Part shown: piece after piece, positions 1 through 48,037 of the stretch | Layout of the letters: each line of letters opens with the position of its first letter | Position numbering within the stretch: the stretch's first letter is position 1 | Source: Gemmatimonadota bacterium | GTDB lineage: Bacteria; Gemmatimonadota; Gemmatimonadetes; Longimicrobiales; RSA9 | DNA length: 48,037 nt | NCBI GenBank assembly: GCA_040905425.1 | Contig: JBBDRO010000100.1 | Location: 184,402 to 232,438, forward strand | Direction: 5' to 3' | Program-made: the position numbers and the translations under genes | The notes under the pieces: generated by a model | What the model was told of the DNA's origin: nothing | Database searches by the model: none | What the model saw: the letters and a program-made list of their open reading frames with translations, nothing else

Positions 1-530
1 TCGAAGAGGGAGGCCATGCTCCAGTTCCAGCCCAGGTGCACGGCCGTGGCGAACCCCACGAACGTGCCCGCCACCAGTCCCAACCAGCCCACGAGCGTGC
101 CATCCTGGCCGCGGTAGCCCAGTCCGGCCGCCAGCGAGAGCAGGACCGCCACGACCAGCGCCCCGGCGCCGATGGCCAGGCCTATCCCCACTTCCCTGCC
201 CGTGCGCTCGGTCAGCGCGATGCCGAGCGCGCCCACGCTGCGGTGATCGATCCAGCGGATCAGCGCCGCGCCCGCCCCGAGCGCCGCCACGAGCATGAGC
301 GCAGAGCTGAGAAAGATGACGCCGAGCGAAGCGTCGGCGGCATCGGCTGACATGATTCCGGCCATCAGCAGCAGCAGAACGGCGGAGAACAGCAGGATGA
401 AGGCGGCCACGCGCGCCAGCGCACCACCCAGCGAACGCAGCGCCGCGCGGGGCGTGGCGGCACGCCCGACTTCTCCCAGGCCTCCCCACCCACCCGCCAC
501 GGTGGCCCGCTCCGCCCGTGCCTCGGTCAT
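1..530 (-). CDS. CPBP (CAAX/Abi) family intramembrane protease-like protein; 3'-truncated by window edge and apparently internally deleted
   Basis: Translated by hand from ATG at 530 (not in the ORF track because it has no stop). Several hydrophobic helices, then ...GTFVGFATAVHLGWNWSMASLF, which carries the CPBP HxxxN motif. The EExxxR and FxxxH motifs that should precede it are absent. Confidence 0.65.
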   Translation of the reverse strand, partial: MTEARAERATVAGGWGGLGEVGRAATPRAALRSLGGALARVAAFILLFSAVLLLLMAGIMSADAADASLGVIFLSSALMLVAALGAGAALIRWIDHRSVGALGIALTERTGREVGIGLAIGAGALVVAVLLSLAAGLGYRGQDGTLVGWLGLVAGTFVGFATAVHLGWNWSMASLF

Positions 531-550
531 AGCTGCAGAAAACCCCCGGC

Positions 551-1150
551 CTAGAGCAGGCCGAGGGTCCGCTTCCGCAGTCGGCGGGCCACCAGAAGGG
601 CCAGCAGACTCTTGAGCACGTCACCCACCACGAAGGGCGCCACCCCGAGCGCGAACGCGGCGGGGGGGTCACCCACGAGCAGGGTGAGCTGCGCCCAGCC
701 ACCCGCGAAGACCACGAGCGTGGCCAGGAAGATGGCGCCGAGGAGGCGCGCCGCGCCAGCCCATGAGCCGTCATCGCGGGCCCGCTGGGCCAACCAGCCG
801 GTGGCCGCCGCGGCGGCCGGGAAGGCCAGCAGATAGCCGCCGGTGGGCCCCATCAGGTAGGCCATCCCGAAGGCGCCGTTGGCAAAGACCGGCAGCCCCG
901 CGATGCCGGCCATCAGATAGAGCGCCTGGGACAGCGCGCCGAGGCGGGCGCCCAGCAGCAGCCCCGCCAGCGAGACCACCAGGGTCTGCATGGAGATCGG
1001 CACCGCGGTACCGGGAATGGGCACGGCCGCATGCGCGGACAGCGCCGTTGCCACGGCGAACAACGTCACCGCCAGAGCACGGCGCGCGCCCTTCTGCCGC
1101 ACCACCTCGGTGCCGGCAAGGGTCCGGATCTGGGTCATCACGTGGCTCAT
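551..1150 (-). CDS. bioY: Biotin transporter BioY
   Basis: [16 protein letters not shown] and [10 protein letters not shown] motifs; very hydrophobic. Start set at MSHVM (1150), after an SD-like GGAG. Confidence 0.92.
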
Positions 1151-1194
1151 TTCAGGACTCCTCCAGCCAACCGGTTCAGGACTTCCAGTGCGCA

Positions 1195-2406
1195 TCAGAT
1201 GCGCTCAACGGAGAGGGCTACGGCGTCGCCGCCGCCCAGACAGAGGGTGGCGATGCCGGACTGTTTGTCGTGGCGCTCGAGGGCGTGCAGCAGCGTCACC
1301 AGGATACGGGTGCCCGAAGCGCCGATCGGGTGGCCGAGCGCCACGGCGCCGCCGTGCACGTTCACCCGGTCCCAGTCCCAGCCCAGCTCCTTGCCGTCCG
1401 CCAGCGCCTGCACGGCGAACGCCTCGTTGGCCTCGATCAGGTCATAGCTGCCAATGCTCTTGCCCTCGCGCTCCATGACCCGCCTTACGGCGGCTACGGG
1501 CGCGAAGAAGAGTTCCTTCGGCGCTACGGCGCCATTGGCGTAGGCGTTCACCCGTGCCAGCACGGTGAGGCCGTTGGCGCGCGCGTACTCGAGACTGGTC
1601 AGCATCACGGCCGCCGCGCCGTCGTTCAGACCCGGAGCGTTGCCGGCGGTGACGACCGGTTCGGTGACCTCAGGCGGCGCGTCGCCCGCGAACGCGGGAC
1701 GCAACCGACCGAGGGACTCCATGGAGGTGTCCCGGCGCGGCGGCTCGTCGGCGCCGACCGTCGTGGCCCCCTTGCGCCCCGGCACCTCCACCGGGACGAG
1801 CTCGGCATCGAACGCGCCCTCGTCCTGCGCGGCCACAGCCTTCTGGTGGGACTGGACCGAGAAGGTGTCGGCCTGCTCCCGGCTGATGCCCGCTTTCAGG
1901 GCCGTGTACTCGGCGTGCCCGCCCATGTGGCACGATTCGAAGGCGCAGTGCAGGCCGTCGAAGATGAGCCCGTCGATGAGCTCCTGGTTGCCGAACTTGA
2001 CCCCGTCGCGATGGCCGCGCAGGTAGTAGGGCACGTTGGACATGGACTCCATGCCCCCCGCCAGCATGACGCGCGCGTCGCCGGCGCGGATGGCCTGCGC
2101 GCCGAGCATGACGGCCTGCAACCCGGAGCCGCAGACGCGGCTCACGGCCATGGCGCCCACCGTGTCCGGGACGCCGCCGCGCAGCGCCGCCTGGCGGGCC
2201 GGCGCCTGGCCGAGACCGGCCGTGACCACGTTGCCCAGGATCACGTCATCGATATCCCCGGGCGTTACCCCCGAACGCTCGAGGAGCGCCCGGATGGCCA
2301 CCGCACCGAGCGCCGGTGCGGTCATGGGGGCCAGGCCCCCGAGAAAGCGGCCGATCGGCGTGCGCACGGCGCCCACCAGGACCGCGGTTCGTGCTGGATC
2401 GCTCAT
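1195..2406 (-). CDS. Acetyl-CoA C-acetyltransferase (thiolase)
   Basis: RTPIG, VCGSG (catalytic Cys), [13 protein letters not shown] and CLGGG thiolase motifs. Confidence 0.96.
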
Positions 2407-2470
2407 CTATCTCCTCCCGGTTCCGTCCACTTCCACCCAGGGCAATAACATATCCGGCGGGGGGACGGTC

Positions 2471-2576
2471 GGCTACCCTGCGGGGAGGTGTCATCCGCCT
2501 GATCGCCTGGCCGTACGGAGCGACCTTCGTCGCCCGCGGGCTACCCTGCGGGGGTGCTTTCGTCCGCCCGCAGGGT
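2471..2576. repeat. 15-bp direct repeat plus an inverted copy in the MBL-thiolase junction
   Basis: GGCTACCCTGCGGGG at 2471-2485 and 2539-2553. CCCGCAGGGT at 2567-2576 is the reverse complement of the core ACCCTGCGGG. Confidence 0.55.
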
Positions 2577-3428
2577 GGGTCGCGCGGCGTCTGGATCGAG
2601 GCGCCCCCAGGGGGTGACGGGGTCGTGCTCGAAGACCAGGAGCCAGTCCTCCCGCGCCGCCTCCTCCAGAATCGCGCGCTTGCTCTCCAGGGTGACCAGC
2701 GGCTCCACGTCGTAACCCATGATCCAGGCCATCGGCATGTGGGCGGTGGTGGGCATCACGTCCGCCAGGAAGCACGCGGTCTCGCCCTCGGAGCGGATGA
2801 GGACCGAAGCGTGGTGCGGCGTGTGCCCAGGCGTGCGACGATAGCACACGCCCGGGACGATCTCGGCGTCCCCTTCCAGCAGCTCGAGCCGCCCCGCCTC
2901 CATCACCGGATCGAAATTGTGGGCCAGGTAGCTGGCCCGGATGCGCTCGTTGTCCACGTGGGCGTATTCGAACTCGCCGCGCTGGGCCACGTAGCGGGCA
3001 CGCGGGAAGGAGAGGCGGATCTGCCCGTCCTCGTCGCGGTAGGTATTGCCCCCCGCGTGGTCGAAGTGCAGATGCGTGTCCACCACCACGTCCACGTCAT
3101 CGGGCGCGAAGCCAGCGGCCCGGATGGCATCCTCCAGCCGGGTGGGCGCGCCGGCGTTCTGGATGCCGTAGATCTCCTCGAACTTCTCGGCTTCCTTGTT
3201 GCCCGCCCCGTTGTCCACGAGCACCAGGGCATCGGGCGTCTCCACGAGCAGGCAGCGCATGGCCAGCGGAATGCGGTTCCGCTCGTCGGCGGGGATGCGC
3301 CGTTCCCAGAGCGGCTTCGGCACCACGCCGAACATGGCGCCGCCGTCCAGCCGCTGGGAGCCGCCGTCGAGCGCATGGATGCGAAACGCGCCGACCGTGC
3401 GCGTGAGGGCAAGGGGGGCGTCACTCAT
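2541..3428 (-). CDS. MBL-fold metallo-hydrolase (YtnP-like)
   Basis: LDGGAMFGVVPKPLW, THLHFDHAGG (HxHxDH), TPGHTPHH and FEHDP motifs. Start at MSDAP overlaps the end of the upstream gene. Confidence 0.9.
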   Translation of the reverse strand: MSDAPLALTRTVGAFRIHALDGGSQRLDGGAMFGVVPKPLWERRIPADERNRIPLAMRCLLVETPDALVLVDNGAGNKEAEKFEEIYGIQNAGAPTRLEDAIRAAGFAPDDVDVVVDTHLHFDHAGGNTYRDEDGQIRLSFPRARYVAQRGEFEYAHVDNERIRASYLAHNFDPVMEAGRLELLEGDAEIVPGVCYRRTPGHTPHHASVLIRSEGETACFLADVMPTTAHMPMAWIMGYDVEPLVTLESKRAILEEAAREDWLLVFEHDPVTPWGRLDPDAARPTLRADESTPAG

Positions 3429-4314
3429 GCTGCTCTCCATGTACGATCTCCATGGGCGCGTCCCGCATGGACACCGGCGAGGCGCGGCCGCGCCGCGGGC
3501 GGCGGGGCGCACGGCGCGCCAGCAGCGTCTCGAGCGCGCCCCAGGTCTCCACCTCCCGCTCCAGGCACCGCTCCAGCAGCCGCTCCAGCACCGTGGCCGT
3601 GGCACGGGCGTCTCCGTAGGCCCGGTGCCGGGCGTCGTTGGCAATGCCGAAGAAGTGGGCCAGCGCGTCCAGCGAGCGGCGCGGGATCTCCGGCACCACC
3701 TGGCGAGCCAGCCGCACCGTACAGAGCTGACGGGTGCGCAGTTGCGGCGCACCCGCGCGCGTCAGCTCCGCGTTCACGAAGCGCCAGTCGAAGCCCGCGT
3801 TGTGCGCCACGAACACGGCGCCGTCGAGGACGCGGCCGAGCTCCCCCTGGACCGCGGCGAAGCGGGGCGCCCCGGCCACCATGGCGGAGGTGATGCACGT
3901 GAGCCGCGTGATGAAGGGGGGGATGGGCCGCTCCGGATTCACCAGTGTGGTGAACTCGTCGAGCACCGTGCCATCGCCGCGCACGCGCACGGCGGCCACC
4001 TCCGTGACGCGGTGCCCTCGGGTAGCGGAGGTGCCGGTGGTCTCCACGTCCACCACCGCGTACTCCAGTTCCCGCAGCCGGTCCTCGGGGCCGGCCGGCC
4101 GCCGCTCCGTGCGCACCGCGTAGAGCGGCGGTGCTGCGCGGACCGGGGCCAGCGCAATGCGGATGCCACGCTCGGTACGGCGACTGGCGTCCACCAGGAA
4201 GCGGCCGCCAAGGAGGGTCGAGGCGTCGGGCGCGGAGCCGTCCTCCGGTGGCTCGGCGGGGCCGCCGTCGCTTTGAAATTGCCGCGCCGGACCCGTCCCC
4301 CCGCCGCTCACCAC
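3421..4314 (-). CDS. DnaQ-like DEDDh 3'-5' exonuclease
   Basis: VVDVETTG (ExoI), FVAHNAGFD (ExoII) and HRAYGDA (ExoIII). Exact start uncertain. Confidence 0.9.
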   Translation of the reverse strand: MVSGGGTGPARQFQSDGGPAEPPEDGSAPDASTLLGGRFLVDASRRTERGIRIALAPVRAAPPLYAVRTERRPAGPEDRLRELEYAVVDVETTGTSATRGHRVTEVAAVRVRGDGTVLDEFTTLVNPERPIPPFITRLTCITSAMVAGAPRFAAVQGELGRVLDGAVFVAHNAGFDWRFVNAELTRAGAPQLRTRQLCTVRLARQVVPEIPRRSLDALAHFFGIANDARHRAYGDARATATVLERLLERCLEREVETWGALETLLARRAPRRPRRGRASPVSMRDAPMEIVHGEQHE

Positions 4315-5552
4315 GCCTCGGCGCGGCGGACGGGCAGCGTCATGCAGCGGCCGCCCCCGCCACCACGCACCAGCTCCGAACCCTCGAAGGTGATGACCGC
4401 ACGCTCGTCATCCTCCAGCTCCGCCTCACCGGTCAGGAACTCCACGCCATCCAGAATCCGGTATCCCCCCTGGCTGGCCATGGCCTCGTACGTGTGCTCG
4501 TTGCGCGAATAACCGAGCACCACGCCCGGGCGCACCGCCACGAAGTTGCAGCCGCTGGACCACTGCTCGCGCTCCTGATCGGTACGGCGCGGGCCGCCGC
4601 ACCAGATGGGCTCCAACGGCAGATCCACCTCCCGCAGCGCGGCAAACAGGTCCGGCATCTCGCGCATGCCCTCCCGGCCCGCCCGGTAATGCAGGATGGG
4701 GATGCGCGCCGGGCCGACGAAATTGGGCGGGTATACCACGCAGTGCTCCCGGTCCACGACGGTGAAGATCATGTCCAGGTGGATCATGGCCCGGTCGGTG
4801 GGGATGATGGCCACGATGATGTCCCGGATGCCCTGCTCCTGCACCAGCCGCTCGGCGAGCGCGTCGAAGGCGCCAGGGCTGGACCGCTCCGAGAGACCCA
4901 TGAGCACGAGGTCGTGCCGCAGGATGTGCAGGTCACCGCCCTCGATGGTGTAGCCCGGGCGACGCTCCTCACTGCCGTCGTAGATCACGCTCGCGGAGGA
5001 GAGGAGCGGGTGGTAGGTGAAGAGCGCCTTCATCAGGATCTCCTCGGTCCAGCGCACCGTGTAGCGCATGGAGCCGATGACCACCCCGCTGTTCAACACC
5101 ATGCCCGCGTCCCGGGTGAAGAAAAGATTGGGCAGCGGCGGCAGCTCGTAGGTGTCCACGTTGAGCAGGCGTTGCAGGGGACCCTCCGCTTCGGCGCGGC
5201 CCTCCACGAAGAGGGCCACGAGCGCCGCGGGATCCAGCTCCATCAGCCGCTTGGCGAGCGGCTCGGAGCGCGCCACCTGCATGACGTGCTCGATGAGGAA
5301 CGACCGCATTTCGTCCACCCCCGCGATATCCTCCAGCAGGTCGCGCACCTCGTGCACCTCGGAGAAGCGGCCCAGGAGGGCCTTGAACCGCTGGTGCTCG
5401 CGGCGGGCCTGCTCCAGGTCGATGATGTCATCGTAGAGGAAGTCCTGCCGGTTGCTGGGCGTGACGGCCAGGAGTTCGGGGCCGGGGGTGTGGCACACCA
5501 CCGACTCCAGGGCGCCGATCTCGGATGTGACGTGCACGTCGGCCTTGCTCAT
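4308..5552 (-). CDS. arcA: Arginine deiminase
   Basis: VTSEIG, LPNLFFTRD, IEGGD, HLDM, REQW and ELVRGGGGGRCMT motifs. Confidence 0.93.
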   Translation of the reverse strand: MSKADVHVTSEIGALESVVCHTPGPELLAVTPSNRQDFLYDDIIDLEQARREHQRFKALLGRFSEVHEVRDLLEDIAGVDEMRSFLIEHVMQVARSEPLAKRLMELDPAALVALFVEGRAEAEGPLQRLLNVDTYELPPLPNLFFTRDAGMVLNSGVVIGSMRYTVRWTEEILMKALFTYHPLLSSASVIYDGSEERRPGYTIEGGDLHILRHDLVLMGLSERSSPGAFDALAERLVQEQGIRDIIVAIIPTDRAMIHLDMIFTVVDREHCVVYPPNFVGPARIPILHYRAGREGMREMPDLFAALREVDLPLEPIWCGGPRRTDQEREQWSSGCNFVAVRPGVVLGYSRNEHTYEAMASQGGYRILDGVEFLTGEAELEDDERAVITFEGSELVRGGGGGRCMTLPVRRAEAW

Positions 5553-5587
5553 GCCCCTCCCGGGTTCCTCGACCGCTGGCGCGGTGC

Positions 5588-6238
5588 TCAGCTGGCGGCG
5601 CGGCGGGGGGTGGGGCGCTCCTGGTTCGCGAGCGCGAAGGAGAGCCCCTCCATTTCCGCGGCCATGTTCACGTTCTTCAAGGCCACCCCGGCCGGCACCC
5701 GCAGCTTGACGGGGGCAAAGTTCAACACCGCGCGCACCCCGGCCGCCACCACGCGGTCCACCACGTCCTGCGCCGCTTCCGCGGGTACGGCCACGATGGC
5801 AATGTCGATCTCCCCGGCGGCCACCGCAGACTCCAGTTCCCGGTCGGTACGGACCCGGTGGCCCTGGAAGCTGCGTCCCACCTTGTTGTCATCCGCGTCG
5901 AAGACGGCATCGATGAGGAAGCCCTGGCGGCGGAAGTCGGCGTAGCCCAGGAGAGCCGCACCGATCCGGCCGGCCCCCACCAGCGCCACGCGCCACGTGC
6001 GCCCCAGCCCCAGGATGGCGCGCAGCTGGGCCACCAACTCGGGCACCGGATAGCCGGTGCCCCGCTTGCCGAACGTTCCGAACACGGACAGGTCCTTGCG
6101 CACCTGGGCCGCCGTGGTGGCGCAGCGCTTGGCCAGTTCACCACTGGACAGCGTGCGCACGTCGTCCGTGGCCACGTCCTCGAGCACCCGAAGGTACAAC
6201 GAGAGGCGCGCGACCGTCGAGGAGGACACCTTTTTCAT
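5588..6238 (-). CDS. rex: Redox-sensing transcriptional repressor Rex
   Basis: RLSLY, QVRKDLSVFGTFGKRGTGY wing, GAGRIG Rossmann motif, NFAP. Start at MKKVS. Confidence 0.95.
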   Translation of the reverse strand: MKKVSSSTVARLSLYLRVLEDVATDDVRTLSSGELAKRCATTAAQVRKDLSVFGTFGKRGTGYPVPELVAQLRAILGLGRTWRVALVGAGRIGAALLGYADFRRQGFLIDAVFDADDNKVGRSFQGHRVRTDRELESAVAAGEIDIAIVAVPAEAAQDVVDRVVAAGVRAVLNFAPVKLRVPAGVALKNVNMAAEMEGLSFALANQERPTPRRAAS

Positions 6239-6273
6239 GGCTCGGGATCCCGCCGGAGGGGGCCGACCCCCTC

Positions 6274-6291
6274 TTGTGAAAGGGTTCACAA
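6274..6291. promoter_or_regulatory. Rex operator (ROP)
   Basis: TTGTGAA-AGGG-TTCACAA matches the established TTGTGAA-N4-TTCACAA Rex consensus exactly and lies 35 bp upstream of rex. Confidence 0.93.
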
Positions 6292-6293
6292 GC

Positions 6294-6322
6294 AAGGTAG
6301 AGGCGCGGGATTGGGGCGTCAA
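6294..6322 (-). promoter_or_regulatory. sigma70-type promoter of the rex operon
   Basis: TTGACG (6322-6317), 17-bp spacer, TACCTT (6299-6294). The predicted +1 falls inside the Rex operator. Confidence 0.7.
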
Positions 6323-6344
6323 CGATGCGGCTATGCGAATCCCG

Positions 6345-7034
6345 CTAGGGCTGCGCCCCCGGCAGCGTCAGGCGCAGCGTGCCACGCTCGTCCAGTTCCA
6401 ACACCCCGTTCATCCGTGCCGCCAGGCGGCGCGCGGCCAGCACGCGCAGCCCGGCGCCGGTGCGGATTTCGGCCGCCGTGAGCGGCGCGTCCACGGCGGG
6501 ATCGAGCGGGGTGTCCGCGAGCGTGATGTGCACCATGTCGGCGGCGCCCCTTGCGGCGCGCAGGCTGAACCTCCCGCTGGCCGCGGTCTTGAACAACGCA
6601 CCCACCAGGAGCTCCAACAGTGCACGAAGGGCGGCGGGGTCGCAGCGCACCAGCAGCCGCGCCGTTGGCAGGTCCACGTCGAGGTGCAGGCCGCGTGCGC
6701 GCGCGTCCTCCTGCGCCACCGGCGCGAGCGCCTCGAGCACGGTGGACACGTCGAAGGCCGCGGCGCCCACCGCCGGCTCCTGGCTGTCGGCATCGAGCAG
6801 ATCCAGACCGTCCACCAGCGAGAGCAGCTGGCGCGCGGAGCGGCCGATGCGGCGCACGGCGTCATCGATGCCCTTCGGCAGGGGTCCGTAGACGCCGTCC
6901 TCCATGAGCTCCTGGTACCCCAGAATGGCGGCCAGGGGCGTGCGCAGTTCGTGGGCAACCACGTCGATGAGGCCGCGGCCCCGTATCGGCCCGTCCTCGT
7001 CGTAGCGGCCGTCGCCCTTCCGCTCGGGGCTCAA
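6345..7034 (-). CDS. Sensor-less HisKA-domain protein with degenerate HATPase domain
   Basis: H-box VAHELRTPLAAILGY is intact. N-, G1- and F-boxes are degenerate and G2 reads GAGLRV. Confidence 0.75.
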   Translation of the reverse strand: MSPERKGDGRYDEDGPIRGRGLIDVVAHELRTPLAAILGYQELMEDGVYGPLPKGIDDAVRRIGRSARQLLSLVDGLDLLDADSQEPAVGAAAFDVSTVLEALAPVAQEDARARGLHLDVDLPTARLLVRCDPAALRALLELLVGALFKTAASGRFSLRAARGAADMVHITLADTPLDPAVDAPLTAAEIRTGAGLRVLAARRLAARMNGVLELDERGTLRLTLPGAQP

Positions 7035-7906
7035 AGGCTGCCCCCCTCGAGCGGCCGGCCGCGCCCGCGCAGAGCGCGCGCCAACTCGATGAAGGTCTCG
7101 GGCGCCAGCGTCTCTGGCCGTGCTTCAGCGGCCACCCCAGCCCGGTCCAGTACGGCCACAGCTTCGGCGCGCTCCAGGGCCATTTCGGGAGCGCTCCGTA
7201 GCGTCTTCTGCAGCTGTTTGCGGCGCCGGCCGAACGCCGCCCGGGTGAGCACGCGCACGTCCCGGCGTTCCGCCGCCGTGAGCAGCGGCGGATCGTGGGG
7301 CACCAGGCGCACCACCGCCGAGTCCACGCCCGGCACCGGCCGGAACGCCCCTCGTCCCACATGGAAGAGCCGCTCCACGCTGGCCACCGTCCGCACCCCC
7401 ACGGTGAGGGCGCCGTACGCACCGGTACCCGGGGACGCGGCCAGGCGCTCGGCCACTTCCTTCTGCACCATGAGTACGATGCGCTCGGGGGCCAGCTCCG
7501 GTTCGAGGAGACGGAAGATCAGCGGTGAGGTGATGTTGTAGGGGATGTTGCCCACTACGCGCAGGTTGGGCAGGCTCTGTCCCGCGCCGGCCAGTTCGGC
7601 CAGCGCCCGGCCGGTGAATTCCTCGAGCGGCGCCTCCAGGGCATCGTCGTGGATCACGCGGACGTCGGCACGGTCGTGATAGCGGGATTCGAGGGCGTCG
7701 GCCAGCGCGTCATCCAGTTCCACGAGCAGGAGGCGGCCGGCCGCCGCGGCGAGTAGCTCGGTGAGCGCGCCCCGCCCGGGCCCGATCTCCAGTACCACCG
7801 TGCGCGGTCCGGGCTCCACCGCGGCCACGATGCGGCGCTGCTGGTTCGGATCCACCAGGAAGTTCTGCCCCAGCGAGCGCTTGGCGTGCCCATGGGCCGC
7901 GCTCAC
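7031..7906 (-). CDS. rsmA: 16S rRNA m6,2A dimethyltransferase RsmA/KsgA
   Basis: KRSLGQNFL, LEIGPGRGALT, GNIPYNIT and MVQKEVAER motifs. GTG start at 7906 after GAGGTG. Confidence 0.95.
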   Translation of the reverse strand: MSAAHGHAKRSLGQNFLVDPNQQRRIVAAVEPGPRTVVLEIGPGRGALTELLAAAAGRLLLVELDDALADALESRYHDRADVRVIHDDALEAPLEEFTGRALAELAGAGQSLPNLRVVGNIPYNITSPLIFRLLEPELAPERIVLMVQKEVAERLAASPGTGAYGALTVGVRTVASVERLFHVGRGAFRPVPGVDSAVVRLVPHDPPLLTAAERRDVRVLTRAAFGRRRKQLQKTLRSAPEMALERAEAVAVLDRAGVAAEARPETLAPETFIELARALRGRGRPLEGGSL

Positions 7907-7940
7907 CGGTCCACCTCTCGGCCCGGATCCCGCGCGGCCA

Positions 7941-9503
7941 TCACCGGCGGACCAGCAGCGCGGTCCGGTCATCAGCGGGGGTATGCAGCTCCGCCGCGGC
8001 CGCCGCGTCGAAGAGCGCGGCCAGCACATCCTCCAGCGGCTCGTGGAAGCGGCTGCGGACTCGCTCCACCAGGGCGCGCTCCCCGCTGCCCGCGTCGCCG
8101 GGGTGGGCCAGCGCGTCCGAGAGACCGTCGGTGAACAGGCAGAGGATGTCACCCGCCACCCACGCCGTTTCGGCCTCACCGTAGCCGTCCAGCGGCAGTA
8201 TGCCCATGGGCGGATCGGTGGCGCCCAGGCGCTCGGTAGCGCCGTCCCCCGACAGGCGAAAGACGTGCGGATGGCCGGCGTTGGCATAGACCATCCGCCC
8301 GGCGCTGGGGTCCAGGACCGCGTAGAAGAGCGTCATGTACATCTCGGTGGACTCCAGCTCGTCCATGAGCGCACGATGCACGCTCTTGAGCACCTCCCCG
8401 GGGGGACCGGACTCCTGCGCGTAGATGCCCAGCGCACTCATGGTCAGCGCCATGATGAGCGCGGCGGAGAAGCCGTGACTGGAAACGTCCCCGATCATGA
8501 TGCCCAGCCGATCCCCGGGCAGCCGGAAGAGCTGGTAGAAATCGCCGCCCACCGAGTCCGCCGGGGTGCAGCGCGCGGCCACCTCCGGCGGCGGATGGAA
8601 GGAGCTCGGGTCCGGCAGGAGCTTCAGCTGCAGGTCGTGCGCAAGCTCCAGCTCCCGCACGAGCCGCTCCTGGCGCAGGCTCTCCTGCACCAGCCGCTGC
8701 GTCTCCAGCGCCGCGCCCACCTGGCTGGCAATGGCGGACAGCAGCCGCGCATCCCCCGCGCTGAAGCGCACGTTGCTGCGCCGGCCCACCAGCGTGATGA
8801 CTCCCACGTTGCGGGCCTCCCCGTCCGGCGGCGTATAGTTGATGGGCACCGACAGGAAGGCCTCCCTGCCCTGCGGGCGAGGCTCCAGCCGGGGCAGTTC
8901 CGGCAGCACCGTGTCCCGCTCCAGGTTCAGGGACTCGCGCTGGCGGAACACCCAGGCGGTGGCGGATTCGGGATCGTCCACGCTGATGGGCCCCCGCAGA
9001 CCCTCCTCACCCACGGCCGCCGCCAGGTCCAGGAGGCGCTCCGCCGGGCGGTAGACCCACAGCGACGCTCGCCGCGCGCCCAGCACGTCGGAGACCTCGA
9101 CCAGGATGCGGCTGGCGGCATCGGGGATGGAGAGGACCGATCCCAGGATCTCGCTGATGAAGTAAAGGAGATTGATCTCCTCGTAGCGTTCGGTGAGTTC
9201 CCGGGCGGCCGAGTGGGCCTCCTGCTCGTAGAGCAGCGCCCGACCGACGACGGCGGCCAGATAATCGGCCTCGCGGTCCGCGTCGGGGCCCGCCACCTCA
9301 ACCGCCCAGGCGTCATCGCTCACCTCCGGCGGCAGATCCTGCCGCACGGCGCCATCCCGCGGCTGGTGACCGGCCGCCCCATCACCGGGATAGACCTCCC
9401 GCCACTGGTCATCGCGCAGGCGCAGCAGCCGCACCGTACCGGCGCCGGTGCGCGCGCGCGCGGCCATCAACTCCCGCACTCCGGGGGGCAGCTGCGTGCT
9501 CAC
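7941..9503 (-). CDS. GAF + PP2C/SpoIIE phosphatase (RsbU-like)
   Basis: GAF domain followed by VGGDFY, GDVSSHG, NAGH, FTDG and DDRT catalytic motifs. Confidence 0.9.
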   Translation of the reverse strand: MSTQLPPGVRELMAARARTGAGTVRLLRLRDDQWREVYPGDGAAGHQPRDGAVRQDLPPEVSDDAWAVEVAGPDADREADYLAAVVGRALLYEQEAHSAARELTERYEEINLLYFISEILGSVLSIPDAASRILVEVSDVLGARRASLWVYRPAERLLDLAAAVGEEGLRGPISVDDPESATAWVFRQRESLNLERDTVLPELPRLEPRPQGREAFLSVPINYTPPDGEARNVGVITLVGRRSNVRFSAGDARLLSAIASQVGAALETQRLVQESLRQERLVRELELAHDLQLKLLPDPSSFHPPPEVAARCTPADSVGGDFYQLFRLPGDRLGIMIGDVSSHGFSAALIMALTMSALGIYAQESGPPGEVLKSVHRALMDELESTEMYMTLFYAVLDPSAGRMVYANAGHPHVFRLSGDGATERLGATDPPMGILPLDGYGEAETAWVAGDILCLFTDGLSDALAHPGDAGSGERALVERVRSRFHEPLEDVLAALFDAAAAAELHTPADDRTALLVRR

Positions 9504-9925
9504 GGGGCCTCCCGCGGCGGAGCGTTCAGCACCATCGTGATGGCGTTGCCCGCCTCATTGAACTCCACCTGGTCCATGAGCTTGTTGATGAGGAAGATGC
9601 CCCGGCCGCCCACACGGGCACGGTGCGCCGGCAGCGTGGGATCATCCAGGTGCTCCGGATCGAAACCGCGCCCCTCGTCGCGCACCCGCACACAGATCCG
9701 ATCGGCCGTCACGGAAGCGTCCACGCGGACGTTTTTGTTCTCGTCACCCCGATTGCCGTAGAGCATGGCGTTGGCCAGCGCCTCGGTGACCCCCACGCGG
9801 AAATTCAGGCGCAGCAGCCCCTCGTCAAACCCTGCTTCACGCGCGCGGGAGGCAAGAAACTCCACGGCCTGCTCGATGGCACGCAGGTCATTCGGCAGCT
9901 CGAGGACGAAGTCCACCGGCTTCAC
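9500..9925 (-). CDS. Anti-sigma factor / Ser kinase (RsbW-like)
   Basis: EALANAMLYG, DEGRGFD and GGRGIFLI HATPase_c_2-type motifs. Confidence 0.9.
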   Translation of the reverse strand: MKPVDFVLELPNDLRAIEQAVEFLASRAREAGFDEGLLRLNFRVGVTEALANAMLYGNRGDENKNVRVDASVTADRICVRVRDEGRGFDPEHLDDPTLPAHRARVGGRGIFLINKLMDQVEFNEAGNAITMVLNAPPREAP

Positions 9926-9998
9926 GTGCGGCCAGGATGCCGTGCCGCCACGCGGGCGGACGGATGCCGGCCCCGCGACCGGCGGCTACGGCGCCCCG

Positions 9999-10331
9999 TC
10001 AGAACGAGGTCAACGCCTCGTCGCGGCTGTTCGCGATGTGGAAGAGCGTATCCAGCTTCGTGAGTTCGAAGAGCGTGCGAAGATCGTCGTTCAGGTTGGC
10101 CAGCCGTAGCTCGCCGCCCTGCTCGCGAATCTTCTTGGACAGGCTCACGAGGACCCCCAATCCGGAGGAGTCGATGTAGCCGGTGTCGGCAAAGTCGATG
10201 AGGAACTTGCGCGCGCCGCCCTCGAGCTCCTCCAGGACCTTCTGCTTCAGTTCCTGGCGATTTCCCACGATGAGCTGGCCTTCCACATCGATCACCGTCA
10301 CGTCATCCTGCTTCTTAACGTCGAAGCTCAT
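9999..10331 (-). CDS. STAS-domain anti-sigma factor antagonist (RsbV-like)
   Basis: YIDSSGLGVL phosphorylation motif and LFELTKLD. Confidence 0.92.
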   Translation of the reverse strand: MSFDVKKQDDVTVIDVEGQLIVGNRQELKQKVLEELEGGARKFLIDFADTGYIDSSGLGVLVSLSKKIREQGGELRLANLNDDLRTLFELTKLDTLFHIANSRDEALTSF

Positions 10332-10439
10332 CACTCCCCCATTGGGTCAAAATTGTGGTTCTGCCCGGTAAGCCGGGAGCGCTCGAAAGCAAGATCGGTG
10401 CCGTCACCGTTGCCGCCGTGACAACGCCACCGGACAGCC

Positions 10440-11438
10440 CTATGCGGCCTGCAGAGCGGTAATGCAGGCCACGTGCACGATGTCCTCCACGCTGGCCCCG
10501 CGGGACAGGTCGTTGCACGGCCTGGCAAGGCCCTGCGTGACCGGTCCGATGGCCTCGGCGCCGCCCAGCCGCTGCACCAGTTTGTAGCCGATATTGCCCG
10601 CGTCCAGATTGGGGAACACCAGAATGTTGGCGTGGCCCTCCAACGCGGAGCCGGGCGCCTTGCGCGCCGCGATTTCCGGGAGCAGGGCGGCGTCCACCTG
10701 CAGCTCGCCGTCGGCCGGGACCTCGGGATGCTCCGCGCGAAACAGCGCCACCGCCTCCTGCACCCGGGCCACGGCCGGACCCGCCGCGCTCCCCTTCGTG
10801 GAAAAGGACAGGAACGCCACGCGTGGCTCGTCCTCCACGATGCGGCGCCGGGCAGTGCAGGCGGCCCAGGCAATGTCCGCCAGCTGGCGCACCGTAGGCT
10901 CGGGCAGGACACTGCCGTCCGTGAAGGTGAGCACCTCCGGCGCCGGCCCGCCCCGGAACGGCCGCACGACCATGTAGAAGGCCGAGGACACGGACTGGAT
11001 GCCGGGCGCGGTCCCCACGCACCAGATGGCGGCGCGGATGACGTCCCCCGTGGTCCGCCCGGCGCCCGCCACCGAACCGTCCACCAGCCCCTCACGCGCT
11101 AGCATGGCGCCGAAGAAGAGCGGGTCGTCCAGCAACTCCAGCGCGCCCGTAACGCTCATGCCGCGATGTGCCCGGAGCTCCGCGAGCGTGGCCGCGAACG
11201 CCTCCCGGCGGGGGTGGCTGCGCGGATCCAGCACCTCCACGCCGGCCGGATCGGCCCCGTGGCCGGCCATGGCCTCACCGACGCGAGCCGGGTCACCCAG
11301 CACCACGGGGCGGACCAGCCCCGCGATCTGGAGTTGCGCCACCGCTTCCAGCGTGCGCGGCTCATCACCTTCGGGGAAGACGATGCGCCGCCCCGCGGCA
11401 CCGGCCCGGACCCGCAACGACTCCTTGAACGCGCTCAT
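10440..11438 (-). CDS. pta: Phosphate acetyltransferase
   Basis: [24 protein letters not shown] and [12 protein letters not shown] motifs. Start at MSAFK. Confidence 0.93.
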
Positions 11439-11495
11439 CGGCCCTCCTCCGCCGCTCCCGCGGCACCCATTCACCAACCACCCACATCCCCCTGC

Positions 11496-12005
11496 TCACT
11501 CGGGGGCCGCTCCTGCCAGATGGGGATAGCGCTCACCCAGCGCCCGCAGCACGGGCGCGGACACGCAGCCACGCACATTGCCGCCCAGCGCCGCGATCTC
11601 CCGCACCAGCGAAGCCGACAGGTAGGAGTAGCGCGCATCGGGCGCCAGGAAAATGGTCTCCAGTTGCCGCCACAGCTGCCGGTTCATCAGCGCCATCTGG
11701 AACTCGTACTCGAAATCGGACACCGCTCTGAGGCCTCGCACGACCAGGTGCGTGCCCAGTTGCCGGGCAAAATCCACCAGCAGGCCGTCGAATTCGGCCA
11801 CCTTCACCCGCGGCTCGTCCGCGAATACCTCCTCGATGATGGCAACCCGCTCCGGTATGGAAAAGAGTCCCGCCTTGGCCTGTGTGCGCCGATGCGCCAC
11901 GGCCACCACGACCTCGTCCACGAACGTAAGCGCCCGGGTCACCAGGTCCTCGTGACCGCGCGTGATGGGATCGAACGATCCCGGGTAGATGGCCATGCGC
12001 TTCAC
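11496..12005 (-). CDS. coaD: Pantetheine-phosphate adenylyltransferase
   Basis: YPGSFDPITRGH and VRGLRAVSDFEYE motifs. Confidence 0.97.
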   Translation of the reverse strand: MKRMAIYPGSFDPITRGHEDLVTRALTFVDEVVVAVAHRRTQAKAGLFSIPERVAIIEEVFADEPRVKVAEFDGLLVDFARQLGTHLVVRGLRAVSDFEYEFQMALMNRQLWRQLETIFLAPDARYSYLSASLVREIAALGGNVRGCVSAPVLRALGERYPHLAGAAPE

Positions 12006-12541
12006 GATTCGCTCCCCTGCAGTGCGGGTATGGAGGTGAGACCCGTGTCACCGTAGCGTCTGGTGCGGCTTCCGGGAAGGGGTGGCAGCGTTTCGTGGGC
12101 GCCATGCTCCACCCAGAGCCAGCGGGCAAAGGGCACGGCGGCGAAGCGCTCCACGAGGATGGCGGCCAGTCCCTGGGCATACGGCGGATCCGCCAGGGCC
12201 AGATCGAACGCGCCGGGCGGAAGCTGCCGGATCCAGGCGACGGCGTCCGCGCGTACCACCTGGCACGCCTCACCCGCCTCGAGGGTCTCCACGTTCTGCT
12301 CCAGCGCCCGCAGCGCCGCGCGCGCCCGCTCCACGAACGTGACCCGCTCAGCCCCGCGCGAGAGCGCCTCCAGTCCGAGCGCGCCCGAGCCGGCGAAGAG
12401 GTCCAGCACCGTGGCGCCCGTGATCTCGGGCTGCAGCGCGCTCATCCACGCCTCCCGCACGCGGTCGGCGGTGGGGCGGGTGCTGCGCCCCGGGGGCGCG
12501 GCCAGCCGCCGGCCGCCCCAGCGGCCCGCGATGATCCTCAC
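12002..12541 (-). CDS. rsmD: 16S rRNA m2G966 methyltransferase
   Basis: RIIAG, RPTADRVRE, LDLFAGSGALGLEALSRGA and DPPY motifs. GTG start overlaps the recJ stop (GTGA). Confidence 0.93.
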   Translation of the reverse strand: MRIIAGRWGGRRLAAPPGRSTRPTADRVREAWMSALQPEITGATVLDLFAGSGALGLEALSRGAERVTFVERARAALRALEQNVETLEAGEACQVVRADAVAWIRQLPPGAFDLALADPPYAQGLAAILVERFAAVPFARWLWVEHGAHETLPPLPGSRTRRYGDTGLTSIPALQGSES

Positions 12542-14295
12542 CGGGCCGCGCGGAAGTCCACCAGCTTGGCCTGCAGACGGACGGTGCCCCGCCAGTGATT
12601 CTCCTGGAGCTGGTACGCCACGTCGATGGGCCCGCGACTGACGTCCACCTCCTCCAGGCGGGCGGCCATGCGGAAGCCGATGGCCTCCAGGCGGTTGCCG
12701 TCCTGTTCCAGGCGCAGGCGCACGTGTCCGTCTCCCACGACTTTCGGATAGCCCTCCACACGAACGGCGCGCGCCACGAACACGGGTGTGGGATTGCCCA
12801 GGCCGAAAGGGCCCAGGTGCTGCAGGACGGCCAGGAACGCGGCGCTGGCCTGGCTCAGGGGCAGTTCGCCGTCCACCGGCACGCGCGCCACGAGATCCTC
12901 CGGCATCAGCGCGGCGCGCGCGGCGTCGTTGAAGGCCGCACGCAGCTGGCCGATACGCTCGGCCGGCACCTCGAGACCCGCCGCCTGGTGGTGGCCGCCG
13001 AAGCGGGTGAGCAGCGGCGCGCAGGCACGGATACCCGCCAGCAGATCGAAGGCCGGAATGGAGCGTCCGCTGCCCCGTGCCTGCCCGCTCTCGCGGTCGA
13101 TGGACAGCAGCACCGTGGGCCGATGGATGCGCTCCACCACCCGGGACGCCACGATGCCGATGACGCCGGGGTGCCACCCCTCGGCGGCCAGCACCACCCC
13201 GTAGTCGCGCGCGGGGTCGAACGTCCGTTCCAGCCCCTCCAGCGCCTCGGTCAGCGTGTCCCGATCCACCCGCTGCCGCGCGCGGTTCTCCTCCTCGATT
13301 TCCGACGCCAGCGCACCGGCTTCCACGGCGTCCTCGGTGAGGAGGAGGCGCACGCCGCGCTCGGCCGCTCCCATGCGACCCGCGGCGTTCAGCCGTGGGC
13401 CCAGCCCGTGACTCACGCTCCCCGCCGAGAGCGGCACCGAGCGGTCCATGCCCGCGGAGTCCAGCAGCGCGCCGAGCCCGGTGTTGCGGCTCTCCCGCAA
13501 TACGCGCAGGCCGAAGTACGCCAGCACGCGGTTCTCGCCGGTGAGCGGTGCCAGGTCGGCGATGGTGGCCAGCGCCACGAGGTCCAGGTTCCAGCGCAGC
13601 GCGTCCTCGTGGCCACCGAGCACCGCCACCAGCGCCTGGCAGAGCTTGTAGGCCACGCCGGCACCCGCCAGCCCCTTGAACGGATAGCTACAATCCCCGC
13701 GGTTGGGGTTCAGTACGGCCGCCGCCGCGGGTAGCTCCGCCCCCGGCGCGTGATGATCCGTAATCACCACGTCCATCCCCGCGGCCGCGGCCGCGTGTAC
13801 GGCCTCGCCCGCCACGATGCCGCAGTCGGCGGTGATGATGAGCCCCGCGCCGGCCGCCGCGGCGGCGTGCACCCCGGCCTCACTCAGGTCGTAGCCGTCG
13901 TGCAGGCGGTGCGGAACGAAGGGGTGGACCGTGCCGCCCAGCGCCCGCAGCACACGCGTGAGGAGGGCCACCGAGCAGATGCCGTCCACGTCATAATCGC
14001 CGTGCACGAAGATGGTCTCACCATCCTGGACCGCGCGGGCCACGCGTGCCACGGCCGCATCCATGCCGGCCAGCGCGTAGGGGTCGTGGAGGTGCTCCAG
14101 GGAGGGTCGTAGGAAGGCGGCCGCGGCCGCGGGTGTGGAGAGACCGCGGGTACAGAGAAGCTGACAGATGGGTAGGTCCAGGTGCAGCGCGGTGTGCAGT
14201 GCCGCCGCCTCCCCGGCGGGGGCATCGGCGTGGCGCGCTTCCCAGCGGCGGGCAGCGGTGCCGAAGCGGGCCGCGGAAGCCGCCTGCGAGCTCAC
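12538..14295 (-). CDS. recJ: ssDNA-specific exonuclease RecJ
   Basis: GDYDVDG, TDHH, PRLNAAGR, HPGVIGIVA and GGHHQAAG motifs. Confidence 0.96.
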   Translation of the reverse strand: MSSQAASAARFGTAARRWEARHADAPAGEAAALHTALHLDLPICQLLCTRGLSTPAAAAAFLRPSLEHLHDPYALAGMDAAVARVARAVQDGETIFVHGDYDVDGICSVALLTRVLRALGGTVHPFVPHRLHDGYDLSEAGVHAAAAAGAGLIITADCGIVAGEAVHAAAAAGMDVVITDHHAPGAELPAAAAVLNPNRGDCSYPFKGLAGAGVAYKLCQALVAVLGGHEDALRWNLDLVALATIADLAPLTGENRVLAYFGLRVLRESRNTGLGALLDSAGMDRSVPLSAGSVSHGLGPRLNAAGRMGAAERGVRLLLTEDAVEAGALASEIEEENRARQRVDRDTLTEALEGLERTFDPARDYGVVLAAEGWHPGVIGIVASRVVERIHRPTVLLSIDRESGQARGSGRSIPAFDLLAGIRACAPLLTRFGGHHQAAGLEVPAERIGQLRAAFNDAARAALMPEDLVARVPVDGELPLSQASAAFLAVLQHLGPFGLGNPTPVFVARAVRVEGYPKVVGDGHVRLRLEQDGNRLEAIGFRMAARLEEVDVSRGPIDVAYQLQENHWRGTVRLQAKLVDFRAAR

Positions 14296-14332
14296 GACTG
14301 GCGGCGTGATCCGCGCGCGCGACCGGCCGCCC

Positions 14333-15046
14333 TCATTCGGGGGCGTAGAGGATGACGCCGCACGCCTCGCACCGCTGCAGGCTACCGCCGTTGCGGATCT
14401 GCGACTGCTCCTGCACCGGCAGGATGTTGAAGCAGTGGCCGCACGCCCCCTCTTCCGTGAGCGGTGCCAGCACCATGGTGGCGCGGCCGCCGCGCACCCG
14501 CTCGTAGAGGCGCAGGGCCCGCTGCTCGATGCGTCCCGCCAGGTTGGCGCGCCGATCCCGCAGGATGGTGATGGCGTCGGCCACCTCCTGGCGCTCCCCT
14601 TCGATCTCCTGACGCGTAGGCTCCAGCGCGGCGCGCTGGGTCTCCAGGCGCTTCAGCATGTCATCCAGCTTGAGATCGGTGCGCGTGGCCTGCTCCATGG
14701 CCTGCAGCGCCTCCTGCTCGTCGGCTTCCACCGCGCGACCGATCAGGTCCATCTCGACTCGGGTGGCTTCCTGCTCACGCTGGTTGCGTACCCGCTGCAG
14801 ACGTTCCTCGTAGGAACGCAAGCGGGTCCGTTTGTCATCGGACGCCTTTTCCAGGCGCCGCGCATCCGCCTGCAGGGTGCCCAGCCTGGCACTCGCGTCC
14901 TCCACCTCCCGCTCGAGCGCGCTCACCGGCTCGCCGAGCGTCTGGAGGCGAGGCTCGAATTCGGCCAGGCGAACCTCCGCGGCCTCGATCTCCTGATCGA
15001 GTTGCTGCAGTTCCAACAACTTCGCCTGCAGATCGTCCATCGTCAT
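14333..15046 (-). CDS. Coiled-coil protein with C4-type zinc ribbon (DUF164/CT398-like)
   Basis: Long heptad coiled coil followed by CGHC...CEAC. Confidence 0.85.
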   Translation of the reverse strand: MTMDDLQAKLLELQQLDQEIEAAEVRLAEFEPRLQTLGEPVSALEREVEDASARLGTLQADARRLEKASDDKRTRLRSYEERLQRVRNQREQEATRVEMDLIGRAVEADEQEALQAMEQATRTDLKLDDMLKRLETQRAALEPTRQEIEGERQEVADAITILRDRRANLAGRIEQRALRLYERVRGGRATMVLAPLTEEGACGHCFNILPVQEQSQIRNGGSLQRCEACGVILYAPE

Positions 15047-16929
15047 TCCGGGGTTTCGGGTGGTGGCCGCGTGCGCGCGTCCCGCCTTGTTTTCAAACCG
15101 ATTCTGGCCGTACCGGCAAGCGCCCGGCGCTCCGCCAGGAGCGCGTTGTGACGCAGCCGTAGCGCGGCCATTTCCGTGGCGTCGGCCGTGGCGCCGATGC
15201 GTTCCGCCACGCTTCTGACCTCGCGGTTCAGCCGACTGAGTTTAATAGTACCGACCGTGTCGGCAAGCACGCGCTCCGGCGGGCCCAGGTCCGCGGGGTT
15301 GGTAGCGAGGGCCTCGAGGCGTTCCGCGGCAGCGGGTCCCAGGGGGGCGGCGGCCAGGGCGGAGCGGATGGCTTCCAGCGGATCATCCGCCAGGTGACTG
15401 CTCGTCACGGACTGCCAGGCGGCCGCCAGCGCCGAGAACACCTCGGCGTTCAACGGGTCGGCGAAATCGCCGGCGCCCACCTCTGCCAGGACCGGGCCCG
15501 TACGCATGGGATCCTGGAGGAGCACCATGAGCAGCATGCGCTCCGCGGGGTGGGTGGGCATGGCCATGGCCGGCGTCCGCGGCCGCGGCTCGTGCGGGTG
15601 CGGACGCGCTCGGCCGCTCCCTGGCGTGGGGGCGGACGGCGTCCGCGCGCGGGCGGCGGCCTCCGCGCGCACCGTTTCCGGCTGCAGGTCCAGGCGCTTG
15701 GCCGTCTGCGCAATGTAGATGTCCTGCAACACGGGGTCGGAGACGGCGCGTACCGTGGGCAACAGCTTGTCCAGCGCGCGCCGGCGCCCCTCGGAGTCAT
15801 CCAGGAAACCGTGCTCCTCCAGCATGGCGATCTTGCGCTCCAGCACGGGCAACGCCGCGTCCAGGTGCGGCCGCAACGCCTCGGCGCCGCCCTCCCGCAC
15901 CAGCGAGTCCGGATCCTCGCCCACCGGCAGTGTGACCACCAGCGGGTGCACACCGGCGCGCAGCAGGGCGTCCGCGCTCTTGAAGGTGGCGCGCAGCCCC
16001 GCGGCGTCACTGTCGTAGAGCAGGTACGCCTTGCCGGTGTAGCGGCCCACCAGGTCCGCCTGCTCCTCCGTCATGGCCGTGCCGAGTCCCGCCACCACGT
16101 GCTCCACACCGCGGCCCGCCAGCGCAATGTAGTCCATATAGCCCTCCACCACGAGCGCCGCGCCCTCGCGCCGGATGGCATGCCTGGACCAGGACAGCCC
16201 GTAGAGCATCCGCCCCTTGTGGAAGATCTCACACTCGGGGGAATTCAGGTACTTGGGGGCCTTGGGGTCCGCCTTCAGGATGCGCCCGCCGAACGCCACG
16301 GTGCGCCCGCCCACGTCCGCCACCGGGAACATGAGCCGGGCGCGGAAGCGGTCGTAGGGGTCCCCGCCCCGCTCGCTCTCCTTGATGAGCCCCGCCGCCA
16401 GCAGCACCGGGTCCTCCATACCGTGACGGTGCGCCGCCGCGCGCAGGCCCTGGAAATCGTCGGCCGCCCAGCCCAGCTCGAAGCGCTCGGCCATCTCCCG
16501 CGAGATGCCGCGCCGCTCGAGGTAGCCGCGCGCCTCCTCCGCGCCGGCATCCTCCCACAACGCACGACGGTAGAGGTCCGCCGCGAAGGCCACGGCTTCG
16601 AAGAGCGGTTTCCGGGGGTCGTCGCCTTCCTGCTCACGCTCCTCGGGGACCTCCACGCCCACCCGCCCCGCCAGCGCGCGGACGGCGTCGGTGAAGGTGA
16701 GCCCGCCCTTCTTCATGAGGAAGGTGAAGACGTCCCCTGATTCGCCGCACCCGAAGCACTTGTAGAAGCCCTTCTGCGGCACCACGTAGAAGGACGGCGT
16801 CTTCTCCTGGTGGAACGGGCAGAGCCCCTTGAACTCCTTGCCGGAGCGCTTGAGGGACACCTGCTCGCCGACCACCTCCACCAGGTCGGCGCGGATGCGC
16901 ACCTCCTCCACCACGTTGTCCGGGATCAC
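15043..16929 (-). CDS. dnaG: DNA primase
   Basis: CPFHQEKTPSF...CFGC zinc finger, KYLNSPE, EGYMD and YDSDAAG motifs. Confidence 0.97.
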   Translation of the reverse strand: MIPDNVVEEVRIRADLVEVVGEQVSLKRSGKEFKGLCPFHQEKTPSFYVVPQKGFYKCFGCGESGDVFTFLMKKGGLTFTDAVRALAGRVGVEVPEEREQEGDDPRKPLFEAVAFAADLYRRALWEDAGAEEARGYLERRGISREMAERFELGWAADDFQGLRAAAHRHGMEDPVLLAAGLIKESERGGDPYDRFRARLMFPVADVGGRTVAFGGRILKADPKAPKYLNSPECEIFHKGRMLYGLSWSRHAIRREGAALVVEGYMDYIALAGRGVEHVVAGLGTAMTEEQADLVGRYTGKAYLLYDSDAAGLRATFKSADALLRAGVHPLVVTLPVGEDPDSLVREGGAEALRPHLDAALPVLERKIAMLEEHGFLDDSEGRRRALDKLLPTVRAVSDPVLQDIYIAQTAKRLDLQPETVRAEAAARARTPSAPTPGSGRARPHPHEPRPRTPAMAMPTHPAERMLLMVLLQDPMRTGPVLAEVGAGDFADPLNAEVFSALAAAWQSVTSSHLADDPLEAIRSALAAAPLGPAAAERLEALATNPADLGPPERVLADTVGTIKLSRLNREVRSVAERIGATADATEMAALRLRHNALLAERRALAGTARIGLKTRRDARTRPPPETPE

Positions 16930-19298
16930 AGTTCCACCACCGTCACACCGGCGCCGCCCTCACCGACCCCGCCCGGGCGCCAGGAGGTGATGCGCGCGTC
17001 GGCTTCCAGGAGCTCCGTGACCACCTCGCGGAGCGCGCCCGTGCCCTTGCCGTGGATGATGCGCAGGGAGGGCAGCGCCGCCTGGATGGCCGCGTCCAGC
17101 GCCGGATAGAGGCGACCGTCCACCTCCTCGGCGCGCAGGCCCCGCAGGTCCACCTGGCTGGCGGCCTCCACGTCGGGGCCGCTCCATCCGCCCCGTGTTG
17201 TAAGCGACGTCCCCTTCTCACGCACCGGCTCTCCGTCCAGCGGCGCCAGCCCCGCGCGCGCCACCTGCATGCGCACGCCCCGGGTCTCCACCAGCACCTT
17301 GCCGTCCCGCACCTCCACCACCGTGCCGGGCGCACCCGTGGCCTCCACCCGGACACGGTCCCCCGGGCGGATGTCCTCGAAGGGGGCGGCAGCGGGGCTC
17401 CGCGCCGGCTCCGGCGTGCGTTCCGCCTGCGCGCGGGCGCCCTCCTCGACGCGCGCCCGGGCGGCCCGGAAGGCGTCTTCCAGAGCCGCGCCGCCGATAC
17501 GCCCGGCGCTCTCCTTCAGCTCCTGGATGGTGGCCTCCACCTCCCCGCGCGCCTGGAGCAGGAGGTCCCTGGCCTGCTGCCGGGCGCGCCGCTCCGCGTC
17601 CTGTTCGCGGCGGCGCACCTCCGCGGCACGGGATTCCAGTGCGGCGCGTAGCCCCTCCGCCTCCCCGCGCGCCGCGCGGGCTTCGTCCAGCGCCTCGGCC
17701 AGCGCGCGCTCCTTGCCTTCCAGCTCGGCCAGCAGGTGCCCCACGTCCCGCTCCTCGCGCGGGAGGCTGCGCTCCGCCTCCTCCAGCACACCAGGCGGCA
17801 GGCCCAGGCGCCGAGCAATGGCCAGGCCGTAGCTCCGCCCCGGGACGCCCTTGAGCAGGCGGAATGTGGGCTGCAGTTCGACCGCGTCGAACTGCAGCGA
17901 GGCGTTGACCACGCCGGGGACCTGACCCGCCAGGAGCTTCAGCTCCCCCAGGTGGGAGGTGGCCACGGTGAGCGCGCCGCGCCCGTTCAGCTCCACCAGG
18001 ACGGCGCGGGCCAGGGCGGCGCCCTCGGTGGGATCCGTGCCGCTGCCCACCTCGTCGATCAGGATCAGCGAGCGGGCGTCCGCCTCCTCCAGGAGCACGC
18101 GCAGGTTGGCCAGGTGCGCGGAGAAGGTGGACAGGCTGGCCTCGATGGACTGCTCGTCCCCGATGTCCGCGAAGACGTTGCTGAAGAGCGGCAGGCGGGA
18201 GCCCGGGCCCACGGGCGGAATCACACCCGCCTGCGCGAGCATGGCGAGCAGCCCGATGGACTTCAGCAGCACGGTCTTGCCGCCCGTGTTGGGGCCGGAG
18301 ACGACCATGGTGCGCTCGTCCGCCTCCAGCGTCAGGTCGAAGGGCACCACCGGCGCGTCGCCCGCCAGCAGGAGGGGATGGCGGCCGGCCACCACGTGGA
18401 GGAGCCCGTCCGCCTCGACCACGGGCAGGTGGCCGTGCACGGCGTCCGCGTAGCGCGCGCGCGCCACGAGGGCGTCCAGCTCCACCAGCGCCGCCAGGTC
18501 CTCCGCCAGCAGCTCCCGGTGCGGGCGCAGCGCGCTCGTGAGCTCGCGCAGGATGCGGAGCACCTCGCGCGCCTCTTCCAGCTCCATCTCCCGCAGCCGG
18601 TTCATCAGCTCGAGCGCCACGGGCGGCTCCACGAAGAGGGTGCCGCCGGTGGCCGACTCGTCGTGCACGAGCCCGCCCACGTCCCCGCGCGCCTCACGCC
18701 GCACGGGGATGACGAAGCGGCCTTCCCGCACCGTCACCGACGCGTCCTGCACGCGTGCTCGATCCGGGAGGGTGGCCATGAACTTCTCGAGCTGGGCCAC
18801 GATGCGGCCGCGCGCGCCACGCATCTCGCGCCGCAGGCGGCCCAGCTCGCGCGAGGCGTCGTCGCGCACCTCACCGGCATCATCCACGGCGCGGCGGATG
18901 CGCTCGGCCTCCGCATCCAGGGGGCGCAGGCGCTCGGCGAGCGGGGTCAGGTGGGGAAAGCGCTCCGCGCCGCCGGCCAGCGCGTCGCGCGCCAGGCGCA
19001 CGGAGCGGAGCAGGAGGGCGGCGTCACGCAGCGCGGGCGCCTCCCACACCGAGCCCGCCACCGCCAGCAGCTTCAGGGCGGCGCGCACATCCGGGATGGC
19101 GGGAACGCCGAAGCCATCGGGGCGGTGCAGCAGGGTGAGCGTCTCCTCCACCCGGGCCAGCTCCTCCCGAATCCAGCCCTGCCCGTCCGCGGGCGCCAGG
19201 GCGCGCACCGCGGCGGCGCCCAGGGGCGTGGCGGCGTGGCGGGCCACCACGTCCAGGGCAGCCTCGAACTGCAGGACGTCCAGCGCGTGGCGATTCAT
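16926..19298 (-). CDS. mutS2: MutS2 family ATPase/endonuclease
   Basis: SGPNTGGKT, DIGDEQSI, DEVGSGTDP, C-terminal Smr domain (IIHGKGTGALR). Start at MNRHAL. Confidence 0.95.
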   Translation of the reverse strand: MNRHALDVLQFEAALDVVARHAATPLGAAAVRALAPADGQGWIREELARVEETLTLLHRPDGFGVPAIPDVRAALKLLAVAGSVWEAPALRDAALLLRSVRLARDALAGGAERFPHLTPLAERLRPLDAEAERIRRAVDDAGEVRDDASRELGRLRREMRGARGRIVAQLEKFMATLPDRARVQDASVTVREGRFVIPVRREARGDVGGLVHDESATGGTLFVEPPVALELMNRLREMELEEAREVLRILRELTSALRPHRELLAEDLAALVELDALVARARYADAVHGHLPVVEADGLLHVVAGRHPLLLAGDAPVVPFDLTLEADERTMVVSGPNTGGKTVLLKSIGLLAMLAQAGVIPPVGPGSRLPLFSNVFADIGDEQSIEASLSTFSAHLANLRVLLEEADARSLILIDEVGSGTDPTEGAALARAVLVELNGRGALTVATSHLGELKLLAGQVPGVVNASLQFDAVELQPTFRLLKGVPGRSYGLAIARRLGLPPGVLEEAERSLPREERDVGHLLAELEGKERALAEALDEARAARGEAEGLRAALESRAAEVRRREQDAERRARQQARDLLLQARGEVEATIQELKESAGRIGGAALEDAFRAARARVEEGARAQAERTPEPARSPAAAPFEDIRPGDRVRVEATGAPGTVVEVRDGKVLVETRGVRMQVARAGLAPLDGEPVREKGTSLTTRGGWSGPDVEAASQVDLRGLRAEEVDGRLYPALDAAIQAALPSLRIIHGKGTGALREVVTELLEADARITSWRPGGVGEGGAGVTVVEL

Positions 19299-19317
19299 GC
19301 GGTGTACCCGTGTGCGC

Positions 19318-19755
19318 TCAGCCGAGCTCCTCACGCACAATCCGGTTGGCTTCCCGGCCGTCGAAACGGCCCTTGATGGCGGGCATCAAAGCGCCCATCA
19401 CGGCGCCCACGCTGGCGGCGCCGCCGGCCATCGCGTCCCGCACCAGCGCGCGCACCTCGTCCTGGCTCAGGGGCGGGGGCAAGTAGCCGCTCAGGATCTC
19501 GGCTTCCCGCTCCTCTCCCTCCGCCAGTTCGGCGCGCCCGCCGCTCCGCATCTGCTCCGCGGCCTCGTGGCGGCGCTTCACGGCGCTGCTCACGACGGCC
19601 ACCACGTCCTCGTCGGCCGCCTCCCGCCCCAGCTCGATCTCGTGGTTGCGCAACTCGGCGAGCGTGCTGGACAGAACAGTGGTGCGCAGCTTCTCACGTG
19701 CCTTGCGGGCGGTGTTCAGATCCTCCCTGAGGCGCGTCTTCAACGTAGTGGCCAT
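19318..19755 (-). CDS. GatB/YqeY domain protein
   Basis: KRRHEAAEQ, YLPPPLS, GAVMG and GRFDG, the YqeY pattern. Start at MATTL. Confidence 0.9.
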   Translation of the reverse strand: MATTLKTRLREDLNTARKAREKLRTTVLSSTLAELRNHEIELGREAADEDVVAVVSSAVKRRHEAAEQMRSGGRAELAEGEEREAEILSGYLPPPLSQDEVRALVRDAMAGGAASVGAVMGALMPAIKGRFDGREANRIVREELG

Positions 19756-19807
19756 GGCCTCCTCGAGCGCTTCCGCCGCCGCACCGGTGCGCGGCACGGA
19801 GACGGGC

Positions 19808-20158
19808 TCATCCCGGCGGCCACGCCAGCGCGCGGCCGGCCAGGAGATGCAGGTGAATGTGATCCACGGACTGCCCCGCCCCGGCACCGTTGTTCATGAC
19901 CAGCCGGTAGCCCGCGTCCGCCACGCCCTCGGCGCGCGCCACCGCCCGGGCGCCCAGGAAGAGCCGCCCGACCAGCGCGGCGTCCGCCTCCTCCAGCGCG
20001 TTCACTGCGGGGATGTGGCGACGCGGTATGACAAGAACGTGCGTGGGGGCGCGCGGGTCAATGTCTCGAAAGGCCAACGCTTCCTCATCCTCCCACACCA
20101 CCTCGGCGGGAATCTCCCCCGCCACGATCTTACAGAAGATGCAGCCGTCCGTGCTCAC
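19808..20158 (-). CDS. Histidine triad nucleotide-binding protein (HIT/HinT)
   Basis: CIFCKI, HIHLHLL and terminal WPPG. Confidence 0.95.
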   Translation of the reverse strand: MSTDGCIFCKIVAGEIPAEVVWEDEEALAFRDIDPRAPTHVLVIPRRHIPAVNALEEADAALVGRLFLGARAVARAEGVADAGYRLVMNNGAGAGQSVDHIHLHLLAGRALAWPPG

Positions 20159-20297
20159 CGAACCTCCAGGCCTGAGCCTTCGCCGAGTCCCACTGCGCGG
20201 TGCGTGCCGGGCCTACGCGGCCATCATGGCCCCTCGGGCTATCGCGCCGCCCCACGTCCGCCTCCAATCTAGTACTCCACCCACGCGGAGGCGACGC

Positions 20298-20762
20298 ATG
20301 AACACCGATCTGCCGGGACTCACCACCGCCGTATTGCGTCGCGCACCGGGGCGCACGCTGCCGCTGACCGAACTGCAGCGCAGGCTGGCCTCGGAGGGGC
20401 TCGAGGTGAGTGCCCCCGTGCTGCGCCGCATGCTCGACGAGCACCCGGACGCGTACCACCTCACGGAAGCGCCGGATCCATTCGCCACCGCGTGGGGTTG
20501 GACCGGTCCCCAGCGGGAAGCGTACACCATGGCGCTACGCGAGACGGGCGTCACCGAACCGGTGCGCGTGCTGCTGGTGGACGGCTGCGGGGCCAGCGGT
20601 GAGCCCGGCAGCCTGCCCGCGGCCGAGGCTCTGGACGTTTCGATGGCGCGCCTGTGGATGGGGACGCCGGAGACGGAGCGGCGGGCGGAGCTGGCGGCGG
20701 CGCTGCTGGAGGCACGGGCGCTACGCGCCGCCCTGGCCACCCTCCCCGACCGGATCGCCTGA
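20298..20762 (+). CDS. Hypothetical protein (154 aa), possible N-terminal winged-helix-like region
   Basis: ATG at 20298 preceded by GGAGG. Protein-like composition. Fills the gap between prmA and hit. Confidence 0.65.
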   Translation: MNTDLPGLTTAVLRRAPGRTLPLTELQRRLASEGLEVSAPVLRRMLDEHPDAYHLTEAPDPFATAWGWTGPQREAYTMALRETGVTEPVRVLLVDGCGASGEPGSLPAAEALDVSMARLWMGTPETERRAELAAALLEARALRAALATLPDRIA

Positions 20763-21776
20763 CGCGCCGGCCGGCCGGAAGAGACCGCTCCACCACTCAC
20801 CCTCCACGTCGGTCACGTGCAGGACCAGATTCGCCTCCGTGGCGGCGCGCTGCACGGCCGCCGCCTCGGTGGCCAGGATGCCGCTCAGAACGAGGCGGCC
20901 GCCGGGCGCCAGGGCGGCCCGGAAGGCCGCCAGCAGGGGCACGAGCACGGAGCTCAGTACGTTGGCCAGGATCAGGTCCCACCCGGGTGCGCGCCGCTCG
21001 GCCAGCCAGGCGGCATCCACCCGCGCGTGCGCCACCTCGACCCGGTCGGCCACGCCGTTCAGCGCCACGTTCTCCAGGGCGTTGTCGATGGCGTCACCGT
21101 CGGCCTCCACGGCCAAAGCCGCGGCGGCGCCCAGGCGCGCCGCGGCTATGGCCAGCACGGCGGAGCCGGCGCCCACGTCCAGGACGGCCGCGCCGGCGGG
21201 CGCGGCTTGCTGAAGGAGCCGCAGCGTGCCTCGCGTGGTGGGATGCTCGCCGGTGCCGAACGCCATCTTGGGATCGATCCGCACGAGCACCTCTCCGGGC
21301 TCCAGAGGCGCCTCCACCCAGGTGGGCGCCACCACGACCGAGCCGACGCGCCGCGCCCCCAACCCCCGGCACCAGCTCCGGCCCCAGTCCTCCTCCGGCT
21401 GCCACCACCACCGCAGCGTCCAGATAGCGGGCGCCCCGATGGGCGGGTCGCCGCCGCTCACACCGCCGCTCTCGACTCCACTATCGAATCCCGACTCGCC
21501 GGCCGCCTGCCGCACAGCCGCCGCCAGCGCGGCGGACACCTCCGCCAGCCGCTGCCCTACCCCGGGCGGCGCGTCGGCGGGAGCACGCGGCGTGGCGTCG
21601 AGGACCTCCTCCCCCCCGCCGCCCGGAAGGGGATCGGGCAGCCAGGTGCGCAGGGCGCCATCCACTTCCTCCACGGCACTCCCCCCTGACAGCACGAGCC
21701 CCTCGGCGAGCGCGGCGGTGAGCGCTTCCGAGGGGGCTCGTACCTCCACCACGAGCCAGCGGACCCCCGTGCTCAT
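20721..21776 (-). CDS. prmA: Ribosomal protein L11 methyltransferase
   Basis: [25 protein letters not shown] and LVLSGIL motifs; follows dnaJ. Contains a Gly/Pro-rich insert. Confidence 0.9.
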
Positions 21777-22933
21777 CCGGTGCCGAAAGCCTCCTTCACG
21801 CGGCTCCAGAAGCCGCGATCACCCGGCTCCTCCACGCGCTCCGGCGGCGCGCTCTCCACCTTGCGCAGCGAGCGCACGATGAGCTCCTGCTCCGCGGTCA
21901 GGTCGGTGGGCACCCAGACGACCAGGCGCACGATCAGATCCCCGCGCCCCCCGCCCCGCAGGTGGGGCAGGCCCTTGCCGCGCAAGCGCACGGCGTGCCC
22001 CGACTGGGTACCCGGCGCCACCTTCACCTCCGCCGTCCCCGTTACGGTGGGAACCTCGATCTCGTCACCCAGCACGGCCTGCGCGAAGGTGATGGGCCGC
22101 TCGTGGACCAGGTCCGCGCCGTCCCGTACGAAGCGCGGGTCCTCCGCCACGTCCAGCACCACCAGCACGTCACCACGCGGCCCGCCGCGCGTCCCGGCGT
22201 GCCCGTGACCCCTCAGCGTCAGATAGTCACCCGTGGAAACGCCCGCTGGCACTTCCACTTCGATGCGCTTCTCCGCGGCGGCCACACCCCGCCCGTCGCA
22301 GGTGCGGCACGGGTCGTGGATCTGTTTGCCCTCACCCCCGCACGTGGGGCACGGGGTAACGCTTACCAGCTGGCCCAGGATGGAGCGCTGCACGCGGCGC
22401 ACCTCCCCCACGCCCCCGCACGTCTGGCAGTCCACCGGCGTGGAACCCTCGGCGGCACCGCTCCCGGAGCAGGCCGTGCACGGATCCAGCGCCCGCAGTT
22501 TGACGGTCTTCTTCACGCCCTCGGCCACCTCCGCCAGCGTGAGCGGCACCTGCACGCGGACATCGGGCCCCTTGCGTGCACCGCCCGCCCCGCGCCGCGC
22601 ACGGCCACCGAAGACGTCCTCCATGCCGAAGCCGCCGAAATCGCGCATGAAGACGTTCAGGGCGTCGGAGAAGTCGAAGCCACCAAAGCCACCGCCGAAG
22701 CCGGCCGCGCCGCCCTTCACGCCGGCATGGCCGTAGCGGTCGTAGCGGGCACGCTTGTCGGGATCGCGCAGCACCTCGTACGCCTCCGTGGCCTCCTTGA
22801 AGCGCTCCTCCGCTTCGGGTGCGCCGTTGTTCCGGTCGGGATGATACTTCAGCGCCAGCTGGCGATAGGCCTTCTTGATGGCCTCACCGTCGGCGCTCCG
22901 CTCCACACCCAGGATCTCGTAGTAGTCGTGCAT
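21773..22933 (-). CDS. dnaJ: Chaperone DnaJ
   Basis: J-domain with HPD, G/F-rich linker and four CxxCxGxG repeats. Confidence 0.97.
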
Positions 22934-23019
22934 TTGCTCCCGCGCACGAGAGACGGCCCCGCCGTGGGCCCGTCCCCGAACGTCTCATACGGCGGCGGAG
23001 CGCAGGCCCCGCCGCGGGT

Positions 23020-24090
23020 TCATTGATGGTCCTCGATGTCGGCGTCGCTGCCGAAGCGGCCCAGGAGGAGACTCGTGTACTCCACCAGCGCCGCCACCTT
23101 CTCGTACGGCATGCGCGTGGGTCCGAGCACCCCGAGCACCCCGGCCACGTTGCCCAGGCGATACTCCGCCGTGATCAGTGTAAAGGGCGCCAGCAGCGGA
23201 TCCTGGTGCTCCCGGCCGATGCTGATGGTGGGCACGCGCTCGTGCTCCCGCCCGCCGATGACGCGCGTCAGGAGATCGCGCTGCTCCGTGAGTTCGATCA
23301 GGCTCCTGAGCTGCGTGCCACTGGCGAACTCGGGCTGGTTGGCCAGCACGCTCGTGCGCCCCAGCAGCAGATCCTCCCCGACCGGCTCGGCCGGCTGCAG
23401 GATGTCCGCGGCGGACTCCATGAAGATGTTCAGGAACTCGGTGGTGACCGTGTTACCGGCACCCGCGTCGCGCAGCCGGTCGGGCAGCGTCTCGCGGATA
23501 TCGGCCAGCGCGTGCCCGGCCAGCCGCTCGTTGAGGATGGCCCCCAGTGCCGCGAGCGCCTGCTCCGGGACGCTGCCACGCAGCTCCACGTAGACGGTCC
23601 GCACGGTGCCATTGCCGAGCGTGAGCACCAGGAGCAGCTTGTCACTGGACACGCGCACCAGGTCCACCTTTTCGAGCACCACGTTGTCCAGGCGCGGGGC
23701 AATGGCCATCCCCAGCTCGCCGGTCAGCAGCCCCAGCACCTGCGCGGCCTGGCGCAGCATGCGCTCCAGCACGCCCCCCTCGCCGTCCTCCAGTTCGCGG
23801 CGGACCTGCCGCTGCTCGGCGGAGGACAGGCGCACCGGGCGCATCAGCGTATCCACGTAGTAGCGGTAGGCCAGATCGGTGGGAATGCGCCCGGCCGACG
23901 TGTGCGGATGGAAGAGGAAGCCTTTCTCCTCCAGGTCGGACATGGCGTTCCGGATGGTGGCGGGGGAAACGCCCAGCCCGTGCCGGCGGGCCACCGTGCG
24001 GCTGCCCGCGGGCTCGGCCGTCTCCACGAACGTGCGGATGACGGCTTCGAGGACCTGCTCCTCCCGTTCTGTCAGTGTCGCGCCAGCCAT
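23020..24090 (-). CDS. hrcA: Heat-inducible transcriptional repressor HrcA
   Basis: SPATIRN, PHTSAGRIPT and GPTRMPY motifs. Confidence 0.96.
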   Translation of the reverse strand: MAGATLTEREEQVLEAVIRTFVETAEPAGSRTVARRHGLGVSPATIRNAMSDLEEKGFLFHPHTSAGRIPTDLAYRYYVDTLMRPVRLSSAEQRQVRRELEDGEGGVLERMLRQAAQVLGLLTGELGMAIAPRLDNVVLEKVDLVRVSSDKLLLVLTLGNGTVRTVYVELRGSVPEQALAALGAILNERLAGHALADIRETLPDRLRDAGAGNTVTTEFLNIFMESAADILQPAEPVGEDLLLGRTSVLANQPEFASGTQLRSLIELTEQRDLLTRVIGGREHERVPTISIGREHQDPLLAPFTLITAEYRLGNVAGVLGVLGPTRMPYEKVAALVEYTSLLLGRFGSDADIEDHQ

Positions 24091-24174
24091 AACGTCATCC
24101 CGCCCGCCGCACCGCGGCGGGGCGATCCTTCCATGCTTGGGGGTCCGTGAAGCTTTGCCGTCCGAGCCGGGGCG

Positions 24175-25302
24175 TCAAGCCGCATCGTGCAGGTCCAGGG
24201 CGAGCCGATCGAGCAGCAGCCACCCGGCCGGTGTCAGTCGGACACGGCCGTCCTCCACGACGGACAGACCCGTCCCCGCCCAGCGGGCGGCCGCGGCATG
24301 CTGTCGGGCCGTCAGTTCAGTACCCGGCAAGCCGCGCGCGGTGCGCAGGCCGAGCCACAGGCGCTCCAGTTCGGCGGCCCGACCTGCCACCTCTTCCTGC
24401 TCCTCGCGCGGCGTTTTCCCCTGCGCCACACGGCCGCGGTACGCCTCCCAGTCGCGCACGTTCCACCAGCGCCGCGGCGCCACGTAGGAGTGGGCCCCCG
24501 GCCCCAGACCCACGTACGCCACGCCGCTCCAGTAGGCCGCGTTGTGGCGGGAAGCCCGCCCCGGGAGCGCGAAGTTGGACACTTCGTAGTGCTCGAAGCC
24601 CGCCGCCGGCAGCCGCTCTGCGGCCAGCCGGTAATCCTCCGCGTAGCGGTCCTCATCCGTCATGGTGACCCGCCCCTGCGCCACCCAGCGGCCCAGCGGC
24701 GTGGCCGGCTCGGCGGTGAGCCCGTAGAGGGAGACGTGCTCCGGCGCCAGCGCCAGCGCCAGCTCCAGGTCCCGCGCCCAGTCCCGGTCCAGGCGACGCG
24801 GCAGGCCGAAGATCAGGTCCACACCCACGTTGTCCAGCCCGGCCGCGCGCGCGGCGTCCATGGCCCGCTCCGGACCCTCGGGGCCGTGCAGGCGCCCCAT
24901 CCAGCGCAACGAGGGAGCATGAAACGTCTGCACGCCCAGGCTCACGCGGGTCACGCCCGCGGCGCGCCAGTCGCGCGCCAGCGCGGGCGTGAAGCTCTCG
25001 GGATTGGCCTCTGCCGTCCACTCGGCCGCCGCGTCCCAGCGCGCCAGCGGGGCCAGCCGCTCACGCAGCGCCGCCATGGCGCCGGTGCCCAGCAGCGAGG
25101 GCGTGCCACCACCCACGTAGACCGTGGCCAGCTCCAGCGGGCCGGCCCACCCCTCCGCGGCCGCCAGCCCGGCCAGCTCCCCGCGTACGGCATCCAGCCA
25201 GGCGTCCACGGGTGGATCGCGCCGCGCGTCCACCGCGAAATCGCAGTAGGCGCAGCGGCGGGCGCAGAAGGGCACGTGGACGTACAGATGGCGTGGGGTC
25301 AC
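24175..25302 (-). CDS. hemW: Radical SAM heme chaperone HemW (HemN-like)
   Basis: YVHVPFCARRCAYCDF, GGGTPS, YEVSNF and HNAAYW motifs. Canonical position upstream of hrcA. Confidence 0.92.
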   Translation of the reverse strand: MTPRHLYVHVPFCARRCAYCDFAVDARRDPPVDAWLDAVRGELAGLAAAEGWAGPLELATVYVGGGTPSLLGTGAMAALRERLAPLARWDAAAEWTAEANPESFTPALARDWRAAGVTRVSLGVQTFHAPSLRWMGRLHGPEGPERAMDAARAAGLDNVGVDLIFGLPRRLDRDWARDLELALALAPEHVSLYGLTAEPATPLGRWVAQGRVTMTDEDRYAEDYRLAAERLPAAGFEHYEVSNFALPGRASRHNAAYWSGVAYVGLGPGAHSYVAPRRWWNVRDWEAYRGRVAQGKTPREEQEEVAGRAAELERLWLGLRTARGLPGTELTARQHAAAARWAGTGLSVVEDGRVRLTPAGWLLLDRLALDLHDAA

Positions 25303-25310
25303 GGCCTCTG

Positions 25311-26510
25311 CTACCCGCGACGGCCCGCCCGGTTGCCCGCTGCCGCTCCCGACCGGTTGCCCGCTGCCGCTCCCGACCGGTTTCCCGCTGCCGCTCCCGC
25401 CCGGCTGCCCGCGTCCGCGCCTGCCCGGCGGAAGCGCGAACCGGCCAGCGACACGGCCAGACCACTCAGCTCCAGTTCCACGAGCGCGGCGTAGACGCGC
25501 CCCGGCGGCAGGCCGGTCCACGCGCAGAGCGGGTCGATGGGCTGGCCCTGCTCGGCCAGCGCGCGCCACACGACCAGCGGATCATCCGCCAGCTCGGGGG
25601 GCGGCGCGGCCGCGCCGTCATCCGGCGGGGCGCGTTGATGATCGGGGAACTCAGCCAGCTCGTTGGTGAGTTCGGCCAGCACGTCCTCCACGTCCCGCAC
25701 CACCGCCGCGCCCTGGTGCAGCAGGCGATTGGTGCCCTCACTCGTGGCGCGTCCCACGGGACCGGGCACGGCAAAGACGTCGAGCCCCAGGTCCTCGCCG
25801 TGACTCACGGTGATGAGCGCGCCGCTCCCCTCCCCCGCCTCCACCACGAGCACGCCCAGCCCGAGCGCGGCCAGGATCCGATTGCGGCGCGGGAAGTGGA
25901 AGGGCCGCGCCGCCTCACCGGGGAGGAACTCCGTCACCAGCAGGCCGTGATCGCGCACCCGCCGCTGCAGCGTGCCATGCTGCCGCGGCGTGGGCACGTC
26001 CGGGCCCGAGGCGAGCACCGCGATGGTGCCGCCGGCGCCGTCCAGCGCGCCGCCGTGCGCCGCGGCATCGATGCCGCGGGCCATGCCGCTGATCACCACC
26101 AGCCCGGCGCGCACCAGATCCCTGGAAAGGGTCCACGCCACGTCCCGGCCGTACTCGGTGGGCGTGCGCGTGCCCACCACGGCCAGGCCCGGCCGGTTCA
26201 GCAGCTCCACGTCACCCTGGAGGAGGATGACCCCCGGCGGGTCGTAGAGCTCCTTGAGCCGCTCCGGGTAGTCCTCATCCGTCCTGCCCCGGAGCTCGGC
26301 GTCCGGCTCCCGCGCCAGCCAGGCCAGCGTGCGCTGCACGGTGGGCTCCCGCTCCGCCATCGTGGCGCGGCCGGCCCGGTCACGCGCCATCTGCCGTGCC
26401 AGCGCGCGCTCCGGCACGGGCTCCTCCTCGAACAGGTCGGCCAGGCCCAGATCACCGAGCCGCGGCCACAGCCGCAGGTGCAGGAGCGCCTCCTCGGAAC
26501 CCCTCAGCAC
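25311..26510 (-). CDS. dprA: DNA-processing protein DprA
   Basis: AVVGTR, SGMARGIDAAAH, FPRRNRI and SGALIT motifs. Confidence 0.94.
   Translation of the reverse strand: MLRGSEEALLHLRLWPRLGDLGLADLFEEEPVPERALARQMARDRAGRATMAEREPTVQRTLAWLAREPDAELRGRTDEDYPERLKELYDPPGVILLQGDVELLNRPGLAVVGTRTPTEYGRDVAWTLSRDLVRAGLVVISGMARGIDAAAHGGALDGAGGTIAVLASGPDVPTPRQHGTLQRRVRDHGLLVTEFLPGEAARPFHFPRRNRILAALGLGVLVVEAGEGSGALITVSHGEDLGLDVFAVPGPVGRATSEGTNRLLHQGAAVVRDVEDVLAELTNELAEFPDHQRAPPDDGAAAPPPELADDPLVVWRALAEQGQPIDPLCAWTGLPPGRVYAALVELELSGLAVSLAGSRFRRAGADAGSRAGAAAGNRSGAAAGNRSGAAAGNRAGRRG
25329..25412. repeat. 24-bp tandem repeat, about 3.5 copies, in the dprA 3' end
   Basis: Units CCGGTTGCCCGCTGCCGCTCCCGA start at 25329, 25353, 25377 and partially 25401. 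They encode GAAAGNRS repeats. Confidence 0.9.
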
Positions 26511-26520
26511 GGCGCCCCAC

Positions 26521-27546
26521 TCACGGCCGCCACGGTTTCTCCTCGACCCCCGCGCGATCCTCCTTTTCCACCTGCCTGAGCCGCTGCCAGATGGCCTCCA
26601 GCAGCGGGTCCTTGCCGCGTCCGCTCACCGCGGACACGAGGAAGACGCCCCATGCGTCAGGCGCCTCCAGCGGCTCCGGCTCCATGTCCGCCGGTAGGAG
26701 GTCCGCCTTGGTCAGCACCACGCAGTGCGGACGCTCGGCCAGCTCGGGGGAGTAGGCGGCCAACTCGTCCCGCAGGACCTGATACTCGGCCTGGAGTTCC
26801 AGGGCGTCCACGGGGATGAGGAGCGCCAGGGTGCGGGTCCGCTCGATGTGGCGCAGGAAGCGGTGCCCGAGCCCCTTGCCCTCGTGCGCGCCCTCGATGA
26901 TCCCGGGGATGTCCGCCAGCACGAAGCTGCGCTGGTCGGGCAGTTGCACCACGCCCAGGTTCGGCGTGATGGTGGTGAAGGGATAGTCGGCCACCTTGGG
27001 CGTGGCCGCGGAGACGGCCGCCAGGAAGGTGCTCTTGCCGGCGTTCGGCTGGCCCACCAGCCCCACGTCCGCGATGAGCTTGAGCTCCAGCTTGACGGTG
27101 CGCTCCTCCCCTTCCGCGCCGGGCTCCCACCGGCGGGGCGCCTGGTTGGTGGGCGTGGCGAAGGCGGCGTTGCCCCGCCCGCCGCGGCCGCCACGCGCCA
27201 CCACGAACTCCTCCCCGTCCTCGACCAGCTCGGCCAGCAGCTCCCCCGTGTCCCGGTCCCGCACCACCGTACCCGGCGGCACCCGCAGCGTGAGATCCTT
27301 GCCGTCCCGCCCCGTGCGGCCCTTGCCCTGGCCGTGCTGGCCGCGCTCCGCGCGGTAATGCTGGTGGTAGCGGAAATCGAGGAGCGTGGAGAGCTGCGCG
27401 TCGGCGCGCAGGATGACGCTGCCACCGTGGCCGCCGTCGCCGCCCGAGGGGCCGCCGAATGCCACGCCCATCTCGCGCCGGAAGGCTTCGGCGCCCGAGC
27501 CGCCGACCCCGCCCGCCACCTGGATCACTACTTCATCAACGAACAC
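26521..27546 (-). CDS. obgE: GTPase ObgE/CgtA
   Basis: FVDEV, Gly-rich Obg fold, GQPNAGKST, YPFTT, DIPG and TKAD motifs. GTG start at 27546 after GGAGGG. Confidence 0.96.
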   Translation of the reverse strand: MFVDEVVIQVAGGVGGSGAEAFRREMGVAFGGPSGGDGGHGGSVILRADAQLSTLLDFRYHQHYRAERGQHGQGKGRTGRDGKDLTLRVPPGTVVRDRDTGELLAELVEDGEEFVVARGGRGGRGNAAFATPTNQAPRRWEPGAEGEERTVKLELKLIADVGLVGQPNAGKSTFLAAVSAATPKVADYPFTTITPNLGVVQLPDQRSFVLADIPGIIEGAHEGKGLGHRFLRHIERTRTLALLIPVDALELQAEYQVLRDELAAYSPELAERPHCVVLTKADLLPADMEPEPLEAPDAWGVFLVSAVSGRGKDPLLEAIWQRLRQVEKEDRAGVEEKPWRP

Positions 27547-27547
27547 G

Positions 27548-28219
27548 TCAGTCGTTCCCTCCGTCCTGGGTGCCTGCGGTGGGTCTGGGGCCCGACCGTT
27601 CACGTACCGCGCGCCAGAGCGCCGCGGCGGCCGCCGCACGCTCATGACCCTGCACGCCCGCCGCCTCGGCCAGCGTGTCCTCCACCTGCGCGGCGGTGGC
27701 GCCGGCATGCAGCGCCCCCCGCAGGTGCGAGTACAGCTGGCGCGGCGCGACGAGTCCCGCCGTCAGCGCCACGATACACAGCTCCCGCACACGCAGTGGC
27801 AGCCCCGGGCGGCCCAGCACGCGCCCGTAGCCCTCCTCCAGCATCCAGCGCTCGAGCGCGGGATGCAGGGCGGCCACGTTGGCGCGCAACGGTACGTACT
27901 GCGTGCCGTAGACCACCCGGCAGACCTTTTCGCCGCGCGCCCGGAGCTGCGGCGGCGGCAGCGCCTCGTCCGGCGCATGCACGGTGGGTCCGGCCACCTC
28001 CCGCCAAGCGGCGAACGCCTCCAGCGCGGCCGGGTAGCCCGCGAAGAGATGACTCTGCAGGAGCACCTCCTCCCCGGCGGCGTGCAAGCCGGCCGCCGCC
28101 ACGGCTCGCGCCGCCTCGCGCAGGGCTTCCGCTCCGGGATCCGCCACCGCCGCGGCCAGCCGGACGAGGAGCCGCTCGCCTGCAGCAAGGCCCCCACCTG
28201 GTTGCGCGGGAGCGCTCAC
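27548..28219 (-). CDS. Carboxymuconolactone decarboxylase (CMD/AhpD-like) family protein
   Basis: EEVLLQSHLFAGYP and RPGLPLRVRELCIVA...QLYSHLRGALHAG CMD-type repeats. Start uncertain. Confidence 0.75.
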   Translation of the reverse strand: MSAPAQPGGGLAAGERLLVRLAAAVADPGAEALREAARAVAAAGLHAAGEEVLLQSHLFAGYPAALEAFAAWREVAGPTVHAPDEALPPPQLRARGEKVCRVVYGTQYVPLRANVAALHPALERWMLEEGYGRVLGRPGLPLRVRELCIVALTAGLVAPRQLYSHLRGALHAGATAAQVEDTLAEAAGVQGHERAAAAAALWRAVRERSGPRPTAGTQDGGND

Positions 28220-28466
28220 CCCGCCGCCGTCCCGCTGCCTGTGGTCATGCCCGCTCCACTCGCGCCAAGGTGTGCCTCCCCCGTGGGCAGCGCCATGGTA
28301 GCCGGGGCCACCAGCACGCCGCGCCGGGCCGCTGCCGGGTCCCCATGATCGCGGCAGCGGGCGTGCGCGGGAAGGGCGGCGGGAGGACGAGGCAGGCGCG
28401 CGCGCGGCCGCAGGCCGGGCGCGCGCGGCGCCTCCGGAGGATGGGATGCTTAGTCGCTTGACGGCT

Positions 28467-29120
28467 TCAGGAGGGGCGCCCGCCGTGGAGCACCGGCCCC
28501 TGCCGACCCAGATGATACCCCAGCTCCGCCAGCCCGAGTGAGATGTGTTCCTGACGGACCACCACCCCCGGAGGCACCGCGATCTCGGCCCCGGCAAAAT
28601 TCCAGATCGCCCGTATGCCCGCGTGGATGACCTGGTCGGCCACCTCCTGCGCCGCAGCGACGGGCGTCGTGATGATGGCCATGGGGACCATGCGGGTGCG
28701 GATGAAGGGGACGAGACCCTTCATGGCGCGCACGGTGCAGCCACCCAGCGGAGTCCCGACGCGCGCCGCATCGTTGTCGAAGGCGGCCACGATGTAGAGC
28801 CCGTACGTGGCGAATCCCGTGTAGGCCAGCAAGGCGCCCCCCAGGTGGCCCGCCCCGATGAGCACGGCTTCGTTGCGCCGGTCGAAGCCCAGCACGGCGC
28901 GAATGGCATAGCGCACCTCCCACACGTCGAAGCCCACCCGCCCGGAACCCACCAGGCCGATGGCCGCGAAGTCCTTGCGCACCTGCGTGGCATCGATTTC
29001 CAGGGCGGCCGCGATCTGCGTACTGGGAATGCGCGTGATGGGCTCGCGGGCAGCGGTCTGATCCACGTAGCGCAGGTAGCGCATGAGCCGCTCGAGCACC
29101 CGGCGCGACAACGTGGTCAT
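28467..29120 (-). CDS. rex: Second, divergent Rex-family regulator
   Basis: RLMRY, QVRKDF, GAGHLG, AAFD and WNFA motifs. Confidence 0.88.
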   Translation of the reverse strand: MTTLSRRVLERLMRYLRYVDQTAAREPITRIPSTQIAAALEIDATQVRKDFAAIGLVGSGRVGFDVWEVRYAIRAVLGFDRRNEAVLIGAGHLGGALLAYTGFATYGLYIVAAFDNDAARVGTPLGGCTVRAMKGLVPFIRTRMVPMAIITTPVAAAQEVADQVIHAGIRAIWNFAGAEIAVPPGVVVRQEHISLGLAELGYHLGRQGPVLHGGRPS

Positions 29121-30082
29121 GAGTGGCCTCCCTCCGCGATAATACGGGTCGGCGAGCCAGCTGGCCGCCGCTCCCGGCCAGCCAGCACCGTGAGGGCTAT
29201 CCCGATCAGGATCACCACGCCCCCCACGAGCGTCTGGAGGGGTGGCACCTCGCGGAGCCCTGGCAGCAGCCAGGCGATCAGGGTGGCACCGATCGGCTCG
29301 CCCAGCACGGCCACGTTGGCCACGTAGGCGGGGATGTAGCGAAGTGCGTAGTTCACGCCCGTGTGGCCGATCATCATGGGCCCGGCGGCCAGGGCCAGGA
29401 AGATGGCCCAGTCACCCGGCGGATAGCCGGTCATCGTCACACCGGGATGGCCCACCACGGCCACGGTGAGCGCCAGGGCGGCCACGCCGTAGACCACGCC
29501 GACGTACGCCCAGAGGTCCAGTTCGCGGCGGAGCCGCCGGCCGATCACGTAGTAGCACGACGCGAAGACGGCCCCGGCCACCGCCAGCAGATCGCCCACC
29601 AGGGCGTCGCGCCCCAGCGCAAAGTCCCCCCACCCGACCAGCATGGCGCCCGCCACCGCCACCAGGATCCCCACCCACTGCCAGAGCCGCGGCCGCTCGC
29701 CCAGGAAGAGGACGGACAGCAGCCCCACGAAGATGGCCTGCGTGTTCACGAGCACCACACTGCTGGCCACCGTGGTGAGCGAGAGCGAGGCGATCCAGCT
29801 CCAGAAGTGCGCGGCCAGGAAGAGCCCCGCCAGGAGGGCCAGCACCCCTCCACGCCCCCACAACAGCGTGCCCACCCCCACCAGGGCCCCACGCCGGAAC
29901 GCCAGCACCAGCGCGATGAACGCCACGGAGAGGACCAGGCGCCACACAGAGACCGCCAGCGCCGGCGCCGTGGCGAAGCGGATGAGCGGACCCGCCCACG
30001 AGATGGCCAGCACGGCCGCCACGAGCACCAGACCGGGCGGCAGCGGCCGGGCACGGCCAGCGGAATAAGCGACGAGGCTCAC
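29117..30082 (-). CDS. DMT/EamA family transporter
   Basis: About 10 TM segments. HFWSWIASL..TTVASSVVLV and GEPIGAT. Confidence 0.9.
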   Translation of the reverse strand: MSLVAYSAGRARPLPPGLVLVAAVLAISWAGPLIRFATAPALAVSVWRLVLSVAFIALVLAFRRGALVGVGTLLWGRGGVLALLAGLFLAAHFWSWIASLSLTTVASSVVLVNTQAIFVGLLSVLFLGERPRLWQWVGILVAVAGAMLVGWGDFALGRDALVGDLLAVAGAVFASCYYVIGRRLRRELDLWAYVGVVYGVAALALTVAVVGHPGVTMTGYPPGDWAIFLALAAGPMMIGHTGVNYALRYIPAYVANVAVLGEPIGATLIAWLLPGLREVPPLQTLVGGVVILIGIALTVLAGRERRPAGSPTRIIAEGGHS

Positions 30083-30112
30083 GTCATCCTTGTGGCGCCG
30101 CCCGTTGCCAGC

Positions 30113-30943
30113 TCACAGCAGCGCGCCGGCGTTGGCCGCGATGAGGCGCAGCCCGAGCAGCAGGAAGACCGCCGCGAACAGCACGCGCAGCGTGCGCGAG
30201 TGCAGCTTCCGGTTCAGCCGCGCGCCCAGGCGAACGGCCGGGATGGAGCCCACCAGCATGGGTAGCGCGGCGGCCACGTGGACATAGCCGAGCGAACCCA
30301 CCGGCAGGGTCTGTCCCGACGTCCCCCCGAGGGCGTAGGAGAACGTGCCCGCCAGCGCGGCAAAGGCAATCACCGCCAGCGACGTGGCGGCCACGCGCTC
30401 CATCTCCAGGTGCACCACGTAGAGCAGCAGCGGAATGGCCAGAATGCCGCCGCCCACGCCCATCATGGCCGAGAGCATCCCCACCGCCAGGCCTATTGGG
30501 ATCGTGCGTGCCAGATCCACCCGCAGCGGACCCTGGCCCCGCTTCACCTGCCTGCGCAGCATCTGCGTGCCGGCATATAGCAGAAAGAGACCGAAAAGCA
30601 GACGCAGCACCTCGGGCGGCAGCAGGATGGCCAGCCGGGCGCCGATCAGCCCCCCGACCACGGCAAAGCCGCCCACCGGCAGCGCGGCGTCCCACGCCAC
30701 GTAGCCGGCCTTGTGGAAGGAACGCACGCCCACCAGCGCGGTGGGGAGGATGATGAAGAGGCTGGTGGCGTGGGCCAGGGTGGTCTGTAGCGCCGGCGCC
30801 AACGTCATGCCGTGCCAGCCGGCTCCGTAAAAAAAGTAGAGGAAGGGCACGATGAGTACCCCTCCTCCTATACCGACCAGCCCCGAAGCAAAGCCCACGG
30901 CAAGGCCCACGCAGACCAGCGCGCCGAGGACGACAAGGCTCAC
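30113..30943 (-). CDS. Sulfite exporter TauE/SafE family protein
   Basis: Duplicated GxGGG motifs (GIGGGVLIVP and GVGGGILAIP), each followed by ATSL. Confidence 0.9.
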   Translation of the reverse strand: MSLVVLGALVCVGLAVGFASGLVGIGGGVLIVPFLYFFYGAGWHGMTLAPALQTTLAHATSLFIILPTALVGVRSFHKAGYVAWDAALPVGGFAVVGGLIGARLAILLPPEVLRLLFGLFLLYAGTQMLRRQVKRGQGPLRVDLARTIPIGLAVGMLSAMMGVGGGILAIPLLLYVVHLEMERVAATSLAVIAFAALAGTFSYALGGTSGQTLPVGSLGYVHVAAALPMLVGSIPAVRLGARLNRKLHSRTLRVLFAAVFLLLGLRLIAANAGALL

Positions 30944-30968
30944 GGGCCGTCCCCGGCGCGCGCTGCCG

Positions 30969-32636
30969 TCACCGCCCACCCGAGCCGGCGCCCACGTTGC
31001 CCTGCCGCCGGTCCTTGAAGGCATCCGCCGCGGCGAACACCTCTACTGGCCGGGTGACCTGCCGCAGGATCTCCGCCGCCGTGCGCACCTGGACGTCTTC
31101 CAGGTTGACGCGCATGCGGGCCGCCTCGTCATTCCACTTGCGCCGCGTGATCTCGATGCCCAGGTCGCGCGTCACCCAGACCTCGGCGGCATCGTATACC
31201 GCCCGCTCAAGGTCGATGTCCGCCGCGCTAAGGGCGGCGTAGAAATCATCGAGCATGGCCCCGGTGACCGTGAAACCGCGCTGGAGACCCGGGTTCTGGC
31301 GGATGACCTCCACGGCGTAGGCAAAGCGCGCGTCGGCGTACGCCTGCCCGTGCTGGTTCAGCGCCCGCACGAAGACCTGCTCGCCGGTGGAAATCGTGTC
31401 CAGACGCACCACCAGATCCGGCCGGATACCGCCGCCGCCGAACACCGTACGACCCATGGTCGTCTGGAAGGTGGGCACGTTGTCCGGCAACCTGTCCTGA
31501 GCGTCAGGGTCCACAGGGTCACCCAGCCCCGGCTGGGGCACTTCCCGGATCTCACGATCGGCATCGATACCGTACGGCCCCTGGATGGAGCGGCCGGAGG
31601 GCGTCAGCCAGCGCGCCGTGGTCATCTTGAGGATGTCCCCACCCGGCAGGTTGAGCAGAGACTGTACGGAGCCCTTGCCGAACGAGGTCTGACCCAGGAT
31701 GAGCGCCCGGTCGTGGTCCTGCAGCGCCCCCGCCACGATCTCCGCGGCCGACGCGGAGAAGGGATTCACCAGCACCGCCATGGGCAGGTCCGCGTAGGGC
31801 TGCTCCACCCGATCCGTCCAGCTCTGGGAGTTCTGCGGCGTGCGCCCCTGGATCTCCGACAGCTTGGCGCCGGGATCCAGGAAGAGGTCGGAGACGGCCA
31901 GTCCGGCTTCCAGCACGCCGCCAGGATTGCCGCGCAGATCCAGGATCAGGGAGGTGGCTCCCTGATCACGCAGCCGGTCGATGGCGTGGCGCAGGCTGTC
32001 CACCGAGGTCTCGCTGAAGACGCTGAGCTCCACGTAGCCCACGCCGCCGTCCATCACGTACGCGGCGGGCACGGAGGTGATGACGATGTCATCCCGTACG
32101 ATGCGGAACGGAATGGGCTCGTCCGCCCCGGCGCGCATGATCCCGATCTCCACCGGCTCACCCTTGGGGCCGCGCAGGCGACTGACCGCCTCGTCCTCGC
32201 TCCACTCGCGGGTGGACTCGCCGTTGACCTGCACGATGGCGTCGCCGGCCATGAGTCCGGCCCGCTCGCCGGGGGTGCCGCGCAGCGGCGCCACCACGGT
32301 GATCCACCCGTTGCGCTTGGCAATCTGGATGCCGATGCCGCCGTATTCACCGGAGGTCTGCAGCACCAGCTCCTCGTACTGGCGGCGCTCCATCAGCTCG
32401 GTGTGCGGGTCGCCGAGCTCCTCCAGGAGCCCGTTGATGGCCATGCGGTAGAGCGAATCCCGGGCGAACTCCTCCACGAAGCTCATCTCCACCTGCCGCA
32501 GCACGTCTTCGAAGAGGCGGGACTGCTCGTAGACGCTGCGCCCCTCCTCCACGCCCCGCTGCAGCAGCCAGCCACCCGTGGCCAGCGCAAAGAACGCCAC
32601 CACCACGGGTGCCAGGATCGTCCGCTTGACCTTCAT
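30969..32636 (-). CDS. S41 family C-terminal processing peptidase (CtpA/Prc-like)
   Basis: N-terminal TM/signal, PDZ (GGIGI), LDLRGNPGG, SASAAE and FGKGSVQ motifs. Confidence 0.95.
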   Translation of the reverse strand: MKVKRTILAPVVVAFFALATGGWLLQRGVEEGRSVYEQSRLFEDVLRQVEMSFVEEFARDSLYRMAINGLLEELGDPHTELMERRQYEELVLQTSGEYGGIGIQIAKRNGWITVVAPLRGTPGERAGLMAGDAIVQVNGESTREWSEDEAVSRLRGPKGEPVEIGIMRAGADEPIPFRIVRDDIVITSVPAAYVMDGGVGYVELSVFSETSVDSLRHAIDRLRDQGATSLILDLRGNPGGVLEAGLAVSDLFLDPGAKLSEIQGRTPQNSQSWTDRVEQPYADLPMAVLVNPFSASAAEIVAGALQDHDRALILGQTSFGKGSVQSLLNLPGGDILKMTTARWLTPSGRSIQGPYGIDADREIREVPQPGLGDPVDPDAQDRLPDNVPTFQTTMGRTVFGGGGIRPDLVVRLDTISTGEQVFVRALNQHGQAYADARFAYAVEVIRQNPGLQRGFTVTGAMLDDFYAALSAADIDLERAVYDAAEVWVTRDLGIEITRRKWNDEAARMRVNLEDVQVRTAAEILRQVTRPVEVFAAADAFKDRRQGNVGAGSGGR

Positions 32637-32686
32637 TCTACCTCCGGATCACCACTGTTGGGTGCGCGTCGCGCGCATACCATTGT

Positions 32687-33343
32687 TCAACCCCGCCCTG
32701 GCGGGAATGTTTCTGCGAAGCGCTCTTCGAGCAACCGCACGATCGCGCCGTGCACCTCTTGGGGTTCGCCGCTGGCGACCACGCGCGCCACCCCCGTCCC
32801 TGCCCGCCCCGCGAGCAAGCCGTATGCCTCGGCCACGCGCCGGTGGAAGTCCTGCCCTGCCCGCTCCATGCGGTCGGCGGCACCGCGCGCCGCGCGCCGC
32901 GCTTCACCCACGTCTACGGGTACGTCCAGCAACATCACCAGGTCCGGCACCAGACCGCCGGTGGCCAGGGCGTTGGCGGCGCGCACGGCCGCTTCGTCCA
33001 GACCGCGGCCCGCACCCTGATAGGCCAGCGTGGAGAGCTCGAAGCGATCGGCCAGCACCACCGTGCCCGCCGCCAGCGCTGGCCGCACCACCGTCTCCAC
33101 CAGCGCCGCGCGCGCGGCCAGGTAGAGGTAGAGCTCGGCCACCGCGGGCATGCCCTGGCCGTGCAGCAGCACCCTGCGGATCTCCTCCCCCACGGGCGTC
33201 CCGCCCGGCTCGCGCACCAGCAGGTGGGCTACGCCGTGCCGCGCCATCCAGTCCGCCAGCAGGGCGGCCTGCGTGCTTTTGCCTGACCCCTCGATCCCCT
33301 CGAGAACCAGGAAGAGGCCGCGCCGGCCGCTCTGCTCCGCCAT
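32687..33343 (-). CDS. tmk: Thymidylate kinase
   Basis: EGIEGSGKSTQ, REPGGT and DRF...AYQG motifs. Confidence 0.96.
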   Translation of the reverse strand: MAEQSGRRGLFLVLEGIEGSGKSTQAALLADWMARHGVAHLLVREPGGTPVGEEIRRVLLHGQGMPAVAELYLYLAARAALVETVVRPALAAGTVVLADRFELSTLAYQGAGRGLDEAAVRAANALATGGLVPDLVMLLDVPVDVGEARRAARGAADRMERAGQDFHRRVAEAYGLLAGRAGTGVARVVASGEPQEVHGAIVRLLEERFAETFPPGRG

Positions 33344-33356
33344 GGACGCGCGCACC

Positions 33357-34670
33357 TCAGTCCTCGTAGTAATCCAGACCCAGGTGCGTGATCTGGTCCT
33401 CGCCGCCCAGGTGACGGAGCGTGTTCTTCAGCTTGATGTGCTGGATGAACAGGTCGTGCTCCGGATAGAGGTCCGGAGCGGTCATGGGCGCCTTGAAGTA
33501 AAAGGACAACCATTCCTGGATCCCGGAAAGGCCGGAGCGGGCGGCCAGGTCCATGAAGAGCGCCAGATCCAGGACGATGGGCGCGGCCAGGATGGAGTCA
33601 CGGCACAGGAAGTCCACCTTGATCTGCATGGGATAGCCCATCCAGCCGAAGATGTCCAGGTTGTCCCAGCCCTCCTTATTGTCACCGCGCGGAGGGTAGT
33701 AGTTGATGCGCACCTTGTGGTAGAAATCGCCGTACAGCTCGGGGTAGAGCTTGGGCTGCAGCACGTACTCCAGGGCGCCCAGCTTGGACTCCTCCTTGGT
33801 CTTGAAGGACTCCGGATCGTCCAGGACGGCGCCGTCGCGATTCCCCAGGATGTTCGTGCTGAACCACCCCGCCAACCCCAGCATGCGCGCCTTGAGCATG
33901 GGCGAAAGGGTGGTTTTCAGCATGGTCTGGCCCGTCTTGAAGTCCTTGCCCGCGATGGGCACGCCCTTCTGCCGGGCCAGCTCCTGGATGGCGGCGATGT
34001 CCACCGTCAGGTTCGGCGCGCCGTTGGCGAAGGGGACGCCCTCCATGATGGCGGCCCAGGCATAGAGCATGGACGGGGCAATGGCCTCGTCATTGGCCTC
34101 CATGGCGCGCTCGAAGGCCGCGATGCTCTCGTGCGCCTCCCCCGCCTTCTTGAAGATCTCCGTGGAGGCGCACCACACCATCACCAGGCGCGCGCAGCCC
34201 TGTTCCTCCTTGAAGCGGCGGATGTCCTGCCGCAACTGCTCGGCCAACTCCCGCTTGTTGGCGCCCTGCTTGACGTTGGGTCCATCCAGCCGCTTGACGT
34301 AGTTCTTGTCGAAGACGGCCGGCATGGGCTCGATGGCCTTCAGGAAATCGGCGATCGGGTCCAGGTGCCGGGCCTCCAGCACGCCGGCGTTCACCGCCAC
34401 CTCGTAGGCGTTCTCCGGATAGGGATCCCAGGCGCCGAACACCACGTCCTCGAGCCCGGCCAGCGGCACGAAATCCTTGATCTTGGGGTTGCGCCCCTCC
34501 GTCCGCTTGCCCAACCGGATGGTGGCCATCTGGGTGAGCGAGCCCACGGGCTGGCTCTGCCCCCGACGAACGGACTCCACACCGGCCATAAAGGTAGTGG
34601 CCACCGCGCCCAGCCCCGGTACCAGAATCCCCAGCTTCCCCTCCGCCGGGGTGATATCACTGCGACTCAT
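33357..34670 (-). CDS. ino1: myo-inositol-1-phosphate synthase
   Basis: GLGAVATT, WCASTE, NGAP, GKDFKTGQT, NILGNRDG and RDSILAAP motifs. Confidence 0.94.
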   Translation of the reverse strand: MSRSDITPAEGKLGILVPGLGAVATTFMAGVESVRRGQSQPVGSLTQMATIRLGKRTEGRNPKIKDFVPLAGLEDVVFGAWDPYPENAYEVAVNAGVLEARHLDPIADFLKAIEPMPAVFDKNYVKRLDGPNVKQGANKRELAEQLRQDIRRFKEEQGCARLVMVWCASTEIFKKAGEAHESIAAFERAMEANDEAIAPSMLYAWAAIMEGVPFANGAPNLTVDIAAIQELARQKGVPIAGKDFKTGQTMLKTTLSPMLKARMLGLAGWFSTNILGNRDGAVLDDPESFKTKEESKLGALEYVLQPKLYPELYGDFYHKVRINYYPPRGDNKEGWDNLDIFGWMGYPMQIKVDFLCRDSILAAPIVLDLALFMDLAARSGLSGIQEWLSFYFKAPMTAPDLYPEHDLFIQHIKLKNTLRHLGGEDQITHLGLDYYED

Positions 34671-34697
34671 TGTATTCCTCGAGTTGGATCGAAAGCG

Positions 34698-35327
34698 CTA
34701 GTCGTCGAGCGGCACGCCACGGGCGTGCCGGTAAACCCAGACGATGCGCTGGAAAGCGGTCAGATTGGTGAGGACGGCCAGGATGAGGATCACGCCTTTC
34801 AGCACCAGCCCGTCCCACGCCTCGCCGAAGAAGAGTGCGGCCCCTCCGATGAGGACCACGCGCTCCGCCCGGGGCATGAGACCCACCCGGCAATCCAGCC
34901 CGAGCGCCTCCGCGCGCGCCCGAGTATAGCTGATCATCAGGGACCCCGCCATGGCCAGCATGACCAGGTAGATCATGCCCACGTCACCCAGTTCCTGGCG
35001 GTAGTCGTTGTAGAGGGAAAGGATGCCCAGAAAGACCACGATCTCGGAGATGCGATCCAGCGTGGAGTCGTAGAAGGCGCCGAACTTGCTGCCCAGGCCG
35101 CTGATGCGGGCCACCTGGCCGTCCAGGATGTCGAAGAACCCGCCCAGCAGGATCAGGAAACCCGCCGTGCGCACGTGGTGGCCGTGGAAGAAATACGCCG
35201 CCGCCACAGTGGCCGCGAAGCCCATGGTGGTGAGCGCGTTGGGATGCACGCCGCGCCGCGCCAGTCCGTGCAGCAGAGGATCGATGATCCGATACACCCT
35301 GCCGCGCAGCGATTCCAGTCCGGGCAT
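34698..35327 (-). CDS. CDP-alcohol phosphatidyltransferase, probable phosphatidylinositol-phosphate synthase
   Basis: DILDGQVAR...G...YDSTLD signature. PNALT and SYTRARAE...RAER resemble PIP synthases. Adjacent to ino1. Confidence 0.85.
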   Translation of the reverse strand: MPGLESLRGRVYRIIDPLLHGLARRGVHPNALTTMGFAATVAAAYFFHGHHVRTAGFLILLGGFFDILDGQVARISGLGSKFGAFYDSTLDRISEIVVFLGILSLYNDYRQELGDVGMIYLVMLAMAGSLMISYTRARAEALGLDCRVGLMPRAERVVLIGGAALFFGEAWDGLVLKGVILILAVLTNLTAFQRIVWVYRHARGVPLDD

Positions 35328-35336
35328 GGGGCCGCG

Positions 35337-35702
35337 CTAAGAGAGGATGATGCGGGACTGCGCGCCGGCTTCCATCCCCTTGGCAATCTGCTCGTCCACC
35401 TTGCCGAGCATCTTCTCCAGGTTGCTCTGCGCCGCCACCAGGCCCTGGTAGACCGGCGACGCCTGCAGGGTTGTGGCCACGCGCTCGTACTCCTCGCGGA
35501 TCTCGTCACCCGGCTGCTCGCCTCGCTGCAGGATGCTGCCCACCTGCTGCTCCAGCTCGGCGATGCGGTTGGCCGCGGTGGTGGCCTCCCGGTCCTCGGC
35601 CATGCGCTCGCGCGCGCGCTTCAGCGCCTTGTATTCATCACTCTGGCCGATGAGGCGGCCGAGCTCCTGCGCCCTCGTGGTGATCCCGTCTTCCGGCTGC
35701 AT
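35337..35702 (-). CDS. YlbF/YmcA/YheA-like helical protein
   Basis: 121 aa, all-helical. AQELGRLIGQSDEYKAL is the typical N-terminal pattern of the family. GGAG precedes the ATG. Confidence 0.7.
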   Translation of the reverse strand: MQPEDGITTRAQELGRLIGQSDEYKALKRARERMAEDREATTAANRIAELEQQVGSILQRGEQPGDEIREEYERVATTLQASPVYQGLVAAQSNLEKMLGKVDEQIAKGMEAGAQSRIILS

Positions 35703-35722
35703 GTGCCATCTCCCCGTGCTGC

Positions 35723-36592
35723 TCAGTGATCCAGGGACTCGGCCAGCACCACCCGCGGGCGGTCCGCCAGGTCCCGTATGATGCGCGGTTCTCCGTAGCC
35801 GCCACGCCGACGGACATGATCCGCCACCTCTTCGGCCTGCGTCCAGCCCACCTCCAGCGCCAGCAGACCGCCGGGCTGGAGGCGCGCCCCGGCACCCTCC
35901 ACGAGTGCGCACAGTACCGCCAGGCCGCCCGCGGGCGCAAACAGGGCGTCGGGCGGCTCCCAGTCCAGCACCTCGGGAGGCAGGAGCGGCCGCTCCTCCT
36001 GGCTGATGTAGGGCGGATTGGAGACCACCACGTGGAAGCGCTCCGCGGGTGAAATCGGCTCCCACAGGCTGCCCGCACGGAATTCCACGCGCTCACCCAG
36101 CCCCAACCGCTCAGCGTTCGCACGGGCCACGTCCACCGCAGCGCCGGAAGCGTCCGTGGCCACAACGCGGCGGAACGGGTGCTCCCGCGCCAGGCTCAGG
36201 GCAATGGCGCCCGAGCCGGTGCCCACGTCCAGGGCATCCAGTTCGGCCAGTGACGAAGCGCGCGCCCAGCGCAGCACCTCCTCCACCAGCACCTCCGTCT
36301 CGGGGCGCGGCACCAGCACGCGGCCGTCCACCCGCAGCATCAGCTCCCGGAAGGGCGCCTCACCCAGCACGTACTGCAGGGGCTCGTGGCGCAGCCGGCG
36401 GCGCACCGCCTCACGGAAGCGCTCCAGTTCGGCGCCCGCCACGGGGCGGTCGTGCTGCAGGTAGAGATCCAGGCGCCGCATGCCGAGGATGCCCGCCAGG
36501 AGCAGCTCCCCCTCCAGGCGCGGATTCTCGAAGCCGCGCTCCGCCAGCACCTCTCCCGCCTTCCTGGCCAGCTCCAGCGCCGTCTCCGCCAC
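35723..36592 (-). CDS. prmC: Release factor glutamine methyltransferase
   Basis: EPLQY, LVPRPETE, DVGTGSGAIA and SNPPY motifs; follows prfA. Confidence 0.96.
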   Translation of the reverse strand: MAETALELARKAGEVLAERGFENPRLEGELLLAGILGMRRLDLYLQHDRPVAGAELERFREAVRRRLRHEPLQYVLGEAPFRELMLRVDGRVLVPRPETEVLVEEVLRWARASSLAELDALDVGTGSGAIALSLAREHPFRRVVATDASGAAVDVARANAERLGLGERVEFRAGSLWEPISPAERFHVVVSNPPYISQEERPLLPPEVLDWEPPDALFAPAGGLAVLCALVEGAGARLQPGGLLALEVGWTQAEEVADHVRRRGGYGEPRIIRDLADRPRVVLAESLDH

Positions 36593-36599
36593 CGCCCGG

Positions 36600-37691
36600 C
36601 TACTCCCCGTCCGCGTGCAGCGCCTCGGCCTCGCGGGCCTCCCGGAGGGCGGCCACCACGTCCTCCAGGTCACCGCCCAGGATGTCCGGCAGATTGTGGA
36701 GCGTGAGGCCGATGCGGTGGTCCGTCACGCGGCTCTGCGGGAAGTTGTAGGTGCGGATCTTGGCGGACCGGTCCCCCGTGCCCACCTGCGTCTTCCGTTC
36801 CCGGGAGCGTGCGGCCTCCTGCTCCGCCACGCGGGCGTCCAGCAGGCGGCTGCGCAGCACCTTGAGCGCCTTGTTCTTGTTCTTGAGCTGCGACTTCTCA
36901 TCCTGGCAGGTGACCACCACGCCGGTGGGCACGTGCGTGATGCGTACGGCAGAGTCCGTGGTGTTGACCGACTGGCCGCCGGGACCCGAGGAGCGGAAGA
37001 CGTCGATGCGCAGATCGTCATCGCGCAGCGCCACGTCCACTTCTTCTGCCTCGGGAAGCACGGCCACCGTGGCCGCGGAGGTGTGGATGCGCCCCTGGCT
37101 CTCGGTGGCGGGCACGCGCTGCACGCGGTGCACCCCCGACTCGCTGCGCAGGTCACCGTAGGCGTTCTTGCCGCGCACCACGAAGACCACCTCCTTCAGC
37201 GCGCCGCGCTCCCCCTCCGAGAGATCCACCACCTCCGTCTTCCACCTGCGCTGCTCGGCGTAGCGGCTGTACATGCGGAAGAGATCGGCCGCGAAGAGGC
37301 CGGCCTCGTCCCCGCCGGTGCCGGCGCGGATCTCGACCACCGCGGCCCGGTCCGCGAGCGGATCCTTGGGGACCAGGTGGCCGCGCAGCTCCTGCTCCAG
37401 CCGGCGCGCGGCCTCCTCGAGCTCGGCGCGCTCCACCTCGGCCATCTCCGCGAGCTCGGGGTCGGGCGCAGCGGCGAGCAGCTCCTGATTCTCGGCCAGC
37501 TTGCGCCGCACCACGTCCAGCCGGTCGGCGGTCGCCACGGCGGGGCCCAGTTCGGCGTGCTCGCGGCCAATGTCACGCAGGCGATCAGAATCGTTCAGCA
37601 CCGCCGGATTGGCGAGCTGCTCGTTGAGGTGCTCGTAGCGCCGTCGCAGGTCGATGAGCCGCTGCTCGGGGATCATGGCTGACGTGGTCAT
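36600..37691 (-). CDS. prfA: Peptide chain release factor 1
   Basis: PAT (PxT) recognition loop, GGQ, RTYNFPQ. Confidence 0.97.
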   Translation of the reverse strand: MTTSAMIPEQRLIDLRRRYEHLNEQLANPAVLNDSDRLRDIGREHAELGPAVATADRLDVVRRKLAENQELLAAAPDPELAEMAEVERAELEEAARRLEQELRGHLVPKDPLADRAAVVEIRAGTGGDEAGLFAADLFRMYSRYAEQRRWKTEVVDLSEGERGALKEVVFVVRGKNAYGDLRSESGVHRVQRVPATESQGRIHTSAATVAVLPEAEEVDVALRDDDLRIDVFRSSGPGGQSVNTTDSAVRITHVPTGVVVTCQDEKSQLKNKNKALKVLRSRLLDARVAEQEAARSRERKTQVGTGDRSAKIRTYNFPQSRVTDHRIGLTLHNLPDILGGDLEDVVAALREAREAEALHADGE

Positions 37692-37710
37692 GGGGCCGTT
37701 TCATGCAGCA

Positions 37711-37770
37711 GGGGCCGCGCGTAGCGGCGCGGCCCCATAGGAGAAGAGCCGGGCGTCCACCCGGCTCCTC
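37711..37770 (-). terminator. Tandem hairpins after rpmE, the rpmE-proximal one terminator-like
   Basis: GAGGAGCCGGG/CCCGGCTCTTC stem with a pyrimidine tail (37741-37770), then a 10-bp GGGGCCGCGC/GCGCGGCCCC stem (37711-37736). Confidence 0.55.
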
Positions 37771-37777
37771 GCGCCTG

Positions 37778-37996
37778 TTACGCCTCGGCCTTCTTCTCGC
37801 CCCCGCCCCACTTGCGCTTGAAGCGCTCCACGCGGCCGGCGGTGTCCAGCAGCTTCTGCTTGCCCGTGAAGTACGGGTGGCAGACGGCGCAGATATCCGT
37901 GTGGAGATCGTCCTTGGTGCTGCGCGTCTCCCAGGAATTGCCGCAGGCGCAGTGCACCTTGGAGGTAGTGTACTCGGGATGGATGCCCTGTTTCAT
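37778..37996 (-). CDS. rpmE: 50S ribosomal protein L31 (Zn-binding type)
   Basis: [13 protein letters not shown]...[10 protein letters not shown] and GRVERF. Confidence 0.97.
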
Positions 37997-38055
37997 GAAC
38001 GCCTGCCTGTGGATCGAGTCCGGTCCGCGACCTGCCAATTGGCCGCGAGCCTTGT

Positions 38056-38084
38056 AAGATACCCAAGCTCTGAGGCGGGATCAA
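38056..38084 (-). promoter_or_regulatory. sigma70-type promoter of rpmE
   Basis: TTGATC (38084-38079), 17-bp spacer, TATCTT (38061-38056). Confidence 0.6.
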
Positions 38085-38120
38085 GGTCCGGCGTTGCTCC
38101 TGGCAACGCGCAGCGCCAGC

Positions 38121-39137
38121 CTACGCCTCCACCTCACGCTGCTCCGCCGCCGAGCGGTAGGCCAGCCCCACCAGGCGCATGAGGCGCTCCTGCTCCGTGG
38201 GCGGCTCGGCCGGCCGCTCGCCGCGCACCATCTCCACGAAGCGCTCCAGCTCCCGGCGGTAGGACGCCGTATAGATGTTCTCGCGGCCGGAGGACGGCAG
38301 CGCGGGCGTGACGTCCAGCATGGCACCGTCCACCTCCTTGTACACACCCAGGGGAGCAATGGCGCCCGACCCCCGGGAACCCAGCAGGCGCATGTAGTGG
38401 CGATCCCGGTCCGCCGCCAGGCTCCAGCTCACCGTGAGGGAGATGCACGCGCCGTTCTCCAGGCGCACCAGGATGGCCCCGGTGTCCTCCACCTCCATGC
38501 CCTCGCCGCGGTGCGTGTGGCACACCACGCTGGCGGGCTCCGGATAGTCCAGCATCCACAGGCAGAGGTCGAGCGTCTGCACGCCCAGGTCCATGAGCGC
38601 GCCGCCCCCCGAGGTGGCCAGCCGGTGGCGCCAGGTGGGCCGGACCTGCCGCGCCTTCCGGTTCAGCCAGGCACCGCGCGCCAGGAAGATCTCTCCCAGC
38701 TCTCCGCCGCGGGCGAAGGGGAAGAGCGCCTGCACGTCGGGCCGGAAGCGATTGTTCATGGCCACCATGGCGCAGCGTCCGGCCGCCTCCGCGGCCGCCA
38801 CCACCCGCCGGCACCCCTCGGGCGTGAGCGCCAGCGGCTTCTCCACCAGCGCGTGGCGCCCCGCCTCGAGCGCGGCCACGGCCTGCTCCTCGTGCAGATG
38901 GTTGGGCGTGCACAGCACCACGGCGTCCAGCTCGTCATCGGCGAACAGGTCCTCGTCGCGGGCGTGCACCTTGTCCACCCCGAAGCGGTCGGCAATGGCC
39001 CGGGCGCGCGGCCGGTCCACGTCACTCACCGCGCCGATGCGCACGCCCTGCATATGCGCCAGCACCGGCAGGTGCACCACCTGCGCGATGGCGCCGAGCC
39101 CCACCACGCCCACGCGCACGTCCTGGCGTTCGCTCAT
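38121..39137 (-). CDS. Gfo/Idh/MocA family oxidoreductase
   Basis: GLGAIA, CTPNHLH, EKP and GGGALMDLGV motifs. Start at MSERQ. Confidence 0.92.
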   Translation of the reverse strand: MSERQDVRVGVVGLGAIAQVVHLPVLAHMQGVRIGAVSDVDRPRARAIADRFGVDKVHARDEDLFADDELDAVVLCTPNHLHEEQAVAALEAGRHALVEKPLALTPEGCRRVVAAAEAAGRCAMVAMNNRFRPDVQALFPFARGGELGEIFLARGAWLNRKARQVRPTWRHRLATSGGGALMDLGVQTLDLCLWMLDYPEPASVVCHTHRGEGMEVEDTGAILVRLENGACISLTVSWSLAADRDRHYMRLLGSRGSGAIAPLGVYKEVDGAMLDVTPALPSSGRENIYTASYRRELERFVEMVRGERPAEPPTEQERLMRLVGLAYRSAAEQREVEA

Positions 39138-39817
39138 CGTCCCTGCCCCGTCTCCTGCGCCGCGCTGCTCCGCGGCGGCAGCATGAGCGCCGCCCCCAGG
39201 CGGACGCCCGGGTAGCGGACGGCGTCCGCCACGCTGTAGCGCACCTCGCCGTACAGGCGGAGCGAGGAGATCGGCTGCGCCTCCACGCCCGCCATGACCG
39301 CCAGCCCCATGGTGGTGGCGTCCAGCAGATCCTCCACGAAGGTGTCCTCGATGACGGCGCCGCGCCCGTTCAGCGCGTGCAGTCCCACACCCGCGCCCAG
39401 GTAGGTCATGAGCTGGAGCGGCACCGTCCACACCAGGTGGGCGTCCACGCCGAGTGAGAGGTCACTCCACGTCACCTCGCCTAGATCCGTGCCTTCCAGG
39501 ACCACGCCCTCCTCCTGCAGCGGATCCAGCGCAGAGACCCGCTCGGCCAGCCGGTCCAGCTCCGCGGCCTTGAAGCGTGAGTGCCAGTAGCTGAGCGAGG
39601 GCGCGATGCGCACCGCCGGTCCCAGATAGCCAAGATCCAGCCGCAGGCTGTAGACCTGGGTGGCCTCCACCTTGGAGGGCCAGATGTAGCCCCAGTCGGC
39701 GCCGAGGCCGCGGAAGAGGAGGTTTTCGTAATCGTAATCGGCCAGCGACTGCGCTCCCGCCCCGGCGGGGAGGAGGAGCGCGGCCACCACGGCCAGCCTG
39801 GTGCGCCGGAACTGCAT
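39134..39817 (-). CDS. Exported hypothetical protein, probable outer-membrane beta-barrel
   Basis: Signal peptide ending AGA-Q; alternating-pattern strands (YLGAGVG, LYGEVRY). Confidence 0.65.
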   Translation of the reverse strand: MQFRRTRLAVVAALLLPAGAGAQSLADYDYENLLFRGLGADWGYIWPSKVEATQVYSLRLDLGYLGPAVRIAPSLSYWHSRFKAAELDRLAERVSALDPLQEEGVVLEGTDLGEVTWSDLSLGVDAHLVWTVPLQLMTYLGAGVGLHALNGRGAVIEDTFVEDLLDATTMGLAVMAGVEAQPISSLRLYGEVRYSVADAVRYPGVRLGAALMLPPRSSAAQETGQGR

Positions 39818-39831
39818 GGACTTGCCTCCGC

Positions 39832-41082
39832 TCAGTAGAGCCTGGTGATCTCGGTTCCCGTGTAGTACGCGGTGAGGATGGCGGCGTAGCCGTGGCCGGC
39901 GCGGGCGCGCCCCATGGCGCCCACCTGGCACATGCCGATGGCGTGCCCCCAGCCGCCACCCTCCACCGTGAGCCCGCCATCCGCATGCAGCGCCAGCTCG
40001 TAGAGCCGGGCGCTGTTCAGCAGCCCGCCCGCCGGCGTCTCCAGCACACGGCGCACCGAGTCGGCGCGCACCACCACGTTACGCCCGTCCACGCCCAGCG
40101 TCACCGCGGCGCGCAGCGATCGCGAGCGGTCCGTGATGGCAGCCTGGCGCAGCCCCCCCGCAGCCGCCGCCTGCGCCGTGGGCGGCCCAGCGTAGGCCGC
40201 CAGCGAGCGCCCCAGCGTCTCCATGAGCTCCACGCGCGTCCAGGTGGTGGTCCAGGCGAAGCGGTTGGAGGTCTCGCACCAGTGGCCGCCGCCCGGCTTC
40301 TCGTCGGAGACGCCACGCAGATACGGCAGGGGCGCGCGCCAGGGCCAGGCCTCGTCGATGGCCGCCGTGCTGCCGCCGCAGGTGGAGCTGTAGTAGGCCA
40401 GGATGGGCTGCCCGCGATGCGTCACGATCTCGCCGCGCGTCTCCCGCACCGCGCGGCTCACCACGCTGTCCTCCGAGGCCGACCCCCCGTAGACCTGATC
40501 CGCCACGGTGGCGTAGAAGTCGAAGCCCTGGCTCTCCCGCCCGCCCATGTTGCCCACCGCGTACGTGCGCGCCGCCACCGCCTGCGCCTTCAGCGCTTCG
40601 ATCAGCTCCGGCCCCAGGCGCCCCATCTCGTGCGGCACCACGCCCAGCAGGTAGTCCTCCATGGCAAGCAGGTTGACCACGGTGAGCTCCCCGCCCGACG
40701 TTCGCCGGAGCAGCGCCTCCCCGCGGTAGGGGCGGCCGTTGATCTGCAGACGGCCGGCGTCCACGGCGCGGGCCCGGATCGGCTCCGCCAGGCGGGTCAG
40801 GATGCGCCCGCCGCCACCCTCCACGGCCAGCGCTCCGTCCGGCATGACCCGGATGCTGAGCTCCTCCCCGGCCTCCGTTCTGTAAGCGACGTCTCCGCCG
40901 CCCGTCACCAGCTCCAGTCCGCGCGTGGCCCCGAGCGTCACCGTGGCACTGTCCACCACCACGCCCACGCGCACCGCGGGCTCCACGCCCGCCGGCAGGC
41001 CCGCGCCCGGCGCCGCCGGGCCCGGCTCGCCCGGCCGGCAGGCGCCCGCCAGGATCAGCAGCGCCGGCAGCAGGCACCTCAC
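39832..41082 (-). CDS. SpoIID/LytB-domain lytic transglycosylase lipoprotein
   Basis: Lipobox-like LAGAC, YLLGVVPHEM, EALKAQAVAARTY and GWGHAIGMCQVGA. Confidence 0.92.
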   Translation of the reverse strand: MRCLLPALLILAGACRPGEPGPAAPGAGLPAGVEPAVRVGVVVDSATVTLGATRGLELVTGGGDVAYRTEAGEELSIRVMPDGALAVEGGGGRILTRLAEPIRARAVDAGRLQINGRPYRGEALLRRTSGGELTVVNLLAMEDYLLGVVPHEMGRLGPELIEALKAQAVAARTYAVGNMGGRESQGFDFYATVADQVYGGSASEDSVVSRAVRETRGEIVTHRGQPILAYYSSTCGGSTAAIDEAWPWRAPLPYLRGVSDEKPGGGHWCETSNRFAWTTTWTRVELMETLGRSLAAYAGPPTAQAAAAGGLRQAAITDRSRSLRAAVTLGVDGRNVVVRADSVRRVLETPAGGLLNSARLYELALHADGGLTVEGGGWGHAIGMCQVGAMGRARAGHGYAAILTAYYTGTEITRLY

Positions 41083-42389
41083 CCGGCGGCCTCCGTCAGC
41101 GCTTCGCGCAGGCGGTCCGTGATGGCGTCCACGTCGGCGTCCTCGTGGGCGGTGGAGAGAAAGCCCGCCTCGAACGGCGACGGCGGCAGGAAGACGCCGC
41201 GCCGGAGCGCGGCGTGGAAGAAGCGGGTGAAGAGGTCATCGTCGCCTTGTTCGGCATCCGTGAAGGAACGCACCGGCCCGTCCACGAAGTGCCAGCCGAA
41301 CATGGCCCCGGCCGCGCCCCCGTGGAAGGGCAGCTCCAGCTCGCGGGCGCGCTCGCCCACGCCGCGCACCAGGCGGAGCGCGCGCGTCTCGAGCTCGTCG
41401 TAGGGGCGGCTCTCGCGCAGGTGCAGGAGCTGCGCCACGCCCGCGGCCATGGCCAGCGGGTTGCCGGACAGGGTGCCCGCCTGGTAGACGTCGCCCGCGG
41501 GCGCCACCCGCTCCATCAGCGCGCGCGGCCCCGCGTAGGCGCCCACCGGCAGGCCGCCGCCGATGACCTTGCCGAGGGTGGTGAGGTCCGGCAGCACGCC
41601 GAAGCGCTCCTGCGCGCCGCCGAGCGCCACGCGAAAGCCCGTCATCACCTCGTCCAGGATGAGCAGCGCGCCGTGCTCGCGGGTGAGCGCGCGGAGGCCC
41701 TGGAGGAAGCCCTCCACGGGCGGGATGAAGCCGCTGTTGCCCACCACCGGCTCCACGATGACGCAGGCAATGCGCTCCCCCTCCGCGGCGAAGGCGGCGC
41801 GCACGGCGTCCAGATCGTTGAAGGGCACGGAGAGCGTGAGGCGCGCCAGGTCGGCGGGCACACCGGGCGAGTCGGGCAGACCGAGCGTGGCCACGCCGCT
41901 GCCGGCGCGCACCAGGAAGCTGTCCCCGTGGCCGTGGTAGCAGCCGTCGAACTTGAGCACCACGTCCCGGCCGGTGGCCGCGCGCGCCAGGCGGAGCGCG
42001 GACATGGTGGCCTCGGTGCCGCTGTTCACGAAGCGCACCATCTCCACTGAGGGGACCATCTCGGCCACCAGCTCGGCCAGCTCCACCTCGGCGCCCGCGG
42101 GCGCGCCGTAGCTGGTGCCGCGCTCGGCGGCCTCCGTGATGGCCTGCACCACGGAGGGGTGCGCGTGGCCCAGCATGAGCGCGCCCCAGCTCATGACCAG
42201 GTCCAGGTACTCACGGCCGTCCACATCGTGCAGCCGGCACCCGTCGGCCCGATCCACGAAGAACGGCTGCCCGCCTACCCGCCGGAAGGCCCGCACCGGC
42301 GAGCTCACGCCGCCGGGCAGCACCTTCAGCGCCTCCTGGAAGAGCCGCTGGCTCTCCTGGCCCACCACACTGTCCACCGCTGTCCCCAT
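41079..42389 (-). CDS. hemL: Glutamate-1-semialdehyde 2,1-aminomutase
   Basis: PGGVSSPVRAF, NSGTEATM, DEVMTGFR and GKVIGGGLP motifs. Confidence 0.97.
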   Translation of the reverse strand: MGTAVDSVVGQESQRLFQEALKVLPGGVSSPVRAFRRVGGQPFFVDRADGCRLHDVDGREYLDLVMSWGALMLGHAHPSVVQAITEAAERGTSYGAPAGAEVELAELVAEMVPSVEMVRFVNSGTEATMSALRLARAATGRDVVLKFDGCYHGHGDSFLVRAGSGVATLGLPDSPGVPADLARLTLSVPFNDLDAVRAAFAAEGERIACVIVEPVVGNSGFIPPVEGFLQGLRALTREHGALLILDEVMTGFRVALGGAQERFGVLPDLTTLGKVIGGGLPVGAYAGPRALMERVAPAGDVYQAGTLSGNPLAMAAGVAQLLHLRESRPYDELETRALRLVRGVGERARELELPFHGGAAGAMFGWHFVDGPVRSFTDAEQGDDDLFTRFFHAALRRGVFLPPSPFEAGFLSTAHEDADVDAITDRLREALTEAAG

Positions 42390-42400
42390 GTCTTCCTCCC

Positions 42401-43999
42401 TCAGTCCCGCACCCGTTCACCCAGCAGGTCGTCTTCCAGCGCGCCGGTGATGCGCACCGGCACGAACTGCCCTGGCGCCGCGTCCCCCGCGTCCGCCAGG
42501 TGCACCACACCGTCCACCTCGAGCGCCTGGCCCGCCGTACGGCCGATGGCGCCGCGCTCGTCGGGGCCGGTCATCTCGGTGTCCCGCCCCTCCACACTGT
42601 CCACCAGCACCGTGCGCACGCTGCCCACCTGCGCTTCGTTGCGCTCCAGCGTGATGGTGCGCTGCAGGTCCATGAGGCGCTCGATGCGCTCCCGCTTGAC
42701 CCCCTCCGGCACGTGGTCCGGCAGGTCCACCGCACGCGTGCTCTCCTCCGGAGAATAAGGGAATGCGCCCAGCCGGTCGAATCGGACCTCCTCGAGCAGC
42801 TCCAGCAGCCCCTCGAACTCCTCGTCTGTCTCCCCGGGGAAGCCCACGATGACGGTGGTGCGGAGCGCCAGCTCGGGGATGGCCGCGCGCAGGCGCGCCA
42901 CGCGGTCCAGGATGGTGGCGCGGCGCTCCGGGCGGCGCATGCGCTTTAGCATGCTGTCCACGCCGTGCTGGATGGGCATGTCCAGGTAGGGCAGGAGGCG
43001 CGGCTCCGTGGCCAGCAGTTCCACCAGCTCGGGCGTGATCCCGGAGGGGTACATGTAGAAGAGGCGGAGCCAGGGCACGTCCGTATCGGTCAGCAGCGCC
43101 CGGAGCAGGTCGGGCAGCAGCCCCGTGCGGCCGGCCGTGGCGCCGCGCTCGGGTGCCGGCACGGGGCCGCTCCAGCCCGCCATGCCCGCGAACGGCCGGC
43201 CCACGGAGAGGTCGCCGTCTCCCGCCGTCAGCCCGCGCGCCAGGTCGCGGCCGTACCAGGTGGTGTCCTGGCTCACGAGGTTCAGCTCCACCACACCCGC
43301 AGCCGCCAGCTCGCGCGCCTCGGCCACCAGGGTGTCGATGGGCGTGGAGCGGTGCCGCCCGCGCATGAGCGGGATGGCGCAGAAGGCGCAGGTGTGGTCG
43401 CACCCCTCGCTGATCTTGAGGTAGTTGGTGTGCGGCGTGCTGGAGGTGAGCAGGCGGAGCGGGCGCTCCATGGTGGGCACGCTCTCCGGCAGCAGGCCGC
43501 GCCCGCGCAGCTCCGGTACGATGCGACCCGCGTCGGTGAGCCCCAGGAAGAGGTCGATCTCGGGGATCTCGGCGGCCAGCTCGTCCCGGTAGCGCTGCAC
43601 CAGGCAGCCCATGGCCACCACGGCGCGGACCCGGCCCTCCGCCTTCATGCGCACCGCCTCCAGGAGCGTGTCCACGGACTCCTCTTTCGCGCTGTCGATG
43701 AAGCCGCAGGTATTGACCACGAGCACGTCCGCGTCCTCGGGCCCGCGGCCCAGGGTGGCGCCGGCGCCCACCAGCCGCGCCAGTGTGCGCTCGGTGTCCA
43801 CCGTGTTCTTGTCACAGCCCAGGGTGATCACGTTGATGCGGACCCCGGTGGCGTCGGCGGCGCCATGGGCGTAGACGGCGGCACCGGTGGCGGTGGCGCC
43901 TGCGCCGGACATGCCGGCCGCGCCGGGCGCGCCGGGCGCGGCCTCGGGCGGGGTGCCGAGCACGGGGAGCGTCAGGCGCTTCGTCTGCGTGTTGCCCAC
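42401..43999 (-). CDS. rimO: Ribosomal protein S12 methylthiotransferase
   Basis: LGCDKNTVD, NTCGFI..AKEES, KISEGCDHTCAFCAIP and TRAM domain (EVDG). Confidence 0.92.
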   Translation of the reverse strand: MGNTQTKRLTLPVLGTPPEAAPGAPGAAGMSGAGATATGAAVYAHGAADATGVRINVITLGCDKNTVDTERTLARLVGAGATLGRGPEDADVLVVNTCGFIDSAKEESVDTLLEAVRMKAEGRVRAVVAMGCLVQRYRDELAAEIPEIDLFLGLTDAGRIVPELRGRGLLPESVPTMERPLRLLTSSTPHTNYLKISEGCDHTCAFCAIPLMRGRHRSTPIDTLVAEARELAAAGVVELNLVSQDTTWYGRDLARGLTAGDGDLSVGRPFAGMAGWSGPVPAPERGATAGRTGLLPDLLRALLTDTDVPWLRLFYMYPSGITPELVELLATEPRLLPYLDMPIQHGVDSMLKRMRRPERRATILDRVARLRAAIPELALRTTVIVGFPGETDEEFEGLLELLEEVRFDRLGAFPYSPEESTRAVDLPDHVPEGVKRERIERLMDLQRTITLERNEAQVGSVRTVLVDSVEGRDTEMTGPDERGAIGRTAGQALEVDGVVHLADAGDAAPGQFVPVRITGALEDDLLGERVRD

Positions 44000-44008
44000 G
44001 AGCGGCCC

Positions 44009-44968
44009 CTACCCTGCCGTGATCACCCGCACGCCGGGCGGGGGCTCGAAGCGGAAGAGGTCATCGGCCAGACTCGGATTCACGCGCAGCCCGCTCAGGT
44101 CGAACCGGCGCACGGCGCCGTTGGCCTCCACGATCTCGAAGCGACGGGCCAGGCCGTCCTGCCGGTCCACCCAGACGCGCAGTTCCCGGTAGGCCGCCCG
44201 CTCGCGCGGGATCAGGCGGAGCACGTCGGCCGTCCGTCCGCCCACCGCCTCGGTGCCGGTCAGCTCGGCCCGGAAGCGCCGCTCCGGCTCCCCGATGAAC
44301 TGGGCGCGCAGGTCCACCCCACCCGTGCCCTGGCCCGCCGAGGTGCGAATCACCTGGCTGGAGTCCGCGCTCGGGTAGTAGGTCCAGATCCACGTGCCGT
44401 CCACCACCACCCGGTCGCCGGCCGGCTCGCTGAAACGGAGCAGCAGGCGGTCGGGGCTGCGCTGATAGAGCGTGCCGCGCGAGGTACTGGTGCTGCGCAG
44501 CAGCGGGTTCTGGGCGGTGAGCACGAAGTCGGCGCTGAGGGCGCGCACGTCCTCGTAGGCGGCCGCGGCGCGGCGGAGCGCCACGAGGGCCGGGTCCTGC
44601 GGGTCCTGGGGCTCCTGGAGATCGGCCGGGTTCGGGTCCGCGGGCCGCTCCGTGGTGGCCGGCGTGGTGCCTGAGCCGCTGGCGGGTGCGCCGCCGGTGC
44701 GGTTTGCCGGCTCGGGAGCGCCGCTGGCGGGCGTGCCGCCCGGGGCGGCCGGATCGCGCTGGCCGTCCGGGGTGTCGGTCGCGTCCGCCGCATCCCCGTC
44801 CGCCGCCGGCGGCGGCTCCACGTTCACGCGCCGCGCGCCGTCCCGCGTCTCCCCGGCGCTGGCGCCATTGTCGGCGTCCGCCACGTCCACGTCGAAGATG
44901 GACCACGAGCCGTAGATGAGGCCCACGACGAAGACGGCGGCCACCGCGCCGATCAGGATTCTGCGCAT
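44009..44968 (-). CDS. LolA-family lipoprotein carrier with long N-terminal extension
   Basis: LSADF, P..L.LRF, VVDG..IW.Y and F.FEPPPGV LolA pattern, after a TM segment and a Pro/Ala/Asp-rich linker. Confidence 0.82.
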   Translation of the reverse strand: MRRILIGAVAAVFVVGLIYGSWSIFDVDVADADNGASAGETRDGARRVNVEPPPAADGDAADATDTPDGQRDPAAPGGTPASGAPEPANRTGGAPASGSGTTPATTERPADPNPADLQEPQDPQDPALVALRRAAAAYEDVRALSADFVLTAQNPLLRSTSTSRGTLYQRSPDRLLLRFSEPAGDRVVVDGTWIWTYYPSADSSQVIRTSAGQGTGGVDLRAQFIGEPERRFRAELTGTEAVGGRTADVLRLIPRERAAYRELRVWVDRQDGLARRFEIVEANGAVRRFDLSGLRVNPSLADDLFRFEPPPGVRVITAG

Positions 44969-45114
44969 CGATTCAGGTCGGGGTCAGGGTGCGAACGGGT
45001 CCCGCGCGCGCCCGTGTGGCGCGGTCGAATCTGTACACTGTTGGTGGGGGGGCGTTCCGGACAGGGGCGGGGTGCGGGCGCACGACGGCGCGCGTCCGCG
45101 GGGGCGGGTGACGG

Positions 45115-46248
45115 CTACCCGCCCGACCCCGGCACGCGCACCGTGAACTTCTGCACCCGGCGACCCGTGGATGCCTCCCCCACATACAGGTTGCCGTCGG
45201 CGTCGATGCCCATGCCGTGCGGGCGCAGGAACTGGCCCACCTGGCGGCCGCCCCGGCCGAAAGCGCCCACGATCTCCAGGCTGGCCCGCTCGAGGATCCA
45301 CACCTTGTGGTTGGTACCGTCGGCCAGGTAGAGCCAGCGCTGCTCGGCATCGGGCGAGAGCGCGATGACGAAGGCCGAACCCGACGCGCGCGTTTCGGGC
45401 GCCACCAGCCGCTCGGCCACGAAAGCGCCGTCCTGGCGGAAGACCTGGATGCGGTTGCCACGGCGGTCCGCCACGTAGATGAGCCCGTCCGTGGAGCCCA
45501 CCAACCCGTGCACGGTGGAGAACTGGGACGGCGGCGCGTCCGGCGCGGCGCGGGCCACGCGCGCGTCGTCGTCGGGCGGGCGTCCGTAGGCGCCCCAGTG
45601 GCGCAGGTACGCGCCTGTGGCGCCATCGAAGACCACCACGCGGCGGTTGCGGTAGCCATCGGACACGAAGACCTCGTTGGTGGCGGCATCCACCCAGATG
45701 CCCGACGGGCCGCCCAGCAGGACGGTGTCGGCGCTGCCGCCGGTCTCGTCGTAGCGGCCGAGGGTCAGCAGGTGCTCGCCCGCGCGGGTGAACTTCATGA
45801 CCCGGTGGTGCTGATAGCTGCCCACCCAGACGTTGTCCTCGTGATCCACGAAGATGCCGTGCGGATTGCGTGGGTAGGCGGCCACGTCGTCGTCCGGCCA
45901 GCCCCAGCCCCCCACCACCCGGCCGTCCGGGTCGAATTCCACCACCACGGGGGCGGGGCGGCAGCAGGACGCGATGGGCGGGTCCTGCACCGCCCCGAGT
46001 TCCTCGGGCGTCAACGTCTCCGCCAGGTGCGTGACCCAGACGTGCTGGCGCGCGTCCACGAAGACGCCGGTCACCGAACCCATCACCCAGAGGTCGGGCA
46101 GCTCCTGCGGCCAGGAGGGGTCGACCTGGAAGCTGGGAACGGCGCTGCTCTGTGTGGCCTGGGTGGCGTGGACCGGGTCCGTACCCCCGATAGCCGCTCC
46201 CAGCGCGGCCGCCACAGCTGCCAGCGGTAATGATCGGCGATTTCGCAT
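45115..46248 (-). CDS. Exported NHL-repeat beta-propeller protein (PAL-like)
   Basis: Signal-like N-terminus, VDPSWP, and repeated PHGIFVD / SDGY.N.RV / ADR.N.RIQ NHL motifs. Confidence 0.85.
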   Translation of the reverse strand: MRNRRSLPLAAVAAALGAAIGGTDPVHATQATQSSAVPSFQVDPSWPQELPDLWVMGSVTGVFVDARQHVWVTHLAETLTPEELGAVQDPPIASCCRPAPVVVEFDPDGRVVGGWGWPDDDVAAYPRNPHGIFVDHEDNVWVGSYQHHRVMKFTRAGEHLLTLGRYDETGGSADTVLLGGPSGIWVDAATNEVFVSDGYRNRRVVVFDGATGAYLRHWGAYGRPPDDDARVARAAPDAPPSQFSTVHGLVGSTDGLIYVADRRGNRIQVFRQDGAFVAERLVAPETRASGSAFVIALSPDAEQRWLYLADGTNHKVWILERASLEIVGAFGRGGRQVGQFLRPHGMGIDADGNLYVGEASTGRRVQKFTVRVPGSGG

Positions 46249-46415
46249 GCGCCGCTCCCGTGTTGCGAAAGTGGGGACCCCGCGACCGATGCGCTGATCT
46301 CCACATCGTGGATCGTGGAATCGACAGGAACCTCATGATGAACCCGAGACGGTCCCGCTGGCAACGAGGCCGCGCCTGTCCCCCGAAAATCGACGAGAAC
46401 CCCTGTCCCACCCTC

Positions 46416-46587
46416 ACCGGCCGCTGGCCGACCCGTCGATGCTCGCACCCGTGATAATTCGTACCCGGTGACGGCCGTGTGAGCGGCCTGCCCGGTACCC
46501 GGTGCCCCGTGCCCGGTGATGGGTGGTCGAGGCCCCTTTCCTTTCGTCGTGCGACACATCGAGTCGGATCCAGACAGCGTGACCGGC
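46416..46587 (-). ncRNA. Putative structured RNA: long bulged stem enclosing a 7-nt repeat array, directly 3' of the DIP1984-family gene
   Basis: Nested pairings found by eye on the minus strand: GCCGGUC-GCUG/CAGCGGCCGGU, CCGAC/GUCGG and UCGAUGU-UCGCAC/GUGCGA-GCAUCGA. The ~100-nt loop holds phased heptamers. Confidence 0.6.
46484..46525 (-). repeat. Phased heptamer array
   Basis: CACCCAT CACCGGG CACGGGG CACCGGG TACCGGG CAGGCCG, with a further CACCGGG at 46470-46464. Confidence 0.85.
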
Positions 46588-46597
46588 TACCTCTCGT

Positions 46598-47068
46598 CTA
46601 TTCGGCCAGCTCCGTTGCCCAGTTGAGCTGCTGCAACCGGACGTCCAGCTCGCGGTAACGGACGGCCCACGCATCGGCTTCACCCTGCAGCGCGGGCACG
46701 TCCACGGCCGCAGCGGTGGGGCTCTCCCCCGTGCGGCCGAGCCAGCCCCTGCCCGCCCGCGTGCCCGCCTTCGCGGCGCCTCGGTAGAGTTGCGTCATCC
46801 GCTGCGCATGGTCGCGGCGGGCGATCAGATCGCTGATCGTGGCCGTCGTGTCCGGCTTCGCCACGGTGGCGGCGTTCGTGCGATTGATGCGCTCCACCAG
46901 GACGGCCAGCTCCCCGGCCACCGCCGCGGCCGTTTTGAGCAGCTCCACCGGATCCTCGTCCGCTCGCTGTCCTTCCGGCACGCGCGCATTGTCCTCGATC
47001 CGGGCGTCCAGTGCCTTCAGCTTCTTCTGCTGGTCCGCGCGCAGCGCCAGCGCCTCCGCGAGCAGCAT
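46598..47068 (-). CDS. DIP1984-family coiled-coil protein
   Basis: MLLAEAL..RAD, NARV.EG...EDP, RINRTN, ARRD and LQQLNWATEL are the family hallmarks as I recall them. Strong AGAGGAGG SD. Confidence 0.85.
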   Translation of the reverse strand: MLLAEALALRADQQKKLKALDARIEDNARVPEGQRADEDPVELLKTAAAVAGELAVLVERINRTNAATVAKPDTTATISDLIARRDHAQRMTQLYRGAAKAGTRAGRGWLGRTGESPTAAAVDVPALQGEADAWAVRYRELDVRLQQLNWATELAE

Positions 47069-47095
47069 GATGTGCCTCCTCTCTTACCTTGGTGC

Positions 47096-47422
47096 TCACC
47101 AGTCGTCGTCCTCCCAGGGACGACGGTCCGCCTTTTCCTCCAGCCGCCGCGCGCGCCGGAACTCCCGTTCGGCGGCCCGGTGACCGGTCGTGCACTCCGT
47201 GACCCGATTCACATCCGCCGAGCGGACCCGGACGTCAGCCCCGAACAGGTCCTGGAAGCGGAGCCAGCGCGGCGGCCGGAGCCGCTGCAGCTGATGGGCG
47301 ACGTCGAGTGCGGTTTCACGCGTCACGTAGAACCAGCCGCCGTCGCCTGCAATCTCCCAGAAATCCTCCTCGGGCCTCTCCTCCTCGGACTCTCCGAAGT
47401 ACTCCTTCAGCCTGTTGATCAT
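47096..47422 (-). CDS. Hypothetical protein (108 aa)
   Basis: MINRLKEYF...RRPWEDDDW with protein-like composition. Its stop lies 27 bp before the DIP1984-family start, suggesting an operon. Confidence 0.7.
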   Translation of the reverse strand: MINRLKEYFGESEEERPEEDFWEIAGDGGWFYVTRETALDVAHQLQRLRPPRWLRFQDLFGADVRVRSADVNRVTECTTGHRAAEREFRRARRLEEKADRRPWEDDDW

Positions 47423-47516
47423 GACTCCACGCTGGCTCGTTTCGACCGTTCTCGTGCCGGGCGGATGCACTCCGCGGTGACCCGCTGACGGCGCGGACGG
47501 CGTGCTGCATCGAGGG

Positions 47517-47929
47517 AGGGAGTCGCGTTGTCGCCTGCACCTCTCCGCATGGCGCCGCCGGCCGCCAGGGGCCCCGCTCAGGGCATACAAAACGCCCCAC
47601 CCGGGCACGCGGCACAGGTGGGGCGCGGTCATTTCGCCCCGGGATCGGAGGGTGCGCGCCTCAGCGCATCACGCCTCCCATCGGTCCTGCGCCACATTTT
47701 CGCCTGCGCCGTGAGCACTGCCACGACGCGCACGGCTGCAAGCGGGTGCCGTCGGCGCTCGGCCGGGGCTCCGCTCGTCCGTGCTTGCTGAATCGATGCT
47801 GCGTCATGGCTCCAGTCTGGTCGTGGGCCGAAAATGAAAAACGCGCCGCCGATGGCCATCCGCCGAACCTTCGGCGAGCCGCCCACGCCACGAACGGCGA
47901 GGGGGTTGGACATCGGGACGCGACTCCCT
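47517..47929 (-). ncRNA. Putative ~410-nt structured leader / regulatory RNA
   Basis: Perfect 12-bp terminal complementarity (47918-47929 with 47517-47528) and many internal hairpins. Begins just after a predicted promoter. Confidence 0.5.
47587..47625 (-). terminator. Intrinsic terminator-like hairpin inside the leader
   Basis: CGCCCCACCU/GGGUGGGGCG 10-bp stem followed by UUUUGU. Confidence 0.5.
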
Positions 47930-47936
47930 GAGGCTG

Positions 47937-47967
47937 ACTAGATAAAAGCGCGCGGCCGGGTTGTCAA
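47937..47967 (-). promoter_or_regulatory. Putative sigma70 promoter for the DIP1984 module
   Basis: Perfect TTGACA (47967-47962), 17-bp spacer, imperfect -10 TATCTA(GT). Confidence 0.5.
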
Positions 47968-47984
47968 GGGAGACGTGCCGGACG

Positions 47985-48037
47985 TGTCAAGTACGGATAG
48001 AAATGTCCCCTACCTTCGGCGGATAGAAATGTCCCCT
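47985..48037. mobile_element. Probable IS terminus (ISNCY/IS1202-like or IS21-like), truncated at window edge
   Basis: Begins TGTCAAG, then two identical 18-bp repeats CGGATAGAAATGTCCCCT (47994-48011 and 48020-48037). This TGT-plus-iterated-site layout is typical of such IS ends. No transposase is visible. Confidence 0.65.

Follow-up and report, generated by a model that had tools for sequence, protein, structure and literature searches.

Among the described systems closest to the locus studied here, TRAP on the trp leader and HutP on the hut leader are oligomeric proteins whose target motifs are short and recur at a fixed distance; both form beta-rich rings, and their RNAs are the leaders of the operons that they regulate. 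In type III toxin-antitoxin systems, the toxin gene is preceded by a terminator and, before that, by tandem RNA repeats of ~34-45 nt. In the pair of Ro60 (Rsr) and Y RNA or YrlA, as described in the accessible parts of PMC4201824 and PMC7790460, the protein gene adjoins that of the protein's own structured non-coding RNA.

A similar arrangement is found for DIP1984 (DUF6847), a protein family that is present across many phyla and has a solved structure and an unknown function. Here, we analysed a window of 48,037 nucleotides of DNA from a Gemmatimonadota bacterium, in which a DIP1984 gene on the minus strand is followed by a structured RNA element. The features are given in the order of transcription:

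47096-47425, minus strand: gene of a 109-aa protein of unknown family, a clade-specific partner, found as an open reading frame 27 nt ahead of the DIP1984 gene, with which it shares an operon
46598-47068, minus strand: gene of the DIP1984/DUF6847 family (156 aa; the TAG stop is included in the coordinates)
46392-46598, minus strand: whole structured RNA element, ~205-207 nt
46592-46598, minus strand: 5' strand of the outer stem P0, GACGAGA, which shares its first base with the end of the stop codon and is complementary to 46398-46392
46587-46591, minus strand: GGUAG motif at the P0/P1 junction, corresponding to the GGUA[AG] start of the family
46563-46586, minus strand: 5' strands of P1, CCGG (46586-46583), CGCUG (46579-46575) and CCGAC (46567-46563)
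46549-46562, minus strand: 5' strand of P2, UCGAUG, then UCGCAC, the equivalent of GCGAGCAC in the family
46533-46548, minus strand: purine-rich stretch GACGAAAGGAAAGGGG, in place of the H-type pseudoknot, the P4 hairpin and the T-arm-like hairpin of other family members
46451-46532, minus strand: heptad array with a period-7 signal, ~9 units NNNN-YAC, interrupted by a small hairpin
46473-46488, minus strand: the small hairpin GGCCG-CUCACA-CGGCC within the array, also seen in the related loci L011, L013 and L014
46436-46448, minus strand: 3' strand of P2, GUGCGA, then CAUCGA, pairing with the 5' strand
46417-46432, minus strand: 3' strands of P1, GUCGG (46432-46428), CAGCG (46426-46422) and CCGG (46420-46417)
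46400-46416, minus strand: G-rich tail UGAGGGUGGGACAGGGG between P1 and P0, the tail motif of the family
46392-46398, minus strand: 3' strand of P0, UCUCGUC, directly after the G-rich tail

Besides the adjacency of protein gene and RNA gene, two points recall the Ro60-Y RNA pair: a look-alike of the tRNA T-arm (GGUUCGAnUCC) occurs in 44 of 70 DIP1984-associated RNAs, and is therefore not universal, and some DIP1984 loci lie in rtcB/rtcA operons. However, DIP1984 is a four-helix protein of 150 aa without a TROVE ring, and the element differs from Y RNA in architecture and has no Rfam Y RNA match; at the locus itself, the proteins next to the RNA are DIP1984 and the 109-aa protein, and none with a TROVE domain was found. 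With the targets of TRAP and HutP, the element shares short, regularly spaced YAC motifs in a strand without Watson-Crick covariation, whereas its array has a period of 7, lies inside a large folded RNA 3' of the protein's own gene and is paired with a helical protein.

The DIP1984 protein of the window matches PF20935 with 123.3 bits (cut-off 27; E 9.4e-36; residues 10-154) and NF038048 with 129.8 bits (cut-off 70; E 9e-38; residues 3-154), and its gene has a GGAGG 7 nt before the ATG. PDB entry 3kdq is a sequence match (E 4e-17), and the AF2 model (pLDDT 91.6), which consists of four helices, aligns to 3kdq_A in Foldseek with a TM of 0.90 and an rmsd of 1.9 over 155 columns, in keeping with the four-helix fold. 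As the Foldseek search of this model against the PDB returned no fold match besides 3kdq and no functional lead, the fold places no RNA-binding mark on the protein, which is mildly acidic (pI 5.95). Pfam reports DUF6847 alone and no nuclease, while PADLOC and PHROGs gave nothing usable for either protein of the operon, the best PADLOC match being to the LmuB model at E 0.026. A DIP1984-family gene is merely named in the accessible part of PMC10889530, and the accessible portions of the literature on DIP1984, DUF6847 and PF20935, together with 'septicolysin' titles, link no RNA to DIP1984.

An earlier note on this DNA had described a long nested stem that encloses a purine stretch, heptamers and a small hairpin. 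All of these are present: the three stem segments lie at 46586-46575/46417-46426 (CCGG/CCGG and CGCUG/CAGCG), 46567-46563/46428-46432 (CCGAC/GUCGG) and 46562-46549/46436-46448 (UCGAUG/CAUCGA and UCGCAC/GUGCGA), and they enclose the purine stretch at 46548-46533, the heptamers at 46532-46451 and, among these, the GGCCG/CGGCC hairpin at 46488-46473. The span assigned to the element was too short, as it continues to 46392, and the list of parts lacked the outer stem P0, the GGUAG motif, the G-rich tail GAGGGUGGGACAGGGG and the upstream 109-aa gene. At the position of P0, L013 carries GGAGGCGAG against CUCGGCCUCC, and other family members (e.g. L094, L067) have unrelated but complementary flanks. 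The junction of the window thus contains GGUAG, a tail of the form GAGGG-N-GGG-N3-GGGG and an outer stem. P1 corresponds to helices 2-4 of the clade alignment, in which 100%, 94% and 67% of the cells are paired and every helix contains double changes; a variant strain (run X2) has U in place of C at minus-strand position 46563, which preserves the P1 pair as U-G. P2 corresponds to helix 5 (93.8% paired, three pairs with double changes). For the closing helix of P1 and P2, the family core is GCGAGCAC against GUGCU, and its counterpart in the window is GUCGCAC against GUGCGA.

Following P2, an H-type pseudoknot (ACCC-stem-GGGU-AA-stem) was not found in the window, L011, L013 or L014, where the purine stretch takes its place; the GGG of this stretch is complementary to a CCC at ~46521-46519 (helix 6) in 4/4 clade members, without covariation. 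The T-arm-like hairpin was likewise not found in the window clade. The heptads read CCUCGAC, CACCCAUCAC, CGGGCAC, GGGGCAC, CGGGUAC, CGGGCAG, GUCAC, CGGGUAC and GAAUUAUCAC, and the small hairpin (helix 7) has loops that vary among L011, L013 and L014 and no double changes. Set against the other members, the window copy has GC-rich heptads (NGGG-YAC), an inserted hairpin and a 109-aa gene that opens the operon. It appears to be a divergent, reduced and GC-rich variant of the DIP1984-associated RNA family, and it is useful because it would mark the minimal conserved core, i.e. closing helix, heptads and junction.

Is the element of the window a conserved RNA, or a chance GC-rich hairpin or piece of repetitive DNA (REP, MITE, CRISPR remnant)? 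Long stems form easily in a genome of ~70% GC, and the folding energy is no better than that of shuffled sequences (MFE -83.8 against -80.9 +/- 4.3 kcal/mol, z -0.67; 49/200 shuffles were as stable). In the 44 nt preceding the hairpin, the period-7 power of A/C against G/U was 2.0 against 0.23, and for all 215 nt together it was 2.22 against 0.24; 0/2000 shuffles reached either value. TRF detects a 7-nt repeat at 46489-46518, with 4.3 copies. In its own genome, the element matches nothing but itself below E 0.1 and is thus single copy, which rules out a repeat element. It is kept in L011, L013 and L014, whose DIP1984 proteins are 90, 67 and 63% identical, with compensatory changes in the stems; a small ORF inside the element was rejected because the indels among these loci are not multiples of 3. 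The clade stems are 87.2% paired against 79.4%, and contain 7 double-change pairs against 3.4 (0/500 shuffles). The variant strain differs by 11 changes in the 207-nt RNA and by 12 in the following 92-nt spacer. The covariance model R1, derived from other phyla, matched the window copy weakly in a 327-kb search (20.9 bits, E 1e-5) and in two parts, 46399-46500 and 46532-46592, typical members scoring 40-184 bits; L011 was matched over the full length (20.3 bits, E 1.6e-5), L014 only at E 0.007, and L013 and L010 had no match at E <= 1. With conservation as the deciding evidence, we take the element to be real rather than a product of chance, and the chance or repeat explanation, already refuted, keeps a negligible probability. 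The view that this is a structured RNA and neither a terminator nor a CRISPR array is borne out. In a search of sequencing runs, the stretch was found in 9 DNA metagenome runs and no RNA run.

The model R1 was built from 29 loci. At 74 of 80 genome loci in many phyla, it detects an RNA of ~200 nt that follows the DIP1984 gene on the gene's strand (E <= 2.2e-12); 45 of these 74 had not been used in its construction, and L015 is also matched. A contig scan with the narrow alignment A1 had given no matches, and the broader A4 did. Across 70 R1 matches, 91.5% of the cells are paired (60.9% in shuffled sequences), the covariation score is 0.695 against 0.205 (0/500 shuffles; 0.05-0.10 with slid partners) and double changes occur in 32/33 pairs, although the family sequences are related, so that the shuffle statistics overstate the significance. 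An independent mutual-information scan returned the pairs of the R1 model as its top 28. In P2, 5/5 pairs covary, and the G-U pairs fit the RNA strand downstream of the DIP1984 gene. Covariation extends to the pseudoknots (CCC/GGG, UCUC/GAGA, ACCG/CGGU, GCUCC/GGAGC) and to the pairing of the P4 loop GGGGC with GCCCAG; several of the 70 members have either no H-type pseudoknot or an ambiguous one.

Across 20 loci, nothing in Rfam reached the gathering score within the element, the sub-threshold overlaps being one in L081 (minus strand, 2033-2085; E 0.056) and one in L021 (2184-2268; E 0.054), and Rfam 15 on window positions 45800-48037 gave 3 matches at E <= 10, with 0 inside the element. The family has no Rfam 15 match and is uncatalogued.

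The z of the period-7 power of A is 11.4 in the heptad region of the 70 members (0.52 against 0.21) and 1.1 in the 5' domain, so the signal is confined to one single-stranded region, and the 7-nt periodicity first noticed in the window is family-wide. The length of this region is constant at ~62 nt, and the mutual-information scan revealed no Watson-Crick covariation within it. This combination is what would be expected of a bound single strand.

A further feature of the family is the junction. GGUA[AG] stands at the start of 61/70 members and GGG-N1-2-GGG-N2-5-GGG at the end of 67/70; in alignment A7, GGUA as well as GAGGG.GGG and GGGG are invariant. A GGUAG-CUACC pseudoknot was considered and rejected, as GGU/ACC is invariant and the partner of the invariant A varies between U, C, G and A without compensation. 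One could suppose that the RNA acts independently, binding a ligand or catalysing a reaction at the GGUAG/G-rich junction, perhaps through a G-quadruplex, with DIP1984 as its helper or client. This would account for G tracts that are invariant even in AT-rich hosts without a C-rich partner (L089, 34% GC), for the covarying non-Watson-Crick G-A/A-G pair beside P2 and for the joint loss of GGUAG and G-tail in L010 and in the Acinetobacter loci L097 and L099, of which the latter two had no R1 match at E <= 0.01 and were recognised by eye as a variant; the 9-mer of the tail also occurs in the accessible parts of the G-quadruplex literature. However, the tail has just three G tracts, the downstream genes vary in identity and strand, and RNAs tied so strictly to one protein family are typically partners and not free-standing riboswitches. 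The variants that lack GGUAG and tail have retained the heptads and are still found with the gene, so that the junction is not the conserved core, and we regard a self-acting RNA as very unlikely.

The linkage of gene and RNA is strict and extends far beyond the window. Five of five whole genomes contain one strong R1 match each, at the DIP1984 locus. Among 101 genomes of one family, PF20935 is present in 11 (one of them, G459, flagged unpublished), and in 11/11 the RNA lies 19-51 nt downstream; the RNA itself is present in 12 of the 101, G514 having an RNA match without PF20935. The distance of GGUAG from the DIP1984 stop has a median of 10 nt and is <=16 nt in 50/75 loci. Conversely, L018 and L020 have the DIP1984 gene and no R1 match. 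The neighbouring genes vary by locus, so that the conserved unit is gene plus RNA; clustering of the neighbouring ORFs yielded RtcB as the sole family common across lineages. Because the downstream genes vary in this way, we also rejected the idea that the RNA is a leader or riboswitch for the NHL gene that follows it, which has this place only in L011.

Given this proximity, the element could act in cis, as a structure in the 3'-UTR of the DIP1984 mRNA (a stabiliser, processing signal or autoregulatory operator) rather than the RNA of a stable particle. It starts in or just past the stop codon, and neither a separate promoter for the RNA nor an intrinsic terminator between gene and RNA was found. 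An untranslated region, however, would hardly be placed as the RNA is in other genomes: it lies ~150-700 nt from the gene in L101, L100 and L069, is present twice at L052, is matched in part upstream of the gene in L017 and L031, and in one genome occurs without the gene. Its two pseudoknots, the T-loop-like hairpin (44/70) and the invariant single-stranded motifs also exceed what is known of UTR stabilisers. We therefore hold the 3'-UTR explanation to be unlikely.

The distribution is patchy and accessory, with 1/401 genomes in a sample of the window's phylum, 2/61 relatives and the 11/101 of the other family. Brevibacillus fortis (L081), Paenibacillus nicotianae (L056) and Methanocella (L042) are among the carriers, and the control genome, Deinococcus radiodurans, has the gene. 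The gene-RNA pair is found on an Enterococcus plasmid and in 2/2 viral contigs, and a protein search located the DIP1984 gene on 371 plasmids, 342 of them of Acinetobacter, as well as in phage contigs; a megablast of the L088 module against plasmids gave no match. The window locus is ~570 nt from the end of a mobile element that has multiple copies. These features, together with a protein gene that adjoins a repeat-bearing RNA gene in a mobile pair, resemble type III systems (ToxIN, CptIN, TenpIN) and would fit a toxin-antitoxin or abortive-infection module, in which the RNA neutralises a toxic DIP1984 protein. The likeness to type III toxins, to which the earlier note had appealed, breaks down at the level of organisation: the repeats are 7 nt instead of ~34-45 nt, and the RNA follows the gene rather than preceding it with a terminator between the two. 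It also fails for the protein, a four-helix bundle with a different fold, no nuclease match, no match to known type III endoribonucleases (ToxN/AbiQ etc.) in Pfam or PADLOC and no PADLOC model below E 0.026. Some loci, moreover, lie within rtcB/rtcA RNA-repair operons (L099, L032, L038, L073, L087) or after tRNA arrays; the RtcB of the window's genome is encoded on a different contig. Toxin-antitoxin function is thus, in our estimate, quite improbable.

We consider it reasonably probable that window positions 46598-46392 encode a ~205-nt structured non-coding RNA, a member of the DIP1984-linked family, that likely forms a ribonucleoprotein with the DIP1984 protein. The RNA would be co-transcribed with the DIP1984 gene. 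Its two ends are joined by the long bulged helix P0-P1-P2, which encloses a single-stranded array of ~9 heptads, and the GGUAG motif and the G-rich tail face each other at the P0/P1 junction. In the most likely working model, the four-helix protein would bind the RNA encoded next to its own gene, and the binding site would probably be the periodic single strand, the heptads serving as a platform, on which, as the earlier note proposed, the protein might oligomerise with one subunit per heptamer; the folded domains and the G-rich junction could contribute to the stability of the particle or recruit further factors. The genomic context hints at a cellular role in RNA repair, tRNA biology or phage conflict.

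A more far-reaching and, to us, rather unlikely version of this ribonucleoprotein reading describes a new particle spread by horizontal transfer among bacteria, archaea, plasmids and large phages. The helical DIP1984 protein would polymerise on the 7-nt-periodic single strand, and the T-arm mimic and the G-rich, quadruplex-like junction would engage tRNA-processing or RNA-repair enzymes, so that the particle might be a functional analogue of Ro60-Y RNA in RNA damage or phage-host conflict. The window would then hold a minimal version (closing helix, heptads and junction) with a small beta-barrel as a third part.

A dedicated RNA partner of ~200 nt that combines two pseudoknots and a hairpin resembling tRNA with an invariant G-rich junction and a strand of 7-nt periodicity would be the first concrete handle on the function of DIP1984. 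It would represent a new class of large structured RNA in bacteria and archaea, and the periodic way in which protein and RNA recognise each other may be new as well.

For the 109-aa protein, no match was found in Pfam, NCBIfam, PADLOC or PHROGs. It has 51 homologues, those named being from Gemmatimonad MAGs, and by tblastn its homologues adjoin DIP1984 in L010-L014. The AF2 model (pLDDT 78.6) is a small beta-barrel with a C-terminal helix, which had no Foldseek match at E <= 0.001; in VIA-align, the best Z was 4.7, to small beta-barrels, and Hfq/Lsm chains reached a Z of ~3, too weak for an assignment as Sm-like. A complex prediction of the 109-aa protein with DIP1984 scored 0.00, which is evidence neither way. 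Among the DIP1984 records on Acinetobacter plasmids, some carry the label 'septicolysin'.

Here, we found that a conserved, multi-pseudoknotted RNA lies on the strand of the DIP1984 gene and is inherited with it. A broad DIP1984 alignment, used to scan a single genome of each species, gave 80 loci in Acidobacteriota, Chloroflexota, Bacillota, Actinomycetota, Campylobacter, Cyanobacteria, Planctomycetota, Moraxellaceae and two methanogenic archaea, and, read locus by locus, one architecture of ~200 nt recurs in the 300 nt past the DIP1984 stop codons. The covariance model R1 was built from 29 aligned canonical copies (199 positions, 33 pairs, structure hand-written) and searched against the window and 86 loci. 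It matched 74 of the 80 genome loci at E <= 2.2e-12, on the gene's strand and downstream of DIP1984; 45 of these lay outside the building set, and the metagenome locus L015 matched at the same level. Two tandem copies (2009-2199 and 2283-2489) stand behind the single DIP1984 gene of L052, an Isosphaeraceae MAG, and the copy of L069 lies ~700 nt downstream of the gene. Among the six exceptions, L035 consists of DNA that ends at the DIP1984 gene and L076 was matched at E 1.4e-4. The sole R1 matches in L017 (1291-1478) and L031 (1307-1477), both GC-rich, are partial and upstream of DIP1984, and the gene order there may be reversed; the DIP1984 genes of L018 and L020 came without any R1 match.

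Covariation was measured on the 70 best R1 matches. Since their alignment was fitted to R1, the following figures are favoured: 91.5% of cells are paired (60.9% shuffled), 32 of the 33 R1 pairs show double changes, and the covariation score is 0.695, against 0.205 shuffled (reached in 0 of 500) and 0.05-0.10 for slid partners. A model-free mutual-information scan returned R1 pairs as its top 28. Columns 27/346 of the family alignment A9, beside the inner closing stem P2, hold a covarying non-Watson-Crick pair, G-A or A-G with 4% standard pairs, which would fit a sheared pair or a kink-like motif.

From its 5' end, a typical RNA consists of the outer stem P0, GGUAG, stem P1 with a non-Watson-Crick interior, P2 with the core GCGAGCAC / GUGCU, a compact H-type pseudoknot, an optional hairpin, P4, a T-arm-like hairpin, heptads, ACC, the return strands and a G-rich tail. 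The first stem of the H-type pseudoknot covaries (CCC/GGG, UCUC/GAGA, ACCG/CGGU, GCUCC/GGAGC), and the GGGGC loop of P4 pairs with a distal GCCCAG, with the variants GGGAC/GUCCC and GAGC/GCUC. Of 70 members, 44 have the T-arm-like hairpin, whose sequence GGUUCGAnUCC is that of a tRNA T-arm, and 67 have the tail GAGGG-N-GGG-N3-GGGG. The heptad stretch spans ~62 nt with 8-9 units NNNN-[G/U/C][U/C/A][A/C]; its period-7 power of A is 0.52 versus 0.21 (z 11.4), and no such signal appears in the 5' domain (z 1.1) or the 3' strands (z 0.4). The mutual-information scan detected no Watson-Crick covariation inside it. In GC-rich hosts (L037, L078, L015 and the window), the heptad spacers shift to GC and YAC is retained.

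How closely does the RNA follow the protein? In five of five whole genomes, the single strong R1 match is at the DIP1984 locus. Among 101 genomes of one family, the DIP1984 profile PF20935 matched 11 (including G459, flagged unpublished), and in every one of the 11 the RNA follows the gene on its strand at a distance of 19-51 nt. A twelfth genome with the RNA, G514, is without a PF20935 match; its 125-nt R1 match (C1:4049264-4049388, 48.5 bits) may represent either a remnant or a copy standing by itself. The pair belongs to the accessory genome: of 401 genomes sampled from the window's phylum one has the DIP1984 gene, and of 61 relatives two have it. The gene is also found on 371 plasmids, 342 of them from Acinetobacter. 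An Enterococcus plasmid copy is accompanied by the RNA (R1 E 3e-13), as are both viral contigs (2/2).

In the window, the earlier note had described a nested stem enclosing heptamers. Indeed, its three stem segments pair exactly at the positions described, and the sequence also contains its purine stretch, heptamers and GGCCG/CGGCC hairpin; the element is wider than first delimited, with P0, GGUAG and the tail lying outside the earlier coordinates.

Features of the window around the element
47592-47608 and 47580-47639, minus strand: terminator-like hairpin and U run, 5' of the 109-aa gene
47425-47096, minus strand: 109-aa open reading frame, then a 27-nt gap to the 156-aa frame
47068-46598, minus strand: 156-aa open reading frame, DIP1984/DUF6847 protein, matching profiles NF038048 and PF20935
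46598-46392, minus strand: whole element
46598-46592 (GACGAGA) with 46398-46392 (UCUCGUC), minus strand: outer stem P0
46591-46587, minus strand: GGUAG motif
46416-46400, minus strand: G-rich tail UGAGGGUGGGACAGGGG
46248 (start): NHL-repeat protein gene, the next gene past the element

The 5' end of P0 falls inside the DIP1984 stop codon. In profile searches the 156-aa protein (pI 5.95) scored 129.8 bits for NF038048 (cut-off 70) and 123.3 for PF20935 (cut-off 27), and GGAGG stands 7 nt 5' of its ATG.

The folding energy of the element did not stand out from that of shuffles (MFE -83.8 versus -80.9 +/- 4.3 kcal/mol, equalled by 49 of 200), as expected for DNA of 70% GC. The period-7 contrast of A/C versus G/U, by comparison with shuffles, was reached in 0 of 2000, whether taken over the whole element or over the 44 nt that precede the hairpin. 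Its own 4.1-Mb genome contains the element only once. Three metagenome loci (DIP1984 90, 67 and 63% identical) retain the element in full, from the stop codon up to a common GAGGGUGGGAC..GGG, and indels of 7, 4 and 5 nt among their copies exclude coding. In the four sequences of the window clade (window, L011, L013, L014), 87.2% of cells are paired versus 79.4% shuffled, 7 pairs show double changes versus 3.4 (0 of 500 shuffles reach it), and the structure scores 0.236 versus 0.008-0.114 for slid partners. In a variant strain from sequencing run X2, the 207-nt element differs by 11 substitutions and the shorter spacer that follows it (92 nt) by 12; one element substitution converts a C-G pair to U-G.

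R1 matched the window copy at 20.9 bits (E 1e-5), L011 over its full length at 20.3 bits and L014 at E 0.007 only; L013 gave no R1 match. The clade retains P0, GGUAG, P1, P2, the GGGG...CCCA contact, heptads and tail, is without the H-type pseudoknot, P4 and the T-arm-like hairpin, and has a small hairpin inside the heptad array. From these shared parts, we read the window copy as a reduced member of the family. L010, the nearest species genome (DIP1984 protein 38% identical), and the Acinetobacter copies appear reduced in a different way, retaining P1, P2, GCCCAG/GCUCAG and heptads without GGUAG and tail. The joint loss of GGUAG and tail suggests that they act as one unit; as judged from these variants, heptads and closing helix are the parts never lost.

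The RNA would be transcribed together with the DIP1984 gene, since the median distance from stop codon to GGUAG is 10 nt and no terminator lies between them. P0 would protect the RNA ends, and DIP1984 would bind the RNA. Being periodic, non-pairing and constant in length, the heptad strand is the best candidate platform for the protein; one subunit per heptamer, as the earlier note proposed, is a guess. The fold is uninformative here because the solved structure 3kdq is its sole structural match. The observation stood and was extended, and the reading as a ribonucleoprotein module was borne out in part, with binding, expression and function predicted. Apart from three recurring contexts (RtcB, tRNA arrays and large phages), neighbouring genes are unrelated between loci. 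RtcB adjoins the module in L032/L038/L073, L087 and L099 and is on a different contig from the module in the window's own genome. In L099 (1-3450, labelled Acinetobacter phage MD-2021a), rtcB, a 166-aa gene, DIP1984, a 260-nt gap holding a tail-less RNA variant, and rtcA follow on one strand. In three Pyrinomonadaceae genomes, tRNA arrays lie immediately 5' of DIP1984.

tRNA arrays on the strand of DIP1984
L026:31-1359, 11 tRNAs
L021:89-265, 2 tRNAs
L094:67-143, 1 tRNA

A role in RNA repair, tRNA biology or conflict is suggested by the T-arm mimic, by the copies in phages and by the neighbouring rtc genes and tRNAs. We propose Ro60-Y RNA as a functional parallel, not a relative. Rfam 15 holds no family for this RNA. 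In the portions consulted, PMC10889530 merely names DIP1984 as a gene on an Acinetobacter plasmid and alone in the literature found uses that name; the titles of the 'septicolysin' literature indicate no work on an RNA. The system resembles no catalogued RNA and no catalogued RNA-protein module.

The 109-aa gene stands beside DIP1984 only in the clade L010-L014. Its protein has 51 homologues, none with a family name, and is predicted as a small beta-barrel with a C-terminal helix, for which structure searches gave no significant match. The hairpin 5' of this gene is probably the end of the preceding transcription unit; a sub-threshold Rfam miRNA match there is spurious and arises from this hairpin. 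In L010 (2959-3372), a HEPN-domain gene lies just 3' of DIP1984, the RNA variant and the 109-aa homologue. Two copies of the 17-mer GGATAGAAATGTCCCCT, offset by 26 nt, close the contig (window 47995-48011 and 48021-48037). The 17-mer has 13 genome copies (<=2 mismatches), several likewise paired and at contig ends, and the pairs look like the terminal repeats that bound a multicopy mobile element; the module is ~570 nt away.

Follow-up and report, generated by a model that had tools for sequence, protein, structure and literature searches.

In the account of whiB7 given in 10.1101/2023.06.02.543512, efficient translation of an upstream open reading frame (uORF) leads to an intrinsic terminator and translation stress to an antiterminator, with a feedback in which the WhiB7 protein acts on its own promoter. 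Descriptions of bmrCD and mgtCBR (PMC4191407, PMC3641672) report ribosome-mediated attenuation before efflux genes, and two attenuators within one leader. At the orf45-anrP locus of the Salmonella prophage Gifsy-1, as presented in PMC4825925, the short terminated RNA IsrK acts in trans on its own locus and activates it, and c4 motifs are listed in PMC2864571 for Proteobacteria and phages. The rsr-yrlBA-rtcBA RNA repair operon is described in PMC7790460 as controlled by RtcR, a sigma54 activator that binds tRNA fragments.

We analyzed a 48,037-nt stretch (the window) of contig C100 in a Gemmatimonadota genome (G000), which carries on its minus strand a leader that is partly c4- and IsrK-like in its layout, whiB7-like in its predicted sensing, and a member of neither family. 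Throughout the family the order of parts is fixed: a promoter, a terminator-like hairpin (T1) with a near-invariant 15-mer (X) as its 5' arm, a poorly conserved uORF, a second terminator (T2) that competes with an antiterminator, then a long hairpin whose loop (a') is complementary to X, and the operon. We favor the reading, which sequence comparison makes on balance probable, that the leader is a two-stage transcription attenuator switching on an RNA-repair or translation-stress operon.

Layout and distribution of the leader

The window copy begins at a putative sigma70-type promoter (47967-47939, minus strand as for all features below), with a -35 box TTGACA (47967-47962), a 17-nt spacer and a -10 box TATCTA (47944-47939) whose last base is off consensus; a consensus promoter scan left this copy uncalled. 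Among 78 leaders the -10 box, chosen in each by best fit, has T, A and T at positions 1, 2 and 6 in 74, 75 and 77, respectively, and lies 6-15 nt before X. The leader is present as a single copy in G000 and heads two genes only, one encoding a 108-residue protein (47422-47096) and the other a DUF6847/DIP1984 family protein (47068-46598; Pfam E 9e-36, NCBIfam E 9e-38).

The initial annotation had drawn the region before the 108-residue ORF as one structured domain of ~410 nt closed by pairing of its ends, and as an attenuation or antisense switch. Both elements of such a switch are present, and the 507-nt region 47929-47423 folds better than shuffled sequence (z = -3.2; 0/100 shuffles as good). 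The smaller features described are all there: two hairpins (47899-47886 and 47876-47861), a U tract, a GGAGG/CCUCC hairpin and, at 47608-47592, a terminator-like stem. The end-paired fold itself fares less well: a 12-nt perfect complement (47929-47918 with 47528-47517) exists, but the predicted minimum free energy (MFE) structure leaves the ends unpaired with each other, and X pairs in it with the nearer strand 47854-47842, giving T1. Shuffling produces a perfect 12-nt inverted repeat in 347 of 1000 cases, so that such a repeat is unremarkable by itself, and the weight of the X/a' repeat lies in its conservation. A 10-bp complement (47810-47801 with 47729-47720) is also present but falls almost wholly inside a 48-codon uORF (47807-47661), and the region is to that extent coding. 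A coding role for the whole of it was rejected, as two overlapping frames of 178 and 94 residues are without a Pfam match and the start of the downstream protein at 47422 is shared by its homologues.

Sixty relatives of the 108-residue ORF were found, and the DNA around them (58 metagenome loci, and 30 loci from the 36 positive genomes among 401) has the same upstream elements in many loci. A gene-blind scan of the genome collection with the promoter-plus-X pattern alone, used to avoid gene bias, gave at least 120 matches; among the matches listed 108 are titled Gemmatimonadota, three 'bacterium', and nine other taxa. Seventy-four of the matches listed have at least 800 nt downstream, and T1, T2 and a' follow in order in 54 of these. 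The rest of this listed set have T1 and a' without a T2 match (3), T1 and T2 without a' (5) or T1 only (2), together with one called T2 only by the script (T1 is visible in its duplicate, L107), one divergent full leader recognized by eye, and eight apparent chance matches, four of which a loose script test for T1 had wrongly passed. Among 401 evenly sampled genomes of the phylum, 44 contain the X pattern (reversed control 0) and 59 the T2 pattern (reversed control 2). The statistics below use 78 de-replicated leaders of the 93 with T2, from 97 found by both routes; related genomes are non-independent, so that permutation and Fisher values overstate. One full leader with Rsr is on a contig titled Kofleriaceae (L158), the only full copy outside Gemmatimonadota among the named matches listed, suggesting either mis-binning or transfer.

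A phage origin was considered and rejected: relatives of the 108-residue protein are absent from the viral contigs searched, and the 40 viral pattern matches include no T2 (0/40) and no full leader. A c4-type or riboswitch match, for which the initial annotation had proposed a check, was not obtained either. The leader is without a match to Rfam cis elements and riboswitches at gathering score; the C4 and c4-a1b1 models have no match in the window, nor in 18 loci at E <= 0.5; and neither the C4 model nor that of IsrK (RF01394) matches at the leader in five genomes at E <= 10. In the P1 immI control, Rfam finds C4 and c4-a1b1 (68.8 and 51 bits) and a weak isrK match. The literature searched, chiefly open-access papers together with the supplement of one RNA-motif survey (PMC2864571), has no description of the leader. 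On comparative and computational evidence it is a real, conserved and apparently undescribed cis-regulatory RNA family of Gemmatimonadota.

The uORF and the predicted second terminator

The best-supported part of the leader is a module of uORF, antiterminator and T2 that the initial annotation overlooked. In 75 of the 78 leaders an ORF with an ATG start and 20 codons or more ends 26-56 nt ahead of T2, as against 9.9 +/- 2.8 in 200 shuffles, and the stops cluster 32-42 nt before T2. The uORFs are 19-126 codons long (median 67) with a median of 36 different codons, no dominant regulatory residue and a GC-driven composition; their peptides are unconserved except for an RNA-driven Gly-rich end, and by eye a clear Shine-Dalgarno sequence is missing before most of them. 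The stop is typically in a hairpin loop. In the window copy, T2 is a hairpin (47625-47593) with a U tract (the whole spanning 47625-47585), and the antiterminator (47697-47607) pairs 47697-47686 with 47618-47607 and 47640-47635 with 47625-47620, around a hairpin (47682-47644) whose loop contains the uORF stop codon. The T2 U tract has a mean of 6.1 T in 12 nt and a split form; the U tracts of T1 and T2 are both interrupted.

The T2 5' arm has a complement in a strand ~25-30 nt upstream of the uORF stop, and the two covary. On average this strand pairs with its own arm at -12.7 kcal/mol and with permuted arms at -11.0 +/- 0.19 (0/10000 permutations as good), with controls at -9.3 kcal/mol for shuffled windows and -8.6 kcal/mol for a window further upstream. 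A-U/G-C swaps are seen at two positions of the helix, in a pair table that is partly circular since folding was used to pick the partner. As long as the T2 3' arm is still to be transcribed, the antiterminator helix forms in 74 of 78 leaders, versus 53% of shuffles. For the whole module at equilibrium T2 beats the antiterminator in 73 of 76 homologues, the window copy being among the three exceptions, and the antiterminator would therefore have to act kinetically. The antiterminator of the window copy is the MFE structure (z = -4.3); the naked module folds as antiterminator there, and the RNA without the ribosome-covered part folds as T2.

These features make it very probable, as far as comparison alone can go, that T2 is a whiB7-type ribosome-mediated attenuator sensing translation stress. 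A ribosome that reaches the uORF stop would cover the 5' strand of the antiterminator, such that T2 forms and transcription ends, and translation slowed or stalled earlier, as by an antibiotic, a damaged or uncharged tRNA or a damaged ribosome, would let the antiterminator form first and polymerase enter the operon. The hallmarks of the whiB7 type that can be read from sequence are present: a uORF stop at a fixed place, an antiterminator that overlaps the uORF 3' end and excludes the terminator, and a hairpin followed by a U tract. The leader resembles whiB7/wblC of Actinobacteria, as those are outlined in the source above, in the predicted logic of a uORF of many codon types, a choice between terminator and antiterminator, and positive feedback on top. 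It differs in being a Gemmatimonadota leader without a visible regulator gene, in having an extra upstream terminator with a complementary RNA loop, and in its targets, RNA-repair genes and tRNAs. Its self-encoded antisense loop also sets it apart from bmrCD and mgtCBR, whose descriptions, in the parts consulted, mention none. An amino-acid biosynthetic attenuator was rejected, given the median of 67 codons with 36 codon types and no run of one regulatory codon.

Several further observations concern the coding potential of the leader. The uORF stop codons in 76 leaders are TAG in 44, TGA in 18 and TAA in 14; TAG at this frequency is unusually common for GC-rich bacteria, and the excess may reflect either loop structure or release-factor sensing. 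An additional first uORF starting at an ATG just after X was considered, as it is there in 53 of 78 leaders, but it has no conserved frame (20/18/13) or length and was rejected; ribosome binding at this ATG without a conserved ORF is possible. In one locus (L202) a T2-like hairpin and then a tRNA come directly after the promoter and X/T1, and a uORF seems to be missing.

X, the terminator-like hairpin T1 and the a' loop

T1 (47928-47831) is formed by X (47928-47914) as 5' arm and a 3' arm at 47854-47842, followed by a U tract (47841-47831), and encloses the two variable hairpins at 47899-47886 and 47876-47861. X is exact or near-exact also in the set selected by T2, which was chosen without X, and in the nascent RNA could form a hairpin of 4 bp with a 6-nt loop. 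The fold of T1 has z = -3.1, its upper stem covaries (best with its own partner, 0/10000 permutations), and the 12 nt after the stem have a mean of 6.5 T, compared with a T fraction of 0.17, in a split form as in T2. In most leaders the match between X and the 3' arm is imperfect.

The complement of X lies in an 11-nt loop (a', 47528-47518) of a long irregular hairpin (47567-47486). The loop is unpaired in 59 of 69 homologue hairpins, and the hairpin flanks pair best with their own partner (0/10000 permutations; window fold z = -2.05); this alignment-free permutation test was used because RNAalifold on a MAFFT alignment of the 69 hairpins gave no consensus structure. In all 68 leaders compared, a' is a stronger partner for X than the T1 3' arm is (-21.0 vs -13.5 kcal/mol). 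Of 12 a' variants, eight have a C-to-U change by which a G-U pair with X is retained, and the other four are mismatches, three of them at an end, in a search that allowed one mismatch; no compensatory X/a' double change was seen, the largest set having been found with a pattern in which X was constant. When loci were selected by T2 only (64 loci gave 66 strand matches, of which 53 passed filters for length and U tract), 26 had both X and a', 24 neither, 3 X alone and none a' alone, with the caveat that kin are non-independent and some of the 'neither' rows are possibly chance hairpins.

The a' loop is 309-702 nt after X, beyond both terminators, and the X-a' pair forms in cis in the predicted full transcripts of only 6 of 69 homologues, so that a' comes too late for the T1 of its own transcript and most likely acts in trans on new ones. 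As the first stage of the two-stage attenuator we propose that T1 would stop most transcripts near nt 100, and that the few passing both T1 and T2 would yield the a' hairpin, which would probably be processed to a stable RNA. The loop of this hairpin would contact the loop of the nascent X hairpin in trans, before the weaker T1 3' arm is made, and extend to 11 pairs. X bound in this way could not form T1, and the operon would be held on by positive feedback. Whether a' acts thus as a trans antiterminator of T1 we put at an even chance. If it does, it would be a natural small RNA that turns transcription on by blocking an intrinsic terminator, with self-amplifying feedback, a design known mainly from synthetic biology. 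The parts are short and modular, and the natural T1-only, T2-only and T1-plus-a' versions make each step separable in simple reporters.

The a' RNA could also turn on unlinked operons that have T1 only. Two T1-only leaders (L127, L148) have the promoter and T1 directly before a gene called Hen1-like by similarity to Hen1, and both genomes have a full a'-bearing leader elsewhere. The converse reduction, T1 and a' kept without the uORF and T2, is seen in L225. Of 13 genomes searched because one of their leaders is a'-less, four have a full leader elsewhere and nine none detectable, these being draft genomes searched with near-exact patterns. A trans regulon embracing every a'-less leader was accordingly rejected, as it holds for only 4 of the 13, and the nine genomes with X and no detectable a' imply that T1 can persist without a'. 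More tentatively, and at somewhat less than an even chance, the whole might constitute a protein-free translation-stress regulon, in which a ribosome-sensing attenuator gates a trans-acting antiterminator hairpin RNA for its own leader and for unlinked T1-only operons (e.g. hen1-pnkp), in the role that RtcR has elsewhere.

The persistence of X in those nine genomes also suits a different view of T1, which we think unlikely though it is the alternative to be taken most seriously. T2 would act as proposed, T1 would be controlled by an X-binding protein (e.g. Rsr/Ro60, the 108-residue protein or a general factor), and the X/a' complement would be secondary, a decoy or a processing aid. The invariance of X without covariation fits a protein site, and the weak Sm/Hfq-like matches of the 108-residue model (Z <= 4.4) offer a candidate. 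However, a' without X occurs in 0 of 53 loci, a' is kept single-stranded with mainly G-U-preserving changes, X lacks the GNCGAA Rsr motif as given in PMC4201824, and many leaders, the window copy included, are without rsr nearby. The missing motif, with the absence of an Rfam match, also led us to reject the T1 RNA as a Y RNA (YrlA/Yrn), within what that source describes. Nor was a good complement of X or a' found among rRNA and tRNA: in an 11.5-kb stretch around the 16S gene of a relative (100 bases masked, the operon perhaps incomplete) there are at least 2-3 mismatches, and among the G000 tRNAs there are only two one-mismatch 9-mers.

The trans action could run in the opposite direction, with the short T1-terminated RNA binding the a' loop of long transcripts and altering their processing, stability or translation. 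This is improbable, although PMC4825925 provides the precedent of short IsrK activating its own read-through mRNA. The leader shares with IsrK, as that paper presents it and by anatomy only, a promoter, a short terminated RNA with an a-type hairpin, and a read-through transcript with the complement; the a1 hairpin and isrK a-site consensus sequences resemble the X hairpin by eye, and in some loci a ribosome-binding site comes directly after the end of the a' hairpin. By the same account, though, the short RNA there is the regulator and acts on translation, whereas the a-type sequence of the leader is a terminator arm; moreover the leader is outside a prophage, with a uORF attenuator between its two parts. 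X is paired in the finished T1 RNA, and cofolding of the a' hairpin with that RNA, or with a 32-nt nascent piece, brings no gain in a program that cannot model loop-loop kissing; with a 62-nt nascent piece it gives -14.7 kcal/mol via a rearranged fold. Often a tRNA or a long spacer rather than a start codon follows the a' hairpin, and such tRNAs could free its 3' end.

The initial annotation had likened the locus to the P1 c4 and P4 CI RNAs, with a central sequence pairing to upstream and downstream sites in a phage-type immunity region. The layout bears this out in part, as in C4 of P1/P7 (RF01695, RF03163) and P4 CI an antisense loop in a long stem likewise lies downstream of its target hairpin in one transcript, and an upstream a1-type target complementary to the antisense loop is found in X and a'. 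The outer stems of C4 and of the a' hairpin are loosely alike, and remote kinship of the leader with C4/isrK is possible. But an Rfam match, a phage context and a conserved downstream target are all lacking, and it is RNA-repair genes that are regulated: the hairpin has one conserved loop and neither a second (b) loop nor a three-way junction, a2/b2 sites and icd/ant genes are absent, and the predicted sign is activation rather than repression. Negative control on the pattern of P1 C4 or P4 CI, with a processed a' hairpin shutting the operon down via termination, decay or blocked uORF translation, is very unlikely; CI does promote termination, as summarized in PMC4825925, but binding of X removes the T1 5' arm and should weaken termination.

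Scarcely credible is the remaining model, that of the initial annotation, in which cis pairing of X with a' closes a 410-nt domain and competes with a start-codon site: the complement is perfect and X-a' the stronger duplex, yet the MFE shows this pairing in only 6 of 69 homologues and not in the window copy, a' is missing in cis from T1-only loci, and the start-codon site is unconserved. The GACUCC/GGAGUC pairing beside the AUG is weak (-10.7 kcal/mol); GGAGTC occurs downstream of a' in 3 of 67 homologues, and 8-mers with one mismatch in 13 of 67, while exact 8-mers occur in none; L030, with a 95% identical protein, has GGAATC in its place.

Downstream genes and genome context

The genes that follow the leader were surveyed in those 52 leaders of the gene-blind scan, among the matches listed, for which 2.5 kb or more of downstream sequence is available. 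They include RtcB (24), the 108-residue family (22), Rsr (19), Hen1 (5), Pnkp (3) and DUF6847 (1), each cluster being named after a single representative, which for RtcB and for Rsr scores below the NCBIfam equivalog cut-offs. At least one of RtcB, Rsr, Hen1 and Pnkp is downstream in 35 of these 52 listed leaders, none of the six families in 12, and same-strand tRNAs lie within 3 kb in 14. These are the same kinds of genes, RtcB and Rsr, as in the RtcR-controlled operon, but an RtcR domain was found in none of the five leader-bearing genomes searched and was found in the E. coli control. The leader is thus a candidate for the control of RNA-repair operons in a phylum where RtcR was not found in these five genomes, and would tie RtcB, Ro60, Hen1-Pnkp and spare tRNA arrays to ribosome slowing. 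Leader-headed operons also contain tRNA-like matches of 120-135 nt, which may be Y RNAs. In G000 rtcB is on another contig without a leader and no rsr was found, and the window copy consequently heads a short operon. A cluster of 19 tRNA genes in G000 (C94:6070-8323) is behind a plain promoter without a leader; in relatives, tRNA arrays often follow the leader.

Leaders that lack a' and have the uORF/T2 module also head MATE pumps and DksA/TraR genes. By Pfam on representatives the module, with or without X, is at MATE genes in L279-L283, L305, L316, L319 and L321, and it is at DksA/TraR genes in L290, L291, L326, L327, L329 and L330 and at RtcB genes in L285, L298 and L299. The module would thus outline a wider translation-stress regulon, with MATE pumps, DksA/TraR paralogues and the 108-residue family as further candidates. 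This last, which travels with RNA-repair operons, matches no Pfam or NCBIfam family and the window protein no PHROG, an Atlas search returned unnamed Gemmatimonadota clusters only, and it is restricted to Gemmatimonadota in the searches done. Its structural model is a small beta-barrel with a long helix; fold searches gave nothing at Z >= 5 or E <= 0.001, and from the weak Sm/Hfq-like matches mentioned above the protein could be an RNA chaperone.

A non-coding stretch of ~200 nt after the DUF6847 gene (46597-46400) probably marks the end of the window operon. It has no Rfam match in the window but, in an alignment of six loci that includes one near-identical relative, has loose similarity to the corresponding stretch of other loci (L030, L035, L046, L082, L119), and is possibly a structured RNA (fold z = -1.97).

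A boxA-like 12-mer lies between T2 and the a' hairpin in 22 of 69 leaders (e.g. L125, L130, L135), and is absent in the window copy. The 16S gene of G300 has a similar word ahead of it, and G000 contains it three times, at two promoter-proximal contig ends and before a putative gene that we take to be that of RNase P RNA. This suggests an rRNA-type antitermination for long tRNA-rich operons.

The window ends at the end of contig C100, outside the leader and inside a short repeat (48037-47985) with an internal 18-nt direct repeat. Close copies are present elsewhere in G000 (C52:1-55 and C108:15678-15730 among them), several at contig ends, and the repeat, which has TTGACA at its end, is probably an IS end. 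In three places it is directly upstream of a native TTGAC promoter, and one of these, at the start of C52, precedes a His-rich leader peptide and a terminator (recognized by eye), suggesting that G000 uses attenuation.
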